The notes beneath the pieces were generated by a model. The model was not told the DNA's origin and ran no database searches. It was given only the letters and a program-made list of their open reading frames with translations. Shown here one piece after another: positions 1 through 64,000 of a stretch of 64,000 bases of DNA. Location: positions 30,113-94,112 of the forward strand of contig CAIVSY010000063.1 in the NCBI GenBank assembly GCA_903908715.1. Reading direction: 5' to 3'. The translations under genes were made by a program, and so were the position numbers. This DNA is from an uncultured bacterium. GTDB taxonomy: Bacteria > Verrucomicrobiota > Kiritimatiellia > CAIKKV01 > CAITUY01. Position 1 is the stretch's first letter; each line of letters opens with the position of its first letter.

Positions 1-1239
1 GGACTCGCACTGCTTCAGCCCTTGCAGCAGATCAAAACCCTCGACACTCCGGCAACTTCCCCGGCCGACACCCTTCTCGTCAAAACCGATAACAATGGTC
101 GGCCTTCCATAGCGAGTCGAGAGCCTTGAGGCGACAACACCGATAACCCCCAGATGCCAGCCTTGCCCGCCCACAACGATGCACGGCTGCGTGACCGGCT
201 GAAAGGCTCCGCCGTTGCCTGCCTCAATCTGTTCAATGATCGCCTTCTCGATCTGTTTCCGGTCCCGGTTTAACGACTCCAGAACTTCGGAGAGAACCCG
301 GGCCCTTTCATCCTCCCGGGTCAACAGCAGTTCAAGCGCAGCATCCGCAGTACCGAGCCTGCCGGCCGCATTTAATCTCGGCCCCAAGACAAATGCCACA
401 TGATACGTCCCCAACTCACCCAAGCCGCCTGCCACTTCCCCCAGGATGGCAATGCCCTTCCGATCCTTCCGATTCAGCCTTGCCAGGCCGTGCGCTGTCA
501 GAATGCGATTCTCCCCCCGCAAAGGAACAACGTCAGCGATGGTTCCCAATGCAACAAGGTCAAGGTGTGCTCGCAAGTCCACGCCACTGACAGCAGGCAG
601 TCCCTGATCGCGCCCTGCCTTCAGGAGAGCATGACACACCTTGAAAGCCACGCCGACACCCGCGAGATCCTGCCCGGCCGCACATGCACCCAGCTTGGGA
701 TTCACGATCGCCACTGCCGGCGCAACAGGGCCGCTCACCTCGTGATGATCGGTAACCACCACGTCAACGCCCACGTCCCTCGCCACACCAACCGCATCAA
801 CGGACCCCGTACCGCAATCGGTGGTAATGATAAGGCTGGGCCGGTACCGCTCAATGCAGCGCTGAACCGCCTGCACCCCCAGACCATACCCCTCCTCCAG
901 CCGACTCGGCAAATAGCAGGCTACGCGGGCGCCGAGTGCAGACAAAACCTCCACCATGAGGGCCGCACTTGTAATCCCGTCCACATCATAATCCCCGTAG
1001 ATGAGTATCGATTCCCCCTGCTGTATACCGCGCCAGATACGGGCCACAGCATCCGTCATCCCAGGCAGGAGGAATGGATCGGAAAGATCACTTAAGCGTG
1101 GGCGAAGGTACCGGTCGAGATCCCCGGCGGTGTGTACACCCCTCCAGATCAGACTGCGAACCAACCGTTGAGGAATGCCGGGGAAGCCCCCGGCATCGTT
1201 GGATCGATCCTCTTCTGCAATGACTCGCCAGCGCTTCAC
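1..1239 (-). CDS. recJ: Single-stranded-DNA-specific exonuclease RecJ; partial, runs off the left edge and is missing from the ORF track
   Basis: Manual translation from GTG at 1239 (GTGA overlap with the secDF stop): VKRWRVIAEE...PRLSDLSDPFLLPGM...VAFVLGPRLNAAGRLGTA...WHLGVIGVVASRL...GSCRSVEGFDLLQGL. These are RecJ DHH/DHHA1-family signatures. Confidence 0.93.
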   Translation of the reverse strand, partial: MKRWRVIAEEDRSNDAGGFPGIPQRLVRSLIWRGVHTAGDLDRYLRPRLSDLSDPFLLPGMTDAVARIWRGIQQGESILIYGDYDVDGITSAALMVEVLSALGARVACYLPSRLEEGYGLGVQAVQRCIERYRPSLIITTDCGTGSVDAVGVARDVGVDVVVTDHHEVSGPVAPAVAIVNPKLGACAAGQDLAGVGVAFKVCHALLKAGRDQGLPAVSGVDLRAHLDLVALGTIADVVPLRGENRILTAHGLARLNRKDRKGIAILGEVAGGLGELGTYHVAFVLGPRLNAAGRLGTADAALELLLTREDERARVLSEVLESLNRDRKQIEKAIIEQIEAGNGGAFQPVTQPCIVVGGQGWHLGVIGVVASRLSTRYGRPTIVIGFDEKGVGRGSCRSVEGFDLLQGLKQCES

Positions 1240-3755
1240 ACCAGCGACTTCGACCCGAGGTCAGGAGCCTTGAACCGGTACCACAACAGCACGACAGGCG
1301 TCGCGATGTAAATGGTCGAATACGTTCCCGAAATCATTCCGATGAACATCGCGATCGAGAAATCGCGAATAGCCCCGCCTCCAAACACCAGCAGGCAAGC
1401 CACGGAGACAAAGGTCAGGAAATTCGTCAACAGCGTACGCGAAAGCGTTTCATTCATGCTTTGGTTGCAAATATCGACAAACGACTTCCCACGTGCCAAG
1501 CGCAAATCTTCCCGGATCCGGTCGAAAATCACGATCGTATCGTTGACGGAATACCCGACAATCGTCATCAGCGCAGCCATCACCGTCATATTCAATTGCA
1601 CGCCGAGCAAGTGACAGACCCCTGCAGTCACAAGCACGTCATGAAACAGGGCGGCTACGGCACCCATCCCGAATCCAAGTTCGAAACGGTACCAGATGTA
1701 GATAATCATCGCCACAAGCGCCAGCGCCATGGCAAGGGTCGCTTTGCGTTTGAGTTCACTGCCGATCTGGGGGCCCACATCATCCTGCTGCAACAGCCGG
1801 AACCCGGAACCGGCGAACATTTCATCCATAACCGACTTGATCGATGCGCCTTGTTCCGCATTCCCCGCCTTCACCAGCAGGTACTCGCGTCCTCCCTGCA
1901 TTTCCTTCTGGTACAGCGGCGTAGCATCCTTGATGCCCCTCTCATTCAGCACCGCCCGCAACGTCTCGACGTCCACCTTCTTTTCGAAGGAGAAGGTCAG
2001 CTGGGAACCACCGGTGAAATCCACACCGAACACACGGGTCGCGTCCTGCACGCCGTTCCGGATCATCACACCCCAGGAAACCACGATCACCACGATCGAG
2101 AGGCTTAATGCAATCTTCCAGGGCTTCATGAAATTAAACCGCGACGGCTTGATTGCCTCCATCATCTTCAACAATCCCGTCGAACTCGTCCGGACCGCCA
2201 TCGCGTTGAAGCACATACGGGTGACAATCACGGCTGTGTACAAGCTGACAATGAGACCGGCAATCAGCGTCACAGAGTAACCGCGCACGGGGCCGGACCC
2301 CATAATAAAAAGGATCACCGCTGTAATGATCGTTGTGACATTAGAGTCCAGGATCGCCGTGAACGCGCGCGAAAAACCGGCATGAATTGTCGCAACAAAT
2401 CCCTTGCCGGCCCTCAGTTCCTCCCGTATGCGCTCGAAAATCAGAACGTTTGCATCCACCGCCATACCTATGGAGAGCGCAATGCCCGCAATACCGGGGA
2501 GAGTCAGCACCGGCAGGGCAATCGCCCCGCCCGTCCTCGCATCCTTGGCAAACATTCCCAGGATACCCGCCACAACCACCATACCCAGCGGGAGAAGAAC
2601 GATGTTCAGCAGCAGGGCAAAATCCGCCACGATACCGCTGAACAGGTAGTACAGCGCCATCAGGACAACAATCGCCACGCACCCCATGATCCCGGCCTTG
2701 ATCCCGCTCTGAACCGAATCGGCGCCAAGCGTCGGGTCGACAATCCTCTGCTCCACGATCTTAACAGGCGCAGGCAATGATCCAGCCTTGAGGATGTTGG
2801 CCAGAAATGCCGCCTCCTGCACCGTAAAACTGCCGCTGATTTCGGCGCGTCCCCCGTGAATCGCCTCCCGGATGACCGGAGCCGAATAGAGCGTTCCATC
2901 CAGGACAATGGCCATCTGACGCCCCATCTGAGGATTCGGATTCCGAGCGCCACCCGGGGCGAAATCCGATGTGACCTGGGCAAATTTCCGCGTCCCCTTG
3001 GCGTTGAACTCCAGCGAAACCACAACATCACCCATCGACCGATAATCCACCGCAGCATGCTTCAAGGTGTCGCCGGCCAGTTGGGGCCGCTTTTCGACAA
3101 AGCAGGGACTGTATACTTCCTCGCCATTGATCTTTTCCCTCTCCAGAAGGAACTCGTGCCCGTGCGGTGCATTGAACAGCGCCAGTTTCTTTCGAAACTC
3201 CTGATCCATCGGCGGCGCATTCTTGTCACGCTTGTAATAGTTGCGACTGACCCCGCGGTCTGTGAGCGACACCATGCGGAATCCTTCCGGTATCGCGCCT
3301 TTCTCGAAGAGCTTGTCGACATGCTCACGGTTCTTCTCGTGAACCATGCGGAACTCCAGGAACGCAGCGCTTTCCAGCGCCCGCTTGGCTTCTTCGCGCT
3401 TCTTCTCCCCGATCCCCGGCAATTGAACGACAATCCGATTATTCTTCTCGGGATAGATCACGGGCTCGGAAATGCCAAGACCATCCACCCGGTTACGAAT
3501 TACCTCCAGCGCCCGGGCTTGCGCATCCTGAACCCGTGCAGGAATACGGTCGCGCAACTGGTCATCCGGCATCTCCTTCAACTCTTCGCGCAACTGCGCC
3601 AAAATTCCTTCCTCGTCAATCTGGACCGTAAAACTGGTCCCGCCCCGCAGGTCCAGCCCGAGCCGGAGCTTCTGGTCCAGAGGCAATACTGTCACAAGGG
3701 ATCCAATGACCAACACCAACAGGATCAGCCATTTCCAAAGCGCTCTCTTATCCAT
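1236..3755 (-). CDS. secDF: Protein translocase SecDF fusion protein
   Basis: LRLGLDLRGG, RIVVQLPG, GPSLG-like DPTLGADS, GMAVDANVLIFERIREE, GVDFTGG, GYSVNDTIVIFDRIRE. SecD and SecF halves in one ORF, downstream of yajC. Confidence 0.96.
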   Translation of the reverse strand: MDKRALWKWLILLVLVIGSLVTVLPLDQKLRLGLDLRGGTSFTVQIDEEGILAQLREELKEMPDDQLRDRIPARVQDAQARALEVIRNRVDGLGISEPVIYPEKNNRIVVQLPGIGEKKREEAKRALESAAFLEFRMVHEKNREHVDKLFEKGAIPEGFRMVSLTDRGVSRNYYKRDKNAPPMDQEFRKKLALFNAPHGHEFLLEREKINGEEVYSPCFVEKRPQLAGDTLKHAAVDYRSMGDVVVSLEFNAKGTRKFAQVTSDFAPGGARNPNPQMGRQMAIVLDGTLYSAPVIREAIHGGRAEISGSFTVQEAAFLANILKAGSLPAPVKIVEQRIVDPTLGADSVQSGIKAGIMGCVAIVVLMALYYLFSGIVADFALLLNIVLLPLGMVVVAGILGMFAKDARTGGAIALPVLTLPGIAGIALSIGMAVDANVLIFERIREELRAGKGFVATIHAGFSRAFTAILDSNVTTIITAVILFIMGSGPVRGYSVTLIAGLIVSLYTAVIVTRMCFNAMAVRTSSTGLLKMMEAIKPSRFNFMKPWKIALSLSIVVIVVSWGVMIRNGVQDATRVFGVDFTGGSQLTFSFEKKVDVETLRAVLNERGIKDATPLYQKEMQGGREYLLVKAGNAEQGASIKSVMDEMFAGSGFRLLQQDDVGPQIGSELKRKATLAMALALVAMIIYIWYRFELGFGMGAVAALFHDVLVTAGVCHLLGVQLNMTVMAALMTIVGYSVNDTIVIFDRIREDLRLARGKSFVDICNQSMNETLSRTLLTNFLTFVSVACLLVFGGGAIRDFSIAMFIGMISGTYSTIYIATPVVLLWYRFKAPDLGSKSLV

Positions 3756-3827
3756 ATCCGTCCTACGCTCCTTTTTTCAGAACTCCTTCACCCGTCCCCG
3801 CCCGCTCGGGCGCCCTTCGGTCTGAAC

Positions 3828-4187
3828 TCAACCCTGCCGGTCCATTTCGCCCGGTTCCTCATCCTTCTGCAACACGCGGATCACAGCCCCCCGCGCAATG
3901 TCCACCTTGACATTGTCCGCCACCTTGACGGTGAATGTCTGGTCCTTGACATTGGAAACCGTACCGATCATCCCCCCGCAGAAGAGGATCCTGTCCCCTG
4001 TCTTGATCTCGCTGATGAGTTTCTTGCGCTCCTTTTCCTTCTTCATCTGCGGGCGGATCATCATGAAGTAGAAAAGGGCGAAAATAATCACCATGTACCC
4101 GATCATCAGCATCCCGCCGCCCTGCTGCTGCCCCTGCCCCGCCGGAGGTGTTGCCATCCCAAAAACCATCATCATGCCGTTCATCAT
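3828..4187 (-). CDS. yajC: Preprotein translocase subunit YajC
   Basis: FYFMMIRPQ-K-EKE...GDRI...GG.IGTV...ARGAV; lies between tgt and secDF. Confidence 0.95.
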   Translation of the reverse strand: MMNGMMMVFGMATPPAGQGQQQGGGMLMIGYMVIIFALFYFMMIRPQMKKEKERKKLISEIKTGDRILFCGGMIGTVSNVKDQTFTVKVADNVKVDIARGAVIRVLQKDEEPGEMDRQG

Positions 4188-5308
4188 CGCTCCTTTTCCT
4201 TCTGCTGTTCGTAAAATGCTGCTCGAAACTCCTCGAAACTTCCCGTTTCCAGCGCTCTCTGGATCTCCCGCATGAACTCCATGAAACGGTGAATGTTATG
4301 TATTGTCAGCAACCGCACACCCAGTATCTCACCCACATTCATCAAATGCCGCACATAGGACCGGCTGAAACGACTGCAACAATAACACCCGCACCCCTCC
4401 TCCACAGGCCGCAAATCATCCTTGTACTCACCCGCCTTGACCGGATACTTGCCGAACCGCGTCAACGCCGTACCATGCCGGGCATATCGCGTCGGCATGA
4501 CACAATCGAACATGTCAACCCCCAGCGAAATCGCCTCGAGCATCTGCCGCATCACTCCGACCCCCATAAGGTAGCGGGGACGCTCAAACGGTAGTTCCCT
4601 GACGCCGTGACGCGTCGCTTCGAGCATCACCGTTTCCGGCTCGCCGACACTCACACCGCCCACCGCATACCCGTCAAAGCCAATCGCCGTCAGTTCACGG
4701 GCACATCGCATCCGAAGTTCCGCAAACTCGCCGCCCTGAACGATTCCGAACACCAACTGGCCGTTGCCAGAGCGGCTTTCCGCACATAAAGCGGCCCATG
4801 ATAGGGTCCGCTCCACCGCCTGACAAGCGTATTCGGCAGTGCATGGATAGGGCGGACATTCATCAAAAACCATCGCGATATCCGAACCAAGGCGCCGCTG
4901 TATGTCCATCGCCTCCCTCGGTCCCAGAAACAACCGGGATCCATCCACATGGGAGGAAAACTCAACCCCATCCGGCCTGATCTTGCGGAGCTTGGAAAGG
5001 CTGAACACTTGGAATCCGCCGCTGTCAGTCAGAATCGGACGGTCCCATCCCATGAATCGATGCAGGCCGCCATGCCTTTCAATCGTAGCCAGGCCCGGCC
5101 TCACATAAAGGTGGTAGGTATTCCCCAGCACGATCTCCGCCCCAGCCGTTTCCAGTTCCAGAGGGGTCATTGCCTTGACCGTTGCCTGGGTCCCGACCGG
5201 CATGAATACGGGCGTCTCAACCGGACCATGAGCGGTCCATAGACGCCCGCGCCTTGCCCGTGAATTCCGATCCGTATCCAGAATCTCGAATGTACCCACC
5301 CTGCTCAT
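4184..5308 (-). CDS. tgt: tRNA-guanine transglycosylase (queuine tRNA-ribosyltransferase)
   Basis: ETPVFMPVGT, GNTYHL, TDSGGFQVFSL, DECPPYP, GGVSVGE, DMFDCV, Zn site CGCYCC...HN. Confidence 0.97.
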   Translation of the reverse strand: MSRVGTFEILDTDRNSRARRGRLWTAHGPVETPVFMPVGTQATVKAMTPLELETAGAEIVLGNTYHLYVRPGLATIERHGGLHRFMGWDRPILTDSGGFQVFSLSKLRKIRPDGVEFSSHVDGSRLFLGPREAMDIQRRLGSDIAMVFDECPPYPCTAEYACQAVERTLSWAALCAESRSGNGQLVFGIVQGGEFAELRMRCARELTAIGFDGYAVGGVSVGEPETVMLEATRHGVRELPFERPRYLMGVGVMRQMLEAISLGVDMFDCVMPTRYARHGTALTRFGKYPVKAGEYKDDLRPVEEGCGCYCCSRFSRSYVRHLMNVGEILGVRLLTIHNIHRFMEFMREIQRALETGSFEEFRAAFYEQQKEKER

Positions 5309-6384
5309 CCGGCCGCCACCGCCAATAACGCAGCGTCCGCCAGAACCAGTGCAGCCATCGACTCGACCACGGCTACAGCACGAGGCACCACGCAGGGATC
5401 ATGTCGGCCCTTGGCCGCCAATATAAGAGGCTTCCCGTTCCAATCAGTCGTCTCCTGCAACAGGCCAATCGTGGCCGGCGGCTTGAATGCCACCCGGAAC
5501 ACAATCGGCTCGCCATTGCTCAGACCACCCTGGATGCCGCCACTCCGGTTGGTGGCCGTTCCTAACCGGTCCCCCTTACGGACAAACCGGTCATTATGGT
5601 CCGAACCGCTCATTCGGGTGGACCGGAACCCCAGCCCTATCTCGAAACCCCTGGTCGCAGGAATGGACATCATTGCCGCCGCCAATCTTGCACTCAACTT
5701 GTCAAACACCGGCTCTCCCCAGCCCGCAGGCACATGACGGCACACACACGCAACCACCCCGCCCAGCGAATTACCACCCGCCTTGGCTTCACGGATCCGA
5801 TCCGCCATCTTTTGCGCGACCTCGGCATCGGGACAACGTACCGGCGTCCGATCCACCGCGGCCCGCGTCAACTTGTCAACATCGGGCTCGGACACGCACA
5901 GATCCTGAACGGATTCCACCCACGCAACAATTTCCACCCCGTATCGGACCCTGAGCAGTTTCTCGGCAATAGCGCCTGCAGCAACCCTGCCTACCGTTTC
6001 TCTTGCACTTGCACGTCCCCCGCCACTGGACGCCAAAACACCGTATTTCATCTTGTAGCTGTAATCGGCATGGGAGGGCCGCGGCGCTGCAACCATCTCG
6101 CCATAGTCTTCCGGTTTTGTGTCCCGGTTTGCCACAAGAACCGTCAAGGGCGATCCCAGCGTCACTCCCTTCTCTACGCCGCTAACAAGCTGCACACGGT
6201 CCGCTTCCCCGCGCGGTGTGGTTAAATCACTCTGCCCCGGACGCCGTCGATCCAGCTGCGGCTGAATATCGGACTCACACAACTCCAACCGCGCGGGACA
6301 TCCGTCAATCACGGCTCCGACAACGGGCCCATGGGACTCCCCAAATGTTGTCACCCGGAAAACCTGTCCAAATGTATTACCCAT
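5305..6384 (-). CDS. aroC: Chorismate synthase
   Basis: MGNTFG...TFGESHG, RPSHAD, GGGRASARET, GGIQGG.SNG, GRHDPCVVPRA. Start set at ATG 6384 after a GGAGAG SD (the ORF track extends to 6477). Confidence 0.96.
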   Translation of the reverse strand: MGNTFGQVFRVTTFGESHGPVVGAVIDGCPARLELCESDIQPQLDRRRPGQSDLTTPRGEADRVQLVSGVEKGVTLGSPLTVLVANRDTKPEDYGEMVAAPRPSHADYSYKMKYGVLASSGGGRASARETVGRVAAGAIAEKLLRVRYGVEIVAWVESVQDLCVSEPDVDKLTRAAVDRTPVRCPDAEVAQKMADRIREAKAGGNSLGGVVACVCRHVPAGWGEPVFDKLSARLAAAMMSIPATRGFEIGLGFRSTRMSGSDHNDRFVRKGDRLGTATNRSGGIQGGLSNGEPIVFRVAFKPPATIGLLQETTDWNGKPLILAAKGRHDPCVVPRAVAVVESMAALVLADAALLAVAAG

Positions 6385-6407
6385 ACGTTCACTCTCCCAT
6401 AAGTCCA

Positions 6408-6437
6408 ACCTTACGAAATCCTTGCACATACTGGCAA
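6408..6437 (-). promoter_or_regulatory. Candidate sigma70 promoter for aroC-tgt-yajC-secDF-recJ
   Basis: Minus strand TTGCCA-N18-TAAGGT, about 25 nt upstream of the aroC ATG. Confidence 0.35.
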
Positions 6438-6503
6438 CGGTTTCTTGCTGGGATGACTCCTGCATTCCCGACATCAATCCATGAACACAGCCCTACTCCA
6501 CCA

Positions 6504-6532
6504 TTGACACCCGTGCCAACGGCAGGGATAAT
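6504..6532 (+). promoter_or_regulatory. sigma70 promoter for the + strand membrane cassette
   Basis: TTGACA-N17-GATAAT: perfect -35, 5/6 -10, optimal spacer, about 55 nt upstream of the GTG at 6586. Confidence 0.7.
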
Positions 6533-6585
6533 TGCGGGAAAGATCATCTTGGCGACCTGAATGATTGATAACCGGGAGCAACATT

Positions 6586-7161
6586 GTGAACGCTAGAAAG
6601 AAATGGATGATATGGGGGGGCGTTGCCGTTGCCTTTTTCGCGTCAATCCTTCTGGCCACAGTTATGCATGTCAGAAAACAGCCGGCTCCTGCCGCATTTG
6701 ATCTTTCTCAATATACCCAATTGACCACTTCCACCAGCGTGAATAACTCTCCCGCTGCACAAACCGATCGCAAGGGACCGGCACCAGCAGGCCATCTCCC
6801 TGAAGCGCATCCACCTGCGGCAGAAATGGATGCAGACTCCACCAATGCACCGAGCCATCAAGATCAGGGTGAATTGCATGCAGTCTTCCCTGACCGATTG
6901 TCACAGGATGAATTCCCTTACCAAGTCATTCCTTTTGAAGCCCGTATAGTGGAGTTCCCGATTGTTCTGCTCGACCAGCATCGACTGGATCTGGCCCCTG
7001 AAATCCGGATGGATCCGACCATGGGCCTTCAGGACACTGATCCGTTATCAGCCTTGAGGGCGAATGTGTACCGGATTGAAAAGCCTTCCCCACCTCCAGG
7101 CCCCCGCCCCGAGCCTCCGAAACCCCCACGCCCCCCTGAGGAAAGTCCCTCGGGCCTCTGA
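6586..7161 (+). CDS. Hypothetical protein with an N-terminal membrane anchor, Ser/Thr/Ala/Pro-rich linker and Pro-rich C-terminus
   Basis: RKK plus hydrophobic helix, then TQLTTSTSVNNSPAAQT, ending PSPPPGPRPEPPKPPRPPEESP. GGGAG SD before GTG 6586 (ORF track start 6565). Confidence 0.6.
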   Translation: MNARKKWMIWGGVAVAFFASILLATVMHVRKQPAPAAFDLSQYTQLTTSTSVNNSPAAQTDRKGPAPAGHLPEAHPPAAEMDADSTNAPSHQDQGELHAVFPDRLSQDEFPYQVIPFEARIVEFPIVLLDQHRLDLAPEIRMDPTMGLQDTDPLSALRANVYRIEKPSPPPGPRPEPPKPPRPPEESPSGL

Positions 7162-7179
7162 TTCCCGGGAGGACGCCCT

Positions 7180-8892
7180 ATGCCTTTGCTTTCGAATCTG
7201 GCACTAGCGCTGGGCCTCATCGTCAACCCATGGCTTCTGGCCCGGAACCTATGCCGGAATGCCGACACGGTCCTGACACTGGCCATAGCGGGCGTGTGCC
7301 TTGTATCAACGGGAGTAGCCGCACCAGTCCTTCTCCATCTGGTCCATATCCCGATATCAGCCGGCCCCCTCACGGTTTTTCATGTTGTGGTGTTCACCAT
7401 CGTCCTCATCCTCTCCCTCCTGCGTGACATCCGCCTGCGCCCCACAACCGAAAACGGATCCATCAGCTCAGCCTTTTCGCCCATGGGATTCATGGCGGCG
7501 GGATTCGCCCTCTTGGTCATCCCGTTCACCCCAATTGCCGGAATCGACACCTATAAGTGGCAGGATCTAGCTGGCGCAGTGAAGGTCGAACGGTCCGTTC
7601 CCTGGCTCATCCATCCTGTGTCCCTGCTTGGATTCACCCCTCGCTCCTACCCGAGCGCACAACCCCTTCTGCTTGCCTCGATATCCATCCTGAGCGGTGC
7701 AAGTGTGGATTGGAGTTCTTACCTCCTCTCCCTCGTTTCCGGAGCCATCGGACTGACTTCTGCCACCGCCCTGGCGCGCCATGTATTCACAAAACCATCC
7801 ACTTCCCTGTGGATGGCCTTCCTGTATGTATTTTCGCCCGTTTTTCTCCGTTATAACTTCTGGGCGACAGGACGCGGACTCTTCATGGCCCTGCTGCCGC
7901 TCTTTGCACTGGGTCTTCTTCACAAGATGCGCGGCAAGACCTTGCTGGCGGCGGCATGGTGTGCCATCCTGCTTTGCCTGTCTCACAAGGCGGGAATGGT
8001 TGCCGTCGCCGCCATTCCGATCGCCTTCCTGGCAGGAGTCCTTTTTTTCCCTCCGGCCCCATCCGCCACCCATCCTCCAAAAGGCTTGGCCCTTATCTGG
8101 CGTATGGGCCTGCCTTGCCTGTTCGCCCTGGCATCTCTGGGTGCGGGATTCATGCTGGCGCAATATTCCCCTTTGAACATGGCGGTCCGGCTGGCAACAC
8201 GACTAGCCTTCCTGTTCCCCTTTTCCCTGATCGGACTTCCGTTTGTTTTTCTCCCGGTTCACGGGACACCTGCCGGACGAGCCATGACCATGATGGCCTT
8301 GTTTGCCCTGCCCGCCGTATGCACGGACTTCATGTATGGATCCCTGATTGCCGTCCTTTTCGTTGCCTATCCTGCGGCAATCGGGCTGGACGAACTGATA
8401 ACCCGAATCCCACCCCACAGCCATCGCTGTGCATATGCCGCAATCGTAGCTGCCGTGATGATTCCTGCCGTCACAATTATCGTTCACCAGTCAGCGGATT
8501 CACCCTCTCGCGATGTCGTCCGCGCCGCCAGATTCCTAAACCAGCTTGACCCCTTGGGACCCTACAGGATCGAGGCCCCGGGCCGCACCCGGACGCGTAT
8601 GCAAGCCTACCTCGACGGATGTCCGCGCTTCAATGTTTTCCAGTCCCGCCAGCCGGCATTGAAACCGATGCCCTTCCCGCTGTTGACGGGTCCCGTGCAT
8701 AAGGATGTGAGGGATATCACCAACTACCTGCGGCAATGGATTGTCCTGCCGGACACCTCCACAGATTGGTACGGATCCAATCCAAAAGTGTACTTTATTA
8801 CCGTCGCCGGCGAAGGCAAAGTCCCCCCTGGCGCACGACTCCTGTTTACGTCCGGAAATGTTTCGGTATACGATGGCCCTTCGGAACCATGA
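7180..8892 (+). CDS. Polytopic membrane protein, probable GT-C fold glycosyltransferase
   Basis: About 12 hydrophobic segments; external-loop GIDTYKW, SYPS and FSPVFLRYNFW patterns; soluble C-terminal tail. Family assignment is inferred. Confidence 0.6.
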   Translation: MPLLSNLALALGLIVNPWLLARNLCRNADTVLTLAIAGVCLVSTGVAAPVLLHLVHIPISAGPLTVFHVVVFTIVLILSLLRDIRLRPTTENGSISSAFSPMGFMAAGFALLVIPFTPIAGIDTYKWQDLAGAVKVERSVPWLIHPVSLLGFTPRSYPSAQPLLLASISILSGASVDWSSYLLSLVSGAIGLTSATALARHVFTKPSTSLWMAFLYVFSPVFLRYNFWATGRGLFMALLPLFALGLLHKMRGKTLLAAAWCAILLCLSHKAGMVAVAAIPIAFLAGVLFFPPAPSATHPPKGLALIWRMGLPCLFALASLGAGFMLAQYSPLNMAVRLATRLAFLFPFSLIGLPFVFLPVHGTPAGRAMTMMALFALPAVCTDFMYGSLIAVLFVAYPAAIGLDELITRIPPHSHRCAYAAIVAAVMIPAVTIIVHQSADSPSRDVVRAARFLNQLDPLGPYRIEAPGRTRTRMQAYLDGCPRFNVFQSRQPALKPMPFPLLTGPVHKDVRDITNYLRQWIVLPDTSTDWYGSNPKVYFITVAGEGKVPPGARLLFTSGNVSVYDGPSEP

Positions 8893-10682
8893 ATCCTGCC
8901 CTGATATTTTGCACCCTGCAACTGACCATCCTTCTTCTTGCCTTGCTAGGTGGAGGCATCTTCCCAAGTACGGTTTGCATGGTCGCCATCTTCACCTCCC
9001 TCGCTTTCACACTCACTTGGGGCCTGCCGCGCCTGCGGCAGGCCCAACCCTCCCCGCCCCCTTCGTCTGTTTCACCCACAACGGCAACCCTCGAAGTCCT
9101 GATGGCGCTGATTCTGCTGTTAATCCTCTTCAGCGCAATCCCTCTCCCTCCGCTTCTGGATCCCCTGATCGGCCGTCTGCGGGCCAGTCAGAACCATACA
9201 GCGACCACACTGTTGCAGGAAGCCGCTCGTGTCGGTTTTTTTGAGGATGGAACCCCTTGGTTCTGCCTCAGCCGGAACCGTGCAGGCACCCTCCGCATGT
9301 TCCTGCTTCTAGGCGCTGCTTTCGGATCAGCCCTTTGCGCCGCAAGCCTCCCGGCACGGTGGCAGAGAGCCTACCTGGTCTTCCTCGCGTGCACAGGCGG
9401 CCTCATCGCCATCGGCGGCTACATCGGGCAATGGGTAATTCCCCAGGAAAATACGCTTTGGTGGACTCTTCCAATCCCGCCGACTTTGCCGGGCCCTGTA
9501 GGATGCTTTATCAACCGCAACCATTTCGCGGGCTTCCTCGCCATCCTCTGCCCGGTCGCCCTGGCGCTTTCCGAAGACGCCTTTCGTCGCCGCCAGTGGA
9601 AGACCGCTCTTGGCATGGCTGCCCTCCTGGGCTGCATGACTTTTTCCCTTGTAATGGTCCTGTCGCGTGGAGCCATCCTCGCCTTCCTGATCGGCACCGG
9701 CGCAACCGCGGCATGGATCATCTTTCGGAGAAGCCGGGCGGCCGGTATCGTTTGCCTGATCCTGGCATTGGGAATCCTGATCATTCTCTATCGTACCACT
9801 CCCGCGCTCCGGGACCGTTTGGACGAATTTCGCCAGCCGAACACCAGCGGTAGCGTCCAAACCCGGCTGCAGGAATGGCGTGAAACCCTTCGAACAGCCT
9901 GTTACTACCCGGTGATCGGAAGTGGCGCTAATGCCCTGCGCATGACATACCCCATTCACCGCCACACTTCCGGAAAATGGCTGGTCAATGCGGAAAACGA
10001 ATACGCACAACTGCTTGCTGAAGGCGGCCTGATCGGTGCGGGACTCGCCATCGCCCTGCTGGCGGCGGCGACCCGTAGAATGCATTTCAGGGCCTGCGCT
10101 CCGGAGTCACAAGTTTTCCCGGTTGCCGTCATCGGCGCTTTCCTGACGGCAGCCGTCCACAACGCCGTCGATTTCCCGGCGCGTCAACCGCTCTATGCCA
10201 TCGTCCTGGCATCACTTGCCGGCCTTCTTTTCGTTCCACCGTCCATGCATGAAACCATATGCCGGTTCCGCCTGCGCCTGATACCAGCGGCTGTCACCCT
10301 GCTGGGCTGCATGATCTTGTCAATAGGCCCGATGTCTTCGTTGCAGCGCCTGGACTCCTACAGCCTTCTGGCCAACCTTTCACCTGCGGAATTGCGGCGC
10401 GCACTGAACTGGGCGCCCACCAGCTGGCATGCGTGGTATATGTCGGGCCGGACCGCGTGTGATGCCGGCCTTGCGACGCAACGCGTGGACCTGTGCGTCT
10501 TTGGGGAAAACCTCATGACGCAAGCTGCCGCGTACGACCCGAACAACTACAGGCTGTGGTATGACCTGGGGCTTGTCCGGCGAGCCCTACGGCAGCATGG
10601 CAGGGCGGATCAGGCATTTGCCAGGGCGAAAGAACTCCGTCCCTGGGTTTCACCCCCCCCCGCAGAACGGAGGCAGCAGTAA
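8889..10682 (+). CDS. O-antigen ligase / O-oligosaccharyltransferase (Wzy_C) family protein with C-terminal TPR-like region
   Basis: FINRNHFAGFL, SRGAILA, RLQEW...PVIGSG, AENEYAQLLAEGGLIG, HNAVDFP; TPR-like AAAYDPNNYRLWYDLG. ATG 8889 overlaps the upstream stop (ATGA). Confidence 0.8.
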   Translation: MNPALIFCTLQLTILLLALLGGGIFPSTVCMVAIFTSLAFTLTWGLPRLRQAQPSPPPSSVSPTTATLEVLMALILLLILFSAIPLPPLLDPLIGRLRASQNHTATTLLQEAARVGFFEDGTPWFCLSRNRAGTLRMFLLLGAAFGSALCAASLPARWQRAYLVFLACTGGLIAIGGYIGQWVIPQENTLWWTLPIPPTLPGPVGCFINRNHFAGFLAILCPVALALSEDAFRRRQWKTALGMAALLGCMTFSLVMVLSRGAILAFLIGTGATAAWIIFRRSRAAGIVCLILALGILIILYRTTPALRDRLDEFRQPNTSGSVQTRLQEWRETLRTACYYPVIGSGANALRMTYPIHRHTSGKWLVNAENEYAQLLAEGGLIGAGLAIALLAAATRRMHFRACAPESQVFPVAVIGAFLTAAVHNAVDFPARQPLYAIVLASLAGLLFVPPSMHETICRFRLRLIPAAVTLLGCMILSIGPMSSLQRLDSYSLLANLSPAELRRALNWAPTSWHAWYMSGRTACDAGLATQRVDLCVFGENLMTQAAAYDPNNYRLWYDLGLVRRALRQHGRADQAFARAKELRPWVSPPPAERRQQ

Positions 10683-10683
10683 C

Positions 10684-11025
10684 ATGAACCAGATCCTCAT
10701 CGGTTCTCTCATACCTTTCGCCGTGGCCATGGCAGTTTATGCCCGCCGCAAGGGTCGGGCAGACATCGCCTTCCTGACCCTGACCCCGTTCGCCATGCTG
10801 CTGGGAGCCCTCTGGGCCGTCGTCCCTGATCTGCCCCGCTTGTTTGGTCGATCGGATCTCTACCTCCGATGGTCCATCGACCCGCGAATGAACCTCTTCT
10901 TCTGGCATTACTCCATCGACCAGATCGAAACCGACTCATCCTGGTATGCGGTCGGACTCCTGCTGACGGGGGCCTGCTTGCTTTTCATCGGCTGGCGTGA
11001 AATCGCAAGAAGGGAGTCCGGCTGA
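10684..11025 (+). CDS. Small membrane protein, YdjM/metal-dependent-hydrolase-like (PD motif); paralog A
   Basis: 3 TM segments; AVVPDLPRLFG...MNLFFWHYSID. ATG 1 nt after the upstream stop (ORF track start 10561 overlaps the previous gene). Confidence 0.6.
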   Translation: MNQILIGSLIPFAVAMAVYARRKGRADIAFLTLTPFAMLLGALWAVVPDLPRLFGRSDLYLRWSIDPRMNLFFWHYSIDQIETDSSWYAVGLLLTGACLLFIGWREIARRESG

Positions 11026-11384
11026 TGGCCTCCGCCCCATTGCATTTCGCCATTGGCACCGCAACCGGCATGGTTCTCCTGGCACCCCGAATCCTCGCCG
11101 CCTGGAATGCACGCGAAAAGCTGGCGACGGCAACCCGGACATGGCTGTTGATCTCCTGGGGATGCGGAATCGTAGCGGCAATCCCCAGCCTCCTGCGGTA
11201 CGCTGGATTCCCTGAAAGCATTTACGCCAATCCATGGATGAACATCTTTTTCCTGCATCCATGGATCAACCGGATCCTGCCCAGAAACGAATTGCCTGGA
11301 AGCTTGGCCATGGCAATCTGCTGGACCACGCAATATGCATGGGTCCTTGCAGCCGTGCTTCGCAGCGGTCGGATCAGGAAGTAA
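11025..11384 (+). CDS. Small membrane protein, YdjM-like (N-terminal His); paralog B
   Basis: LHFAIG...AAIPSLLRYAG...MNIFFLHPWIN. TGATG coupling to paralog A. Confidence 0.6.
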   Translation: MASAPLHFAIGTATGMVLLAPRILAAWNAREKLATATRTWLLISWGCGIVAAIPSLLRYAGFPESIYANPWMNIFFLHPWINRILPRNELPGSLAMAICWTTQYAWVLAAVLRSGRIRK

Positions 11385-12219
11385 TCTGCTCCCGAAGCCT
11401 GCGGCCTTTCTCGAGTTGCTCACGCACAGCCTCGAAATCGCCCGCCTCTATATCTGCGATCAATCCCGCCAGTTCCCCCTGGAATCCACGAAGCGCAGAC
11501 AGAATCTCCGCACGATTGCTCCTCACGATGTCATGCCACATATCAGGGCTCCCCGCCGCAATACGGGTGGTGTCGCGATATCCCGGACCGCACAACGCAA
11601 GAAACTTATCCCGGTCCATCCCACCGGTCGCCGTTACCAACAAACTCGCGACCAGATGCGGGAGGTGACTGGTCCTGGCCACAATCGCATCGTGATCCTC
11701 CGGCGCCAACCGCACCACCCGGCACCCAACATCGCGCCACATCCGGCTCACGACATCGACCCCCGATCCGGCACCTTCTCCCGCAGTCACCACGGTAACC
11801 GAACCTTCATAGAGGTCCGCACGCGCCACCGCGATACCCGTCTTCTCGGATCCCGTCATGGGATGACTTCCCACAAACTCCACCGGTCGGCCTGCGAGAA
11901 CAGGCGCGATCCGATTCGTCAGTTCGGTCTTCGTGCTCCCTACGTCGGTAATAACAGTCCCCGATTCCAGGGCCGGCAAAAACGAATGCACCAGTTCGGG
12001 GATCGCCAGAACGGGGGTGCACACAACGACAATCTGTGCCCCTTCCACGGCCGTCTGCGGGGTGCCCGCAACCTCATCCACAACACCCATCGCAAGGGCT
12101 GCATCCATCGTCGCCTTGCGACGTGCATAGCCTTTAACCCGGGCTAGGCCGCGCCGCCGCAACGCCAGGCCCAGCGAACCTCCCATCAGACCCAAACCGA
12201 TGACCGCAACCGTCTTCAT
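11374..12219 (-). CDS. tyrA: Prephenate/arogenate dehydrogenase
   Basis: VAVIGLGLMGGSLG, TDVGSTK, FVGSHPMTGSE, HDAIVARTSHLPH, DTTRIA...MWHDI. ATG 12219 overlaps the hisC stop. Confidence 0.93.
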   Translation of the reverse strand: MKTVAVIGLGLMGGSLGLALRRRGLARVKGYARRKATMDAALAMGVVDEVAGTPQTAVEGAQIVVVCTPVLAIPELVHSFLPALESGTVITDVGSTKTELTNRIAPVLAGRPVEFVGSHPMTGSEKTGIAVARADLYEGSVTVVTAGEGAGSGVDVVSRMWRDVGCRVVRLAPEDHDAIVARTSHLPHLVASLLVTATGGMDRDKFLALCGPGYRDTTRIAAGSPDMWHDIVRSNRAEILSALRGFQGELAGLIADIEAGDFEAVREQLEKGRRLREQITS

Positions 12220-13346
12220 GCCGTTGCCTGTCCTCCTGCACGCGCCGCCAACACCGTCTCCAAGGCCCGGAGACAACGGCGGTTTTGCACCCGCGTTCCC
12301 ACCGTAATCCGGATGTGATCCGGAAGACGGTACGGATCCATGGGGCGGACAATGACCCCGAGCTTCTGCATCGCCTCGAAGACCTCCCGTCCCTTCCCGA
12401 CCTTGACAAGGATGAAGTTAACCACGGATGGCACAAACTCCAGACCCATCTTCCGGAATGCCTTCTCGAAGTCCACCAGACCATCCTTTACAAGCCTCCG
12501 GGTGCGCTCGACATGCTCCTCGTCCTCCAGTGCGGCAAGGGCAGCCGCCTGCCCCATGGCCGTGGTATTGAAAGGCTGCCGCACCCTCTGCATCAGATGG
12601 ATGCATTCCTCCGGCGCAACGGCATACCCGATCCTCAAGCCGGCCAGACCGTATGTCTTCGAGAAGGTTCGCAGGATAATCACGTTGCGCCCCTCCCGCA
12701 CGTATCGCAACGTGTCCGGCTGCAGGGCGGGATCCAACAATTCGATATACGCCTCATCCAGCACGGTGATCACATGATCCGGAACCCTGTGCAGGAAGGA
12801 TTCCAGTTCCGCACCGCCCACCATTGTGCCGGTTGGATTGTTGGGGTTCGCGATGAAGACAACCCGGGTCTCACCCGTGATGGCCGCAAGCATGGCATCG
12901 AGATCATGTGTGAACTCACGCATGGGCACCAGGACCGTCCCCGCCCGAAACATATCGCCAACCAGTTTGTAGACCACAAAGGCCCGGTCCGCCATAACCA
13001 GATTCATCCCCTCGCCCAGGAAAACATGGCCGATAAACTCGATCAACTCATTACTGCCTGTGCCGATCAGTAACTGACCCGGCTTGACATGTAACTTCCG
13101 CGCAAGGGCCTCCCGCAGGTAAAAGGCCCCGCCGTCGGGATACAGGTGCATTCGCCGCGCCACCGCCCGCATGGCCACCACGGCCTTCGGGGATGGCCCC
13201 AGCGAATTCTCGTTGGACGCCAGCTTGATGATGTCATCGGCGGAAGCAAAACCCATCTCCCGCGCGACCTCCTCAATGGGCCGTCCAGGCTCGTAGACTC
13301 CAAGCCCGCTGACCCAGGAACGCGCCAAATCACTGAAACCTGGCAT
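12216..13346 (-). CDS. hisC: Histidinol-phosphate / aromatic amino acid aminotransferase
   Basis: KLASNEN.LGPSP, YPDG, NPNNPTG, DEAY, RTFSKTYGLAGLRIGY. AAGGAG SD before ATG 13346. Confidence 0.93.
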   Translation of the reverse strand: MPGFSDLARSWVSGLGVYEPGRPIEEVAREMGFASADDIIKLASNENSLGPSPKAVVAMRAVARRMHLYPDGGAFYLREALARKLHVKPGQLLIGTGSNELIEFIGHVFLGEGMNLVMADRAFVVYKLVGDMFRAGTVLVPMREFTHDLDAMLAAITGETRVVFIANPNNPTGTMVGGAELESFLHRVPDHVITVLDEAYIELLDPALQPDTLRYVREGRNVIILRTFSKTYGLAGLRIGYAVAPEECIHLMQRVRQPFNTTAMGQAAALAALEDEEHVERTRRLVKDGLVDFEKAFRKMGLEFVPSVVNFILVKVGKGREVFEAMQKLGVIVRPMDPYRLPDHIRITVGTRVQNRRCLRALETVLAARAGGQATA

Positions 13347-13364
13347 ACCTTTCTCCTTTAACAC

Positions 13365-14426
13365 TTACCGGGATCTCGGGTAGGAACCCAGCACATTCAT
13401 ATACACACAATGGCCGGATATATCCGCCAGCGCTTTCGTCACCGGCTCATCCGTCGGATGACCTTCCAGGTCCACAAAGAAGAAGTACTCCCAAGCCTTG
13501 CTCCGACTCGGGCGCGATTCGATCTTTGTCATATTGAGCCCGAACTTCTTGAACGACTCCAGCGCACCGTACAAGGCACCGGCCTTATGCTGGACGGCAA
13601 AACACAAGGACGTCTTATCGTTTCCCGTCTTTTGGCCGTACCCGTGTCCAAGCACGACAAACCGTGTCGTGTTCCCGCTCATATCCTGCACATCGGACTC
13701 GAGGATCCGCAGCCCGTAGATTTCCGCCGCGAGCCGGCTGGCAAGCGCGCCGCTGTTGGGCTCCTTGGCCGCCAGTTCAGCCGCCCGCGCCGTACTGGCC
13801 ACGGGGATCATGTCCACTCCCGACATCTCGCGCTGAAGCCACTGCCGGCACTGCCCCAGAACCTGGGGATGGCTGTAAAGCTTCTCAATCCTCTCCCTCG
13901 CCACCATGGAAAGCAGGCACTGCGAGATCGGCAGGTAAATCTCAGCGCAAATCTTGAGCGGAGTTTCCGCCAATCGGTCCAGCGTGAAGGTTACCGCACC
14001 CTCCGTGGAGTTTTCGACCGGCACAACCCCGTAGTCGGCCATTCCTTTCTCGACAGCGTCAAACACGTCACTGATGGTCTCACAGGAATAGTATTCCACA
14101 CTGGCACCAAAGCGGCCGCGGGCGGCCTGGTGGGAAAATGTCGAAGGCGGCCCAAGGTATGCAACCTTCAGGTTCTTTTCTAGCGCCAACGCCGCCGACA
14201 TGATCTCCCGGTAGATTGCCCGAAGCGATTCAGGCTTGAGCGGCCCCTGACTGAGCGATGTGACCCGTGCCAGCACCTCCTTCTCCCTCGCAGGCACGTA
14301 CACACCCTGACCGTCCTTCTGCTTGAGCTTGCCGATCTCGAGCGCACAACCGGTTCGCTCATTTAGAAGCCGTATAAGTTCCTCGTCAATCTGATCGATC
14401 TTCTTCCTCAGGTCTCCGACGTTCAT
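13365..14426 (-). CDS. pheA: Chorismate mutase / prephenate dehydratase (P-protein)
   Basis: LRKKIDQID, VAYLGPPSTFS, PVENSTEG, NTTRF, TKIESRP, ACT domain. Confidence 0.96.
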   Translation of the reverse strand: MNVGDLRKKIDQIDEELIRLLNERTGCALEIGKLKQKDGQGVYVPAREKEVLARVTSLSQGPLKPESLRAIYREIMSAALALEKNLKVAYLGPPSTFSHQAARGRFGASVEYYSCETISDVFDAVEKGMADYGVVPVENSTEGAVTFTLDRLAETPLKICAEIYLPISQCLLSMVARERIEKLYSHPQVLGQCRQWLQREMSGVDMIPVASTARAAELAAKEPNSGALASRLAAEIYGLRILESDVQDMSGNTTRFVVLGHGYGQKTGNDKTSLCFAVQHKAGALYGALESFKKFGLNMTKIESRPSRSKAWEYFFFVDLEGHPTDEPVTKALADISGHCVYMNVLGSYPRSR

Positions 14427-15100
14427 GCGCCTTCCCCTCCCGATTCCTTTTCCGGCGCGGCCGCGACCACCGTCCGCGGCTCCGTCACAACCGGTGCCGA
14501 GGCCTGCGCCACCGCCTGCTGCCGCTGCGTATCCATCCTTGCCAGTTCACCAATACCCGGCAAATCCTTGACGTTCTTCAACCCGAAATGCTCCAGGAAG
14601 ACTTGCGTCGTCCCGTACAACATCGGACGCCCCGGCAGTTCACTGCGCCCAACGATCTTGATCAATTGCATCTCCATCAGCATTCGCAGAACATGATCCA
14701 CCGTCACGCCGCGTACCCCCTCGATTTCCGCACGGGTAATCGGCTGCCGATATGCGATAATCGCCAGGGTCTCCAGCGCCGGACGCGAGAGCCGCGTCGG
14801 CTTACCCACATCCAGCATGTGCCTCACCCACAGCCCGGCGGACGGGTCACTCTGGAACCGGTATCCCTCGGCGCTCTCCACGAGATCAAAGCCAACCCGC
14901 TGGCTTTCGCAGTCCGCCTGCAACCGGGCCAGCGCCTCCTTGATATCCGACTCGCGTGCCGAGGCAAACGCGACCGCTTCCTCGCCACATGCCTGCGCCG
15001 TTTCCTGAAGGACCTTGCGTATGGCCCCGACCGTTAATGGCTGTCGCGCGGCAAAGATGATCGCGCCCAGCACCTGCTTGAGTTCCACTTGCGTTTCCAT
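14423..15100 (-). CDS. scpB: SMC-Scp complex subunit ScpB
   Basis: LSRPALETLAIIAYRQPITRAEIEGVRGV, GRPMLYGTT..FL..FGL. Start could be as far up as 15136. Confidence 0.94.
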   Translation of the reverse strand: METQVELKQVLGAIIFAARQPLTVGAIRKVLQETAQACGEEAVAFASARESDIKEALARLQADCESQRVGFDLVESAEGYRFQSDPSAGLWVRHMLDVGKPTRLSRPALETLAIIAYRQPITRAEIEGVRGVTVDHVLRMLMEMQLIKIVGRSELPGRPMLYGTTQVFLEHFGLKNVKDLPGIGELARMDTQRQQAVAQASAPVVTEPRTVVAAAPEKESGGEGA

Positions 15101-15163
15101 CGCTTCATTTCCCGTCTTCGGATTCATCACAAACAAGACTCGGAATCCTGAACCGAACCCCGC

Positions 15164-15910
15164 CTACGCTTCCACCACCTCGCCAATCATGATCTCGCCA
15201 AAATCTCCCTCCTGCTGCGCAGCCACCTGTCGCAGCCGAATCAGTTCCAGCAAGGCCAGAAATGTGCATATGATCTCATACCGGGAAGCCGCATCCGCAA
15301 AAAGGCTGCTGAAGACCACCTTCCGGCTGCCCCGTACCGTTCCCAGGATGTGCTCGATCTTGTCTACCACCGTGAAACGGTCGTCGACAATCTCCCCGAA
15401 ATCGACAACCTTGACCCGCTTCAGCGTTTCGTTGAAGGCCGCAATCAGATCGAAGATACTGACGTCCCCCAATCCGACGCCCGCGGGCTCCGGCTCCGGG
15501 ACAACAAGGGGATCCTGGCCGCGCGTGAACACATTCTCCTGCTCGTACTCCCGGATCTGAAGATGCGAGGCCGCCTCCTTGAACTTCTTGTATTCAATCA
15601 GTTGACGGACCAGTTCCCACCTCGGATCCTCCTCTTCCTCCTCCAGGTCAGGCCGCTCATCCACAGGCAATAGCATCCGGCTCTTGATCATCATCAGCGT
15701 GGCGGCCATCACAATAAACTCGCCCGCGATGTTCAGGTCGAGCATCTTCATCACGGAAAGATATTCCATGTATTGAGTGGTCACTCGCTCGATGGGAATA
15801 TTGTAGATGTCGAGTTCATCCCGCTTGATCAGATACAGGAGCAAGTCCAGCGGCCCTTCGAATATCTCGAGTTGCACCTTGTAATCGTCTTGAACAACCA
15901 ACTGGCTCAT
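15164..15910 (-). CDS. scpA: Segregation/condensation protein ScpA
   Basis: FEGPLDLLLYLIK, AGEFIVMAATL..IKSRMLLP, FLALLEL. Confidence 0.95.
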   Translation of the reverse strand: MSQLVVQDDYKVQLEIFEGPLDLLLYLIKRDELDIYNIPIERVTTQYMEYLSVMKMLDLNIAGEFIVMAATLMMIKSRMLLPVDERPDLEEEEEDPRWELVRQLIEYKKFKEAASHLQIREYEQENVFTRGQDPLVVPEPEPAGVGLGDVSIFDLIAAFNETLKRVKVVDFGEIVDDRFTVVDKIEHILGTVRGSRKVVFSSLFADAASRYEIICTFLALLELIRLRQVAAQQEGDFGEIMIGEVVEA

Positions 15911-15944
15911 CGCATCCTTCCTTCCGCCGGACTACGCAGGGGAA

Positions 15945-16925
15945 TCACTCCAAGCCCACGGCACGACGCGCCGCATCCAGCGTCTTGCGTGCCTCGGCAC
16001 GCGCCCGGGACGCGCCATCGCGCAACACGGATTCCACATACCCCGGATCCTGCTCCAACTCCTTCCGCCGCCGGCGGAACGGCTCGAAATAGGCCCAAAG
16101 AATCTCAAACAACTTCTTCTTTGCGTCTCCGTATCCATATCCGCCAGTACGGTACCGCGACTCCATCTCCTGCCGTTCGACATCGGAGGCGAACAACCGG
16201 TACAATGCGAAAACATTGCAAGTCGAGGGGTCCTTGGGATCCTGCAGTCCTTTGCTGTCGGTAACCACCCGCATGCACCGGGCCCGCGTCTCCTTCTCGC
16301 TCCCGAAAATCTCTATGGTGTTGCTGTAGGACTTGGACATCTTCTGACCGTCCAACCCGGGAACCACCGCCACCTCATCACGGATAACCGGCTCGGGAAT
16401 CCGAAACACCTCTCCAAACTGAAGATTGAACTTGATGGCAATGTCACGCGTCACCTCCACATGCTGTTTCTGGTCACGGCCAACCGGCACCGTGGTGGAC
16501 TGCACAGCCAGGATATCCGCGGCCATCAGGACCGGATAGCTGAACAATGCATGCGAGGCTGCGATCCCCTTGGCCACCTTATCCTTGTAGGAATGGCAAC
16601 GTTCAAGCAAACCCATCGGCGTAACGACGGAAAGCAGCCATGTCAGTTCGGTCACCTCGGGAACATCACTCTGCCGGAAAAAGACCGTCCTCTTCGGATC
16701 GAGCCCGCAGGCTAGGAAATCCAAGGCCACATCATGCGAATTGGCCCGCAGGATTGCCGGGTCGGACACCGTTGTCAGCGCATGGTAATTCGCGATAAAG
16801 AGATAGGCATCCCCCTGCTCCTGCAACTCAAGAGCAGGCCGCATCATGCCAAAATAGTTGCCGAGGTGCAGTTTCCCTGAAGGCTGAATCCCGGAAAGGA
16901 TCCTCAACTTGGTTTCCGTCTTCAT
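15945..16925 (-). CDS. trpS: Tryptophan--tRNA ligase
   Basis: SGIQPSGKLHLGNY (HIGH-like), YPVLMAADIL, VPVGRDQKQH, KMSKS. Confidence 0.97.
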   Translation of the reverse strand: MKTETKLRILSGIQPSGKLHLGNYFGMMRPALELQEQGDAYLFIANYHALTTVSDPAILRANSHDVALDFLACGLDPKRTVFFRQSDVPEVTELTWLLSVVTPMGLLERCHSYKDKVAKGIAASHALFSYPVLMAADILAVQSTTVPVGRDQKQHVEVTRDIAIKFNLQFGEVFRIPEPVIRDEVAVVPGLDGQKMSKSYSNTIEIFGSEKETRARCMRVVTDSKGLQDPKDPSTCNVFALYRLFASDVERQEMESRYRTGGYGYGDAKKKLFEILWAYFEPFRRRRKELEQDPGYVESVLRDGASRARAEARKTLDAARRAVGLE

Positions 16926-17044
16926 GCGTAATCCACCATCCCTGAAAACACGTGTAAAACCGCGACTTTATCTTAACCAGGAAGGATCATAAAGGCATTT
17001 TTCGCCCTGGCAGGGCATGGAAACGACATGTCAGGGTGGCCGCC

Positions 17045-18238
17045 TTATGCCCGCAGGCCCGCCGCCAGCAGGCAAAACAGGTTTACCCCGTTACGGAGGG
17101 ACTCATCCGTGAAATCAAATTCCGGACTGTGCAAGCTGGGAGACCCCACCCCCATGCCAAGCCAGAACATGAGCCCAGGCCGGCCGATGAGATAAAATGC
17201 GAAGTCTTCACCAATCATTGCAGGAGCCGGAGCCTCAAGAAAGGATTCCGGAGGCAGGTATCGCCGGGCCAGCCGTGCGCAACGCTCAAACACCGCCTTG
17301 TCATTGATGACCGGCAATTGGTAAGGAACCTCGAACTCGATGTCCGCTTCCACGCCAGCCTCCCGCGCCAATTCCTCCGCAACCGCCCTCATCTCCGCCT
17401 GCACAGCCAACCCGTCTGCCGCATCCAGATAACGGAAGGTCCCCCCCACTCGTGCGACACCCGGAATGATGTTGTTCATCGACCCCGCCGTCACACGGCA
17501 GACACTGATGACCACACCATTTGTCTGGTTCCAACGCTTGTGCAGCGCCTCCAGACGCGTCACAACGGCTGAAGCCACCGGTATCGGATTTCGTCCCGCT
17601 TCGGGCGTCGCCCCATGGCACCCCATGCCGCGGAACTCGAACTCGAAAAAACCCGCCGCGGCAAAAAACGGACCCGGCCTGGAAACAATCTGCCCCACCG
17701 GGAAAGCCGACTGGGCATGCAACGCATATACTTCGTCCAATCCGTCGCACACCCCCTTGGACACCAGGTCTCGCCCGGCACACACCACCTCTTCACCCGG
17801 CTGGAAAATGAACCGAACGTTGGATTCCAGGCGGTCACGCACGGCACAGAGTACAGCGGCCGAACCCGCCAGGATCGCCATATGCCCGTCATGCCCGCAG
17901 GCGTGCATCATGCCGGGGAATGCAGACTGGTACGGTTGCCCCGTCTGCTCCGAAATGGGCAGCGCATCCATGTCGGCCCGCAACCCCACCGTCCTCCGGG
18001 CTCCAACGTCCAGCGTCGCGACCACATCCGTGCCCAGAATCGGCGATGCAAAATCCAGGGGCAAGCGACTGAGCCAACCCATCAGGACGTCCCGTGTTTT
18101 TGTTTCCTGCAACGCAATCTCGGGGCATGCATGCAGTGTGCGGCGCAGGGAACGGATCTCCGGCAACCATTGATCCACCTGTCCTGCTATCGCTTCCGCA
18201 ACAAGATCCTCTCGCATATCGCGCGTCCTTTCAGGCAA
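17045..18238 (-). CDS. M20 family amidohydrolase (hippurate hydrolase-like)
   Basis: LHACPE, LRADMDALP, MHACGHDGH, FQPGEE, GCHGA.P, GEDFAFY, LHSP.FD. Confidence 0.92.
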   Translation of the reverse strand: MPERTRDMREDLVAEAIAGQVDQWLPEIRSLRRTLHACPEIALQETKTRDVLMGWLSRLPLDFASPILGTDVVATLDVGARRTVGLRADMDALPISEQTGQPYQSAFPGMMHACGHDGHMAILAGSAAVLCAVRDRLESNVRFIFQPGEEVVCAGRDLVSKGVCDGLDEVYALHAQSAFPVGQIVSRPGPFFAAAGFFEFEFRGMGCHGATPEAGRNPIPVASAVVTRLEALHKRWNQTNGVVISVCRVTAGSMNNIIPGVARVGGTFRYLDAADGLAVQAEMRAVAEELAREAGVEADIEFEVPYQLPVINDKAVFERCARLARRYLPPESFLEAPAPAMIGEDFAFYLIGRPGLMFWLGMGVGSPSLHSPEFDFTDESLRNGVNLFCLLAAGLRA

Positions 18239-18449
18239 GCCGTGATGGATGCAGTTCCCTGTATCACACCGGAACGCTGGCAGGCAATAGCGATCCCGCC
18301 ACTCCCGCTACCCTCTATCAAAACGGACGGATTGCAGAGCAGAAAACCCATCCTCCTTGCCGGACTTTTAAACTGCATGCACAAAGTAACGGTGGTATAA
18401 ACACTGCCAGCCAGAAAATAGCGTAACATAAGGAAAACTCTTAACAGTT

Positions 18450-19301
18450 ATGAAATACATCGAAATCCCTCTCTTCCCGACCCTGCCCCAGGCGCCCGAC
18501 GCAGGGGATGAAGAGGGAAGTTTGTCACCAAGCACTTTTATCCACTCGGTCGGCACACCCACGGTCACGGTCTATTTCCCACCCTGCCCGAACGGCACAT
18601 CCGTGGTCGTCTGTCCGGGCGGCGGCTATGCGGGGGTCTCCATCACATGGGAAGGCCACACCATAGCCCGCTGGCTTGCGAATTGGGGAATCACCCCCCT
18701 TGTCCTGAAATACCGGCTCCCCGAAGGACGCATCACCGAACCGCCCCTGCCCTTGCTCGATGCATGGCAGGCCCTGCGCGTCGCCCGCTCGAACTCTGCC
18801 GCATGGAAACTGGACCCCTCCAAAATCGGAATCATGGGGTTCAGCGCTGGCGGCCATCTGGCCCTGACCGCCGCCTTGCACCCCGGGAAAGCGGGACCTG
18901 CCGGACAGCCCTATGCAGGGGTCGAAGCCAGGGCTTGTTTCCAGATCCTCGCCTACCCGGTCGTGACTTTCCTGCCGCCCTATGCGCACAAAGGCTCCTG
19001 CAACAACCTGCTCGGAACCAATCCGCCGGAGGATCAGGTCCGCCGCTATTCGGGTGAACTGCACGTTACAGCAGACACTCCCCCGGCCTTCCTTGTGCAT
19101 GCGGATGACGACCCCGGCGTTCCCGTCCAGAACAGCCTGATGCTTCTGAAAGCCTTGCAGAAGGCAGGAGTCGATGCCGAACTGCTGCGTCACCCCACCG
19201 GTGGACACGGCTTCAGCCTCGGATTCAGCCTGGGCGTGCCTCATGCGCCCGACTGGTTGCCGCACCTCCACCACTGGATGCAGAAACGGCGATGGCTTTG
19301 A
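18450..19301 (+). CDS. Alpha/beta hydrolase (carbohydrate esterase-like)
   Basis: CPGGGY oxyanion motif, GFSAGG nucleophile elbow, TPPAFLVHADDD (Asp), GGHGF (His). Confidence 0.88.
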   Translation: MKYIEIPLFPTLPQAPDAGDEEGSLSPSTFIHSVGTPTVTVYFPPCPNGTSVVVCPGGGYAGVSITWEGHTIARWLANWGITPLVLKYRLPEGRITEPPLPLLDAWQALRVARSNSAAWKLDPSKIGIMGFSAGGHLALTAALHPGKAGPAGQPYAGVEARACFQILAYPVVTFLPPYAHKGSCNNLLGTNPPEDQVRRYSGELHVTADTPPAFLVHADDDPGVPVQNSLMLLKALQKAGVDAELLRHPTGGHGFSLGFSLGVPHAPDWLPHLHHWMQKRRWL

Positions 19302-19310
19302 CCGTGTCGG

Positions 19311-19868
19311 CTAGAGCCGCCCGATTTCAGGCACTTCCCGAACGGCAGACGGCACGTCGAAAAAACCTTCCGGCCCAAAGCCGAACAGTCCTGCAACAAG
19401 GCTGCTTGGAAAGGTTTCCCTCCGGTTCCGGTAGTCCCGCACATTGCCGTTGAAAAAACGCCGCGCCGCCTGGATCCGATCCTCCGTATTCACCAGTTCC
19501 TTCTGCAGAGCCAGGAAATGCTGGTCTGCCTTGAGCTGAGGATAGCGTTCCACAACGACCAGCAATTGCTGGATTGCCGCAACGAGCTTGGTCTCGTCAG
19601 TCGCCTGCTCCCCGGGTGTCCCGTTGTTCGCCACACATCGGCTCCGCAATTCCGTAACGCGTTGCAGCACCTCGCGCTCATGCGTTGCATACCCCTGAAC
19701 GGTGGCAACAAGGTTAGGAATAAGGTCGTACCTGCGTTTCAATTCCGTGTCAATGTTGCCCCAGGACTCCCGAATATGGTTCCGCAGACTGACAAGACTG
19801 TTATAGGTAAGAATGACAAACAGGCCAGGGGGCATGAGAATGAGCATACCGATTACACAAATAATCAT
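19311..19868 (-). CDS. lemA: LemA family protein
   Basis: YNSLV.LRN...W.NID..LKRRYDLIPNLV, YPQLKAD..F, EDRIQAARRFFN. Confidence 0.95.
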   Translation of the reverse strand: MIICVIGMLILMPPGLFVILTYNSLVSLRNHIRESWGNIDTELKRRYDLIPNLVATVQGYATHEREVLQRVTELRSRCVANNGTPGEQATDETKLVAAIQQLLVVVERYPQLKADQHFLALQKELVNTEDRIQAARRFFNGNVRDYRNRRETFPSSLVAGLFGFGPEGFFDVPSAVREVPEIGRL

Positions 19869-20536
19869 GCGCCCCTCGCTGCAAAAAGATAATCCGGTAT
19901 GCGGGTCCGTATCTCTACAAGCCGGTTCAGGTTTGCCTCCACCTTCGCCACATCCATCCGCGAGTCAAAGAGCATGGCCAGCGAGGACTTCTCGATCTCG
20001 ATCGAAACATCCGGATTCCCAAGCAGATACTCGATCATGCGCGCATTGCACACATCATAGGCAAACTTCCGGTCGAGGGAACGGACGCAGAAACGCCGGG
20101 AAAACTCATGGGACTCGAAGTCGATATCGTCGTAGCCGAATGCCTGCGCGATCTTGGATAGCCAGCTTTCCCGTCCAATGGTGAGTTCCGGAAAATGCGC
20201 AGGCATCACCAACAGGTAAAAACTGATGTAATGATGATGGGTCTGGCGACGCCCCTTGGAATCCGTGGAGTGAGTCTCATAATGAAAATCACCGGCAATC
20301 ACCGGGTAGTTCCGGAAGGAACCCCTCATGACATTGAACGCATACCGGTTCTCCCCCCTCGCCAGCTTGTCCAGAAAAGCCATTTGTGATGCTAGCGTAT
20401 GGTCGTGGTCCACACTGAACCGCAACCCCAGTCGGGCGGCAAGCGCCGCAAGTGCCTCCCTTCGTTTCTTGTCGGCGAAATACCCGACAATCGAGAGGGC
20501 GACAAACACCAACACAATAATCAGAACAACTCTCAT
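19865..20536 (-). CDS. Hypothetical membrane-anchored protein (DUF3137-like), coupled to lemA
   Basis: N-terminal TM helix, then DIDFES.EFSRRF.V.S.D.KFA; ATGA overlap with lemA. Confidence 0.7.
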   Translation of the reverse strand: MRVVLIIVLVFVALSIVGYFADKKRREALAALAARLGLRFSVDHDHTLASQMAFLDKLARGENRYAFNVMRGSFRNYPVIAGDFHYETHSTDSKGRRQTHHHYISFYLLVMPAHFPELTIGRESWLSKIAQAFGYDDIDFESHEFSRRFCVRSLDRKFAYDVCNARMIEYLLGNPDVSIEIEKSSLAMLFDSRMDVAKVEANLNRLVEIRTRIPDYLFAARGA

Positions 20537-20668
20537 GATGCAGCCTGTTCGAAAGATAGGTCAATCCACCGCATTTGACAATGGCACATAATTCATTCGC
20601 CGCACAGGGCTTGACTTACCCCATGAGAGTGACACAATGGCGGCCCTGCATGTAATGACCAAGGAGAT

Positions 20669-21892
20669 ATGACGATGAATATCCGACCCCTTCAATCCCT
20701 GCGAGCCCGGCCTGATCTGGCATCACGAGTTGCATCCGTCCCCTACGATGTCGTCGATACCCGGGAGGCACGCATCCTGGCGGAAGGGAACCCATACAGT
20801 TTTCTCCATGTCTCACGTGCCGAAATCGGAATGCCGGACAGTACCGATCCGTATTCCGAGGCAGTCTATGCACGCGGCCACGGAAACCTGATCCGTTTCG
20901 AACAGGAAAAGACCCTGTTGCGCGATACCGCCGCACACCTCTACCTTTATCGCCAGACCATGGGTACCCATGTGCAGCGCGGCATCACGGCATGCTGTTC
21001 CACCCTTGACTACGACCACCACATCATCAAGACCCATGAAAAGACACGGCAGGATAAGGAAGATGACCGGACGCGCCACATTAAGACCTTGAAAGCCCAG
21101 ACTGGTCCTGTCTTCCTGGTCTACCGGGACAAACCGGAAATCGACCGACTGGTCGCCACCATTGAACAAACCCATCCTCTGTTTGATTTCGTCGCTGCCG
21201 ACGGTATCGGTCATACTGGCTGGACTTGTCCTGATTCCGCGACCCTCATGGCACTCTTCGCGGATGTTCCGGCCGCCTATATCGCGGATGGACATCACCG
21301 TGCAGCCGCGGCATCCCGTGTGGCAAAGGAATGCCGCGCCGCGAATCGCCACCACGACGGCAGCGAGGAATACAACTGGTTTCTCGGCGTCCTGTTTCCC
21401 GCCAGCCAAGTTCAGGTTCTCCCTTACAACCGGCTTGTGAAGGATTTGAACGGACTCACGACAGCGGCCTTCCTGGAGAAAGTTACTCCGCTCTTCCATA
21501 TCTCCGACGCGTCCACGCCCTCGCCCTCCCGCCCGGGCACCGCCTGTATGTACCTGCAAGGCAAGTGGTATAATCTTTCGTGGTCCGTGCCCACTGGCGC
21601 CAAACCAGAGGATCGGCTGGATGTAACCGTCCTTCAAGAGCGCCTCCTGGGGCCAATACTCGGAATCTCCGATCCCCGCACCAGCAAACGCATCGAGTTC
21701 TCAGGCGGAATCCGTGGAACACATGAACTGGAACAACGCGTCCAGACTGGAGAGGCAACTGTCGCTTTTTCAATGCACCCGACAACCGTACAGCAAATGC
21801 TGGATATCGCGGATGCTGGCGGCATCATGCCTCCCAAGAGCACATGGTTTGAACCCAAGCTCCGTGACGGCTTGTTTGTCCACACAATCTAG
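20669..21892 (+). CDS. DUF1015 family protein (ParB/Srx-like nucleotide-binding fold)
   Basis: PYDVV, NPYSFLHV, IKTHEKT, YIADGHHR.A, PKSTWFEPKLRDGL; AAGGAG SD. Confidence 0.9.
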   Translation: MTMNIRPLQSLRARPDLASRVASVPYDVVDTREARILAEGNPYSFLHVSRAEIGMPDSTDPYSEAVYARGHGNLIRFEQEKTLLRDTAAHLYLYRQTMGTHVQRGITACCSTLDYDHHIIKTHEKTRQDKEDDRTRHIKTLKAQTGPVFLVYRDKPEIDRLVATIEQTHPLFDFVAADGIGHTGWTCPDSATLMALFADVPAAYIADGHHRAAAASRVAKECRAANRHHDGSEEYNWFLGVLFPASQVQVLPYNRLVKDLNGLTTAAFLEKVTPLFHISDASTPSPSRPGTACMYLQGKWYNLSWSVPTGAKPEDRLDVTVLQERLLGPILGISDPRTSKRIEFSGGIRGTHELEQRVQTGEATVAFSMHPTTVQQMLDIADAGGIMPPKSTWFEPKLRDGLFVHTI

Positions 21893-21943
21893 GAACGAGT
21901 AACCCTCGACAGGGAATTGGACATCTGTTACGTTCCCGGTTCA

Positions 21944-22342
21944 ATGAATCCGCGTATTCTCGTTCTCGAGGACGATCAGGCACTCTGCAAAATATATTCC
22001 ATTGTTCTAAGGAAAATGGGGTTTGCCCCGGATTTCGCGCCTTGCGGTGAGGACGCAATTGCTCTGTATACCCAGGCGAATACCTCAGCCGCACCTTATG
22101 CGGCTGTCATCCTTGACCTGTTTGTCGTCCATGGCATGGGCGGACTCGAAACCTGCGAGAAACTCCGCGCGATCAGCCCGCAGGTTTACACGATTGTAGC
22201 AAGCGGCTCTTCCAAGGAAACGCTCTCCTCGGAATATCAGGAGAAAGGTTTTACCGATTTTCTTGCAAAACCGTTCCGTGTACAGGATCTTGAGGAATGT
22301 CTTACCCGCATGAAGACCAGACTGGCACAGGCAGGCACATGA
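21944..22342 (+). CDS. Single-domain response regulator (receiver only)
   Basis: ILVLEDD, VILDL (phospho-Asp), ASG, KPF. Confidence 0.85.
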   Translation: MNPRILVLEDDQALCKIYSIVLRKMGFAPDFAPCGEDAIALYTQANTSAAPYAAVILDLFVVHGMGGLETCEKLRAISPQVYTIVASGSSKETLSSEYQEKGFTDFLAKPFRVQDLEECLTRMKTRLAQAGT

Positions 22343-23157
22343 AAAAAACGGTTCACCCTGTTCTTCGTCTGGGTGGGGCTCTACCCCTGATTGAAGTCCT
22401 GCATGAGGATGACGACCTCATTGCAGTCAACAAGCCCGCAGGCATGCTGACCGCACCCGACCGCTGGGATCGGCACCGGCAGAATCTCATAGGGCTACTG
22501 CACACAGGGATTCGCGATAAGCGCCCCTGGGCGATAGAGCGCACGCTGACCTATCTGGCCAATGTTCACCGCCTGGATGCCGGCACCAGCGGAGTTCTCC
22601 TTCTGGCTCGTTCGAAACGGGCGCTCGTTCAACTGGCAGCACAGTTCAAGCAGCGGCAAACCCGGAAAGCCTATCTCGCCCTCGTGGAAGGCACTCCACT
22701 ACAGCCCGAAATGGACATTCACCTTCCTCTGGCCCCAAGCCTCCGGCATCCCGGACTCTCCGAGGTGAACCAGGCCCATGGGAAGCCCGCACTCACACGC
22801 ATCAGCCTGCTGGAGAACTTCCGGGGGTATTCCCTGCTCCGGGCCGAACCTCTCACCGGTCGCCTCCACCAGATCCGTGTCCACTTGCGGGAAATCGGCT
22901 GTCCACTTGTGGCGGATCCGGACTATAGCAATGGACTGCCTCTCCTTCTTTCCCGCCTGAAGAAACGGTACAAACTGAAACCCGAAGGCGAAAAGCCGCT
23001 TTTGGCCCGGCCGGCACTCCATGCCGAACAACTGGAAATCCGGCACCCCTCTACAGGGGAACCGATCGTGATAACCGCACCCTGGCCAAACGATCTGACA
23101 GTGGCGGTAAAATATCTTCGCCGATTCGCCGCCGGACCATCCCCCAAGGGGTCCTGA
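22339..23157 (+). CDS. RluA-family pseudouridine synthase
   Basis: VNKPAGML, VHRLDAGTSG (catalytic Asp), TGRLHQIRVH, LHA..L.I.HP. Confidence 0.93.
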   Translation: MKKTVHPVLRLGGALPLIEVLHEDDDLIAVNKPAGMLTAPDRWDRHRQNLIGLLHTGIRDKRPWAIERTLTYLANVHRLDAGTSGVLLLARSKRALVQLAAQFKQRQTRKAYLALVEGTPLQPEMDIHLPLAPSLRHPGLSEVNQAHGKPALTRISLLENFRGYSLLRAEPLTGRLHQIRVHLREIGCPLVADPDYSNGLPLLLSRLKKRYKLKPEGEKPLLARPALHAEQLEIRHPSTGEPIVITAPWPNDLTVAVKYLRRFAAGPSPKGS

Positions 23158-23312
23158 GGCGACACACCTCGGGCACACCCGCAAAACTGCTTGTTTCATC
23201 CCTCCCGTTCTGCAATCATCCGGCGCAGAAAAGTGTGCCCGGCATACTGCCTGACGACCGGCAAGAAGGCAGCAGGCGCGGCTTACATCCGAGATTACTT
23301 GTTGTTCCACCT

Positions 23313-24707
23313 ATGCGCTATATCAGCACAAGAGGAAGCCAGACACCCCTGGGATTCAGTGATGCCGTGATGACGGGCCTCGCACGGGATGGCGGCCTGC
23401 TACTCCCGGCGGAAATCCCTTATGTCGCAGACCGGCTCCCCTCGTGGCAATCCCTTTCCTACACCGATCTCGCCTTTGAAATCATGCGCCTGTTCTGCGA
23501 CATCCCGCAGGATGAACTTCAAGCCATCATCCATCGCAGCTACCACTCTTTCCACCACCCCGACGTAACACCCGTTGTAAGCGTCAACAACATCCACATC
23601 CTGGAACTCTTCCATGGCCCGACGCTTGCGTTCAAGGACGTAGCTTTACAGTTCCTCGGCAACATCTTTGAATACATACTGGACCAGAGGAATCGCGAGT
23701 TGAACATCCTCGCCGCCACCAGTGGCGACACCGGGAGCGCAGCCATTTGCGGCGTTAGGGGTCGCGATCATATCCGCATCTTCGTCATGCACCCCCGTGG
23801 CCGTGTCAGCCCGACTCAGGAACGCCAGATGACCAGCGTCCTGGATGAAAATGTCTTCAACATCGCCGTGCAAGGCACTTTCGATGATTGCCAGCGGATC
23901 ATGAAGGAACTCTTCAGCGATCTCTCGTTCAAAGACAGTCATTTCCTTGGAACCGTCAATTCCATCAACTGGGCCCGTGTGCTCGCGCAGGTGGTCTACT
24001 ACTTCTTCGCCGCCTTCCGCGTCATGCGGCTCACCTCCTGCAAGCGCGTACGCTTTGCCGTCCCGACAGGGAATTTCGGAGATATCTTCGCCGGTTATGT
24101 CGCTCAGCGGATGGGCTTACCCATCGGACAGCTTATCCTGGCAACAAATGAAAACGACATTTTGACACGCTTTTTCAATATCGGCGAGTATAAGCAAGGG
24201 AGCGTCCACGCCACCATCAGCCCGTCCATGGACATCCAGGTGGCTAGTAATTTCGAACGGTACCTCTACTACCGGCTGGGAGAAGACCCCATCCGTCTGC
24301 GCGAAGAGATGGCGGCTTTCAGCACAACCGGGAGGTTGACTGTAACCCCTCTCCCTGACGGTCGCGTGGACGACCTCATCTCAGCCGGAGCAGTCGGCAC
24401 GGCGCAGACCCTGGCCACTATCCGCACGTTCCACCAGCAGTACGGATACCTTCTGGACCCCCACACTGCCGTTGGCATCCATGTCGCGCAGCAGCATTTG
24501 TGCAGGAACGAGCCGATGATCTGCCTGGCCACGGCACATCCGGCCAAGTTCAGCCAGGCCATTGAGAACGCGACCGGGCAGGATCTGGCCCATCATCCGC
24601 TACTCGACGCCCTAGCCGATTTGCCGACCCGGTGCGCCGTTCTGCCTGCCACACAGGGTGCGATCCGATCCCATATTCAGCGCTCCCTGATCTCACAGCC
24701 CGAATAG
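23313..24707 (+). CDS. thrC: Threonine synthase
   Basis: MRYISTRG, ELFHGPTLAFKD (PLP Lys), ATSGDTG, NSINWAR, VPTGNFG, LATAHPAKF. Confidence 0.96.
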   Translation: MRYISTRGSQTPLGFSDAVMTGLARDGGLLLPAEIPYVADRLPSWQSLSYTDLAFEIMRLFCDIPQDELQAIIHRSYHSFHHPDVTPVVSVNNIHILELFHGPTLAFKDVALQFLGNIFEYILDQRNRELNILAATSGDTGSAAICGVRGRDHIRIFVMHPRGRVSPTQERQMTSVLDENVFNIAVQGTFDDCQRIMKELFSDLSFKDSHFLGTVNSINWARVLAQVVYYFFAAFRVMRLTSCKRVRFAVPTGNFGDIFAGYVAQRMGLPIGQLILATNENDILTRFFNIGEYKQGSVHATISPSMDIQVASNFERYLYYRLGEDPIRLREEMAAFSTTGRLTVTPLPDGRVDDLISAGAVGTAQTLATIRTFHQQYGYLLDPHTAVGIHVAQQHLCRNEPMICLATAHPAKFSQAIENATGQDLAHHPLLDALADLPTRCAVLPATQGAIRSHIQRSLISQPE

Positions 24708-24727
24708 CCGCACGCCAAGGACCGCCC

Positions 24728-25117
24728 CTGAAAATCCTCCTGCAGATTCGACGCTACCTGACAATCGGCATGGCGGCCGCGCTGACGGATTTCTGCCTTT
24801 ATGGACTTATGGTCCGATTCGCAGGATTGCCGCCTGTAATCGCCAACCTGATCAGCCGTCCAACAGGCGGCCTGGTCAGCTTTCTGGGCAACAAGATGTG
24901 GACGTTCGAACGCCGCACACTGGCTGGCACACGAGCCCAGGCACTGCGCTTCCTCGCCACTTGGATTTGCGCATACGCTGCATCAGAGATTCTGGTGTGG
25001 CTCTTCCATGACCGGCTTGGTTTCACTCCCCTGCCGGCCAAGGTGTCCGCGGAAGCCATCGCCTGCAGCGGTGTCTTCCTGACCCACCGCGTCTGGACCT
25101 TTGCCGCCCGCCGCTGA
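24728..25117 (+). CDS. GtrA-like small membrane protein (lipid-linked sugar flippase family); start uncertain
   Basis: RYLTIG.AAALTDF.LY, ANLIS, FLGNK.WTF, RVWTF; 4 TM segments. ORF track start 24632 overlaps thrC, so the start here is approximate. Confidence 0.75.
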   Translation: MKILLQIRRYLTIGMAAALTDFCLYGLMVRFAGLPPVIANLISRPTGGLVSFLGNKMWTFERRTLAGTRAQALRFLATWICAYAASEILVWLFHDRLGFTPLPAKVSAEAIACSGVFLTHRVWTFAARR

Positions 25118-26053
25118 ACCGGCAACTGCCTCTATCTCGCTTTCCTCCAGTACGACCCGAACCGCCCCCAGCGCCAGTTCATAATCCATAACCAGCGGGA
25201 CCAAGGCATCCACGGGAGCCGCTCTGGATGCCTCTGTCAGCGCAGGATCCCCCACTTCCCCAGCCAGAGTGGAGAAGGGTATCCCCCAAGCCTGGAAATC
25301 ACGGACGCGAACGCCCCCCCCTTTCTCCAGTTCAGTCCGAATGTATAAGGCACGGAACCGGTTCCGACGGAGACAAATCGGACTGCAGCCTGCCTGTGCA
25401 TCGAGCCGGATCCGGACAACACGGCCTTCCATGTTGACCGCAATGGTCCCGGCATCAGCCGGCAACTTGCCCGTTGACTCCCCGCGGTATTTCAAGTCAA
25501 GGAATGAAAGAATAGTCCCGACCTGCTGGCTGAGCCGGTACAACGCCTCCGGCGCCGTCAGGTTTGTACTCACCGTACCCGTCAGCAAGTCCCGCTTGCG
25601 GTACTCCATGAAACCGCCCTGGGCGTCATAAAAGGACACGGCCCGGCTGACGGAACTGCGCCCGAAAACAGGATTCAACTGCTGGTCGATTTCCTTGGCA
25701 AAAACCAGGGCGTTCATTCCGGGCACATCGAGAACCGCAACCATACGGTCATTGATCCTTGTCCGGCCGCCTTCTCCTCTCAGGTGATCCTTTGATCTCA
25801 CACGAATATCCACAAGAACAGCCGGGACCTCTTTGCCGGTACGCCCATGCTTCCAAGTGCCCATCGTGCTCACCAGTTCCATTCGCCCCAGATAACCCAG
25901 TTCCATGCCGAGAAAACGGTAGGTAATGTCGTAGGTCATCCGCACCGGCGCTGCTTGCCCCTGAAAACGGCTCGACACATCATCCAGCGATTCCATGGCC
26001 TGTAACCGAACGGCCAACAAGATAACTGCCATCAGCAACCAGCGCCTCATCAT
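24983..26053 (-). CDS. Hypothetical exported protein
   Basis: Signal peptide MMRRWLLMAVILLAVRLQA; AGGAGG SD inside the rnr tail; ATGA overlap with rnr. The last 45 codons overlap gtrA. Confidence 0.6.
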   Translation of the reverse strand: MMRRWLLMAVILLAVRLQAMESLDDVSSRFQGQAAPVRMTYDITYRFLGMELGYLGRMELVSTMGTWKHGRTGKEVPAVLVDIRVRSKDHLRGEGGRTRINDRMVAVLDVPGMNALVFAKEIDQQLNPVFGRSSVSRAVSFYDAQGGFMEYRKRDLLTGTVSTNLTAPEALYRLSQQVGTILSFLDLKYRGESTGKLPADAGTIAVNMEGRVVRIRLDAQAGCSPICLRRNRFRALYIRTELEKGGGVRVRDFQAWGIPFSTLAGEVGDPALTEASRAAPVDALVPLVMDYELALGAVRVVLEESEIEAVAGSAAGGKGPDAVGQEDTAAGDGFRGHLGRQGSETKPVMEEPHQNL

Positions 26054-28260
26054 GATCTCTGCCGCCTCCTCCTATGGCCCGCAGCCCCCCCCCCGCGCTT
26101 CCTTACTTCAGCGGACTTCGGGCGCACGGGCGCAAAGTCAATCTTACGCTTGTCGAAATCCACCCTCGTGGGTAAGACCCGCAACCGGGTCCCCACCTTG
26201 AACACTTCCTTCCCCACCCTCAGGGCGTGTGCACCGGGATCAAAACGGACAAAATGCTCTGAAAGAGTGGACACATGCACTAATCCTTGCACATCCAGGT
26301 CATCTAATTCGATGAACAGCCCGAAATTCGCCACCTTGACCACAACCGCCTCATATTCCTGAGGTTTGGCCTGCTCCAATTGCTGCGCGAGGAATCGATA
26401 CTTCTTTATCTCCAGAAGATCGCGCTCGGCCTGCTCGGCCGATCGTTCCGTATCGGAGCAATGAAGCGACAGCCGGTCCAGTTCCTCAAGCCGGTACGGG
26501 GTCGTACGCCGCTCAAGGGCAGACGCCAGCAACCGATGGATCACAAGGTCCGGGTAACGGCGGATCGGCGATGTGAAATGAGCATAGTACTTCTTCGCCA
26601 ATCCGAAATGCCCGCCATCCCTGGCAGAATAGATCGCCCGTTTCATGCTGCGCAGGATCGCCATCTGGGCCGAATGCGCCAAGGGGGTATTCCGGATACG
26701 CTGGACAAATTGCATCAAGTTCGACCTCTGCCGCAAATCACCCGGCTGGTACCCCATGTCGCGCAATTCCTCACGGAGAAGTTCCAACTTGTCTTCCATT
26801 GGCGGCTCGTGCAACCGGTGTATCAGCCGAATCCCGCGCCCGCTGAGCTCACGATCGACGGCCTCATTGGCTGCCACCATGCACTCCTCGATCATCTGAT
26901 GCGAGATATCGTTGACCACAGGACGGATATCCTCAATCATCCCATCCTTGCCAATGACGATCTGGCTCTCCGGCAGGTCAATATCCAAAGCATACTGCTG
27001 CATCCGCCGCTGTCGGAGAGTCATCGCCAGTTCGCAGACCGCCCTGATCAGGCTCATCACATCCTCACCCACTCCATCCACCTTGCAGCGCATGCCCACA
27101 GGGCACTGCAAAACCTGTAGCGCCTGCTCATATGTCAGTCGAAGTTTGGAGTGAATGATGCTTCGCTCAAAACGGGAACTCACGAGGCGTCCCGTCTCAT
27201 CAAAAGTCATGAACACCGAGAATGCCAACCGGTCCTGGCCGGGCTTCAGACTGCAAAGTCCGTTGGACAATTCCTCCGGCAGCATCGGGATCACCTTGTC
27301 CGGAAGATAAACGCTGTTCCCGCGTTTTGCGGCCTCATTATCCAGCGCACTTCCCGGTCTTACAAAATGACAGACATCCGCAATGTGAACCCCGAGAACC
27401 CTCAGCCCCTGCTCGTCCCGCTCCAGGGAAAGGGCATCATCAAAATCCCGAGCGGTTGCCGGGTCGACCGTGAAAATGAACTTCTTCCGCAAATCCAGTC
27501 TCCGGGCCGTCTCCTCCATCCGGCCGGCCGCCCGCTCCGCCTCCGCCATGACCTCGCCGGGGAACTCCAGCGGTAGATCGTAATTGCGCATGACGGCCAG
27601 GGTGTCTAGCGAAGGGTTGTCCGCCGGGCCGATAACCTCAATAATCTCCGCCTCGGGATTCACGTGCCGGTTCTCCCAGTTGGTGAACTGGATCACGACC
27701 CGATCCTCCAGTTGGGCACCAGCGGCATCCGGCACATAGAAATCCTGCTGGTAGGAGGGATCCATCGGCACCACATACAGGAACCGGCCCGTGCTGCGCA
27801 GTGTGCCAACCACAACCCGCTTTGCGCGCTCCACGATCCGTATCACAGAGCCGTACCGCTGCCATTCGGGGGCCCCGGGGCGCGGCGGCGCCAGACGCAC
27901 CACCACCAAGTCACCCGGTAGCGCGGTCCCGATCTCGCCACGCTCAATCGCAACCCCGAACGACTGCCCGCTTTCTGTGAGGTACCCTGCGCCCGATCTC
28001 TTGATCTCAATCCTGCCGGTCACGAGATCCGCAGGCGCTCCGAGCGTATAACGCGTCTTGCGAATCATGACAATCTCACCATTGGCAACCATCTGTTGTA
28101 ACAGTTGCGCCAGCGCCCGACGCCCGGCCCCGCCAATTTTCATCGCTTCGGCAATTTCCGGAGCGGTCATCGGCGTATACCCGGGCTTGCGGAACAACTC
28201 CATCACAGCCTCGTGCTCAACTTGTTGTCCAGCCCTTCGCTTGCCCATAGATTTCTCCAT
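26050..28260 (-). CDS. rnr: Ribonuclease R
   Basis: TVDPATARDFDDA, VHIADV, GNSVY, HFTSPIRRYPDL..HR, C-terminal S1 domain, basic tail. Confidence 0.95.
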   Translation of the reverse strand: MEKSMGKRRAGQQVEHEAVMELFRKPGYTPMTAPEIAEAMKIGGAGRRALAQLLQQMVANGEIVMIRKTRYTLGAPADLVTGRIEIKRSGAGYLTESGQSFGVAIERGEIGTALPGDLVVVRLAPPRPGAPEWQRYGSVIRIVERAKRVVVGTLRSTGRFLYVVPMDPSYQQDFYVPDAAGAQLEDRVVIQFTNWENRHVNPEAEIIEVIGPADNPSLDTLAVMRNYDLPLEFPGEVMAEAERAAGRMEETARRLDLRKKFIFTVDPATARDFDDALSLERDEQGLRVLGVHIADVCHFVRPGSALDNEAAKRGNSVYLPDKVIPMLPEELSNGLCSLKPGQDRLAFSVFMTFDETGRLVSSRFERSIIHSKLRLTYEQALQVLQCPVGMRCKVDGVGEDVMSLIRAVCELAMTLRQRRMQQYALDIDLPESQIVIGKDGMIEDIRPVVNDISHQMIEECMVAANEAVDRELSGRGIRLIHRLHEPPMEDKLELLREELRDMGYQPGDLRQRSNLMQFVQRIRNTPLAHSAQMAILRSMKRAIYSARDGGHFGLAKKYYAHFTSPIRRYPDLVIHRLLASALERRTTPYRLEELDRLSLHCSDTERSAEQAERDLLEIKKYRFLAQQLEQAKPQEYEAVVVKVANFGLFIELDDLDVQGLVHVSTLSEHFVRFDPGAHALRVGKEVFKVGTRLRVLPTRVDFDKRKIDFAPVRPKSAEVRKRGGGAAGHRRRRQRS

Positions 28261-28268
28261 TCAACACC

Positions 28269-29225
28269 TCATTCCTGCGATTTCAACCTTGGGTCCAGCG
28301 CATCCCGCAAAGCATCCCCGACCAGATTGAACGCAAGTACGACAACCACAATGACCACTGTCACGGCGGTCATTTCCCACCATACGCCCTGCCATAAACG
28401 CAGGCGCGCATTACTGACCATCACACCCCAGGAAGGTTCCCCCTGGACTCCAATTCCCAGGAAACTCATGAAAACCTCCGTTCCGATCGCCGCCGGAAAC
28501 CGCAACGAAAACGTGATAATGATAATATGAAACACGTTGGGAAGGATATGCCGAAATACAATTCGTCCTGAACTGAAGCCAAGCGACCGGGCGGCCATGA
28601 CATAAGCCCGTTCCCGGTGCTTCATGACCTCTGCCCGCACGAGTCGGCAGAGTCCCACCCAGGTCGTCAGGCCGATTCCAAGATAAATCCCCATCAATCC
28701 CTTGCCCACCACCATAGCGATCGCCAGCACAAAAAGCAGCCCCGGCATGCAGGCCACCGTCGTATACAACCAGACGACCAGATCGTCAACCCACCGCCCG
28801 AAATACCCGGCCACGCACCCGAGTACCACGCCTATCGGGATCGCGATGAGCGAGGTGACCACTCCCACAAGGAACGCAATCCGCGCCCCCTGGATGGTTC
28901 GCTGGAGGACATCCCGCCCGAGGTTATCCGTACCCAGGGGATGATTTGCCAGTCGGCACGCAACCGTGGCCAGCCCCGGCAATGCCCCATCCGGCGACGG
29001 CGCCAGCGGATGGCGGAACACGCTGGGAGGGATATACCGCTTCTGCAAATCCACCCGCTGGTACGGCGGCGTCTGATCCTTAAACCGGTACCACTGGTGC
29101 AGAATCTCCCCATAGAGCGCAAGAACAAGAAACGCGCCCAGAACCCATAGACACGAACAAATCATCCGCCGCCTGCGCAACTGCTGCCAGGCTGTCGCCC
29201 ACAAGGATGTTCCCTTCTCGTTCAT
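28269..29225 (-). CDS. Oligo/dipeptide ABC transporter permease (OppC/DppC-like)
   Basis: HPLGTDNLGRD, EAA-type loop YVMAARSLG, FLGIG, PSWG, GDALRDALDPR. Confidence 0.9.
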   Translation of the reverse strand: MNEKGTSLWATAWQQLRRRRMICSCLWVLGAFLVLALYGEILHQWYRFKDQTPPYQRVDLQKRYIPPSVFRHPLAPSPDGALPGLATVACRLANHPLGTDNLGRDVLQRTIQGARIAFLVGVVTSLIAIPIGVVLGCVAGYFGRWVDDLVVWLYTTVACMPGLLFVLAIAMVVGKGLMGIYLGIGLTTWVGLCRLVRAEVMKHRERAYVMAARSLGFSSGRIVFRHILPNVFHIIIITFSLRFPAAIGTEVFMSFLGIGVQGEPSWGVMVSNARLRLWQGVWWEMTAVTVVIVVVVLAFNLVGDALRDALDPRLKSQE

Positions 29226-29227
29226 TC

Positions 29228-30556
29228 TCACCGCAACTTGACCCTCGGATCCACCAGCGCATAGCAAATATCCGAAACCAGGCTCGCCCCGGCATAGAGC
29301 AGCGCACCGACCCAGACAACACCGCGAACCACTTCAACATCCGAGGAATTGATCGCGTTGATACTCATGCCTCCCAAGCCCGGGATTCCAAAGAAACTCT
29401 CCAGCAGGAGGCTTCCTGTGTACAGAAACGGAATCGCGACAACCGTATTCGTGATGACGGGTATCATGGCATTGGGCAATACATGCCCGAAGAGTACTCC
29501 GGCCGGACTTCGTCCTTTTGCAAAAGCCGTCCTTACATAATCCTTATACATCTCATCCAGCATAATAGTCCGGTAGAACCGGAGATTAGCCCCCATCGAA
29601 CTTACGATCCCTATGAAAACCGGCAGCAGGAGATTGGTCCATGATTCCATCCCCCAGATCGGGAACCAGCTGAGCTTATAGGCCAGGAAGAATTGCCCGA
29701 TGATGATCCAAATCAGGTAATTGATGCTAAGGAGCGCCACGGAAAAAAACACAAGGGCACGATCCGGCCAACGGTCGCGGAAATAGGCGCATATGAGCGC
29801 GAGGCTGAGCGAAAGCACAAGTTCCCCAACAAATATCGGCACGGTCAGGAGCAGGGACGGTCCCACCCCGCGGCGGAGCATCGTGGTAACCTTCTGGCTT
29901 GTGGCAATGGATTCACCGAGATCCCACCGCAAAAGTTTTCCCAAAAAATGAATCAACTGCGAGTCAAACACATGCAGCACCCTGCGCTGCAAACGAATGG
30001 ATCGCAGTTCAATCCCGCCCTGCAATCCCTCCAATACCAGTGTATCGTCCGACTCGACCTTGAAGCACAAATCCCTTCGAGTCCAACCCCTGCCTGCAGT
30101 CACTGCCGCTTCCGCTACTGCGTCCGTCCCCTCCATGAGCCGCAGAACTCCGCCTTCTGCAGAACGGCACACCACTCGCAAACGGTACGCGGTGCCCTTG
30201 CGCAGGCCAAATGCAGTCGGCAATCGGTACCGCCCACCGGGCATCACCCGCCGATACCCACCCCCGCTGCTTGCTGCGGAGTCCGTCCCGACAGGCAGTA
30301 CCGCCGGGCTTGACATACCCTCCTTGGACTCCCAGGCAGGCAATGCACGTGTATCCGTCCAGAACCCCGCAAACAAGGGCTTGTTGAACCCCTTCTGCTC
30401 GTCAAACTCTTCCAGGGCCTGCGGTGAAGCATTCTTCCCCAGCGCTACAGACGCCGGACTGCCGCCCACCGCATAAAAAAGAATGAATGTAATGAGAATG
30501 ACCCCGAACACCGTCGGGATCAGGTACAGCAACCGGCGTATGATGAAACGGATCAC
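29228..30556 (-). CDS. Oligo/dipeptide ABC transporter permease (OppB/DppB-like) with a large inserted extracytoplasmic domain
   Basis: FIIRRLL..IPT, DLGES, DYVRTAFAKG, ESFFGIPGLG, DPRVK; about 130 extra aa after GFNKPLF. Confidence 0.9.
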   Translation of the reverse strand: MIRFIIRRLLYLIPTVFGVILITFILFYAVGGSPASVALGKNASPQALEEFDEQKGFNKPLFAGFWTDTRALPAWESKEGMSSPAVLPVGTDSAASSGGGYRRVMPGGRYRLPTAFGLRKGTAYRLRVVCRSAEGGVLRLMEGTDAVAEAAVTAGRGWTRRDLCFKVESDDTLVLEGLQGGIELRSIRLQRRVLHVFDSQLIHFLGKLLRWDLGESIATSQKVTTMLRRGVGPSLLLTVPIFVGELVLSLSLALICAYFRDRWPDRALVFFSVALLSINYLIWIIIGQFFLAYKLSWFPIWGMESWTNLLLPVFIGIVSSMGANLRFYRTIMLDEMYKDYVRTAFAKGRSPAGVLFGHVLPNAMIPVITNTVVAIPFLYTGSLLLESFFGIPGLGGMSINAINSSDVEVVRGVVWVGALLYAGASLVSDICYALVDPRVKLR

Positions 30557-30568
30557 AAGGGATAAGGA

Positions 30569-31912
30569 TCAAAAGGGAAGTTTGTATTCCTGGATTTTTC
30601 GTTGAATGGTGCGTGTGGAGACGCCAAGCTCATCCGCGGTAAGTTGACGGTTCCCATTATGGCGTCGAAGTGCGGACAATATAGCCGTTCTCTCGATTTC
30701 CACAAGCGTCATTCCAGCCGTCGTTGCAGAGGGAACTCCCGACCGGCCAAGCTGGATGGCATCAGGGCCTAGCATGCGGCTCCCCGCAAGAATAACAGCC
30801 GACTCGATAACGTTTCGCAATTCACGGATATTCCCGGGCCAGGTGTGGCCGCGCAGTTTGCTCCATGTCTCAGGCAGAATCCCGTCAATCTGCCGCCCGT
30901 GGTCGGCGCACGCCGCCTTCACAAAACGCAGGGCAAGCTCAGGGATATCCTCCATCCGCTCGCGCAAGGCAGGGATACGGATCGTGACGACCTGCAAGCG
31001 GTATAACAGATCATTCCGGAACTCCCCGGCTGCGACCAATTCCTCGAGATCACGATTCGAGGCCGCCACAATACGGCAATCCACCTTGACGGGCGCTCGC
31101 CCGCCTACACGCAGAACCTCCCTGTGTTCCAGCACCCGCAACAGACGGGCTTGGACCGACTTGGGCGCAATTCCAACCTCATCCAGGAAAAGGGTCCCGC
31201 CCTCCGCCCTCTCAAACGCGCCTGCGTGGCGCTCGGATGCACCCGTAAAGGCTCCCTTTTCATGCCCGAACAACTCCGATTCAAGCAGGGACTCCGTGAA
31301 CGCTCCACAGTTGACTGCCACAAAGGGGCCTTCAGCCCGGCGACTGTCGACATGTAAGGCCCGCGCTACAAGCTCCTTGCCGGTTCCACTCTCGCCCAGG
31401 ATCAGGACTGTGGCATTCGTATCCGCCACGGATGCAATCTGCTTCAGAATCTCCTGCATCCTGCCGGATGCCGCCACCATGGAACGGGCACTATGCCGCA
31501 CACGCATCTCGTCACTCAGGCGGGCCACCTCCGAACGCAGTCGACTGGCTTCCACAGCCCTCCGTATCTTGACTTGAAGGTCTTCCAGATCGAGAGGCTT
31601 GACCAGATAATCATAACCACCATGATGCAAAGCGCTTACAGCGGTATCCACGGATCCGTAAGCCGTCATGATAAGGATAGGAATCGAAGGCTTCTGTCGC
31701 CGCACTGCGTCGAGGACCTTCAGGCCGTCCACATCCGGAAGAACGAGATCCGAAAGCACAACCTGAATGCTTTCACGAAGAGCCAAATCAATCCCCGACT
31801 GCCCGGTAGCCGCCGTGAGAACCTTGTAGCCGCAATCCCGTATCGCATCCTCAACGGACCGCCTGCCGTCAGGATCATCCTCGATAACAAGAATGGTCGG
31901 TTCTCTATTCAC
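30569..31912 (-). CDS. sigma54-dependent response regulator (REC-AAA+-Fis HTH, NtrC family)
   Basis: VIEDD, SDL (phospho-Asp), GESGTGKE, ESELFGHEKGAFTGA, FLDE, WPGNIREL, HTH. Confidence 0.94.
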   Translation of the reverse strand: MNREPTILVIEDDPDGRRSVEDAIRDCGYKVLTAATGQSGIDLALRESIQVVLSDLVLPDVDGLKVLDAVRRQKPSIPILIMTAYGSVDTAVSALHHGGYDYLVKPLDLEDLQVKIRRAVEASRLRSEVARLSDEMRVRHSARSMVAASGRMQEILKQIASVADTNATVLILGESGTGKELVARALHVDSRRAEGPFVAVNCGAFTESLLESELFGHEKGAFTGASERHAGAFERAEGGTLFLDEVGIAPKSVQARLLRVLEHREVLRVGGRAPVKVDCRIVAASNRDLEELVAAGEFRNDLLYRLQVVTIRIPALRERMEDIPELALRFVKAACADHGRQIDGILPETWSKLRGHTWPGNIRELRNVIESAVILAGSRMLGPDAIQLGRSGVPSATTAGMTLVEIERTAILSALRRHNGNRQLTADELGVSTRTIQRKIQEYKLPF

Positions 31913-32091
31913 AGTTCAGCACCACAATCGGTTGTTCCATAGCAGTTACATACCATGCGTTTCTCTTCCGGGCAAGAATACGGATCGTCCGCTGCAACCT
32001 GATCCGATCCGTCTACAATAATGGATTGCAATTCCATTCGCAAAAAAGACATGATCCATCGTCAATTGAGCCGTTTTATACACATGGGGAC

Positions 32092-33156
32092 ATGACTATG
32101 AATTCACGCGAACGCATGCTGGCAGCAATTAACAGAAAGCCGGTTGACCGGATTCCGACGGACCTATGGGCGACTGGAGAGGTTATGGAGAAGCTGCGCC
32201 GCCACTTTGGGGATGGGGTTGATATAGATCGGCAGCTACACATCGATGGGTTTGCCTGCGTTGAGCCAGAGTATGTCGGTCCCGCTCTACCCGAAGTGCC
32301 CCCGGGCGAGTCTGTTGATTTCTGGGGTATGCGAACCAAGACAGTGCCACACGAGGGAGGCGCGTACAGCGAGCAGTGCTTTTATCCCCTTGCCGAAGCA
32401 CAAACCATTGACGACTTGAACAGGTATACTTGGCCGCAAACCGGATGGTTTGATTATTCGGGCATGAAAGCCAAGGCAAAGGCCGCCGCCAAGGCTCATG
32501 CTGTGCAGTGCGGTTACATGGCACCCTTCTATTTCCACAACAACCTCCGGGGGCTTGAACAATCCCTGATCGACCCCCTCATTGACCCGGAATTCACCCA
32601 TCATCTGCTCTCCCGGATTTCAGATTTCTTCTACAACCATCACCGCAGGATGTTCGAGGCTTGCGAAGGGCTGATTGATGTCGCCCAGGTGACCGATGAT
32701 CTTGGCAGTCAGTCTGGCCCGCTCATCAGCCTGGAGCTTTATCTGGAGTTCTACGCTCCGCACCACAAGCGCATGATCGACCTCTGTCATGAATTTGGCA
32801 TCAAGGTCTTCCATCATGATGACGGCAGCTGCCGCCCTTTTCTCCCGACGCTGGTTGAAATGGGAATTGACGTGCTGAATCCCATCCAGTGGACCTGCCC
32901 TGGGATGAGCATGACAGAACTCAAGACCGAGTATGGCGAACAGATTTGTTTTCATGGCGCCGTCGAAAACCAGCGCATACTGCCGTTCGGCACGCAGGAG
33001 GAGGTGCGGGCCGAAGTGCGTCATTGCATCGATTCCCTCGCCGGAAATGGCACAGGATACATTCTGGCATCCTGCCACAACCTGCAGGTGAACACCCCGG
33101 TCGAGAACATCATCGCAATGTACGACGAAGCCTGGCGCTATGGAAAACGTTTCTGA
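32092..33156 (+). CDS. Uroporphyrinogen decarboxylase-superfamily protein (MtaA/CmuA-like corrinoid methyltransferase or URO-D-like)
   Basis: RERMLAAI....VDRIP, DFWG, LRGLEQ.L.D, DDLGSQ.GPLIS, HDDG, LNPIQ, GYIL..CHNLQ. Confidence 0.82.
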   Translation: MTMNSRERMLAAINRKPVDRIPTDLWATGEVMEKLRRHFGDGVDIDRQLHIDGFACVEPEYVGPALPEVPPGESVDFWGMRTKTVPHEGGAYSEQCFYPLAEAQTIDDLNRYTWPQTGWFDYSGMKAKAKAAAKAHAVQCGYMAPFYFHNNLRGLEQSLIDPLIDPEFTHHLLSRISDFFYNHHRRMFEACEGLIDVAQVTDDLGSQSGPLISLELYLEFYAPHHKRMIDLCHEFGIKVFHHDDGSCRPFLPTLVEMGIDVLNPIQWTCPGMSMTELKTEYGEQICFHGAVENQRILPFGTQEEVRAEVRHCIDSLAGNGTGYILASCHNLQVNTPVENIIAMYDEAWRYGKRF

Positions 33157-33199
33157 ACCCTGCCTGCGCCGGACCCTCTGAGTGCGCATACCCAGAAAA

Positions 33200-33285
33200 T
33201 GGTGCCCGGGGTGGGAGTCGAACCCACACACCCTTGCGGATAAGGGATTTTAAGTCCCTTGTGTCTGCCATTTCACCACCCGGGC
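33200..33285 (-). tRNA. tRNA-Leu (anticodon UAA)
   Basis: GCCCGGG acceptor stem, GGTGAAATGGCAGACAC D-arm, AGGGA-CTTAAAA-TCCCT anticodon arm, long variable arm, GGTTCGACTCC T-loop, encoded CCA; 86 nt. Confidence 0.97.
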
Positions 33286-33304
33286 CGGCATGGAAAAGGG
33301 GGGT

Positions 33305-33333
33305 ACTTTATCATCAAAAGCCGGGCTTCTCAA
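33305..33333 (-). promoter_or_regulatory. sigma70 promoter for tRNA-Leu
   Basis: TTGAGA-N17-TAAAGT with extended -10 TG and a C-rich discriminator (ACCCCC), 20 nt upstream of the tRNA. Confidence 0.6.
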
Positions 33334-33368
33334 CAGGTCTCGCAAGAAAACACAGGGCTCTCCCTGCA

Positions 33369-34421
33369 TCACATCTGCTTCTGGCGATAGCTCTCCACTT
33401 CCCACTGTTCAATGAATTCCCGCTGTCGATCGTCGAGGAAGCGCACACCTCCAAACGCCTCCGCCAATTGCCCGACTAAAGCACCATCCCGGGCCAGTTC
33501 AAGCGACAAGGCCGCCTTTTTAATTGTTGGCCCCGCTGCATATACGCCTTGATTCGTCACAAAAACCTGCGGTGTATATCCCCATCGCCTGCGGAATGCC
33601 TCCAAGCCGTCCGCAGTCACATCGCCCTCATAGGGAAACGCCTTGGAATATACAATGTGATCCGGGGAAATCGGCCCTTTGACCGCCTTGAAATTGCCTC
33701 CGCAGACGACCACCCAACCATCGGTCGCGACTAGTCGCTGTATTTCAGCCATGACAGTGTTCCCGGCAGCGGGCGTCACCGCCAGGCACTCCTGCAGCCC
33801 GGCGGAACGGTACACCCTTTTCAACGTTTCCATGATCTTGCCGTAGTGGCCGCGCACTTCCTCAACCGCATCCCCCGTAACAAAGACCCCATGGTTTTGC
33901 AGGAATAAGACAGCGGGAGTACGCCCCCGTTGTCCGGCGTATTCCCGAACCCTGCGGCGGACATCCATGCAAAGCGAGAAACCGGGATCCACGTAGGGCA
34001 CCCATAAAGCGTCCGGGAACAGCTTCTCACAAGCCTCGCGCCCATTGAGGGAACAGGTCATGCCGTTCACCAGCGCAGGATGCGTGTGTACAACAAAAGT
34101 CTCCTCCAGAACATCATGCAGTGGGGCCTCGACCGAAGGCCGCCCCGCCTGACCCTGCCGGACAGCCTTTTCCATCATTTCCTTGACCAGTGCTTCTCTC
34201 TTCTGAGCATCAGCCGGCACGCAGATTGAATACAGCAATCCCAGGCGTTCCCTGTCCACTTCCACGAAAGCATTGGGCTGCAACCCCTCAAGCGTTGTCC
34301 CGGAAGGCTTGACCCACAAGGAGGACCCATTCTTTGCCGACGTGTTTCCCCCGCCCCCCTTAACGTATTCCGCTGTTCCGAATTCGTGAGAAAGAAGTGT
34401 AACTGCTGTCAGAATGTCCAT
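33369..34421 (-). CDS. Class II aldolase/adducin family protein (resembles the aldolase half of RhaEW-type enzymes)
   Basis: GGGGNTSAK, KPSG, RPSVEAPLH, VVHTHP, LQNHG, PDHIVY. Confidence 0.85.
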   Translation of the reverse strand: MDILTAVTLLSHEFGTAEYVKGGGGNTSAKNGSSLWVKPSGTTLEGLQPNAFVEVDRERLGLLYSICVPADAQKREALVKEMMEKAVRQGQAGRPSVEAPLHDVLEETFVVHTHPALVNGMTCSLNGREACEKLFPDALWVPYVDPGFSLCMDVRRRVREYAGQRGRTPAVLFLQNHGVFVTGDAVEEVRGHYGKIMETLKRVYRSAGLQECLAVTPAAGNTVMAEIQRLVATDGWVVVCGGNFKAVKGPISPDHIVYSKAFPYEGDVTADGLEAFRRRWGYTPQVFVTNQGVYAAGPTIKKAALSLELARDGALVGQLAEAFGGVRFLDDRQREFIEQWEVESYRQKQM

Positions 34422-34545
34422 GTTCGATCTTTCCGCCGGTTATTTGAGAAATGCAACGGCTATGGACAATATACTCCTGGTGTCTTCCGGCAACAATCCA
34501 TTATCAATCAAGTGCCGCACAGGCACTCAAGAGGAACCAACCGGC

Positions 34546-35172
34546 CTACCGCACCCCATACACATCCAGAAGCGACGCCCCGGCCTCGTCCAGATCCCGT
34601 CCGAACGCAATCACTCCGTCCTCGTGTCCTCCCATAACAGCCACCTTCAGCCGGAGCAGGTCACTCTCGCGGTACAATCGCGCCAGTTCATAACCCATTT
34701 GCGGGGTACCATACTCGACGGAACGAGACGTTGTCGGCCATCGGTCCATCAATCGGTTCCACAAGCCCGCATGATGAACGTGGATCACCGCACCGATCCC
34801 GCAGTCAACCTGATACAGAACCGCATGTGTCATACACTCCGCGGACGGCGAGACAGATCCCTCTTCCGCCCGGTACAACACCTGGTTCCGCTCAAGGTCG
34901 CAATGCGAAACCATGCAATATTCGCGCGCCGTCAATTCGGCAACCTGCCCCGTCCGTGTTGCCGTAATCAGGAAACCGTCCGATATCCGGATGCTGAGAT
35001 TCCCGAATCCCACGCCCGCCAGCACACCCTCCCGGTATGCACCAATCATATCGAGAGCACGCAAGCGGGTACGCCAACGGTTCAATGCGGCCACATCGGC
35101 CGGATCGGCATGACCGATCCCTGCGAACAGGGCCGTGAACTTGAAATACCCTTCTCTCGGCTGCGTACCCAT
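34546..35172 (-). CDS. Class II aldolase/adducin family protein (short form)
   Basis: FGNLSIR, FLITAT, PSAECMTHAVLY, VIHVHH, GGHEDG. Confidence 0.85.
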   Translation of the reverse strand: MGTQPREGYFKFTALFAGIGHADPADVAALNRWRTRLRALDMIGAYREGVLAGVGFGNLSIRISDGFLITATRTGQVAELTAREYCMVSHCDLERNQVLYRAEEGSVSPSAECMTHAVLYQVDCGIGAVIHVHHAGLWNRLMDRWPTTSRSVEYGTPQMGYELARLYRESDLLRLKVAVMGGHEDGVIAFGRDLDEAGASLLDVYGVR

Positions 35173-35175
35173 CGC

Positions 35176-38100
35176 CTAGCCATCCAGATTCGCCTTGCGG
35201 CGTGGCGACTTGGGTGTCCCCACCAGCGATGGGAACTTGATACTCGGGGAATGCCGGTGGAACTCCTGCACACTGCATACTTCAATCCGTCCGGATTCAC
35301 GCATGGCGCATATTCCGGTCAAAGCCGCCCGCATGCCGTGGACGGTTGTCGTGATCGGGATATTCCGGATGACCGCATGCGACCTCATCTTGACTTCGTC
35401 AATCTTCGGCGCTGGCCCGCTGGATGGTGTGTTGACAATCCATTGCACACGCTTTTCCTCAATCAGGTCGACAACATTCGGGCGCCCCTCGGAGATCCGG
35501 AACAGGGCGTGTGTCGGGATCCCGTTCGACCACAAGAGCGTACTTGTCCCCACCGTGGCAAAAATCGTGAACCCCATCTCGTGCAGCTGACGGGCCATGG
35601 GCAGGATCTCAGCCTTATCCTCGTCGCGAACGCTGAGGAAAACATTTCCTTTCGCGGGGAGCGGATTCCCGGCCGCAATCTGGCTCTTGAGGAATGCCAT
35701 CCCGCTGTTGCTGTCAATCCCCATCACTTCGCCGGTGGACTTCATTTCCGGCGTCAGGATCACATCCACTCCCGGGAAACGGGCAAACGGAAACACCGCC
35801 TCCTTTACCGAAAAATGCCGCGGCACGATCTCCGTTGTGTACCCCATATCCTTGAGTTTGAACCCCGCCATTACCAAAGCCGCCAGCTTGGCTAGTGGCA
35901 CCCCTATTGCCTTGCTGACGAATGGAACTGTCCGCGACGCCCGCGGATTCACCTCCAATACATACACCTGCCCGTCTTTGACGGCATACTGCACATTCAT
36001 CAAACCCATGACCCCGAGCTCTCCGGCCATCAGAATCGTACAACGCCGGATCTCCTCCTTGACAGAGTCCGGCAAGGTCGGCGGCGGTATGGTACAGGCA
36101 CTATCGCCGGAATGAATGCCGGCCAGCTCGACGTGCTCCATGATAGACCCTATGACCGTCGTCTGCCCGTCGGAAATGCAATCCACGTCCACTTCGACAG
36201 CGTTCTCAAGATACCGGTCCACCAGAACCGGCCGCTTCTCGGAAACCTCGACCGCTTCGGCCATGTACTTTCGCAGCATTTCACGGTCATAGACGATCAC
36301 CATGGCCCGGCCCCCAAGAACAAAGGAAGGCCTCATCAGCACAGGATACCCGATTCGCTCGGCGATCTTCTCCGCCTGCTCCACCGTGGTGGCCATGCCG
36401 TTGTCCGGCTGCTTCAATCCGAGTTTACGAATCATCGCCTGGAAAAGATCACGATCCTCGGCGACCTCAATGCTTGCCGGTTTCGTACCGATAATATTGA
36501 CCCCGCTGGCTTCAAGATCCCGCGCCAGGTTCAAGGGCGTCTGCCCTCCGAACTGCACAATCGCCCCCCAGCATTCCTCCCGCCGGTAGATATGCAGGAC
36601 GTCTTCCAGCGTTAACGGTTCAAAATACAGGCGATCACTGGTGTCGTAGTCCGTGGACACCGTTTCGGGGTTGCTGTTAACCATGATGGTCTCGAACCCC
36701 GCCTCGTGTAGCGCAAAGGCCGCGTGCACACAGCAGTAATCAAACTCAATCCCCTGCCCGATCCGGTTGGGCCCGCCGCCGAGAATCATGACCTTCTTCT
36801 TTGTGCTGGCCCGGCTCTCATCCAATTCCCCGTAGGTTGAATAGAAATACGGGGTGAAAGCGGGAAATTCGGCGGCACAGGTATCGACCAATCCGTAGTT
36901 CGGCAGCAGGTTCATGACCTCCCGCGCGTCCCGGACCTCCGCCTCCTTGCACCCCAACAGCCACGCAAGTTGCCGATCCGAATACCCCATCTCCTTTGCC
37001 TGCCGGAAGAGCGCGGCATTCTTCCTCATGCCATCCAGCCCGCACGCCCCGCGGATTTCGTCCTCGTACGCCGCCAGTTCCTCCATATGGCGGAGAAACC
37101 ATGGATCAATTCCGGTGATTTCATGAACACGCTCGACGCTCCATCCCCTCTTGAACGCCGCTCGAATCACGAACACACGCATGGCGTTCGGCCGTTCCAG
37201 CTCCGACTCCAACTTCGCGTCGCTCATTCCCTCAAATGGGCTGTCCTTGCCATCCGCGCCAAAGCCCGCACGCCCCACCTCCAGGGAACGGCACGCCTTC
37301 TGGAAGGACTGCTTGAATGTCCGACCAATACTCATGGCCTCCCCGACGGATTTCATCTGCGTCCCTAGCCGACTGTCCACTCCAGGGAATTTCTCAAATG
37401 CAAAACGGGGCATCTTGGTGACGACATAATCGATGGCCGGCTCAAAGCATGCGGGCGTCTCACGGGTAATGTCATTCCTCAACTCGTCAAGCGTGTAGCC
37501 TACCGCCAGCTTGGCGGCAATCTTGGCAATCGGAAATCCCGTGGCCTTTGACGCCAGCGCACTGGACCGCGAAACGCGCGGATTCATCTCTATGATCACC
37601 ATCCGCCCGTTACAGGGATTCAAAGCCCATTGCACATTGGATCCGCCTGTATCCACCCCGATCTCCCGCATCACGGCAAGGGAGGCATCCCGCATCCGCT
37701 GATATTCGCGGTCGGTCAAGGTTTGCGCGGGAGCGACCGTAATGCTGTCGCCCGTATGTACGCCCATCGGATCGAGGTTCTCAATCGAACAGACAATCAC
37801 ACAGTTATCCTTGCGGTCCCGCATGACCTCCAGTTCAAATTCCTTCCACCCCAGGACCGACTCCTCGATGAGTACTTCTGAAGTGGGACTGTAGAACAGG
37901 CCGCGACGGACGATTTCCTCGAACTCCCTTGCGTCCCGGGCAATACCGCCTCCCGTTCCGCCCAGCGTGAATCCCGGACGGATGACAACCGGCCAGGACC
38001 CGATCATCTCGCGTACCCTGACCGCCTCTTCCATCGAGTGTGCGGCACCGCTGACCGGAAGATCCATCCCGATCTTCTGCATGGCAGCCTTGAATAGCGC

Positions 38101-38487
38101 CCGGTCCTCCGCCTTGCGGATAATGTCGGCACGGGCCCCGATCATCTCCACCCCGTAACGGTTCAGTATCCCCGAATCATGCAGTTCCACCCCCAGATTC
38201 AACGCGGTCTGACCACCCAGAGTCGGCAACAACGCGTCCGGTCTCTCGCGACGGATAATCTCGCCAAGGATCTCCGCCTTCAGGGGCTCAATATACGTCC
38301 GATCGGCGAACTCCGGATCCGTCATGATGGTGGCCGGATTACTGTTCACCAGAACCAGTTCATACCCTTCCTCCTTCAGCGCCTTGCACGCCTGGACCCC
38401 GGAATAATCAAATTCACAGGCTTGCCCGATGACAATCGGGCCAGACCCTATCAGCATGATCTTCTTTATGTCGGTTCTCTTTGGCAT
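35176..38487 (-). CDS. carB: Carbamoyl-phosphate synthase large subunit
   Basis: [28 protein letters not shown], duplicated ATP-grasp domains, [20 protein letters not shown]-like C-terminus. Confidence 0.98.
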
Positions 38488-38496
38488 ACGTATACC

Positions 38497-40167
38497 CTAC
38501 GATTTGACAGGCCGTGCGGGCCGCCTGGATTTCCTGGCCTCATTCTTCCCCTGCCCGCGCAAGGCCGCACCCACGAAACCCCGGAATAAGGGATGAGACT
38601 GCAATGGCGTCGACTGGAACTCCGGATGGAACTGGCATGCGACAAACCACGGATGATCCGCCAACTCAACAATCTCCACGAGATCACGCCCGGGACAGAT
38701 TCCGGAAAAGATCATCCCGGCCCGCTGCATCTTCTCGCGGAAACGGTTGTTGAACTCATACCGGTGACGATGCCGTTCACTGATCTCCCCTCTCCCGTAA
38801 GCCTTTCCCGCCACACTATCGGACTGGATCGCACAAGGATAGGCCCCCAAACGCATGGTCCCGCCCTTCTCAGTGACTTTCTTCTGCTCAACCATCATGT
38901 CGATCACAGGATACGCCGTAGCAGGAGCAAATTCAGTGCTGTTGGCTCCCGCCATCCCGCAAACATTACGGGCAAACTCAATCGTGGCACACTGCATGCC
39001 CAGGCAGATCCCGAAAAACGGGATCCGGTTGACCCGCGCATACTGAATCGTCTGGATCTTTCCCTCGATCCCTCGATCCCCGAAACCGCCCGGAACCAGA
39101 ATCCCGCTGACCCCAGCCAGTAATGCCGCAGCACCGGCTTTCTCGACCTCTTCCGATTCCACCATGCGGATCCGCACACCAACGCCATTGGCAATACCGC
39201 CGTGCGTCAACGCCTCATAAATACTCTTGTAGGAATCCCTTAAGGAAATGTACTTGCCCACCACTCCGATTTCAACCAGCCCCTGCGGCGGCGTGATGAG
39301 GGTTGCCACCATTCGCTTCCACTCGGAGAGTTCCAGCGGGTTCACATGCAGGCCAAGCATCTCCAGGATGTAGACGTCCACATCCTGCCTCGCAAGCTCA
39401 ATCGGAACCTCGTAAATCGAATGCTCGACATCCTTTTCCTCGATCACCTTGTTCTCATCGACATCGCAGAATAACGCCAGTTTGGCCTTATGCTCGGCTG
39501 TCATCGAATGCTCGCACCGGCAGATCAGGACATCGGGCACAATGCCGATGGTCCGGAGTATCCCCACGGACTGCTGCGACGGCTTGGTTTTCATTTCGCC
39601 GGCCGCCTTGATGTACGGCACCAGTGTCAGGTGAATGAACAGACCGTTCCTGCGCCCAATTTCGTGGCGATATTGCCGAATCGCCTCCAGGAAGGGTAGC
39701 GATTCGATGTCTCCGACCGTTCCACCGATCTCCGTGATGGCAATATCCACATCCTCGCCGTCCAGCGAACGGATGGCGGCCTTGATCTCATCGGTGATAT
39801 GCGGAATCACCTGAACGGTCTTGCCCAGATAACCGCCCTCTCTTTCGCGCGTGATCACCGCCCGGTATATGCTTCCGGAGGTGAAGTTGCTGTTCCGTGT
39901 GCAGGGAATGCCGGTGAAACGCTCGTAATGTCCCAGATCCAGATCCGTCTCCGCCCCGTCAACCGTAACATAGACCTCGCCATGCTGGTACGGCGACATC
40001 GTCCCTGGATCCACGTTGAGATAAGGATCCAGTTTCTGGAGCTTGACCCGATAGCCACGCTGGCGCAACAGAAGCGCCAAGGCAGCGGATGTCAAGCCCT
40101 TGCCCAGCGAGGAAACCACACCACCCGTGATAAAGACATGCCTCGTCGGTCCATTACGCGTGGCCAT
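38497..40167 (-). CDS. pyrG: CTP synthase
   Basis: [51 protein letters not shown]. Confidence 0.98.
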
Positions 40168-40188
40168 GATTTCCCTCCCTCTTCATCC

Positions 40189-41622
40189 TTACTCCAGATT
40201 CAATAGCAGAGTTGCCGTCTCCAACGCATCCTTACCCGTCATCCGGCTGACATCAAGCGGGTAATGCCCCGAAAAACACGCCGTGCAGTACCTCCCCGCA
40301 TTGGAGAAAGGCGTAAGCAATCCCTCCAGGCTCAAATATCCGAGACTGTCCGCCCCCGTGAACCGACGTGTCTCCTCCACACTGTGGCGCGCAGCAATCA
40401 ATTCATCCCTCGTCGCAAAGTCGATCCCGAAAAAACAGGGGTGTATCGTCGGCGGGCACGATATCCTGAGGTGGATTTCCTTTGCACCCGCATCCCGCAA
40501 GGCACTGACCCGGCGGCGCGATGTCGTTCCCCGTATAATGGAATCATCCACCACGACCACCCGCTTGCCCTTGACCACGTTCCCGATGACCGCCAACTTC
40601 ATATCCACACTGCGGGCCCGTTCCTCCGCCGAAGGCATGATAAAGGTCCGCCCCACATAATGGTTCCGCATGAAACCGAAATCCAACGGGATCCCGCTCT
40701 GCCGCGAATATCCCAGGGCGGCTGAATTCCCGCTGTCCGGAACGGATGTAACCAAATCCGCCTCCACCGGATGTTCCTGCGCCAACCGCATGCCAAGCCG
40801 GACACGGGTTTCATGCACATTCTGACCAAACAACAGGCTGTCCGGACGCGCAAAATACACATGCTCGAACACGCACTGCGAGACGCCCGCACCGCCTCCT
40901 TCGGCAAACCAGCTTGAATGCATTCCGCTGGCATCCACCACCACCAGTTCGCCCGGCTCAACATCCCGGATATACTCGGCGCCAACCTGCGTCAGGGCAC
41001 AGGTTTCGCTCGCAAACAAGTATCCCGACCCCAAGCGTCCAATGGATAGCGGCTTGAACCCCAATGGGTCGCGCGCCGCCATCAGGCAGTCCTTCGTCAT
41101 CAACAGAAACGAAAACGCGCCCTTGAGTTCACTCAGGGCGCGTGCAACCCGTCTCGGACGGGCCCGGAACATCGGATCGGCAAGCAAATGGACCAATACC
41201 TCGCTGTCGGTGCTGGTCTGGAAGATCGCCCCCGACTCCTGGTACATCCGCCGCAAGGATTGGGCATTAACCAGATTCCCGTTGTGGGCAATGGCCCAAA
41301 TGCCGTCACTGCACTCCACCACCAGAGGTTGGACATTCTGGATGCGGGGGGAACCCGTGGTGGAATAACGCACATGCCCGATGCCTAGATGCCCGGGCAA
41401 CTGCCGGATGCGATCCGCTGGAAAAACATCGTTTACAAGGCCGAGCCCCTTGATGGACCGTACCTGCGTTCCATCCGAGGTCACAATACCCGCACTCTCC
41501 TGCCCCCGGTGCTGCAAGGCAAACAACCCGGCATGAATCAACGGGGCTACGTCCGGTATGCCGTAGACTCCGCAGACTCCGCACGCCTCCCGTGGCCGAT
41601 CTTCGAACGCATTGCCATTCAT
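40189..41622 (-). CDS. purF: Amidophosphoribosyltransferase (propeptide / Fe-S type)
   Basis: REACG, LQHRGQESAG, GHVRYST, AHNGN, VPDSG, VVVDDSIIRGTT, YCTACF. Confidence 0.97.
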   Translation of the reverse strand: MNGNAFEDRPREACGVCGVYGIPDVAPLIHAGLFALQHRGQESAGIVTSDGTQVRSIKGLGLVNDVFPADRIRQLPGHLGIGHVRYSTTGSPRIQNVQPLVVECSDGIWAIAHNGNLVNAQSLRRMYQESGAIFQTSTDSEVLVHLLADPMFRARPRRVARALSELKGAFSFLLMTKDCLMAARDPLGFKPLSIGRLGSGYLFASETCALTQVGAEYIRDVEPGELVVVDASGMHSSWFAEGGGAGVSQCVFEHVYFARPDSLLFGQNVHETRVRLGMRLAQEHPVEADLVTSVPDSGNSAALGYSRQSGIPLDFGFMRNHYVGRTFIMPSAEERARSVDMKLAVIGNVVKGKRVVVVDDSIIRGTTSRRRVSALRDAGAKEIHLRISCPPTIHPCFFGIDFATRDELIAARHSVEETRRFTGADSLGYLSLEGLLTPFSNAGRYCTACFSGHYPLDVSRMTGKDALETATLLLNLE

Positions 41623-41677
41623 AGTTGCGCCCTCTCTCCGCACGGGGCGGCATGTTTACACCGTCCCACGCCACTAC

Positions 41678-43144
41678 TCAAGAACATTCTTCCCCGCCGG
41701 ACTCGCCGGAAATCCCGCGGGAATCCAGATAAGCCTCTATCCCGGCCGCAGCCTGCCGCCCGTCACGAATCGCCCTCACCACCAGGGATGCTCCCATCGA
41801 CATGTCGCCCGAAACAAAAATCCCCGGAACATTGGTCATGTTGGCGGCATCCCTCCAGATTACGCCCCCCGTTCCCGTACGAAGCCCGAGGTCTGCAATC
41901 ATGCGGTTCGGCTTCGGACCGGTAAACCCCATCGCCAGCAGAACCAGATCGGCCTTCCATTCGCGGTCCGATCCCGGCACCTCACGCATGACAGGCCGCA
42001 CGGCCCCGGTCGGTGTCGCCCACTCGACATCCACCGTGCAAACCGCCGTCACCCTGCCGTTGGCCCCCTTGAACTTCTTTGTGGCCACAGCCCAATGCCG
42101 CTCGCAGCCTTCCTTGTGACTGCTGGATATACGCATCACGTACGGCCACATCGGCCACGGCGTCGACTCCGAACGCACGGGCGGCGGCTGGGGCAGAATC
42201 TCCACCTGCTTCACCTGGACCGCCCCCTGCCGGATCGCGGTCCCCACGCAATCGGATCCGGTGTCACCACCGCCGATTACAAGCACAGACTTGCCATCCG
42301 CAAGGATCGCACGATCCGGGTCAACGGACTCACCTGCTAAACGTCGATTCTGCTGTGTCAGATAGTCCATGGCGAAGTGGATTCCCGCCAGTTCCCGCCC
42401 AGGAACCGCCAGATCCCGCGGTTGTCTCGCGCCCGCACACAGGCAGATGGCATCAAAGCGGCCCCGCAGGTAGTGATAGGACAGATCCTCGCCAACCCGC
42501 ACACCCATTTCGAAGTCGACACCCTCCGCCTCCATCAGCGCGATCCTCCGGTCCACAATAACCTTCTCGAGCTTGAACTCCGGAATGCCATAACGCAGGA
42601 TTCCGCCCGCCCGGGCTGCGCTGTCGTACACAACCACCCGGAACCCGCGACGGTTGAGCGTATCGGCCACCGCCAATCCCGCAGGACCCGAACCGATAAC
42701 CGCCACACGCTCCCCCCGCCGTACAGCTGGCGGCCGCGGCTTCACCAATCCCAGTTCAAAGGCGCGTTCAATAATGGCCAGTTCGATCTGCCGGATGGTC
42801 ACCGGCTCGCGGTTAATCCCGAGCACACAGGAACCCTCGCAGGGGGCCGGGCAAATGCGCCCGGTGAACTCCGGGAAGTTGTTGGTTGCCAACAGCACCT
42901 CCAACGCATCCCGCCATCGGCCGTGATAAACATGGTCATTCCATTCCGGAATCACATTCTGCAAGGGACAACCACAGCCATGGCAAAAAGGAGTCCCGCA
43001 GTCCATACAACGAGCGGCCTGCTCCGTGATCCCGTCCTCCGCGAACCGCAGTTCCACGGCACGATAGTCCCGTACCCGGTCCTGGACCGGGCGATAGCCC
43101 GGTTCCTTCCTGCCGTATTCCATGAACCCCGTGGGCTTACCCAT
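41678..43144 (-). CDS. gltD: Glutamate synthase small subunit
   Basis: QAARCMDCGTPFC, NNFPEFTGRICPAPCE, GSGPAGL, GGGDTGSDC, GASLVV.AI. Confidence 0.97.
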   Translation of the reverse strand: MGKPTGFMEYGRKEPGYRPVQDRVRDYRAVELRFAEDGITEQAARCMDCGTPFCHGCGCPLQNVIPEWNDHVYHGRWRDALEVLLATNNFPEFTGRICPAPCEGSCVLGINREPVTIRQIELAIIERAFELGLVKPRPPAVRRGERVAVIGSGPAGLAVADTLNRRGFRVVVYDSAARAGGILRYGIPEFKLEKVIVDRRIALMEAEGVDFEMGVRVGEDLSYHYLRGRFDAICLCAGARQPRDLAVPGRELAGIHFAMDYLTQQNRRLAGESVDPDRAILADGKSVLVIGGGDTGSDCVGTAIRQGAVQVKQVEILPQPPPVRSESTPWPMWPYVMRISSSHKEGCERHWAVATKKFKGANGRVTAVCTVDVEWATPTGAVRPVMREVPGSDREWKADLVLLAMGFTGPKPNRMIADLGLRTGTGGVIWRDAANMTNVPGIFVSGDMSMGASLVVRAIRDGRQAAAGIEAYLDSRGISGESGGEECS

Positions 43145-46100
43145 GGACCACCTCCGCCCGCTCCGTCGCCTCGTCCTCGCGCATCATCTTTCCCAGCACG
43201 CGCCGGTATTCCATTGGAAAGACCTTTACAAAATAGGGCAGATGCTCCTCCCACCCGTCCAGAATCCGTCGCGCCTTGCGACTACCCGTGTATTCCATAT
43301 GCCGCCGGAGCATGGACCGGATCTCCTCCTGGTCCTTCGGGTCGGATACCATTTCAAGGTCAACCATATCCAAATTGCACCGGCTGTCGAAACTCCTGTC
43401 CTCGTCATAGACATAGGCCAGACCGCCGCTCATTCCAGCCGCGAAATTAACCCCCGTCCGTCCGAGGACAATGACACGTCCGCCTGTCATGTATTCGCAT
43501 CCATGGTCTCCCACTCCTTCCACGACCGCATGAGCTCCGCTGTTCCGTATGGCAAATCGCTCACCAGCGCGTCCGCAAATATACATCTCCCCGCAGGTGG
43601 CCCCGTAAAGAAGAACATTCCCCGCGATCACGTTCTCCGAAGGGTCGAAACCGGCCGATCCACCCGTCTTGAGAATAATCCGGCCTCCGGACAGCCCCTT
43701 GCCCACATAATCGTTGGCCTCACCCTCAAGAACCATCGTCATCCCCCGAACACACCACGCACCGAAACTCTGCCCCGCCGCACCTTGGAAGACAAGGGTC
43801 ACCGTATCCTCAGGGAGACCCTTGTGACCATGGCGACGGGCAATCTCCCCGGCAATCATGGTCCCCACCGTCCTATTCACATTGCGTATCGGAGAGGATA
43901 TCTGGACGGGATTTCCCCCTTCGATCGACTCCCGAACCCGTGGCATCAAGGCAAGATCCAGCGCCTGATCCAGTTCGTGATCCTGCCGCTCCATGCACCG
44001 GACCGGTCCCCCGGTTTGAGGGCGATAGAGAATACCGGAATAATCAAGCCCCCTCGCCTTCCAAAAGGCAATGGCATCGTTCATCTCCAGCAGGTCAGAA
44101 CGTCCCACCATCTCATCCACCGTGCGGATTCCCAGACTGGCCATGATTCCACGGGCCTCTTCAGCCACATAGGTCAGGAATCTCTGCAGGTACTCCGGCT
44201 TGCCAGCAAAACGCTTGCGCAATTCGGGATCCTGTGTCGCCACACCCACCGGACATGTATTGCTGTGGCACTTTCGCATCATGACACAACCCATCACCAC
44301 CAATGCCGTGGTGGCGAACCCGAATTCCTCGGCCCCGAGCAGAGCGGCAACAACCACATCACGTCCGGTCTTGATCTGGCCATCCGTCTGCAACCGGACC
44401 CGGCCACGCAGGTTATTCAGGACCAGCGTCTGCTGGGTTTCGGCCAATCCAAGCTCCCAGGGAACCCCCGCATGCTTGATGGAGGAGAGCGGAGATGCCC
44501 CTGTGCCCCCATCATAACCGCTGATGAGGATCATGTCCGCCTTAGCCTTTGCCACACCGGCCGCAATCGTGCCCACTCCCAGTTCCGAAACCAGCTTGAC
44601 CGAGACCCGGGCTCCACTGTTGATGTTCTTGAGGTCATAAATCAGCTGCTTGATGTCCTCGATCGAATAGATGTCATGGTGCGGCGGCGGCGAAATCAAG
44701 GTCACACCCGGCGTGGAATGACGGACACGGCCGATCTCATCGTCGACCTTATGCCCCGGCAACTGCCCGCCCTCCCCCGGCTTTGCTCCCTGGGCAATCT
44801 TGATCTGTAATTCCCGTGCATGGACGCAGTATTCCGCCGTTACACCGAACCGTCCGCTGGCAACCTGCTTAATGGCGCTGCAACGGCTGTCTCCGTTTGG
44901 AAGCGGAATATACCGGCCTGGATCCTCCCCACCCTCCCCGCTATTGCTCATGCCGCCCAAACGGTTCATGGCAATAGCAATCGTCTCATGCGCCTCACGG
45001 CTGATGGACCCGTAGGACATGGCGCCCGTGACAAATCGCTTGACGATCGCAGCCGCCGGTTCAACCTCCTCGACAGGCACGGGCAAGGCAGTCTTGAACC
45101 GGAACATTCCCCGAAGGGTGAACTGCCGCTCCGCCTGCTCATTGATCAACCGCGCGTATTCACGATACAAGGCAACATCATCCTGGCGGGTTGCCTGCTG
45201 CAGTTTGCTGATGGCATCCGGACTCCAGAGATGCCGCTCCCCATCCACCCGGTAGCGGTAATGGCCACCCGCAGTCAATAATTCCGGGGCATTCAAATGT
45301 CCTGCCCAAGCCTCGGTATGGCGCGCACAGGCCTCCGCGGCAATGCCGTCCAAGCCAATCCCTCCCACACGTGACGCAGTCCCCTCAAAATAGCGGTCAA
45401 CCACCTCGCGCTTCAGGCCGACGGCCTCAAATACCTGGGCGCTCCGGTAACTGCGCAGGGTGGAAATCCCCATCTTGGACATGACTTTCCGCAATCCCTC
45501 CTGTAGCGAAGCCACATAGTTTTCCAATGCCCTCGCCACACCGATATCCGCGCTTAACTCGCGCCGCTTGGCCATCGAAGCGACAATTTCAAACGCCATA
45601 TAGGGGTTCACGGCTGTCGCGCCATACCCCAGCAGCAGCGCCATATGCATCACCTCACGCGCATCCCCTGTCTCGAGCAGGATACCCACACCCGTTCTGC
45701 GGCCATCACGAATCAGCCGGCGATTGACCGCTGATGTCGCCAGAAGCGACGGAATCGGAACCTCGTCCACAGTGAGGCCCCGATCGCTGAGGATGATCAG
45801 GTTCGTGCCCTCACGCACCGCCTGCTCCACCTCGTTCCCGAGCCGCTCAAGGGCCGCCTCAAGGCGCATCCCCCCTTCCCCACGGGGAAACCCGATACGA
45901 AACGCCTTTACGCTGAAATCAGGAAGATTCAGGTCCCGGATCCGCGCCAGGTCCTCGTTGGAAAGAATGGGATGCCGTAACTTGATCAAGCGCGCATGCT
46001 GGGGAACTTCCGAGAGGATATTGGATGGATTCCCGATGAACGTCATCAGCGACATCACCAGTTCTTCGCGAATCGGATCAATCGGCGGATTGGTCACCTG

Positions 46101-47690
46101 CGCAAACATCTGCTTGAAATACGAGAACAGCAACTGCGGCTGATCCGAAAAAACCGCCAGCGGCGTGTCCGTCCCCATCGAACCCACCGGCTCATGCGCC
46201 TTGGAAGCCATCGGTTCGAGTATCATCTGCAGGTCCTCACGCGTATAACCGAACAAACGCTCCCGCCGCAACAAGGTCGATTCATCCGGATTCACCGGGG
46301 CCATTGCCTCGAACAAGCCTTGCACAAGGACCTTGTTTTCCTCCACCCAGCGCCGATAGGGTTGTTGACGCACCACCCGGCTCTTGATCTCACGGTCCTT
46401 GATGACCCGCCCGCTTTCGAAATCCACCAACAGCATCTGGCCGGGGCGCAAGGCTCCTTTCTCCTTGACCCGATCGACGGGAATGTCCAGCACCCCTGCC
46501 TCGGACGCCATGACCATGAAACCATCCCGTGTGAGAGTGTAGCGAGCGGGCCGTAGGCCATTGCGATCCAATAGCGTGCCGACCCGTAATCCATCGGTGA
46601 ACGCAACCGTTGCCGGACCATCCCAGGGCTCCATGAGGCCCGCGTGATACTCAAAAAAACCCTTCTGGTCAGGCCCCACGGGATATTTCGCGCCCCATGC
46701 TTCGGGTATGAGCATCATCATGGCATGCGGCATGGACCGGCCGGCCGCTGTCAACATCTCCAGCGCATTATCCAGGCAGGCGGAATCACTACCACCCGGG
46801 TCAATGATTGGCAGCAACTTCCGCATGTCGTCACCGAAAAGCAACGAGTGCATCTGCCGCTCGCGGGCCCGCATCTGGTTAAGATTGCCACGCAGGGTAT
46901 TAATCTCGCCGTTATGCGCCAGCATCCTGAACGGCTGCGAAAGTTCCCAGGAAGGAAAGGTGTTGGTACTGTAACGCTGGTGGAGAACCGCAACCGCACT
47001 CTGCACACGTTGGTCATTCAGTTCCGTGTAGAACCCCGACACCTGCCCCCCCATGAGCAATCCCTTGTAAACCACCGTCCGGGCAGAAAAGCTGACCACA
47101 TAAAAGCGCTCCCTTGGCCCCAGCAGTTCCGCAACCTTGCGCTGGACAATCTTGCGGACAACCAGCAGCTTGCGATCCAACGCCTCACCCGTCAGGCCAT
47201 TCCCCCCCACAAAAACCTGCATGACCAAAGGGCAATCCCGGCGGGCAAGTTCCCCCAAAATCGCCTGATCCGTGGGGACTTCCCGCCAACCCAGCAGGGT
47301 AACCCCTTCCACACGAAGCACAGACTCCATGACGGCCATACATTGTTTGCGAACCGCAGTCTGGGGCACAAACAACATGCCAACTCCATAGGCACCTCCA
47401 TCCGGCAAGGCGAACCCCAGTCGCTCCGCCTCCTCCCGGTAAAAGGCGTCCGGAACCTGAATCAGGATTCCAGCACCATCCCCCGTCGTCTGATCCCCTC
47501 CCACAGCCCCGCGGTGAAGCAGGTTCTTCAGGACCTCAATACCGTCCCGTATGATTGCATGACTGGGTTTCCCCTCGATATTCGCGACAAACCCCACCCC
47601 GCAACTGTCGTGTTCCTGAAGCGGGTCATACAATCCCTGGGCCGGAGGCAAGCCGTACTGGCCACCCTCCTTGCTGGATACATCCGTCAT
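43137..47690 (-). CDS. gltB: Glutamate synthase large subunit
   Basis: EHDSCGVGF (Ntn Cys), HQRYSTNT, AHNGEIN, GAKPGEGGQLPG, CVMMRKCHSNTCPVG, EGVGDHGCEYMTGG. Confidence 0.98.
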   Translation of the reverse strand: MTDVSSKEGGQYGLPPAQGLYDPLQEHDSCGVGFVANIEGKPSHAIIRDGIEVLKNLLHRGAVGGDQTTGDGAGILIQVPDAFYREEAERLGFALPDGGAYGVGMLFVPQTAVRKQCMAVMESVLRVEGVTLLGWREVPTDQAILGELARRDCPLVMQVFVGGNGLTGEALDRKLLVVRKIVQRKVAELLGPRERFYVVSFSARTVVYKGLLMGGQVSGFYTELNDQRVQSAVAVLHQRYSTNTFPSWELSQPFRMLAHNGEINTLRGNLNQMRARERQMHSLLFGDDMRKLLPIIDPGGSDSACLDNALEMLTAAGRSMPHAMMMLIPEAWGAKYPVGPDQKGFFEYHAGLMEPWDGPATVAFTDGLRVGTLLDRNGLRPARYTLTRDGFMVMASEAGVLDIPVDRVKEKGALRPGQMLLVDFESGRVIKDREIKSRVVRQQPYRRWVEENKVLVQGLFEAMAPVNPDESTLLRRERLFGYTREDLQMILEPMASKAHEPVGSMGTDTPLAVFSDQPQLLFSYFKQMFAQVTNPPIDPIREELVMSLMTFIGNPSNILSEVPQHARLIKLRHPILSNEDLARIRDLNLPDFSVKAFRIGFPRGEGGMRLEAALERLGNEVEQAVREGTNLIILSDRGLTVDEVPIPSLLATSAVNRRLIRDGRRTGVGILLETGDAREVMHMALLLGYGATAVNPYMAFEIVASMAKRRELSADIGVARALENYVASLQEGLRKVMSKMGISTLRSYRSAQVFEAVGLKREVVDRYFEGTASRVGGIGLDGIAAEACARHTEAWAGHLNAPELLTAGGHYRYRVDGERHLWSPDAISKLQQATRQDDVALYREYARLINEQAERQFTLRGMFRFKTALPVPVEEVEPAAAIVKRFVTGAMSYGSISREAHETIAIAMNRLGGMSNSGEGGEDPGRYIPLPNGDSRCSAIKQVASGRFGVTAEYCVHARELQIKIAQGAKPGEGGQLPGHKVDDEIGRVRHSTPGVTLISPPPHHDIYSIEDIKQLIYDLKNINSGARVSVKLVSELGVGTIAAGVAKAKADMILISGYDGGTGASPLSSIKHAGVPWELGLAETQQTLVLNNLRGRVRLQTDGQIKTGRDVVVAALLGAEEFGFATTALVVMGCVMMRKCHSNTCPVGVATQDPELRKRFAGKPEYLQRFLTYVAEEARGIMASLGIRTVDEMVGRSDLLEMNDAIAFWKARGLDYSGILYRPQTGGPVRCMERQDHELDQALDLALMPRVRESIEGGNPVQISSPIRNVNRTVGTMIAGEIARRHGHKGLPEDTVTLVFQGAAGQSFGAWCVRGMTMVLEGEANDYVGKGLSGGRIILKTGGSAGFDPSENVIAGNVLLYGATCGEMYICGRAGERFAIRNSGAHAVVEGVGDHGCEYMTGGRVIVLGRTGVNFAAGMSGGLAYVYDEDRSFDSRCNLDMVDLEMVSDPKDQEEIRSMLRRHMEYTGSRKARRILDGWEEHLPYFVKVFPMEYRRVLGKMMREDEATERAEVVHG

Positions 47691-47714
47691 GGCTAGCGTC
47701 TCCTGAATAGCTTA

Positions 47715-47738
47715 GGGCGCCCGGTAAACCGGGCGCCC
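47715..47738. repeat. Perfect GC-rich inverted repeat between glnA and gltB
   Basis: GGGCGCCCGGT-AA-ACCGGGCGCCC; no U-tract on the minus strand. Confidence 0.75.
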
Positions 47739-47780
47739 ATTCATGCGATTCCCAAACCGTTGCGGTCTGCCATTCAACCG

Positions 47781-49904
47781 TCATCGGTAGAACAGCATGT
47801 CCGCATACGTCGGCAGCGGCCAGTAACCCGATCCCATCACGGGTTCAACGGCATCCGCAACCCTGCGCAATGCCGACATGGCAGGCATCACACCATCCCG
47901 GAAGGAGACCGCCCTTTCCGGAGCGTGTTTTTCCGACATAGCCTTGCCAACGGCCAGTTCCAGATCATCGATCGCCGTCGCCAGCTCAGCGGCACTCCCG
48001 TTCAGGCGCCTCAGCAATGAAGCCTGCGCCGCCGGTGTCTCCCCCGCCGCCTCAACCGCATTCATCCCGACTGCCACATCCCCGGCAAACTTGACCACCG
48101 CCGGCAGGATCTCCCGACGCGCCATCTGCAACATCGTCCTGGCCTCGATCGCAATGGTCTTGGCGTAGTTCTCCAGCAGGATCTCGTGCCGGGCCTTGAT
48201 CTCACCCTTGGTCAACGTGCCGTGCTTGACGAGGACGGCCACGTTGTCCTTTTCCTGCATCGCGTTGATACCGTCCACACAATTGCGGATGTTCGGGAGA
48301 CCCCGCCGGCCTGCCTCCTCCACCCAGGCAGCGGAATAGTTGTCGCCGTTGAACACTATCGCCTCATGTTCCTTGGCGTACTCCTGCAACAGCTTCTGGA
48401 CGCGCGAATTGACGTCCTTCACCCCCTCGAGGTTGTCGGCAATCTCCATCAACGTATGGGCCACAATCGTGTTCAGGACGAAATTCGGCCCCGAAAGCGA
48501 CTGCGAGGAACCCGCCATGCGGAACTCGAACTTGTTGCCGGTGAATGCGAACGGCGATGTACGGTTCCGGTCCGTCGTGTCCTTGGGGATCGCAGGCAGA
48601 TGCGAAACCCCAAGCATCAACCGCCCACCCTGCTTGGACCGGTTCGCTCCACCTTCCCGCAACTGGGATAGAATATCCGTCAACTGATCCCCGAGAAAAA
48701 TCGACACAATCGCCGGCGGAGCCTCGTTGGCACCCAACCGGTGGTCGTTGCCCGGCGTTGCCACGGTCGCCCGCAACAGGCTGGAATACTTATGCACCGC
48801 CCGAATCACCGCCATCAGGAATACCAGAAACTGCATGTTGTCGTGAGGGGTGCTTCCCGGATTCAGCAGGTTGATCCCGTCATCGGTCCCGATCGACCAG
48901 TTATTGTGCTTCCCGGATCCGTTCACACCAGCAAAAGGCTTCTCGTGGAGCAGGCAGATGAACCCATGCCTGCGAGCTGTACGCTGCAGAACTTCCATCG
49001 TCAGCTGATTATGATCCACACCGATGTTGACGGTTGCGAAAACCGGGGCAATCTCATGCTGGGCCGGAGCCACCTCGTTATGCTGGGTCTTCGCCAGGAC
49101 CCCCAGTTTCCACAGCTCCTCGTTCAGATCCGCCATGAAGGACGCCACCCGCTCATGCAGAGTACCGAAGTACTGGTCCTCCATCTCCTGCCCTTTCGGT
49201 GGCGGCGCCCCGAACAGGGAGCGCCCGGCAAAACGCAGATCCGCCCGGCGCTCCACAAACTGACGATCGATCAGGAAATACTCCTGTTCCGCACCCAAAG
49301 TGGCGGTCACCCTTCGGCTCGTCGTATTCCCCAATGCCCGCAGCACGCGCGTGGCCTGGTTATTTAACGCCTCCATAGACCGTAACAAAGGGGTCTTTTT
49401 GTCCAGCGCCTCCCCCGTGTAGGACGCAAAGGATGTGGGAATGAAAAGCGTGATGTTCTTCCCGTCCCGCTTGATGAATACCGGCGACGTGCAATCCCAT
49501 ACCGTGTATCCACGCGCCTCAAAAGTCGCACGAATGCCGCCGGACGGGAACGAGGATGCATCCGGCTCGCCCTGCGTCAATTCCTTGCCGCTGAATTCCA
49601 TCATGATCCGGCCGTCGCTCGTCGGCGAAATGAATGAATCATGCTTCTCAGCCGTGATCCCGGTCATGGGCTGGAACCAGTGACAGAAATGCGTAGCCCC
49701 CTTTTCCACCGCCCAGTCCTTCATGGCATTCGCCACCACGTCAGCCACCGCGGGATCCAACTCCCGCCCTTCCTCAATCGTAGCCTTGAGCCTGCGATAT
49801 ATGTTCTTCGGCAACCGCTCCCTCATGACCGCATCGTTGAAAACATTCGAACCGAAAACCTCGGGAAGCCCCGACTCTTGCGTTGTCTCATTTCCGTTTT
49901 TCAT
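47781..49904 (-). CDS. glnA: Glutamine synthetase type III
   Basis: [88 protein letters not shown] before ATG 49904; an in-frame ATG also lies at 49976. Confidence 0.96.
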
Positions 49905-50021
49905 ACTGGCTCCTTCTTGCATCACAACTGCGTACGTGTCCCCTAACTTATACACCAACCCAACCCGGTTGACCATGAGGTTTCCTGACCGGATCGCCTA
50001 AAAAAGCACGATGGATGACTG

Positions 50022-50037
50022 AGCAACAAGCGTGCCA
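50022..50037 (-). promoter_or_regulatory. sigma54 (-24/-12) promoter for glnA-gltBD
   Basis: Minus strand TGGCAC-GCTTG-TTGCT, a full match to TGGCAC-N5-TTGCW (GG-N10-GC). Confidence 0.85.
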
Positions 50038-50100
50038 GATATTAAAACGAGCAAAATCCACCCGAAAATCGATACAAGAGCGGGCAGCTAACGAATCAGA

Positions 50101-50150
50101 TGCTACAGATTTGTAACACAACCGCTCTCTTTGCTTCATTTTTGAATGCA
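50101..50150. promoter_or_regulatory. Candidate enhancer (activator-binding) palindromes
   Basis: TGCTACA-GATT-TGTAACA (50101-50118) and TGCTTCA-TTTT-TGAATGCA (50132-50150), between the two sigma54 promoters. Confidence 0.45.
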
Positions 50151-50277
50151 CGTGCAAACATCACTAATGGAAATCGGAGGGATAACAGGTTGAGTCCCAT
50201 GCAGAATTGCCGCTTCGGACGCTAACGCCCTCTGGAAATTGACCTCCAAAGGATTTCATGAGGGGAAACCGTTGCAT

Positions 50278-50293
50278 TGGCACAACTCTTGCA
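50278..50293 (+). promoter_or_regulatory. sigma54 (-24/-12) promoter for the PEP-synthase-like gene
   Basis: TGGCAC-AACTC-TTGCA, full consensus, 33 nt upstream of ATG 50326. Confidence 0.85.
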
Positions 50294-50325
50294 TAGACCT
50301 CCTGTAACGAACCGAAAGAACAGCT

Positions 50326-52950
50326 ATGAAAGGAAAACCGTCCACCCGAAACAAGCTCCCCCACTTCAGCACAGGATTACCTTCGCTCGATTCCACCCTG
50401 AACGGCCTTCTACCAGGGGATAACGTCGTATGGCAAGTCGACGAAATCAACGAGTACCGCCCGTTCGTTGACCGATTCATCGATTACAGCCGTACACTGG
50501 ATACCCCGATCGTCTACTTCCGGTTTGCCAGCCATCGCCCCTTGATTCCGGAAAATTCAGGCGTGGAAATCCATCCCGTGGAACCCGGCATGGGTTTTGA
50601 ACCCTTCGTCGGGGAAATCCTGGATGTGATCGAGCAGAAGGGTCGTGGCGCTTTGTACGTGTTCGACAGTTTGTCCGAATTGGCGGCTGACTGGTACAGC
50701 GATCGCATGCTGGGGAATTTCTTCATGATCACATGCCCCTTCCTGTTCCAACTCGACACCATCACGTACTTCGCACTGCTCAGCAATCATCATTCCTTCC
50801 ACGCCATCGACAGCATCCACCAGACAGCGCAGGTCGTTATCAATGTACACCGGAACCGGGAGCGGGTATTCATTCATCCACTAAAAGTGGAGAAGCGGTC
50901 TTCACCAACTCTGTACATGCTGCACGAATGGGAACGGGATGATTCCTTCATACCTGTCAGCGCGAGTACCACAATCGCCGAAATCATGGCCAGGGCTCCT
51001 CAGCCCTGGCTGGATTTTGCGGCAACCCGTCCCGGCATCTGGATGCAAACCGTCCTCCGGGCCCGCAAATCCATGGAGTCCTCCTTCGGCGGTTCCGGAT
51101 CACTGAAGGAAACCCAGGAATCCTTTCAACGTCTCCTGCGTGGCGCCATCACACGGGACGCCCGATTCCTGCCTCTGACCCGAAGATACTTCGACCTGCC
51201 GGATCTGCTTGCCATCATCCAGCGGATGATTGGCACAGGCCTCATTGGCGGCAAGGCACTCGGCATGCTGCTGGCCCGCGCCATTATCCGCAAGCATTCC
51301 CCGGAACTGCATGCTCGCATGGAGCCGCATGACTCTTTCTATATCGGCTCGGACGTCTTCTACACCTACCTCGTTCAAAACGGTTGCTGGGAACTGAGAC
51401 GCAAGGCCACCGACTTGAATTTCCTCATGGAGCAGAACGAGGCAACACAACGGAAGCTTATGTCCGGTTCCTTTCCAGACTATATCCGACGGCAGTTTTC
51501 GGAAATGCTGGACTACTTCGGGCAGGCACCCATCATTGTCCGCTCAAGTTCACTGCTCGAGGACAGCTACGGGAATGCCTTCTCCGGGAAGTATGAGACG
51601 GTCTTTTGCGCCAACCAGGGCAACCCTGCGCAACGCCTTGAATCGTTCATGCAGGCTGTACGCACCGTGTATGCCAGCACATTGAGCCCCGAAGCCCTCT
51701 CCTACAGGCACCAGCGCGGCCTTCTCGATCGGGACGAACAAATGTCCCTCCTGGTCCAACGGGTTTCCGGTGACCGCCACGGCACCAATTACTTCCCCCA
51801 GGTTGCCGGCGTTGGCTTCTCCTTCAATCCTTTCGTCTGGAATGAGGATATTGACCCGAAAGCCGGCATGATCCGGTTGGTCTTTGGTCTCGGCACCCGC
51901 GCCGTGGACCGGACAGGCGATGACTACACCCGCCTGATCGCCCTGAATGCGCCCGAAAAGAGACCCGAAGGCGCCCCGGGTGACTCGATCCGCTATTCGC
52001 AGCATAATGTCGATGTCCTCGACCTCTCCGAAAATCAGCTCAAGGAGAAATCGATCGCCGAGGTACTCCATGATCTTCCTGGAAGATTCCCTCAGGACCT
52101 GTTCTTTGACCGGCACGGCACACCCATCGCATCAGGGCATGAGTTCTGGCACACCACCTTCAACCGCATGATCCGCGAGACGCCATTTGTGGCCGACATG
52201 CGAGCCGTGCTGGAAATCGTTCAGGATGCCTATGAGCATCCTGTCGATATCGAATTCACCGCAAACTTCTCCAGCGCTTCGGATTACCGCATCAATCTGG
52301 TACAATGCCGGCCATTCCAGGTCCGCATCACGGGAAGCAGCGACCGCCTGCGTTCTCCGTCCACCCTCCGCCGGCAGGATATCCTCCTCGAAAGCGGCGG
52401 ACCGATCATAGGGCAAAGCGCATCAACCCCGGTCGACCGGCTGGTGCTCGTTGTGCCTGCGGTATATGGAAGAATGACCGTCAACGAACGATATGCCGTG
52501 GCGCGCGCCATAGGCAAACTGAACCGCCTGGCTGCATCCGGGCCAGCCATGACGCTCATGCTAGTCGGTCCTGGGCGTTGGGCCACCACCACACCCGCGC
52601 TGGGCATCCCCGTCTCCTTTGCTGAAATAAATGCAGCATCGATCGTCTGTGAGATTGCCGCCATGCACGAGGGCTTGATCCCGGACGTCTCGCTGGGCAC
52701 CCATTTCTTTAACGACCTCGTTGAAATGAACATGCTGTACCTTGCGGTTGCTCCTGACCGCAAGGGGCACAACGTGAACAGTTCCCTGATCACCAGCTTA
52801 CCGAACAAACTGACAACCCTCCTGCCACAGTCATCAGGCTTGGAGCAAGTCCTCTGGGTGGTCGACAGCGTGGATATCGCGGGCGGTGCGCGACTGTATC
52901 TGCATGCCGACAGCTTCAAGCAAAAAGCCGTTGTCTACCTTTCCCGATAA
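50326..52950 (+). CDS. PEP/pyruvate-binding (PPDK_N ATP-grasp) domain protein with a degenerate RecA/KaiC-like N-terminus; not a canonical PEP synthase
   Basis: STGLPSLD..LNGL..GDNVV and YVFDSLS (KaiC-like); IGGKA, VRSSSLLED...FSGKYET, LLVQRV, VAGVGFS, GLGTRAV, DIEF, VQCRP (ATP-grasp); C-terminal GPGRW...SLGTHFF. No TIM-barrel PEP domain is recognisable. Confidence 0.85.
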   Translation: MKGKPSTRNKLPHFSTGLPSLDSTLNGLLPGDNVVWQVDEINEYRPFVDRFIDYSRTLDTPIVYFRFASHRPLIPENSGVEIHPVEPGMGFEPFVGEILDVIEQKGRGALYVFDSLSELAADWYSDRMLGNFFMITCPFLFQLDTITYFALLSNHHSFHAIDSIHQTAQVVINVHRNRERVFIHPLKVEKRSSPTLYMLHEWERDDSFIPVSASTTIAEIMARAPQPWLDFAATRPGIWMQTVLRARKSMESSFGGSGSLKETQESFQRLLRGAITRDARFLPLTRRYFDLPDLLAIIQRMIGTGLIGGKALGMLLARAIIRKHSPELHARMEPHDSFYIGSDVFYTYLVQNGCWELRRKATDLNFLMEQNEATQRKLMSGSFPDYIRRQFSEMLDYFGQAPIIVRSSSLLEDSYGNAFSGKYETVFCANQGNPAQRLESFMQAVRTVYASTLSPEALSYRHQRGLLDRDEQMSLLVQRVSGDRHGTNYFPQVAGVGFSFNPFVWNEDIDPKAGMIRLVFGLGTRAVDRTGDDYTRLIALNAPEKRPEGAPGDSIRYSQHNVDVLDLSENQLKEKSIAEVLHDLPGRFPQDLFFDRHGTPIASGHEFWHTTFNRMIRETPFVADMRAVLEIVQDAYEHPVDIEFTANFSSASDYRINLVQCRPFQVRITGSSDRLRSPSTLRRQDILLESGGPIIGQSASTPVDRLVLVVPAVYGRMTVNERYAVARAIGKLNRLAASGPAMTLMLVGPGRWATTTPALGIPVSFAEINAASIVCEIAAMHEGLIPDVSLGTHFFNDLVEMNMLYLAVAPDRKGHNVNSSLITSLPNKLTTLLPQSSGLEQVLWVVDSVDIAGGARLYLHADSFKQKAVVYLSR

Positions 52951-52969
52951 GCGCGCCACCGGTTTTGCC

Positions 52970-53009
52970 AGAGGGGAATCCGGGCCCGGATACCACTGTA
53001 GGCCCCTCT
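52970..53009. terminator. Possible hairpin between convergent genes
   Basis: AGAGGGG...CCCCTCT enclosing the perfect palindrome ATCCGGGCCCGGAT (52978-52991); no clear U-tract. Confidence 0.3.
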
Positions 53010-53065
53010 TGCGGGGCCCCTGCGTTCATGACCGTGACTTCACAGACACTCGGCATCCACCGGCC

Positions 53066-54820
53066 CTATTCACGCGTGTCAAGGAAACGGTACAAGGTAG
53101 CTCTCGATACACCCAGAAGTCGGGCAGCCTCCACCTTGTTCCCTTGCGTCTTCTCCAGCGCCTCCCGTACCGCTTCATCATCCAGGCGCAAGCGCCCTTT
53201 CGGCCCCGGCCCCCCCTCGGCTGCAACCAATCCGCGCATCGGCGCCAAGGCCACCGGCGGGAGATGCTCCGGCAGGATGCTGTCCCCTTTACACTTGATC
53301 AGGGCAAATTGGATCCAATTCTGCAATTCACGGACATTCCCGGGCCAGTCGTAGCCCAGCATGACATCCATCGCCTCTGCCGAAAAACTCATCTTGCGGC
53401 GCACCCCTCCCTCGGTCAGGCGCGAAAGGAAATGATTCGCCAGAAGCGGAATGTCATTCCGACGATCCCTTAAAGGAGGAACCGTGAGAGGCACCACACT
53501 CAACCGGTAGTACAGGTCCTCCCGGAAGCGCCCTTCCGCCATTTCACGGCGCAAATCCTTGTTCGTGGCGCTGATGACCCGCACATTGACCTTGAGTGTC
53601 TTCTCCCCGCCAACCCGCTCAAAGGCGCCTTCCTGCAGGACACGCAGAAGCTTGACCTGCATGGCGGTTGATATATCCCCGATCTCATCCAGGAAAATCG
53701 TGCCGCCGTCCGCCAGCTCAAAGCGGCCTTTCTTGTCACGCACCGCCCCTGTGAAAGCACCGCGAACATGCCCGAACAACTCACTTTCAAGCAACCCTTC
53801 CGGCAGAGCGCCACAATTGACCGGAACGAACAATTTTGTGCCTCGCGGCCCCTCGTTATGCAGGGCCGCAGCAATCAGTTCCTTCCCGGTTCCGCTTTCC
53901 CCCTGGATCAGGACCGGTGCGGCAGACTCGGCAAGTTCCGGGATCAGGTCATACAGGGCAAGCATCTTGGTGTCCCGCCCGATGATGCCCGCAAACTGCT
54001 GGATCTCTCCCAGTCTCCTTGCCAGTTGCTGCTCACGCGTCATGTCCCTGAAACATGCCAGCACAGCCGTTTGCCGCCCCCCGGGGTCCCGTACAGCCGT
54101 TACCGTCATCTCGATCCGTCGCCGCTCGCCCGACGCCGTGGCAATTTCGACTTCCCGAAGCACATCCTTCGAAGGCGGCACCATGCCTTCACAAAAGGCA
54201 CACTTTCCACCACACAGGCCGCCCGCCATGACCTCATGACAGTCCTGGTTGATCACATCCTCACGTCTATAGCCTGTGATCCTCTCTGCAGCCTTGTTGA
54301 ATCCCAGGATCCGCCGATTGAGGTCATGGATAATCACCCCATCCGTCAAGTGATCCAAAATCAGTTCAGACTGCTCCCGGGCATGGAACAGAGCCGCAAG
54401 ATACCCATGCGAGAACAACTCATTGACCAATCCACGAACGATTGCCGCCAGGGCCCGGATAGCGTCCTGCCTGCCTGCCGGATCCCCGTCCCCCGCCGGA
54501 AGCCTTGCGATGTTCCAATGAAGACAAAGCGGATTCCCCGGAAGGTTCCGGCACTGCTCGGCCGCCTCGTCGCAAAGAGTGATGACCAGGTCATACTCTC
54601 TGCGCATCGCCTCATCACGCTGCACACCCGCTCCCGGATCCGGCAGATCGATCTCGCGTAACAACGCGGCAACAGCAGGATCAACCCCGGTATTATCCAA
54701 ACCGGCAAAAACGATTTCCTGGTCGGTCTTGCGATAGGACCGGGAAAACGCCGCAGCCAGAAAGCCTCGGCTCGCATCCCCTCCCGACACAAACAGGATC
54801 CTGTATCTTCTAGTTGCCAT
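53066..54820 (-). CDS. sigma54 enhancer-binding protein: ArsC/LMW-PTP-like domain + PAS + AAA+ + Fis HTH
   Basis: RILFVSGGDASR...DLVITLCDEAAEQC...LHW; DGVIIHD...FNKAAERITGY (PAS); GESGTGKE, GAFTGA, FLDE, WPGNVREL; HTH. AAGGA SD before ATG 54820. Confidence 0.9.
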   Translation of the reverse strand: MATRRYRILFVSGGDASRGFLAAAFSRSYRKTDQEIVFAGLDNTGVDPAVAALLREIDLPDPGAGVQRDEAMRREYDLVITLCDEAAEQCRNLPGNPLCLHWNIARLPAGDGDPAGRQDAIRALAAIVRGLVNELFSHGYLAALFHAREQSELILDHLTDGVIIHDLNRRILGFNKAAERITGYRREDVINQDCHEVMAGGLCGGKCAFCEGMVPPSKDVLREVEIATASGERRRIEMTVTAVRDPGGRQTAVLACFRDMTREQQLARRLGEIQQFAGIIGRDTKMLALYDLIPELAESAAPVLIQGESGTGKELIAAALHNEGPRGTKLFVPVNCGALPEGLLESELFGHVRGAFTGAVRDKKGRFELADGGTIFLDEIGDISTAMQVKLLRVLQEGAFERVGGEKTLKVNVRVISATNKDLRREMAEGRFREDLYYRLSVVPLTVPPLRDRRNDIPLLANHFLSRLTEGGVRRKMSFSAEAMDVMLGYDWPGNVRELQNWIQFALIKCKGDSILPEHLPPVALAPMRGLVAAEGGPGPKGRLRLDDEAVREALEKTQGNKVEAARLLGVSRATLYRFLDTRE

Positions 54821-54840
54821 TCTCTGTTCCTTCCCAAGAA

Positions 54841-56121
54841 TCAACGGTCCAGAAGCCCGTCTTCCACCGCCTGACGAATTAACCGCTCTGCATATTCCCA
54901 TAAGGCGGCCGACCCTTGCTCGACATGGCTGTTGCGTTCACGAACCTGGCCCTGATCAATGCCGTGGGTACGCCAGACAACTCCGCCGGTGTAGTAGTTG
55001 TGAAGCAGCGGCTGCACACGGTCAAGAGCAGCGGCAAACCTCGCCTCCGGGGTCCGGCGCGCCTCGAATTCATCCCACAAGCCGCGAACCCATGCCGCCT
55101 GATCCGGCGGCAGAATGCCGAATACCCGGTTGGCGGCAGCTCGTTCGCGCTCCAGTTTCCCGGCGTTCCCGGTCACGTCATAGCAATACGTATCCCCGGC
55201 ATCGATTTCCACAAGATCATGCATCAGCACCATCTCCACCACTCGCGCAATATCGATATCCTTGATCACCGCAAACTCCCGCAATAGAACCGCCATCACG
55301 GCCAGATGCCAGGAGTGCTCCGCATCGTTCTCGTAGCGGCTCCCATCCATGAGCAGGGTCTTGCGAAACACATGCTTAAGCTTATCGATCTCCAGTATGA
55401 ACTCCATGATCCTTGCCAGCCGCTCGCCGCCAGCCTCCGCGGCGGGCATCACGGGCCGCATAGAAAAGGAGGCTGTCGATCCGGGGCCTGCCGCTGCACG
55501 GGCCTCAAGCCAATCCAGGAGGTGACCGGCAACCGCACGCTTGCTCATGAGCGGCAATTCCCGGAAGGAGCCATCCGGAAAAACCAGCAGCACCCGGTTC
55601 GTATCCACATCAAAGCCAGCGTCGGTCTGACGGACATCGTTCGCCACAATCATGTCCACGCCCTTGGCCCCACACTTGCGGCGGGCCTCCAACAATACGT
55701 CTTCCGTCTCCGCAGCAAACCCTATCACGATGCGGCTCCCCTTCTCGTCCCGCAATTCGCGAAGGATGTCTGGGGTCGGGACAAGGCGCAAATCCGCGCC
55801 TGCCGTCAGCTTCTTGATCTTCTCGTGACGGAACTCAGCCGGACGCCAATCGGCCACGGCAGCCGCCATTACGAGGGCATCACAGGTCCGGAAGTGCCGC
55901 TGGACCAACGCCAGCATCTCGGCGGCAGAAACTGCCCTTTCCACCAGAACACCCGCCGGCGCCGGCAAGGAAACCGGACCACTGACCAGGACAACCTCGT
56001 GACCCCGTGCACGTGCAACCTCCGCTACCGCGTAGCCCATTTTCCCGGACGAACGATTGCTTAAAAAACGCACCGGGTCCAGATGCTCCCGGGTCGGTCC
56101 AGCGGTAACCAGGATTCGCAT
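54841..56121 (-). CDS. coaB: CoaB (phosphopantothenate--cysteine ligase) domain fused to an HD-domain (HD_3, 5'-deoxynucleotidase-like) hydrolase
   Basis: N-half VTAGPTRE.LDPVRFLSNRSSGKMG, AAAVADW, GFAAET, IVANDV; C-half ENDAEHSWH, MHDLVEIDAGDTY, EARFAAALDR. No stop codon between the halves. Confidence 0.85.
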   Translation of the reverse strand: MRILVTAGPTREHLDPVRFLSNRSSGKMGYAVAEVARARGHEVVLVSGPVSLPAPAGVLVERAVSAAEMLALVQRHFRTCDALVMAAAVADWRPAEFRHEKIKKLTAGADLRLVPTPDILRELRDEKGSRIVIGFAAETEDVLLEARRKCGAKGVDMIVANDVRQTDAGFDVDTNRVLLVFPDGSFRELPLMSKRAVAGHLLDWLEARAAAGPGSTASFSMRPVMPAAEAGGERLARIMEFILEIDKLKHVFRKTLLMDGSRYENDAEHSWHLAVMAVLLREFAVIKDIDIARVVEMVLMHDLVEIDAGDTYCYDVTGNAGKLERERAAANRVFGILPPDQAAWVRGLWDEFEARRTPEARFAAALDRVQPLLHNYYTGGVVWRTHGIDQGQVRERNSHVEQGSAALWEYAERLIRQAVEDGLLDR

Positions 56122-56136
56122 GGCATGCCCTCCATC

Positions 56137-57021
56137 TTAACGGGCGTCGAATTCCCGGATCTTCTCCCGAACCACGGATTCCGCCTCGTTATAGATCTCA
56201 CGGATCATGGGATCCGTGAAGGAGTACACCCGTTCCTCCCACGTCGTACTTTTCAGGCGGTCAAACAAACGCTGGCGGGCGGCATCGATGTCCTTGCCGT
56301 AGATATGGAAGGAATCCGCATGCCAGTTCAACCGGGCCAGGCGCACCTCCCGCCCGGACTTTTTCGCCACGCCCGCAGCCACGATATCATGGTTGAACAT
56401 CGTGAATCCGAACATGTTCATGAAATTGGCCCCCCAGGCATCGTTGCTCCGGAAGCGGATATTGCAGTTGAGCCACCAGACGCCCTTTTCATCCTCCTGG
56501 ATCCGGTACCAGATCGACTGCAGACACGGCGGGTCATAGCATTCCAGGTCAAGATTGGGCATCCACGTGATCATCTGGGCTTGCCGTGTAAACGGCTGGC
56601 TCACCAGCTTGTCAATCACCGCTTCGACCTGGTTGATCTTGAAGGAACCCGCCTCCACCGACTCATAGTGGCGCAGCTCTTTCCAGACCCCGTAGTTCGC
56701 CAGCCGCCCGTGATACGTGTACTCCCATCGCGTATCCGCGGTGTCATTCATATTCTTGACCCAATGGTCCTTGGCCCCCTGCAGTTCCATCACATATTCG
56801 CGAAGGTCCTCGATCCCTCCGGGAAATGCCTTGTGGATCATCGGTTCCGCCATCGGATCCAGAACGGTAATGCACATGGTCGAATCGAGGCTTTCGGGAT
56901 CACCAGGCTTGTCATACTGTGTCCTGAATCGGGTCCCCTTCTCGTAGAGTTCGCGCAGGGCCCTCTCGTATGCCTCAGCCAAAGACCGCCCTTCCACATG
57001 CAATACCGGGATGTTCTTCAT
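56137..57021 (-). CDS. thyA: Thymidylate synthase family protein, archaeal-type/divergent
   Basis: YTYHGRL, TRQA, DPPCLQ (catalytic Cys), FRSND, GANFMN (Asn), SFHIY. Confidence 0.75.
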   Translation of the reverse strand: MKNIPVLHVEGRSLAEAYERALRELYEKGTRFRTQYDKPGDPESLDSTMCITVLDPMAEPMIHKAFPGGIEDLREYVMELQGAKDHWVKNMNDTADTRWEYTYHGRLANYGVWKELRHYESVEAGSFKINQVEAVIDKLVSQPFTRQAQMITWMPNLDLECYDPPCLQSIWYRIQEDEKGVWWLNCNIRFRSNDAWGANFMNMFGFTMFNHDIVAAGVAKKSGREVRLARLNWHADSFHIYGKDIDAARQRLFDRLKSTTWEERVYSFTDPMIREIYNEAESVVREKIREFDAR

Positions 57022-57293
57022 GCTGCCTTCTCCCTCATGCTGTTAAACGCTCCGCACAGGTTACCCCGCATGCGCTTGCCGATAAACCGCCGGGGCTCAT
57101 TGCGCCTCCTGACCGGCTCCATTCTTATGCTTTTCACGGTGGGGATGGAAAGCTTTTTCCAAAGCGGAGCGATGTGTCTCCATGACTTGCGAACCCGGCG
57201 AAATCGCTGCCATGAACCCGGCGTTCCTGATTTCCCAGCACCATGCCCCTTCCTCCTTGCATCCCGGAAGGCAGTTTGCCAACGTACGCAGCC

Positions 57294-58613
57294 ATGAGTG
57301 AACGCTGCCCATCCAACCCCGGCACGGGGAACCAGCCGTCCAGCGCCAGTTTTCCAGCACACCCCGTGGTAATCCTGGCTTTCCTTTCCATGCTGGCGAT
57401 CTATTTCTTCTCCTATTTCCAGCGATCTGCCATCCCCGGAACGATTTTCAACGAAATCCAGTCGGACCTTGCGCTCCCCGCCACCGTCGTCGCCTCCCTC
57501 GGGGCTATGTTCACCTACATCTATGGCGGAATGCAGGTGTTTGTTGGGATGGCAACGGACCGCGTCGGCGGCCGGCGCACCCTGCTTTTCGGTGGAGTCA
57601 TCATGGTAGTTGGAGGCCTTCTCTTCCCCTTTTCCCATTCAGTGTTCCTGCTCTTTACCAGCCGTATTATCACAGGTTTTGGCGCCAGTTTCATGTACCT
57701 CAGTCTGACCAAGGAAGCAGACCTGATGTTCGACAAGCGCCATTTTGTTGCCCTGCTGGGCATCGTTTGCTCTGTCGGCTACCTCGGGGCTCTTGTCGGA
57801 ACCCTGCCGTTCCAGCGGCTTACGGTCTGGCTGGGCTGGCGTGATGCGCTGTTGTACATCGGCATCCTGACAGGTTTCTTTCTGGCATTCGCTTTCCTTT
57901 GCCTGCGGAAATTCAAACGCTTCACTCCGCCTGAAGGACGGCTTTCATTCGCACCCGTGAGGGATGTGTTGATGAACCGTCGGTCCCTCCCGCTGCTGCT
58001 TTGCGGTCTGATCAATTTCCCGATCTATTTCGTCTTCCAGTCCGTGCTGGGCAAGAAATTCCTCGAGGATATCGCCGGATTGACCCCGGCAACGGCCTCG
58101 ACATTCGTCCTCCTGATGATTGTGGTGAGCGCCACAACCGCATTCATGGGCGGTATTTCCCTGCGATGGATCGGGCACCGGCGCAAGCCGGCCGCCATTC
58201 TCTCGGGCGTTCTGGTCCTCCTCGCCTGCGCAACAATGCTGGCAGCCATCCTGCTGCGCGCCCAAAGCTGGATTTACCTGGCCGCCTATGTGGCTTTGGC
58301 CGTCTCCACAGGCTGTGGCCCGGCCTTCATGGCCCTGATGAAGGAGTTGAATCATCCGGATGCGGCAGGCACCTCGATTTCCATTCTAAATGGAACCACT
58401 TATATCGGCGCGGGAATCGTCGGAAACCTGGCCGGGTTCATTCTGGACCAGTTCAAGGACAAGGCTATCCCCGTTTGCGGGAAAACCATCTACCCTGTGG
58501 AGGCATATTCCACACTTTTCACCATCCTGGTCGTCCTCAGCATCCTTTCAGTGTTGATCATCTCGTTTGTGCAGGAAACACGCGGCGAATCCCGGTACGA
58601 ATCCCCGATGTGA
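57294..58613 (+). CDS. MFS transporter
   Basis: 12 TM segments; motif A G.ATDRVGGRR; YFQRS. Start uncertain (ORF track start 57243). Confidence 0.88.
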   Translation: MSERCPSNPGTGNQPSSASFPAHPVVILAFLSMLAIYFFSYFQRSAIPGTIFNEIQSDLALPATVVASLGAMFTYIYGGMQVFVGMATDRVGGRRTLLFGGVIMVVGGLLFPFSHSVFLLFTSRIITGFGASFMYLSLTKEADLMFDKRHFVALLGIVCSVGYLGALVGTLPFQRLTVWLGWRDALLYIGILTGFFLAFAFLCLRKFKRFTPPEGRLSFAPVRDVLMNRRSLPLLLCGLINFPIYFVFQSVLGKKFLEDIAGLTPATASTFVLLMIVVSATTAFMGGISLRWIGHRRKPAAILSGVLVLLACATMLAAILLRAQSWIYLAAYVALAVSTGCGPAFMALMKELNHPDAAGTSISILNGTTYIGAGIVGNLAGFILDQFKDKAIPVCGKTIYPVEAYSTLFTILVVLSILSVLIISFVQETRGESRYESPM

Positions 58614-58704
58614 TTCATCGGATGGTCTGGGAAAGCGGCGCACTTTACTGTCTCAACCTTCTTTCTTGCCTTTCCTGAATGCCTGCGGCATGGTTTTGTG
58701 CCGA

Positions 58705-60303
58705 ATGAGACCCGCACCCGCAAACCCTTCAGCCAAAGCCCCACCCTGGTACCGTCGGAGTCCCTGGGGCCCCATTCTGCTTTTAGCAGGTTCAGCCCTG
58801 CTGCTCCGCGTTGTCTATCTCCTATGGTTCTGCCCGTACGAACTGGCCGCGGATGAATCCCATTATTGGGAATGGTCGCGCCGCCCGGCCCTTTCGTACT
58901 ATAGCAAGGGGCCGGGAGTGGCCTGGCTGTTGTACATCAGCACCCGCCTGTTTGGCAGTTCAGAGTGGACCGTCAGACTTCCCGCCGCTGTTTCTTCCTT
59001 TGCCAGCCTCCTGCTTCTCGCACGCCTGGCACGTTCACTGGCTCCAGCCGTTCCGAACCTACCGTTGCGTGCCGCCGCTCTCTTCCTTCTGGCTCCCGTT
59101 TTCCATGGGACCTCACAATTCATGACCATCGACGGTCCATATTACACATGTTGGCTTCTGGCGGCCCTGACCGCCTGGCAGCTTTCACAAGGCAAGGGAT
59201 CGAACAGGGGGTATTTGCTTCTCGGCGCCGCAATCGGCCTCGGTATGCTTTTCAAGTATACGATCCTGCTTCTGCTACCGGGCATTCTCCTCTTCCTCCA
59301 TCGCTCTCATCCCTTGACGCGAGTCCAGCGTACCATGCGCTTGGCGGCCCTCCTGGCGGGACTTCTCCTGATCTCAAGTCCGATTCTGGCGTGGAATTTC
59401 AGCAACGGATGGCCCACCCTCGCTCATCTCCTGGGTCATGCGGGCTTGCCGGGCGGTGACATTCAAACCGCAAGGGGCTGGAACTACAATCCACTCTGGA
59501 CCATAGGATACCTGATTTATCCGTTCCTCTTCCTCGGCCCTCCCATCACCATCTTGATCTTTCTGGGCATTCGTGACGCCTGGCGTCAACGCCACGCGGA
59601 TCCGGCATACTGGAAACTCTGCTCGTTTGCGCTGCACTCCGCAATCCCCGTGATCACCTTTTACCTGTTGCTTTCCTTCAAGACGGATATCGAACTCAAT
59701 TGGACTGTGGCGGGTTACACGGTTCTTCTGATTCCCGCCGCATCCCTGCTGGCCCGGCGTTCAAGCGATCCCGATGTTCGCCGATTGTGGAAGTGGACGA
59801 CTGGTTTCGGAATCGCGGTCGGCATCCTGATCTCCTTCGGGGCCTGGCCGCTGGAGCGCATATCGCGAATGCAGGTCAATGGACGGCACATTCCTGCCGA
59901 CCGGGCCCTCAAACGCGTCACCGGTCATCGGCAACTGGCTGGAGCCGTCGAGAAGATTGCCGGCGCCGTTCGCAAGGAGACCGGTCTGCAACCCTTTATT
60001 GTTGCCGCCGGTTATAGCCGGGCCAGCCTCCTCGCCTTCTATATGCCGGGCCACCCATCGGTGCGATGCGGCAGCCCTTTCCTGGGTGGCCGTGAATCCG
60101 CATACGACTTCTTCGCGGATACAAGCCTATCCGACCCTGACCTGCTGGGGCGCCCCGCCATACTGGTCGGCGCAACGCAAGCCGCATGGGATGAAGCCCT
60201 GTATTTCGATACCCTGGTCCGGAGCGGGTATCCGGGCCGGATTTTTGCCGCTTATGGTTATGGCGGCCCATCAAGGGAATCTCGAATGCCCTCGCAACGG
60301 TAA
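58705..60303 (+). CDS. ArnT/PMT-like (GT39/GT83) glycosyltransferase
   Basis: DESHYWEWSR....YYSKGPG, WTVRLP, TIDGP, LFKYT, SPILAWN. Start at ATG 58705 (ORF track start 58567 overlaps the MFS gene). Confidence 0.85.
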   Translation: MRPAPANPSAKAPPWYRRSPWGPILLLAGSALLLRVVYLLWFCPYELAADESHYWEWSRRPALSYYSKGPGVAWLLYISTRLFGSSEWTVRLPAAVSSFASLLLLARLARSLAPAVPNLPLRAAALFLLAPVFHGTSQFMTIDGPYYTCWLLAALTAWQLSQGKGSNRGYLLLGAAIGLGMLFKYTILLLLPGILLFLHRSHPLTRVQRTMRLAALLAGLLLISSPILAWNFSNGWPTLAHLLGHAGLPGGDIQTARGWNYNPLWTIGYLIYPFLFLGPPITILIFLGIRDAWRQRHADPAYWKLCSFALHSAIPVITFYLLLSFKTDIELNWTVAGYTVLLIPAASLLARRSSDPDVRRLWKWTTGFGIAVGILISFGAWPLERISRMQVNGRHIPADRALKRVTGHRQLAGAVEKIAGAVRKETGLQPFIVAAGYSRASLLAFYMPGHPSVRCGSPFLGGRESAYDFFADTSLSDPDLLGRPAILVGATQAAWDEALYFDTLVRSGYPGRIFAAYGYGGPSRESRMPSQR

Positions 60304-60395
60304 CCCGTCCATCACTGCGGCCTTTCTTCCTCGACACACTCCATCCAAAGCGGCTATATACAAGCGCTCTTTGAACCCGATCCCGGAGACCGGTT

Positions 60396-61502
60396 GTGCG
60401 AATTGTTTCACGTTATGTGCGCGACAGCTACCTGTTGACGTTTCTGCTGACGTTACTGGTCCTGACATTCGTCATGTGCGTCATGGTGCTTTTCCGCATC
60501 GCCGACCCCCTCGCCATGGGCGGCTCGGTCCGGCTTATTGCAACAATCTTCCTGGCAGGGCTCCCTTCCGCTCTCGGGTTTTCCATTCCCGTCAGCATCA
60601 TGACTGCCGCGCTGCTGACCTTCGGCAAGTTGTCCGCGAACGGCGAAATCACCGCCATGAAAAGCAGCGGAATCAGGATGCTCCAGATCATGCGGCAGCC
60701 CATGCTCTTTTCCGCCCTTATGGCCGCCATCTGCCTGCATTTAACCGCAACGATCGTTCCAACCAGCTACGCCGCCCGGAGGGAAGCCCTTCGCCAACTG
60801 GGCACAGAAAGTCCCATGCAACTGATCGAGGAAGGGCGCCCCATCCGGGACTTCCCCGGTATTACCTTCTATGTCGGTGCCAAGGAGGATAACCAGCTCC
60901 TGGACATCTTCATCTACCAGGTCCAGCACGGCGCACCGCCCCGGACCATCAGGGCCAAACGCGGCACCATCACCGCAACCGAAGACAAGCAAAGCCTGAT
61001 TGTCGATCTTTATGATGTCCGCGTGGACCCATTCTACGATGACCGCCCCGGAGCGGGACTCGCCAGCCATTTCCCTTACGTCATTAACCTTAACCAGAAG
61101 GATCCCGCATCCCCGGTTAAAACCCGCAAGAAGAGCGATATGACCATGGATGAAATCATCGGAGTTTTACAGGATATGCCCGCGGCTTATCCAGGCCTGC
61201 CTCCTGCGGATCTGGCACGCCAAGCTGCGGTCCTCAAGGTTGAATTCAATAAGCGGATTGTCATGGCCCTGTCCTGTTTCTTCTTCGTTCTCCTGGGTGC
61301 GCCGCTGGCCACCAAGACCCACCGCCAGGAAACCACGGTTGGAATCGGAATCAGCTTGGGCTTGGTGTTTATTTTCTATCTTTTCATCATTGTTGCCGAA
61401 ACCCTTACCAGAATCCCGATGCTCCAACCGCACCTGATGACATGGCTCCCTATTGCCATCGCGGCCGGACTCGGCATTCGCCTGATCCGACGTTGTGACT
61501 GA
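60396..61502 (+). CDS. LptF/LptG family LPS export permease
   Basis: RIVSRY, IPVSIMTAALLTFGKLSANGEITAMKSSGI, I.AKRG, EFNKRI..ALSC..F..LG.PL, WLP. Confidence 0.9.
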   Translation: MRIVSRYVRDSYLLTFLLTLLVLTFVMCVMVLFRIADPLAMGGSVRLIATIFLAGLPSALGFSIPVSIMTAALLTFGKLSANGEITAMKSSGIRMLQIMRQPMLFSALMAAICLHLTATIVPTSYAARREALRQLGTESPMQLIEEGRPIRDFPGITFYVGAKEDNQLLDIFIYQVQHGAPPRTIRAKRGTITATEDKQSLIVDLYDVRVDPFYDDRPGAGLASHFPYVINLNQKDPASPVKTRKKSDMTMDEIIGVLQDMPAAYPGLPPADLARQAAVLKVEFNKRIVMALSCFFFVLLGAPLATKTHRQETTVGIGISLGLVFIFYLFIIVAETLTRIPMLQPHLMTWLPIAIAAGLGIRLIRRCD

Positions 61503-62775
61503 GCCCCGCAACAACTATCGTTCGTTCTGGCTACCGGACCTGCTGGGGCTGTCACTGCTGGCTTGCCTTGCCACAGTTCCCTTCCTTTCAGGAAAGCTGG
61601 ATCTGTATTTGCAGTCCCTTTTCCACACCCCGGCAGCCCAAACCGCATGGTCGCACGAAAACCGGCCCCTGTGGCGCTTCCTCTATCATTTCGGAACCTG
61701 GCCGGCCCTGATAACCGCACTGGGCGGACTGATCGTCTTCATTGCAAGCTGGCGACGCCCGTCACTGGCTCATTTCCGCCGGCATGGCGCCTACCTGTTC
61801 CTTGTTCTCGCCATCGGACCCGGATTGCTTGTAAACACCATTTTCAAGGATCACTGGGGGCGCCCACGCCCAAGGCAGGTAACGGAATTCGGTGGGCGCT
61901 GGCAGTTCCAGCATGTGCTGCAAAACGGAGCCGCGGGCAGAGGAAAATCGTTCCCCTGCGGACACAGCTCCACGGGTTATTATTTCGTGGCCCTATATTT
62001 CCTGCTCCGTCGCCGTCACAAGAAGCTCTCCCTGGCCGCACTGGCAGGCGCACTCCTATACGGAACACTTATCGGAATCGCCCGCATGGCCGCAGGAGCG
62101 CACTTTTTCTCGGATGTTCTCTGGTCGGCCGTTTTCACAGCTGGAGCGGCCTGCCTTCTCTATTATTTTATCCTGCGCAGTCCCGCAACGGAAGACACTC
62201 CCGGCGCCATCGCACCTGCGCGCCGCCCTGCCCTCATAATAACCGTCTCGATCCTTCTGGCAGCAGGGGCTCTTCTCGCCACGCTCGCGGCAACCCCATC
62301 TTACCGGGACTGGCATACCCGTATCTCCATCCCCGAATCCATCACACCTGACCTGGAAATCAAGTGCTTACGCTGTGATGTCGATCTGTCCTTCATAGAT
62401 TCCCCGGACCGCACGGTTCAGGTCGCCGGTGAGGCTCACGGCTTTGGCTGGCCGTGGATCCGTATTCGGGAATCATTTTCTCTCCCGGATCCGCCCGGGA
62501 CCACGCTCCGTCTGGCCGTCATCCCTGACAAGGGATTCAGCGAACTCGCGGGTTCTCTTCGCATCCGCGTCCCAGCCCGCCTGTTCAAGGAAGTCCGAGC
62601 CGAAATGACCGAAAATCAAATCAAGATCACGGCGCCGCCAGGGCTGCTTATCCCGCCGCTTAACCTGCGGATGCAACAAGCCATCGTATCGGCTCCGGAG
62701 GAGATGAAACGCAGGTTACTGGAAGAACCCGCCACCAACGGAGTACAAATCCTGCGCCTGCCCGCGACCCGCTAG
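61495..62775 (+). CDS. PAP2-family membrane phosphatase with a C-terminal soluble extension
   Basis: C1 KDHWGRPRP, C2 SFPCGH, C3 ARMAAGAHFFSD; about 150 aa soluble tail after the last TM segment. Confidence 0.87.
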   Translation: MTEPRNNYRSFWLPDLLGLSLLACLATVPFLSGKLDLYLQSLFHTPAAQTAWSHENRPLWRFLYHFGTWPALITALGGLIVFIASWRRPSLAHFRRHGAYLFLVLAIGPGLLVNTIFKDHWGRPRPRQVTEFGGRWQFQHVLQNGAAGRGKSFPCGHSSTGYYFVALYFLLRRRHKKLSLAALAGALLYGTLIGIARMAAGAHFFSDVLWSAVFTAGAACLLYYFILRSPATEDTPGAIAPARRPALIITVSILLAAGALLATLAATPSYRDWHTRISIPESITPDLEIKCLRCDVDLSFIDSPDRTVQVAGEAHGFGWPWIRIRESFSLPDPPGTTLRLAVIPDKGFSELAGSLRIRVPARLFKEVRAEMTENQIKITAPPGLLIPPLNLRMQQAIVSAPEEMKRRLLEEPATNGVQILRLPATR

Positions 62776-63536
62776 GAAGTGACCCTTCGGAATGAATGGC
62801 GCATGGACTGGCGGGACCCCGGACAGGGCCTGTCCAACGGAACTTCTAACCCATTCATACCCGCTCGAGACCTCTTGTAGGGGAGAAAGGCAAGAATCGG
62901 GACTCCACCCCTTTCCTTCAATGTCCGGATATTATCCGTCTCGATCCTGCCAATGCGCCCCGGCTTCGACTGGTTTATCACGATTCCCAGGACAGTCAAT
63001 CGGCGGAACCGCAGCATCTCCAGCGTCATGAGCGTATGATTCAGCGTTCCCAAGCCAGGCCGGGCGACCACGACGACAGGCAGGCCGAAAGACACCATGA
63101 TATCCAGCATGGTGTATTGCCGGCCTACAGGAACGAGCAGCCCCCCCGCCCCTTCCACCACAAGCCGGTCATACTTGCGCAGCAGGGCACGTCCCGCAGC
63201 CAGGATGCGCGAAATCAGGATGGGCCGGCCAGCCAGCAGGGCCGCCAGATGCGGAGAACACGCAGGCCGGTAGCGGTACGGGGCCATCTGCGCATACAAG
63301 CTGGAGGGAACCTTCAAGCTTGCCGCCTTCAGACAAACATCAAGATCCGGCGCCCGGAGCCGGTCCGCGGGACCTGTGCAACCCGTTTGCACCGGTTTCA
63401 TGGGCACCGCATCCACCCCTGCCTTTCGCCATGCCCGCAGGATTGCGGAAGCCACCAGCGTCTTACCAACCCCGGTATCCGTTCCCGTGACGAATACGCC
63501 ACGCGCCAGGCCGAGTTCTCTGCCGCCACACTTCAA
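62772..63536 (-). CDS. bioD: Dethiobiotin synthase
   Basis: VFVTGTDTGVGKT, KPVQTG, SPHLAA, VVEGAGGL, LGTLNHT; TTG start overlaps the bioC stop. Confidence 0.95.
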   Translation of the reverse strand: MKCGGRELGLARGVFVTGTDTGVGKTLVASAILRAWRKAGVDAVPMKPVQTGCTGPADRLRAPDLDVCLKAASLKVPSSLYAQMAPYRYRPACSPHLAALLAGRPILISRILAAGRALLRKYDRLVVEGAGGLLVPVGRQYTMLDIMVSFGLPVVVVARPGLGTLNHTLMTLEMLRFRRLTVLGIVINQSKPGRIGRIETDNIRTLKERGGVPILAFLPYKRSRAGMNGLEVPLDRPCPGSRQSMRHSFRRVTS

Positions 63537-64000
63537 CCTATTCCTCCCCTGATTGCACTGACACACAGTACTTCATACCCCGCAAAGACTCCCCCATGAC
63601 CATCCGGGCATTCGCGATCATACTCCTGTATAAGGCGCTGAATCTCACCTCGCGAAAGCGGAACTGAACTGCGCGACACTTCCCCGCCCGTCAGCCCTTG
63701 CGCATGGATCGTCTGCAGGAAATCTCGGGCGGATGCATAGCGGGCATGCACGAGTTCCTTATGGACCTCCTCGACAAGAAAACCCGCGGAGTCCATTGCC
63801 GCCAACACAACCGATTCCTCGACAAGGCGGGCAGTTGGTATCTTGGCCGGCGAAATCAGCGACCGGATCCGGCGCAGTTCAGCCAGAGTCCCGGCGGTCA
63901 TTAATGCGGCGCATAATCTGCCACCAGGCGCGATCAGCCTATAGACATTACGTATCGTCGATTCAATCGGGACCGCCCAGTGCAATGCGGAACTGCTTGC
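63533..64000 (-). CDS. bioC: Malonyl-ACP O-methyltransferase BioC, C-terminal part (runs off the right edge)
   Basis: SSALHW....L.PGG.L....GTL.EL; adjacent to bioD. Confidence 0.75.
   Translation of the reverse strand, partial: ASSSALHWAVPIESTIRNVYRLIAPGGRLCAALMTAGTLAELRRIRSLISPAKIPTARLVEESVVLAAMDSAGFLVEEVHKELVHARYASARDFLQTIHAQGLTGGEVSRSSVPLSRGEIQRLIQEYDRECPDGHGGVFAGYEVLCVSAIRGGIG

Follow-up and report, generated by a model that had tools for sequence, protein, structure and literature searches.

The input domains listed for the sigma-54 activators known as bEBPs are receiver, PRD, PAS, V4R, ACT and GAF domains (PMC7175178). In one described activator, OrpR, redox sensing depends on the PAS cysteines C52, C61 and C65 and on D/E54; purified OrpR gives a [4Fe-4S] signal, the cluster being assigned by the authors to the PAS domain, and OrpR without its PAS domain is constitutive (PMC8359166). 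Here we describe a sigma-54 activator in which a Cys-rich PAS domain is preceded by an enzyme-derived ArsC/LMW-PTP module. Such a module is absent from the input-domain list of the bEBP review (PMC7175178), and a literature search for LMWPc or ArsC combined with sigma-54 activators found no paper. An earlier note on this DNA had called the architecture unusual, and it is indeed rare; however, it is no one-off, and instead defines an undescribed, multi-phylum family of regulators of anaerobes.

Results

A sigma-54 activator with an additional N-terminal domain

The activator gene (584 aa) lies at 53066-54820 on the minus strand of the window, the 64-kb stretch of DNA that was analysed, and encodes an ArsC-like domain, a linker, a Cys-rich PAS domain, an AAA+ domain and an HTH_8 domain. 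The full open reading frame covers 53066-54901 (-), and the true start is the ATG at 54820, which has GGAAGGA just before it, the upstream gene having its stop at 54841. Residue numbers are counted from the Met at this ATG, which puts the cysteines at 83, 90, 99, 194, 203, 207, 210, 256, 336 and 510.

Strong Pfam matches were obtained for PAS (152-260), Sigma54_activat (279-445, E 9e-70), AAA_lid_14 and HTH_8. Pfam and motifs together place the AAA+ sigma-54 interaction domain at 53486-53986 (-), and the protein has the features that mark a bEBP, namely Walker A (GESGTGKE, 53879-53902 (-)), GAFTGA (53744-53761 (-)), Walker B (FLDEI, 53681-53695 (-)), the arginine-finger region of the AAA+ core and a C-terminal Fis-type HTH (GNKVEAARLLGVSRATLYRFL, 53087-53176 (-), Pfam HTH_8). 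This agrees with the earlier description of a PAS domain and an intact AAA+ domain following the N-terminal module. The Pfam profile search found no Response_reg or GAF domain in the activator. Assignment as an NtrC or NifA equivalog was rejected, with NCBIfam scores of 366 for nifA (cut-off 529) and 331 for ntrC (cut-off 559), and public records name such proteins only "PAS domain S-box protein" or "sigma 54-interacting transcriptional regulator". Among the sequencing runs searched, the activator sequence is present only in lake-water metagenome DNA and in none of the RNA runs.

The N-terminal domain has an ArsC fold and a dead active site

In a phmmer search of PDB chains, residues 7-110 aligned with the S. 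aureus pI258 ArsC (1jf8, E 2e-9) and the B. subtilis ArsC (1jl3, E 1e-7). The Pfam LMWPc profile (PF01451) matched weakly, over residues 8-93 (E 6e-4, 20.4 bits, below the 23.2-bit cut-off). An AlphaFold (AF2) model built from 45 homologues (pLDDT 90.3, pTM 0.86) has a four-stranded parallel beta/alpha fold in this region (strands 6-12, 34-40, 78-81 and 98-101), for which Foldseek returned 1jl3 (TM 0.82 on target, rmsd 2.6 A), 8p5n (TM 0.81), the pI258 ArsC and D. indicus ArsC2. Given the phmmer E values and the Foldseek match of the model, the likeness to ArsC is one of homology and not chance. The linker that follows (residues 138-157, 54350-54409 (-)) contains an LFxHGYL junction, which is conserved, and helix 140-157; this and helix 114-136 are the two long helices by which the model joins the ArsC-like domain to the PAS domain.

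The alignment equates S12 with Cys10, S17 with Cys15, R18 with Arg16, C83 with Cys82 and C90 with Cys89 of ArsC. The P-loop, S12-G-G-D-A-S-R18 (54767-54787 (-)), is therefore degenerate relative to the C-X5-R of active enzymes, whereas C83-X6-C90 (54551-54574 (-)) aligns with the ArsC redox pair. H101-W-N-I-A-R-L-P108 (54497-54520 (-)) stands opposite HW-GFDDP, the general-acid Asp of the ArsC HW-x-x-D-D-P motif being gone. On all three points (a nucleophile Cys replaced by Ser with the Arg kept, the Cys pair, and NIARLP in place of D-D-P) the earlier note had read the sequence correctly. We conclude that residues 1-137 (54410-54820 (-)) form a thioredoxin-coupled ArsC/LMW-PTP fold without the nucleophile Cys and the general-acid Asp, which makes arsenate reduction or dephosphorylation impossible.

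The catalytic site decayed repeatedly within a multi-phylum family

The family was gathered by a full-library phmmer search and a genome scan; a word-indexed search with residues 1-150 gave 3 proteins and was replaced as too insensitive. The search for related loci (L numbers below) was seeded by a 5-sequence alignment, a 15-sequence set being too diverse. The family is found in at least 45 species of Kiritimatiellia, Lentisphaerota, Planctomycetota, Bacillota, Desulfobacterota, Calditrichota and Myxococcota, and our census comprises 45 species-level sequences. C-X5-R is intact in 7 of these, 5 have only the Cys, 18 only the Arg and 15 neither, so that the P-loop Cys is kept in 12/45 and the Arg lost in 20/45. 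Family members with an intact C-X5-R include the L010, L011 and L018 proteins. Homologues mostly retaining the P-loop Cys were to have counted against the idea of an inactive domain, and most of them do not retain it. Among metagenomic relatives, 2 of ~38 with a readable P-loop keep C-X5-R, and GG-x-DA-[ST]-[ILVCF]-S, which lacks the Arg, is the reading in many of the close relatives.

A tree built on the PAS-AAA-HTH part places the window's protein in a clade of 8 with 100% support, all of them "dead" and all keeping C83 and C90. In 8/8 members position 12 holds S, A or T and there is no general-acid Asp, whereas most other family members keep the D-P. The C-X5-R-intact sequences are scattered over the tree (6 changes), from which we read at least five separate losses of the motif. 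The ancestor of the module was a canonical C-X5-R domain, and many family lineages underwent its decay independently.

The domain had been described as a pseudo-enzyme, and its non-catalytic nature holds throughout the clade; what that reading overlooked is the PAS Cys motif. C194, C203 and C207 are present in 45/45 sequences, C210 in 36/45 and an acid at 196 in 41/45. The motif, C194-X8-C203-X3-C207 (-X2-C210), has E196 at +2 of the first Cys and, as a putative Fe-S ligand motif (C194-H-E196-X6-C203-X3-C207-X2-C210), covers 54191-54241 (-), spaced as C52/C61/C65 of OrpR. It lies in a PAS domain (residues 152-262, 54035-54367 (-); Pfam and Foldseek) whose model matches the PAS domains of LOV, FixL, NifL and DosP proteins in Foldseek. 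Because the Cys triad is invariant and has the OrpR spacing, the primary sensing role in the activator probably falls to the PAS domain.

Selection on the N-terminal domain favours the cysteine pair over the P-loop

Although dead, the N-terminal domain is still under purifying selection, with dN/dS of 0.09-0.28 compared to 0.04-0.15 for the PAS and AAA+ domains, which answers the objection that the domain might be poorly conserved. Within the clade, 27 of its 137 positions are invariant and 13 of these, C83 and C90 included, fall in residues 77-102. This stretch around the two cysteines, and not the P-loop, is the most constrained part of the domain.

These patterns bear on what the domain does. 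One of two options originally put forward, that it traps a phosphorylated ligand or oxyanion, proved the weaker. As a substrate-trapping pseudo-phosphatase, it would use the Cys-less P-loop and Arg18 to bind phosphate, arsenate, sulfate or a phospho-protein as the activating signal. The length of the P-loop is kept, no clade member deviates at G14 or A16 and Arg18 is present in 7/8 of them; furthermore, a C-to-S mutation is the classic way to turn these enzymes into substrate traps, the best PDB match, 1jf8, is itself a C10S/C15A mutant, and a PPDK-like putative kinase gene is nearby. However, S12 and R18 vary within the clade, position 12 being S, A or T and L008 having His at 18, and the loss of the Arg in 20/45 and in many close relatives, as well as the weaker constraint on the P-loop than on residues 77-102, argue against such a trap. 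Nor is there a PPDK_N gene beside the activator in L006-L009 or L084-L089, and in L093 PPDK_N is paired with a GAF activator instead. We regard ligand trapping as distinctly unlikely.

The domain might also carry no signal at all, with the PAS domain doing all the sensing. Its part would then be structural or lie in the control of oligomerisation, for instance as a cap for dimerisation or as an intramolecular element that represses ring assembly, or the domain would be a dying relic. Each catalytic or redox residue is indeed dispensable somewhere, with 15/45 lacking both P-loop residues and 15/45 lacking both C83 and C90. Proteins without the N-terminal domain are interspersed in the tree, requiring 3-4 gain or loss changes, the N-terminal dN/dS is 1.3-6 times the PAS and AAA+ values, and the positions conserved family-wide (L9, F10, A22, G58, D77, G95, P97 and W102) mostly look like fold core. 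Against this, a dN/dS of 0.09-0.28 still represents selection, C83 and C90 both belong to the clade-invariant 20% of positions (chance ~0.04) and lie in the most conserved stretch, and the Cys pair persists in at least five separate "dead" lineages. We therefore think a signal-free domain unlikely. The pseudo-ArsC domain most likely acts as a thiol switch built on C83/C90, or as an allosteric module, and not as a phospho-ligand trap. The switch cannot be the role of the domain across the family, because the pair is complete in only 19/45 and C83 or C90 is missing in 26/45, as it also is in several close metagenomic relatives.

Gene neighbourhoods suggest oxidative-stress control

The activator is the third gene of an operon, after a thyA-like gene (56137-57021 (-)) and a coaB-HD fusion gene (54841-56121 (-)). 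Every Kiritimatiellia relative examined keeps this operon, and its sigma-70-like promoter is conserved; a sigma-54-like match upstream of the operon, at 57198-57212, was rejected as weak and not conserved.

In relatives, the activator gene often adjoins TGAGACA-type enhancer sites and a sigma-54 promoter. Clusters of TGAGAC/GTCTCA with sigma-54 promoters lie directly beside the gene in L012, L031, L037, L038, L043, L084 and L085 and, in imperfect form, in L027, and the same arrangement is seen beside the N-domain-less L054, L056 and L057. The operons so linked contain ferritin, rubrerythrin, FDP, Pyr_redox, hemerythrin and AhpC genes, together with desulfoferrodoxin, rubredoxin, a thioredoxin-like protein, DsbD, a small Cys-rich ORF and NADH oxidoreductase. 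The HTH of the window's activator is almost identical to that of these relatives, which span four phyla, and its recognition helix SRATLYRF and AARLLG stretch fall within the range of the TGAGACA-linked proteins. These neighbourhoods suggest that the family controls oxidative-stress defence. A role in arsenic sensing is not supported: there are no ars genes nearby, and L012 and L027, in which C-X5-R is intact, also adjoin FDP or ferritin genes. No TGAGACA/TGTCTCA half-site cluster with a sigma-54 promoter occurs within the 64-kb window, so the predicted target is probably elsewhere in the genome.

The window does contain two full-consensus sigma-54 promoters back-to-back, one of GSIII-gltBD (50022-50037 (-)) and one of a PPDK_N gene (50278-50293 (+)). 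Between them lie two enhancer-like dyads, GCTACAGATTTGTAAC (50102-50117) and TTCATTTTTGAA (50135-50146), which are of the TACA-N4-TGTA type, unlike TGAGACA. A near-match dyad at 22185-22200 is ascribed to chance because it is inside a receiver-domain coding region. We first read TACA-N4-TGTA as the activator's own enhancer, but demoted this reading once TGAGACA sites had turned up beside relatives with nearly the same HTH, and TACA dyads next to glnK and GAF activators. In its full form the demoted reading makes the activator the clade's nitrogen-assimilation regulator, driving GSIII-gltBD(-purF-pyrG-carB) and PPDK_N and so putting GS-GOGAT under redox control. Position speaks for it: the activator gene adjoins the GSIII/PPDK_N promoters in six species-level genomes (the window, L005 and L006-L009; L001 holds the PPDK_N gene but stops short of the promoter region), and as a genome has few sigma-54 promoters, such a position favours a genuine link. 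Furthermore, bEBP genes usually co-localise with their targets (PMC8359166), in relatives the target is presumed to be a promoter immediately following the activator gene, the dyads of L006-L009 start 40-60 bp past the activator stop, which is that very place, and the promoter and tandem dyads are conserved where the surrounding DNA is not.

However, dyads of this type occur upstream of GSIII or amtB-glnK at loci without the activator (L091, L092, L097, L099 and L115). L091 and L115 (~5.9 kb upstream covered) have the dyads and promoter and no such activator, L092 and L097 have them with glnK upstream, and L090 has PPDK_N and GSIII and again no such activator. At L093 and L100 the dyads are next to GAF activators that are NifA-like and differ in their HTH, while the HTH of our activator fits the TGAGACA-linked relatives. 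The window also holds a second activator, a receiver-AAA+-HTH protein at 30569-31912, whose presence likewise weighs against the nitrogen role. This protein is itself no NtrC equivalog, and no orthologue of it was found near GSIII in the relative loci examined. On this evidence nitrogen control by our activator appears unlikely, and because the enhancer of the adjacent GSIII-gltBD and PPDK_N promoters accompanies NifA-like GAF activators elsewhere, a different activator probably acts on them.

Discussion

With little more than even confidence, we propose that the activator senses redox state as a one-component, OrpR-type sigma-54 activator that carries a further module at its N-terminus. The PAS domain would hold a redox-labile [4Fe-4S] cluster, as reported for OrpR, that gates assembly of the AAA+ ring or its ATPase activity. 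The pseudo-ArsC domain would add a second input through the two long helices, which in the window's clade is most likely a reversible disulfide between C83 and C90, the cysteines of the ArsC "redox helix", which are reset by thioredoxin in that enzyme. In the ancestral domain, the P-loop Cys with its low pKa may have served as the oxidant-reactive thiol and C82/C89 as resolving thiols. The output would be activation of sigma-54 promoters with TGAGACA/TGTCTCA half-site clusters, which in relatives are predicted to drive oxidative-stress defence operons. The direction of the response counts against this proposal, as oxidation turns OrpR off, whereas a stress operon is expected to be turned on.

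More tentatively, and with a greater chance of being wrong than right, the combination of an ArsC-like module and an Fe-S PAS domain could be an unrecognised two-input oxidant sensor of anaerobes (the PVC group, Desulfobacterota, Bacillota and others) that drives sigma-54 oxidative-stress operons. The ancestral P-loop Cys would be oxidised, pass its oxidation through a C82/C89 relay and be reset by thioredoxin, and the window's lineage would have been pared down to a two-Cys switch. If true, this would be an enzyme-to-sensor conversion and a new class of bEBP regulatory domain. As a concrete candidate that can be put to the test, the family may explain how ferritin, rubrerythrin, flavodiiron and superoxide-reductase defences are turned on in anaerobes that have received little study (Kiritimatiellia, Lentisphaerota, Planctomycetota, some Desulfobacterota and Bacillota), and its independent catalytic-site decays form a natural series for studying the change from enzyme to sensor. 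Caution is also due before the neighbouring GS-GOGAT and PPDK-like genes are taken for the activator's regulon.

Relation to known systems

The S. aureus pI258 and B. subtilis ArsC proteins share with the activator a common fold, a P-loop of the same length with its Arg, and the Cys82/Cys89-equivalent pair on the "redox helix", for which the model has a helix at 84-89. They differ in that Cys10 and Cys15 have become Ser and general-acid Asp105 is gone in the activator, and ArsC is a free enzyme whereas here the domain is the N-terminal module of a transcription activator, scoring below the Pfam family cut-off. Thiol peroxide sensors such as OxyR, and LMW-PTPs that are reversibly inactivated by H2O2, use a reactive thiol or disulfide pair that thioredoxin resets. 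The proposed logic, a thiol switch controlling stress-defence genes, resembles theirs; however, their fold is different, their output is not a sigma-54 AAA+ protein and the activator has lost the putative peroxidatic Cys. In NifL-NifA and NorR-type bEBPs a sensory N-terminal module likewise controls a GAFTGA AAA+ core, and the NifL PAS domain (2gj3, 9qq6) is matched by the PAS part of our model in Foldseek. These systems use a FAD-PAS partner or a GAF iron centre, in contrast to the in-cis Cys-rich PAS and enzyme-derived domain of the activator.

OrpR (DVU2106, Desulfovibrio vulgaris Hildenborough) has the same order of PAS, AAA+ and HTH domains (PMC8359166), with identical C-X8-C-X3-C spacing and an acid at +2, the likeness resting on this spacing and on domain order. 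N-domain-less relatives from Desulfobacterota fall within the activator family's tree. Compared to OrpR, the activator is extended by the 137 residues of the pseudo-ArsC domain and has C210 as a fourth Cys. The OrpR regulon consists of the orp operons, in contrast to the stress-defence genes in the activator's relatives, and the OrpR DNA site, GGGCGYRTTTTGCGCCC, differs from their TGAGACA clusters (PMC8359166), so DNA specificity within the superfamily can change.

An ArsC-derived domain without catalytic residues in a sigma-54 activator

The activator gene lies within a long ORF (53066-54901, minus strand) whose functional start is the ATG at 54820, with a ribosome-binding site (GGAAGGA) in front and the end of the upstream gene at 54841. 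The 584-residue product, from lake-water metagenomes, gave strong Pfam matches to PAS, Sigma54_activat, AAA_lid_14 and HTH_8, and its Walker A, GAFTGA, Walker B and arginine-finger regions are all intact, so that the PAS and AAA+ domains proposed to follow the ArsC-like domain are in place, as is an intact HTH. Numbered from the Met at 54820, the P-loop reads S12-G-G-D-A-S-R18, C83 and C90 are both present and residues 101-108 are HWNIARLP, just as the earlier note had read them.

A phmmer search of PDB chains aligned residues 7-110 with the ArsC proteins of S. aureus pI258 (E 2e-9) and B. subtilis (E 1e-7), pairing S12 with Cys10, R18 with Arg16 and C83/C90 with Cys82/Cys89, and placing NIARLP opposite the ArsC GFDDP. 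We modelled residues 1-275 with AlphaFold from 45 homologues (pLDDT 90.3, pTM 0.86). The N-domain of the model superposes on B. subtilis ArsC (TM 0.82, rmsd 2.6 Å) and also on pI258 ArsC and D. indicus ArsC2, while the second half superposes on the PAS domains of LOV, FixL, NifL and DosP. The likeness to ArsC is homology, and alignment and model together confirm the proposal of an ArsC/LMW-PTP domain that has lost its catalytic residues. Although it shares the fold and the Cys pair with the catalytic ArsC/LMW-PTP family, the domain lies outside that family because it lacks C-X5-R and the general acid and scores below the Pfam LMWPc cut-off (20.4 against 23.2 bits).

Distribution of the family and decay of the P-loop

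With residues 1-150 as the query, phmmer matched many ArsC-like proteins across the full library, and about 29 representatives share the LFxHGYL linker and the beginning of the PAS domain that follow. Scanning one genome per species gave 79 distinct loci. At least 45 code for a complete protein with ArsC-like domain, linker, Cys-PAS, AAA+ and HTH (575-611 residues; two incomplete at contig ends), in Kiritimatiellia and other Verrucomicrobiota, Lentisphaerota (Victivallales), Planctomycetota, Bacillota, Desulfobacterota, Calditrichota and Myxococcota; the remaining loci encode proteins of 435-475 residues without the N-domain. Source records name the family only as 'PAS domain S-box-containing protein' or 'sigma 54-interacting transcriptional regulator', and about 40 further metagenomic clusters came from a word-indexed search. 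The architecture is indeed unusual, as had been suggested: neither the literature searched nor a review table of bacterial enhancer-binding proteins (PMC7175178) mentions an ArsC-like input domain.

Homologues mostly do not keep the P-loop Cys: among the 45 full-architecture proteins C-X5-R is intact in 7, and 5 retain only the Cys (12/45 with Cys), 18 only the Arg and 15 neither. Only 2 of about 38 readable P-loops from the word-indexed search are canonical. In a tree built from the PAS-AAA-HTH part, excluding the trait's own columns, the window protein belongs to a clade of eight with full support, all with C83/C90 and a P-loop lacking C-X5-R. The clade forms a polytomy with sequences from Lentisphaerota and Verrucomicrobiota, among which L010, L011 and L012 keep C-X5-R. 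The motif has decayed repeatedly: canonical rows are dispersed over the tree (6 changes), which fits an active-type motif in the ancestor that was lost independently at least five times. Proteins without the N-domain are also interspersed.

The N-domain is under purifying selection, relaxed yet still present (dN/dS of close pairs 0.09-0.28, versus 0.04-0.15 for PAS and AAA+), which speaks against the poor conservation that the earlier note had named as part of a refutation. Only 27 of its 137 positions are invariant within the clade, and 13 of these lie in residues 77-102 (D77, V79, L82, C83, A86, C90, L93, G95, N96, P97, L100, H101 and W102). Judged from these sequences, clade constraint rests on the ArsC 'redox helix' region and not on the anion-binding loop, and we therefore rank a C83/C90 thiol switch over a phospho-ligand trap. 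Both functions had been put forward earlier; the trap, in which the P-loop would bind an anion ligand, fares worse since S12 and R18 vary within the clade (His18 in the relative L008). A purely allosteric or structural role is a serious rival: the pair is complete in 19 of the 45 full-architecture members and incomplete in 26, which counts against a thiol role across the family.

Operons and stress-defence enhancers

The activator gene closes a thyA-like/coaB-HD operon, sometimes with Pyr_redox, in all the Kiritimatiellia relatives examined. In the window the thyA-like gene and coaB-HD fusion occupy 54841-57021 (minus strand), an order kept in L084-L089 and over a wide Kiritimatiellia radiation. 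The sigma-70-like promoter of the operon (AAAAGCTTTTCAT ... CATAAT) is conserved as well. In L087-L089 (proteins P0160, P0161 and P0164) the P-loop reads S-E-G-D-S-C-R, with the second Cys, Arg and D-P kept and the nucleophile gone; a Pyr_redox_2 gene lies directly upstream of the activator in these loci, or in the locus of the related P0164.

Genes beside the activator differ between lineages, and the family is tied to stress operons and TGAGACA enhancers. In four Victivallales loci (L027, L031, L037, L043) a sigma-54 promoter divergent from or adjoining the activator, preceded by TGTCTCA/TGAGACA repeats, serves genes for ferritin, rubrerythrin, NADH oxidoreductase, hemerythrin and flavodiiron protein. 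In Desulfobulbales-type L032, L035 and L041 the activator ends an operon with AhpC, multihaem cytochrome, desulfoferrodoxin, ferritin and FDP. Downstream of the Kiritimatiellia activators P0176 (L084) and P0162 come a small ORF and genes for a thioredoxin-like protein, rubredoxin, desulfoferrodoxin, ferritin, DsbD and G6PD; in L084 TGAGACA repeats and a sigma-54 promoter stand in front of these genes, and the same enhancer type recurs in L085, where the activator keeps C-X5-R. We scanned systematically for such clusters of half-sites, lying 30-300 bp in front of a sigma-54-like promoter and immediately next to the activator gene, and found them in L012, L031, L037, L038, L043, L084 and L085, and in L054, L056 and L057 among N-domain-less loci. 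What marks the family is therefore oxidative-stress defence under a TGAGACA-type enhancer.

The first gene of these sigma-54 oxidative-stress operons is a conserved small Cys-containing ORF of about 60 residues (MDDYNENVRLLIQVATELITVADKGQVECTDENCMSLYGLAKDCGYRIKN...), at 8959-9147 in L084, with no Pfam match on record, and just 3' of the sigma-54 promoters in L027, L031, L037 and L043.

The GS-GOGAT and PPDK_N promoters

Two sigma-54 promoters with the full consensus stand back to back in the window, one for GSIII-gltB-gltD and downstream genes (50022-50037, minus strand) and one for a gene encoding an 874-residue PPDK_N protein (50278-50293, plus strand). Between them lie the dyad GCTACAGATTTGTAAC (50102-50117), which occurs only once in the window, and the related TTCATTTTTGAA (50135-50146). 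L005-L009 conserve both the promoter and the tandem dyads, spaced about 30 bp, and there the activator gene adjoins. We first favoured these promoters as the regulon on adjacency, but now consider it unlikely that the activator drives them through the TACA-N4-TGTA dyads; what still speaks for that reading is placement, since in L006-L009 the sigma-54 enhancer directly follows the activator stop codon. In sequence, the window HTH (GNKVEAARLLGVSRATLYRFL) is within the range spanned by TGAGACA-linked relatives of four phyla. Metagenome GSIII loci (n=80) carry these dyads and the sigma-54 promoter with this activator not nearby: L091 and L115 lack it over the roughly 5.9 kb available upstream, glnK is the gene immediately upstream in L092 and L097, and L090 pairs PPDK_N with GSIII but has threonine synthase in the activator's place. 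Furthermore, the dyads in L093 and L100 flank a GAF-AAA+ activator that is NifA-like and differs in its HTH. Because of the HTH range, the activator-less loci and these GAF activators, the TACA-N4-TGTA enhancer appears to serve a nitrogen regulator of GAF type encoded outside the window, and the GAF-AAA+ activator of L093/L100 is likely the nitrogen regulator of these bacteria. No TGAGAC/GTCTCA pair was found in the window, L001 or L005-L009.

Tandem dyads followed by a sigma-54 promoter are widely conserved upstream of GSIII or amtB-glnK (window 50022-50293; L005-L009, L090-L093, L097, L099, L100 and L115). The PPDK_N gene (window 50326-52950, plus strand; L090 3060-5813; L093 1-1449), whose product showed no second Pfam domain to E<=1, accompanies the nitrogen cluster in several lineages, with no consistent linkage to the ArsC-PAS activator. 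In L093 it lies immediately 3' of the GAF activator in the same orientation, and that activator is divergent from amtB-glnK-GSIII-gltB.

A second sigma-54 activator (receiver-AAA+-HTH, 447 residues; 30569-31912, minus strand) has no adjacent histidine kinase and no linkage to GSIII in other loci; as NtrC it was rejected, scoring below every NCBIfam equivalog cut-off. A dyad-like site at 22185-22200 was dismissed as a chance near-match within a stand-alone receiver-domain ORF (MNPRILVLEDDQ...; 21944-22300, plus strand), itself outside the 200-aa ORF list.

The PAS cysteines and comparison with known activators

The PAS domain carries a motif overlooked in the earlier note, C194-H-E196-X6-C203-X3-C207-X2-C210. 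The triad C194, C203 and C207 is invariant (45/45), with C210 in 36/45 and an acid at position 196 in 41/45. The loop holding it (about residues 198-219) is the model's sole stretch of lower confidence, as we would expect for a cofactor site.

The window activator is an equivalog of neither NtrC nor NifA. Its triad and E196 match in spacing C52/C61/C65 and D/E54 of OrpR (DVU2106) from Desulfovibrio vulgaris, whose three cysteines are needed for redox sensing; purified OrpR has a redox-labile [4Fe-4S] cluster, assigned by its authors to the PAS domain, and OrpR without this domain is constitutive (PMC8359166). By analogy, the PAS domain may carry a [4Fe-4S] cluster that gates the AAA+ ring according to its oxidation state, and the pseudo-ArsC domain would modulate this gating via two long helices (114-136 and 140-157). 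The signal in the window's clade would most likely be a thioredoxin-reversible C83-C90 disulfide, and the output a stress-defence operon elsewhere in the genome. In this proposed mode the window activator would work like OrpR, with an added ArsC-derived module.
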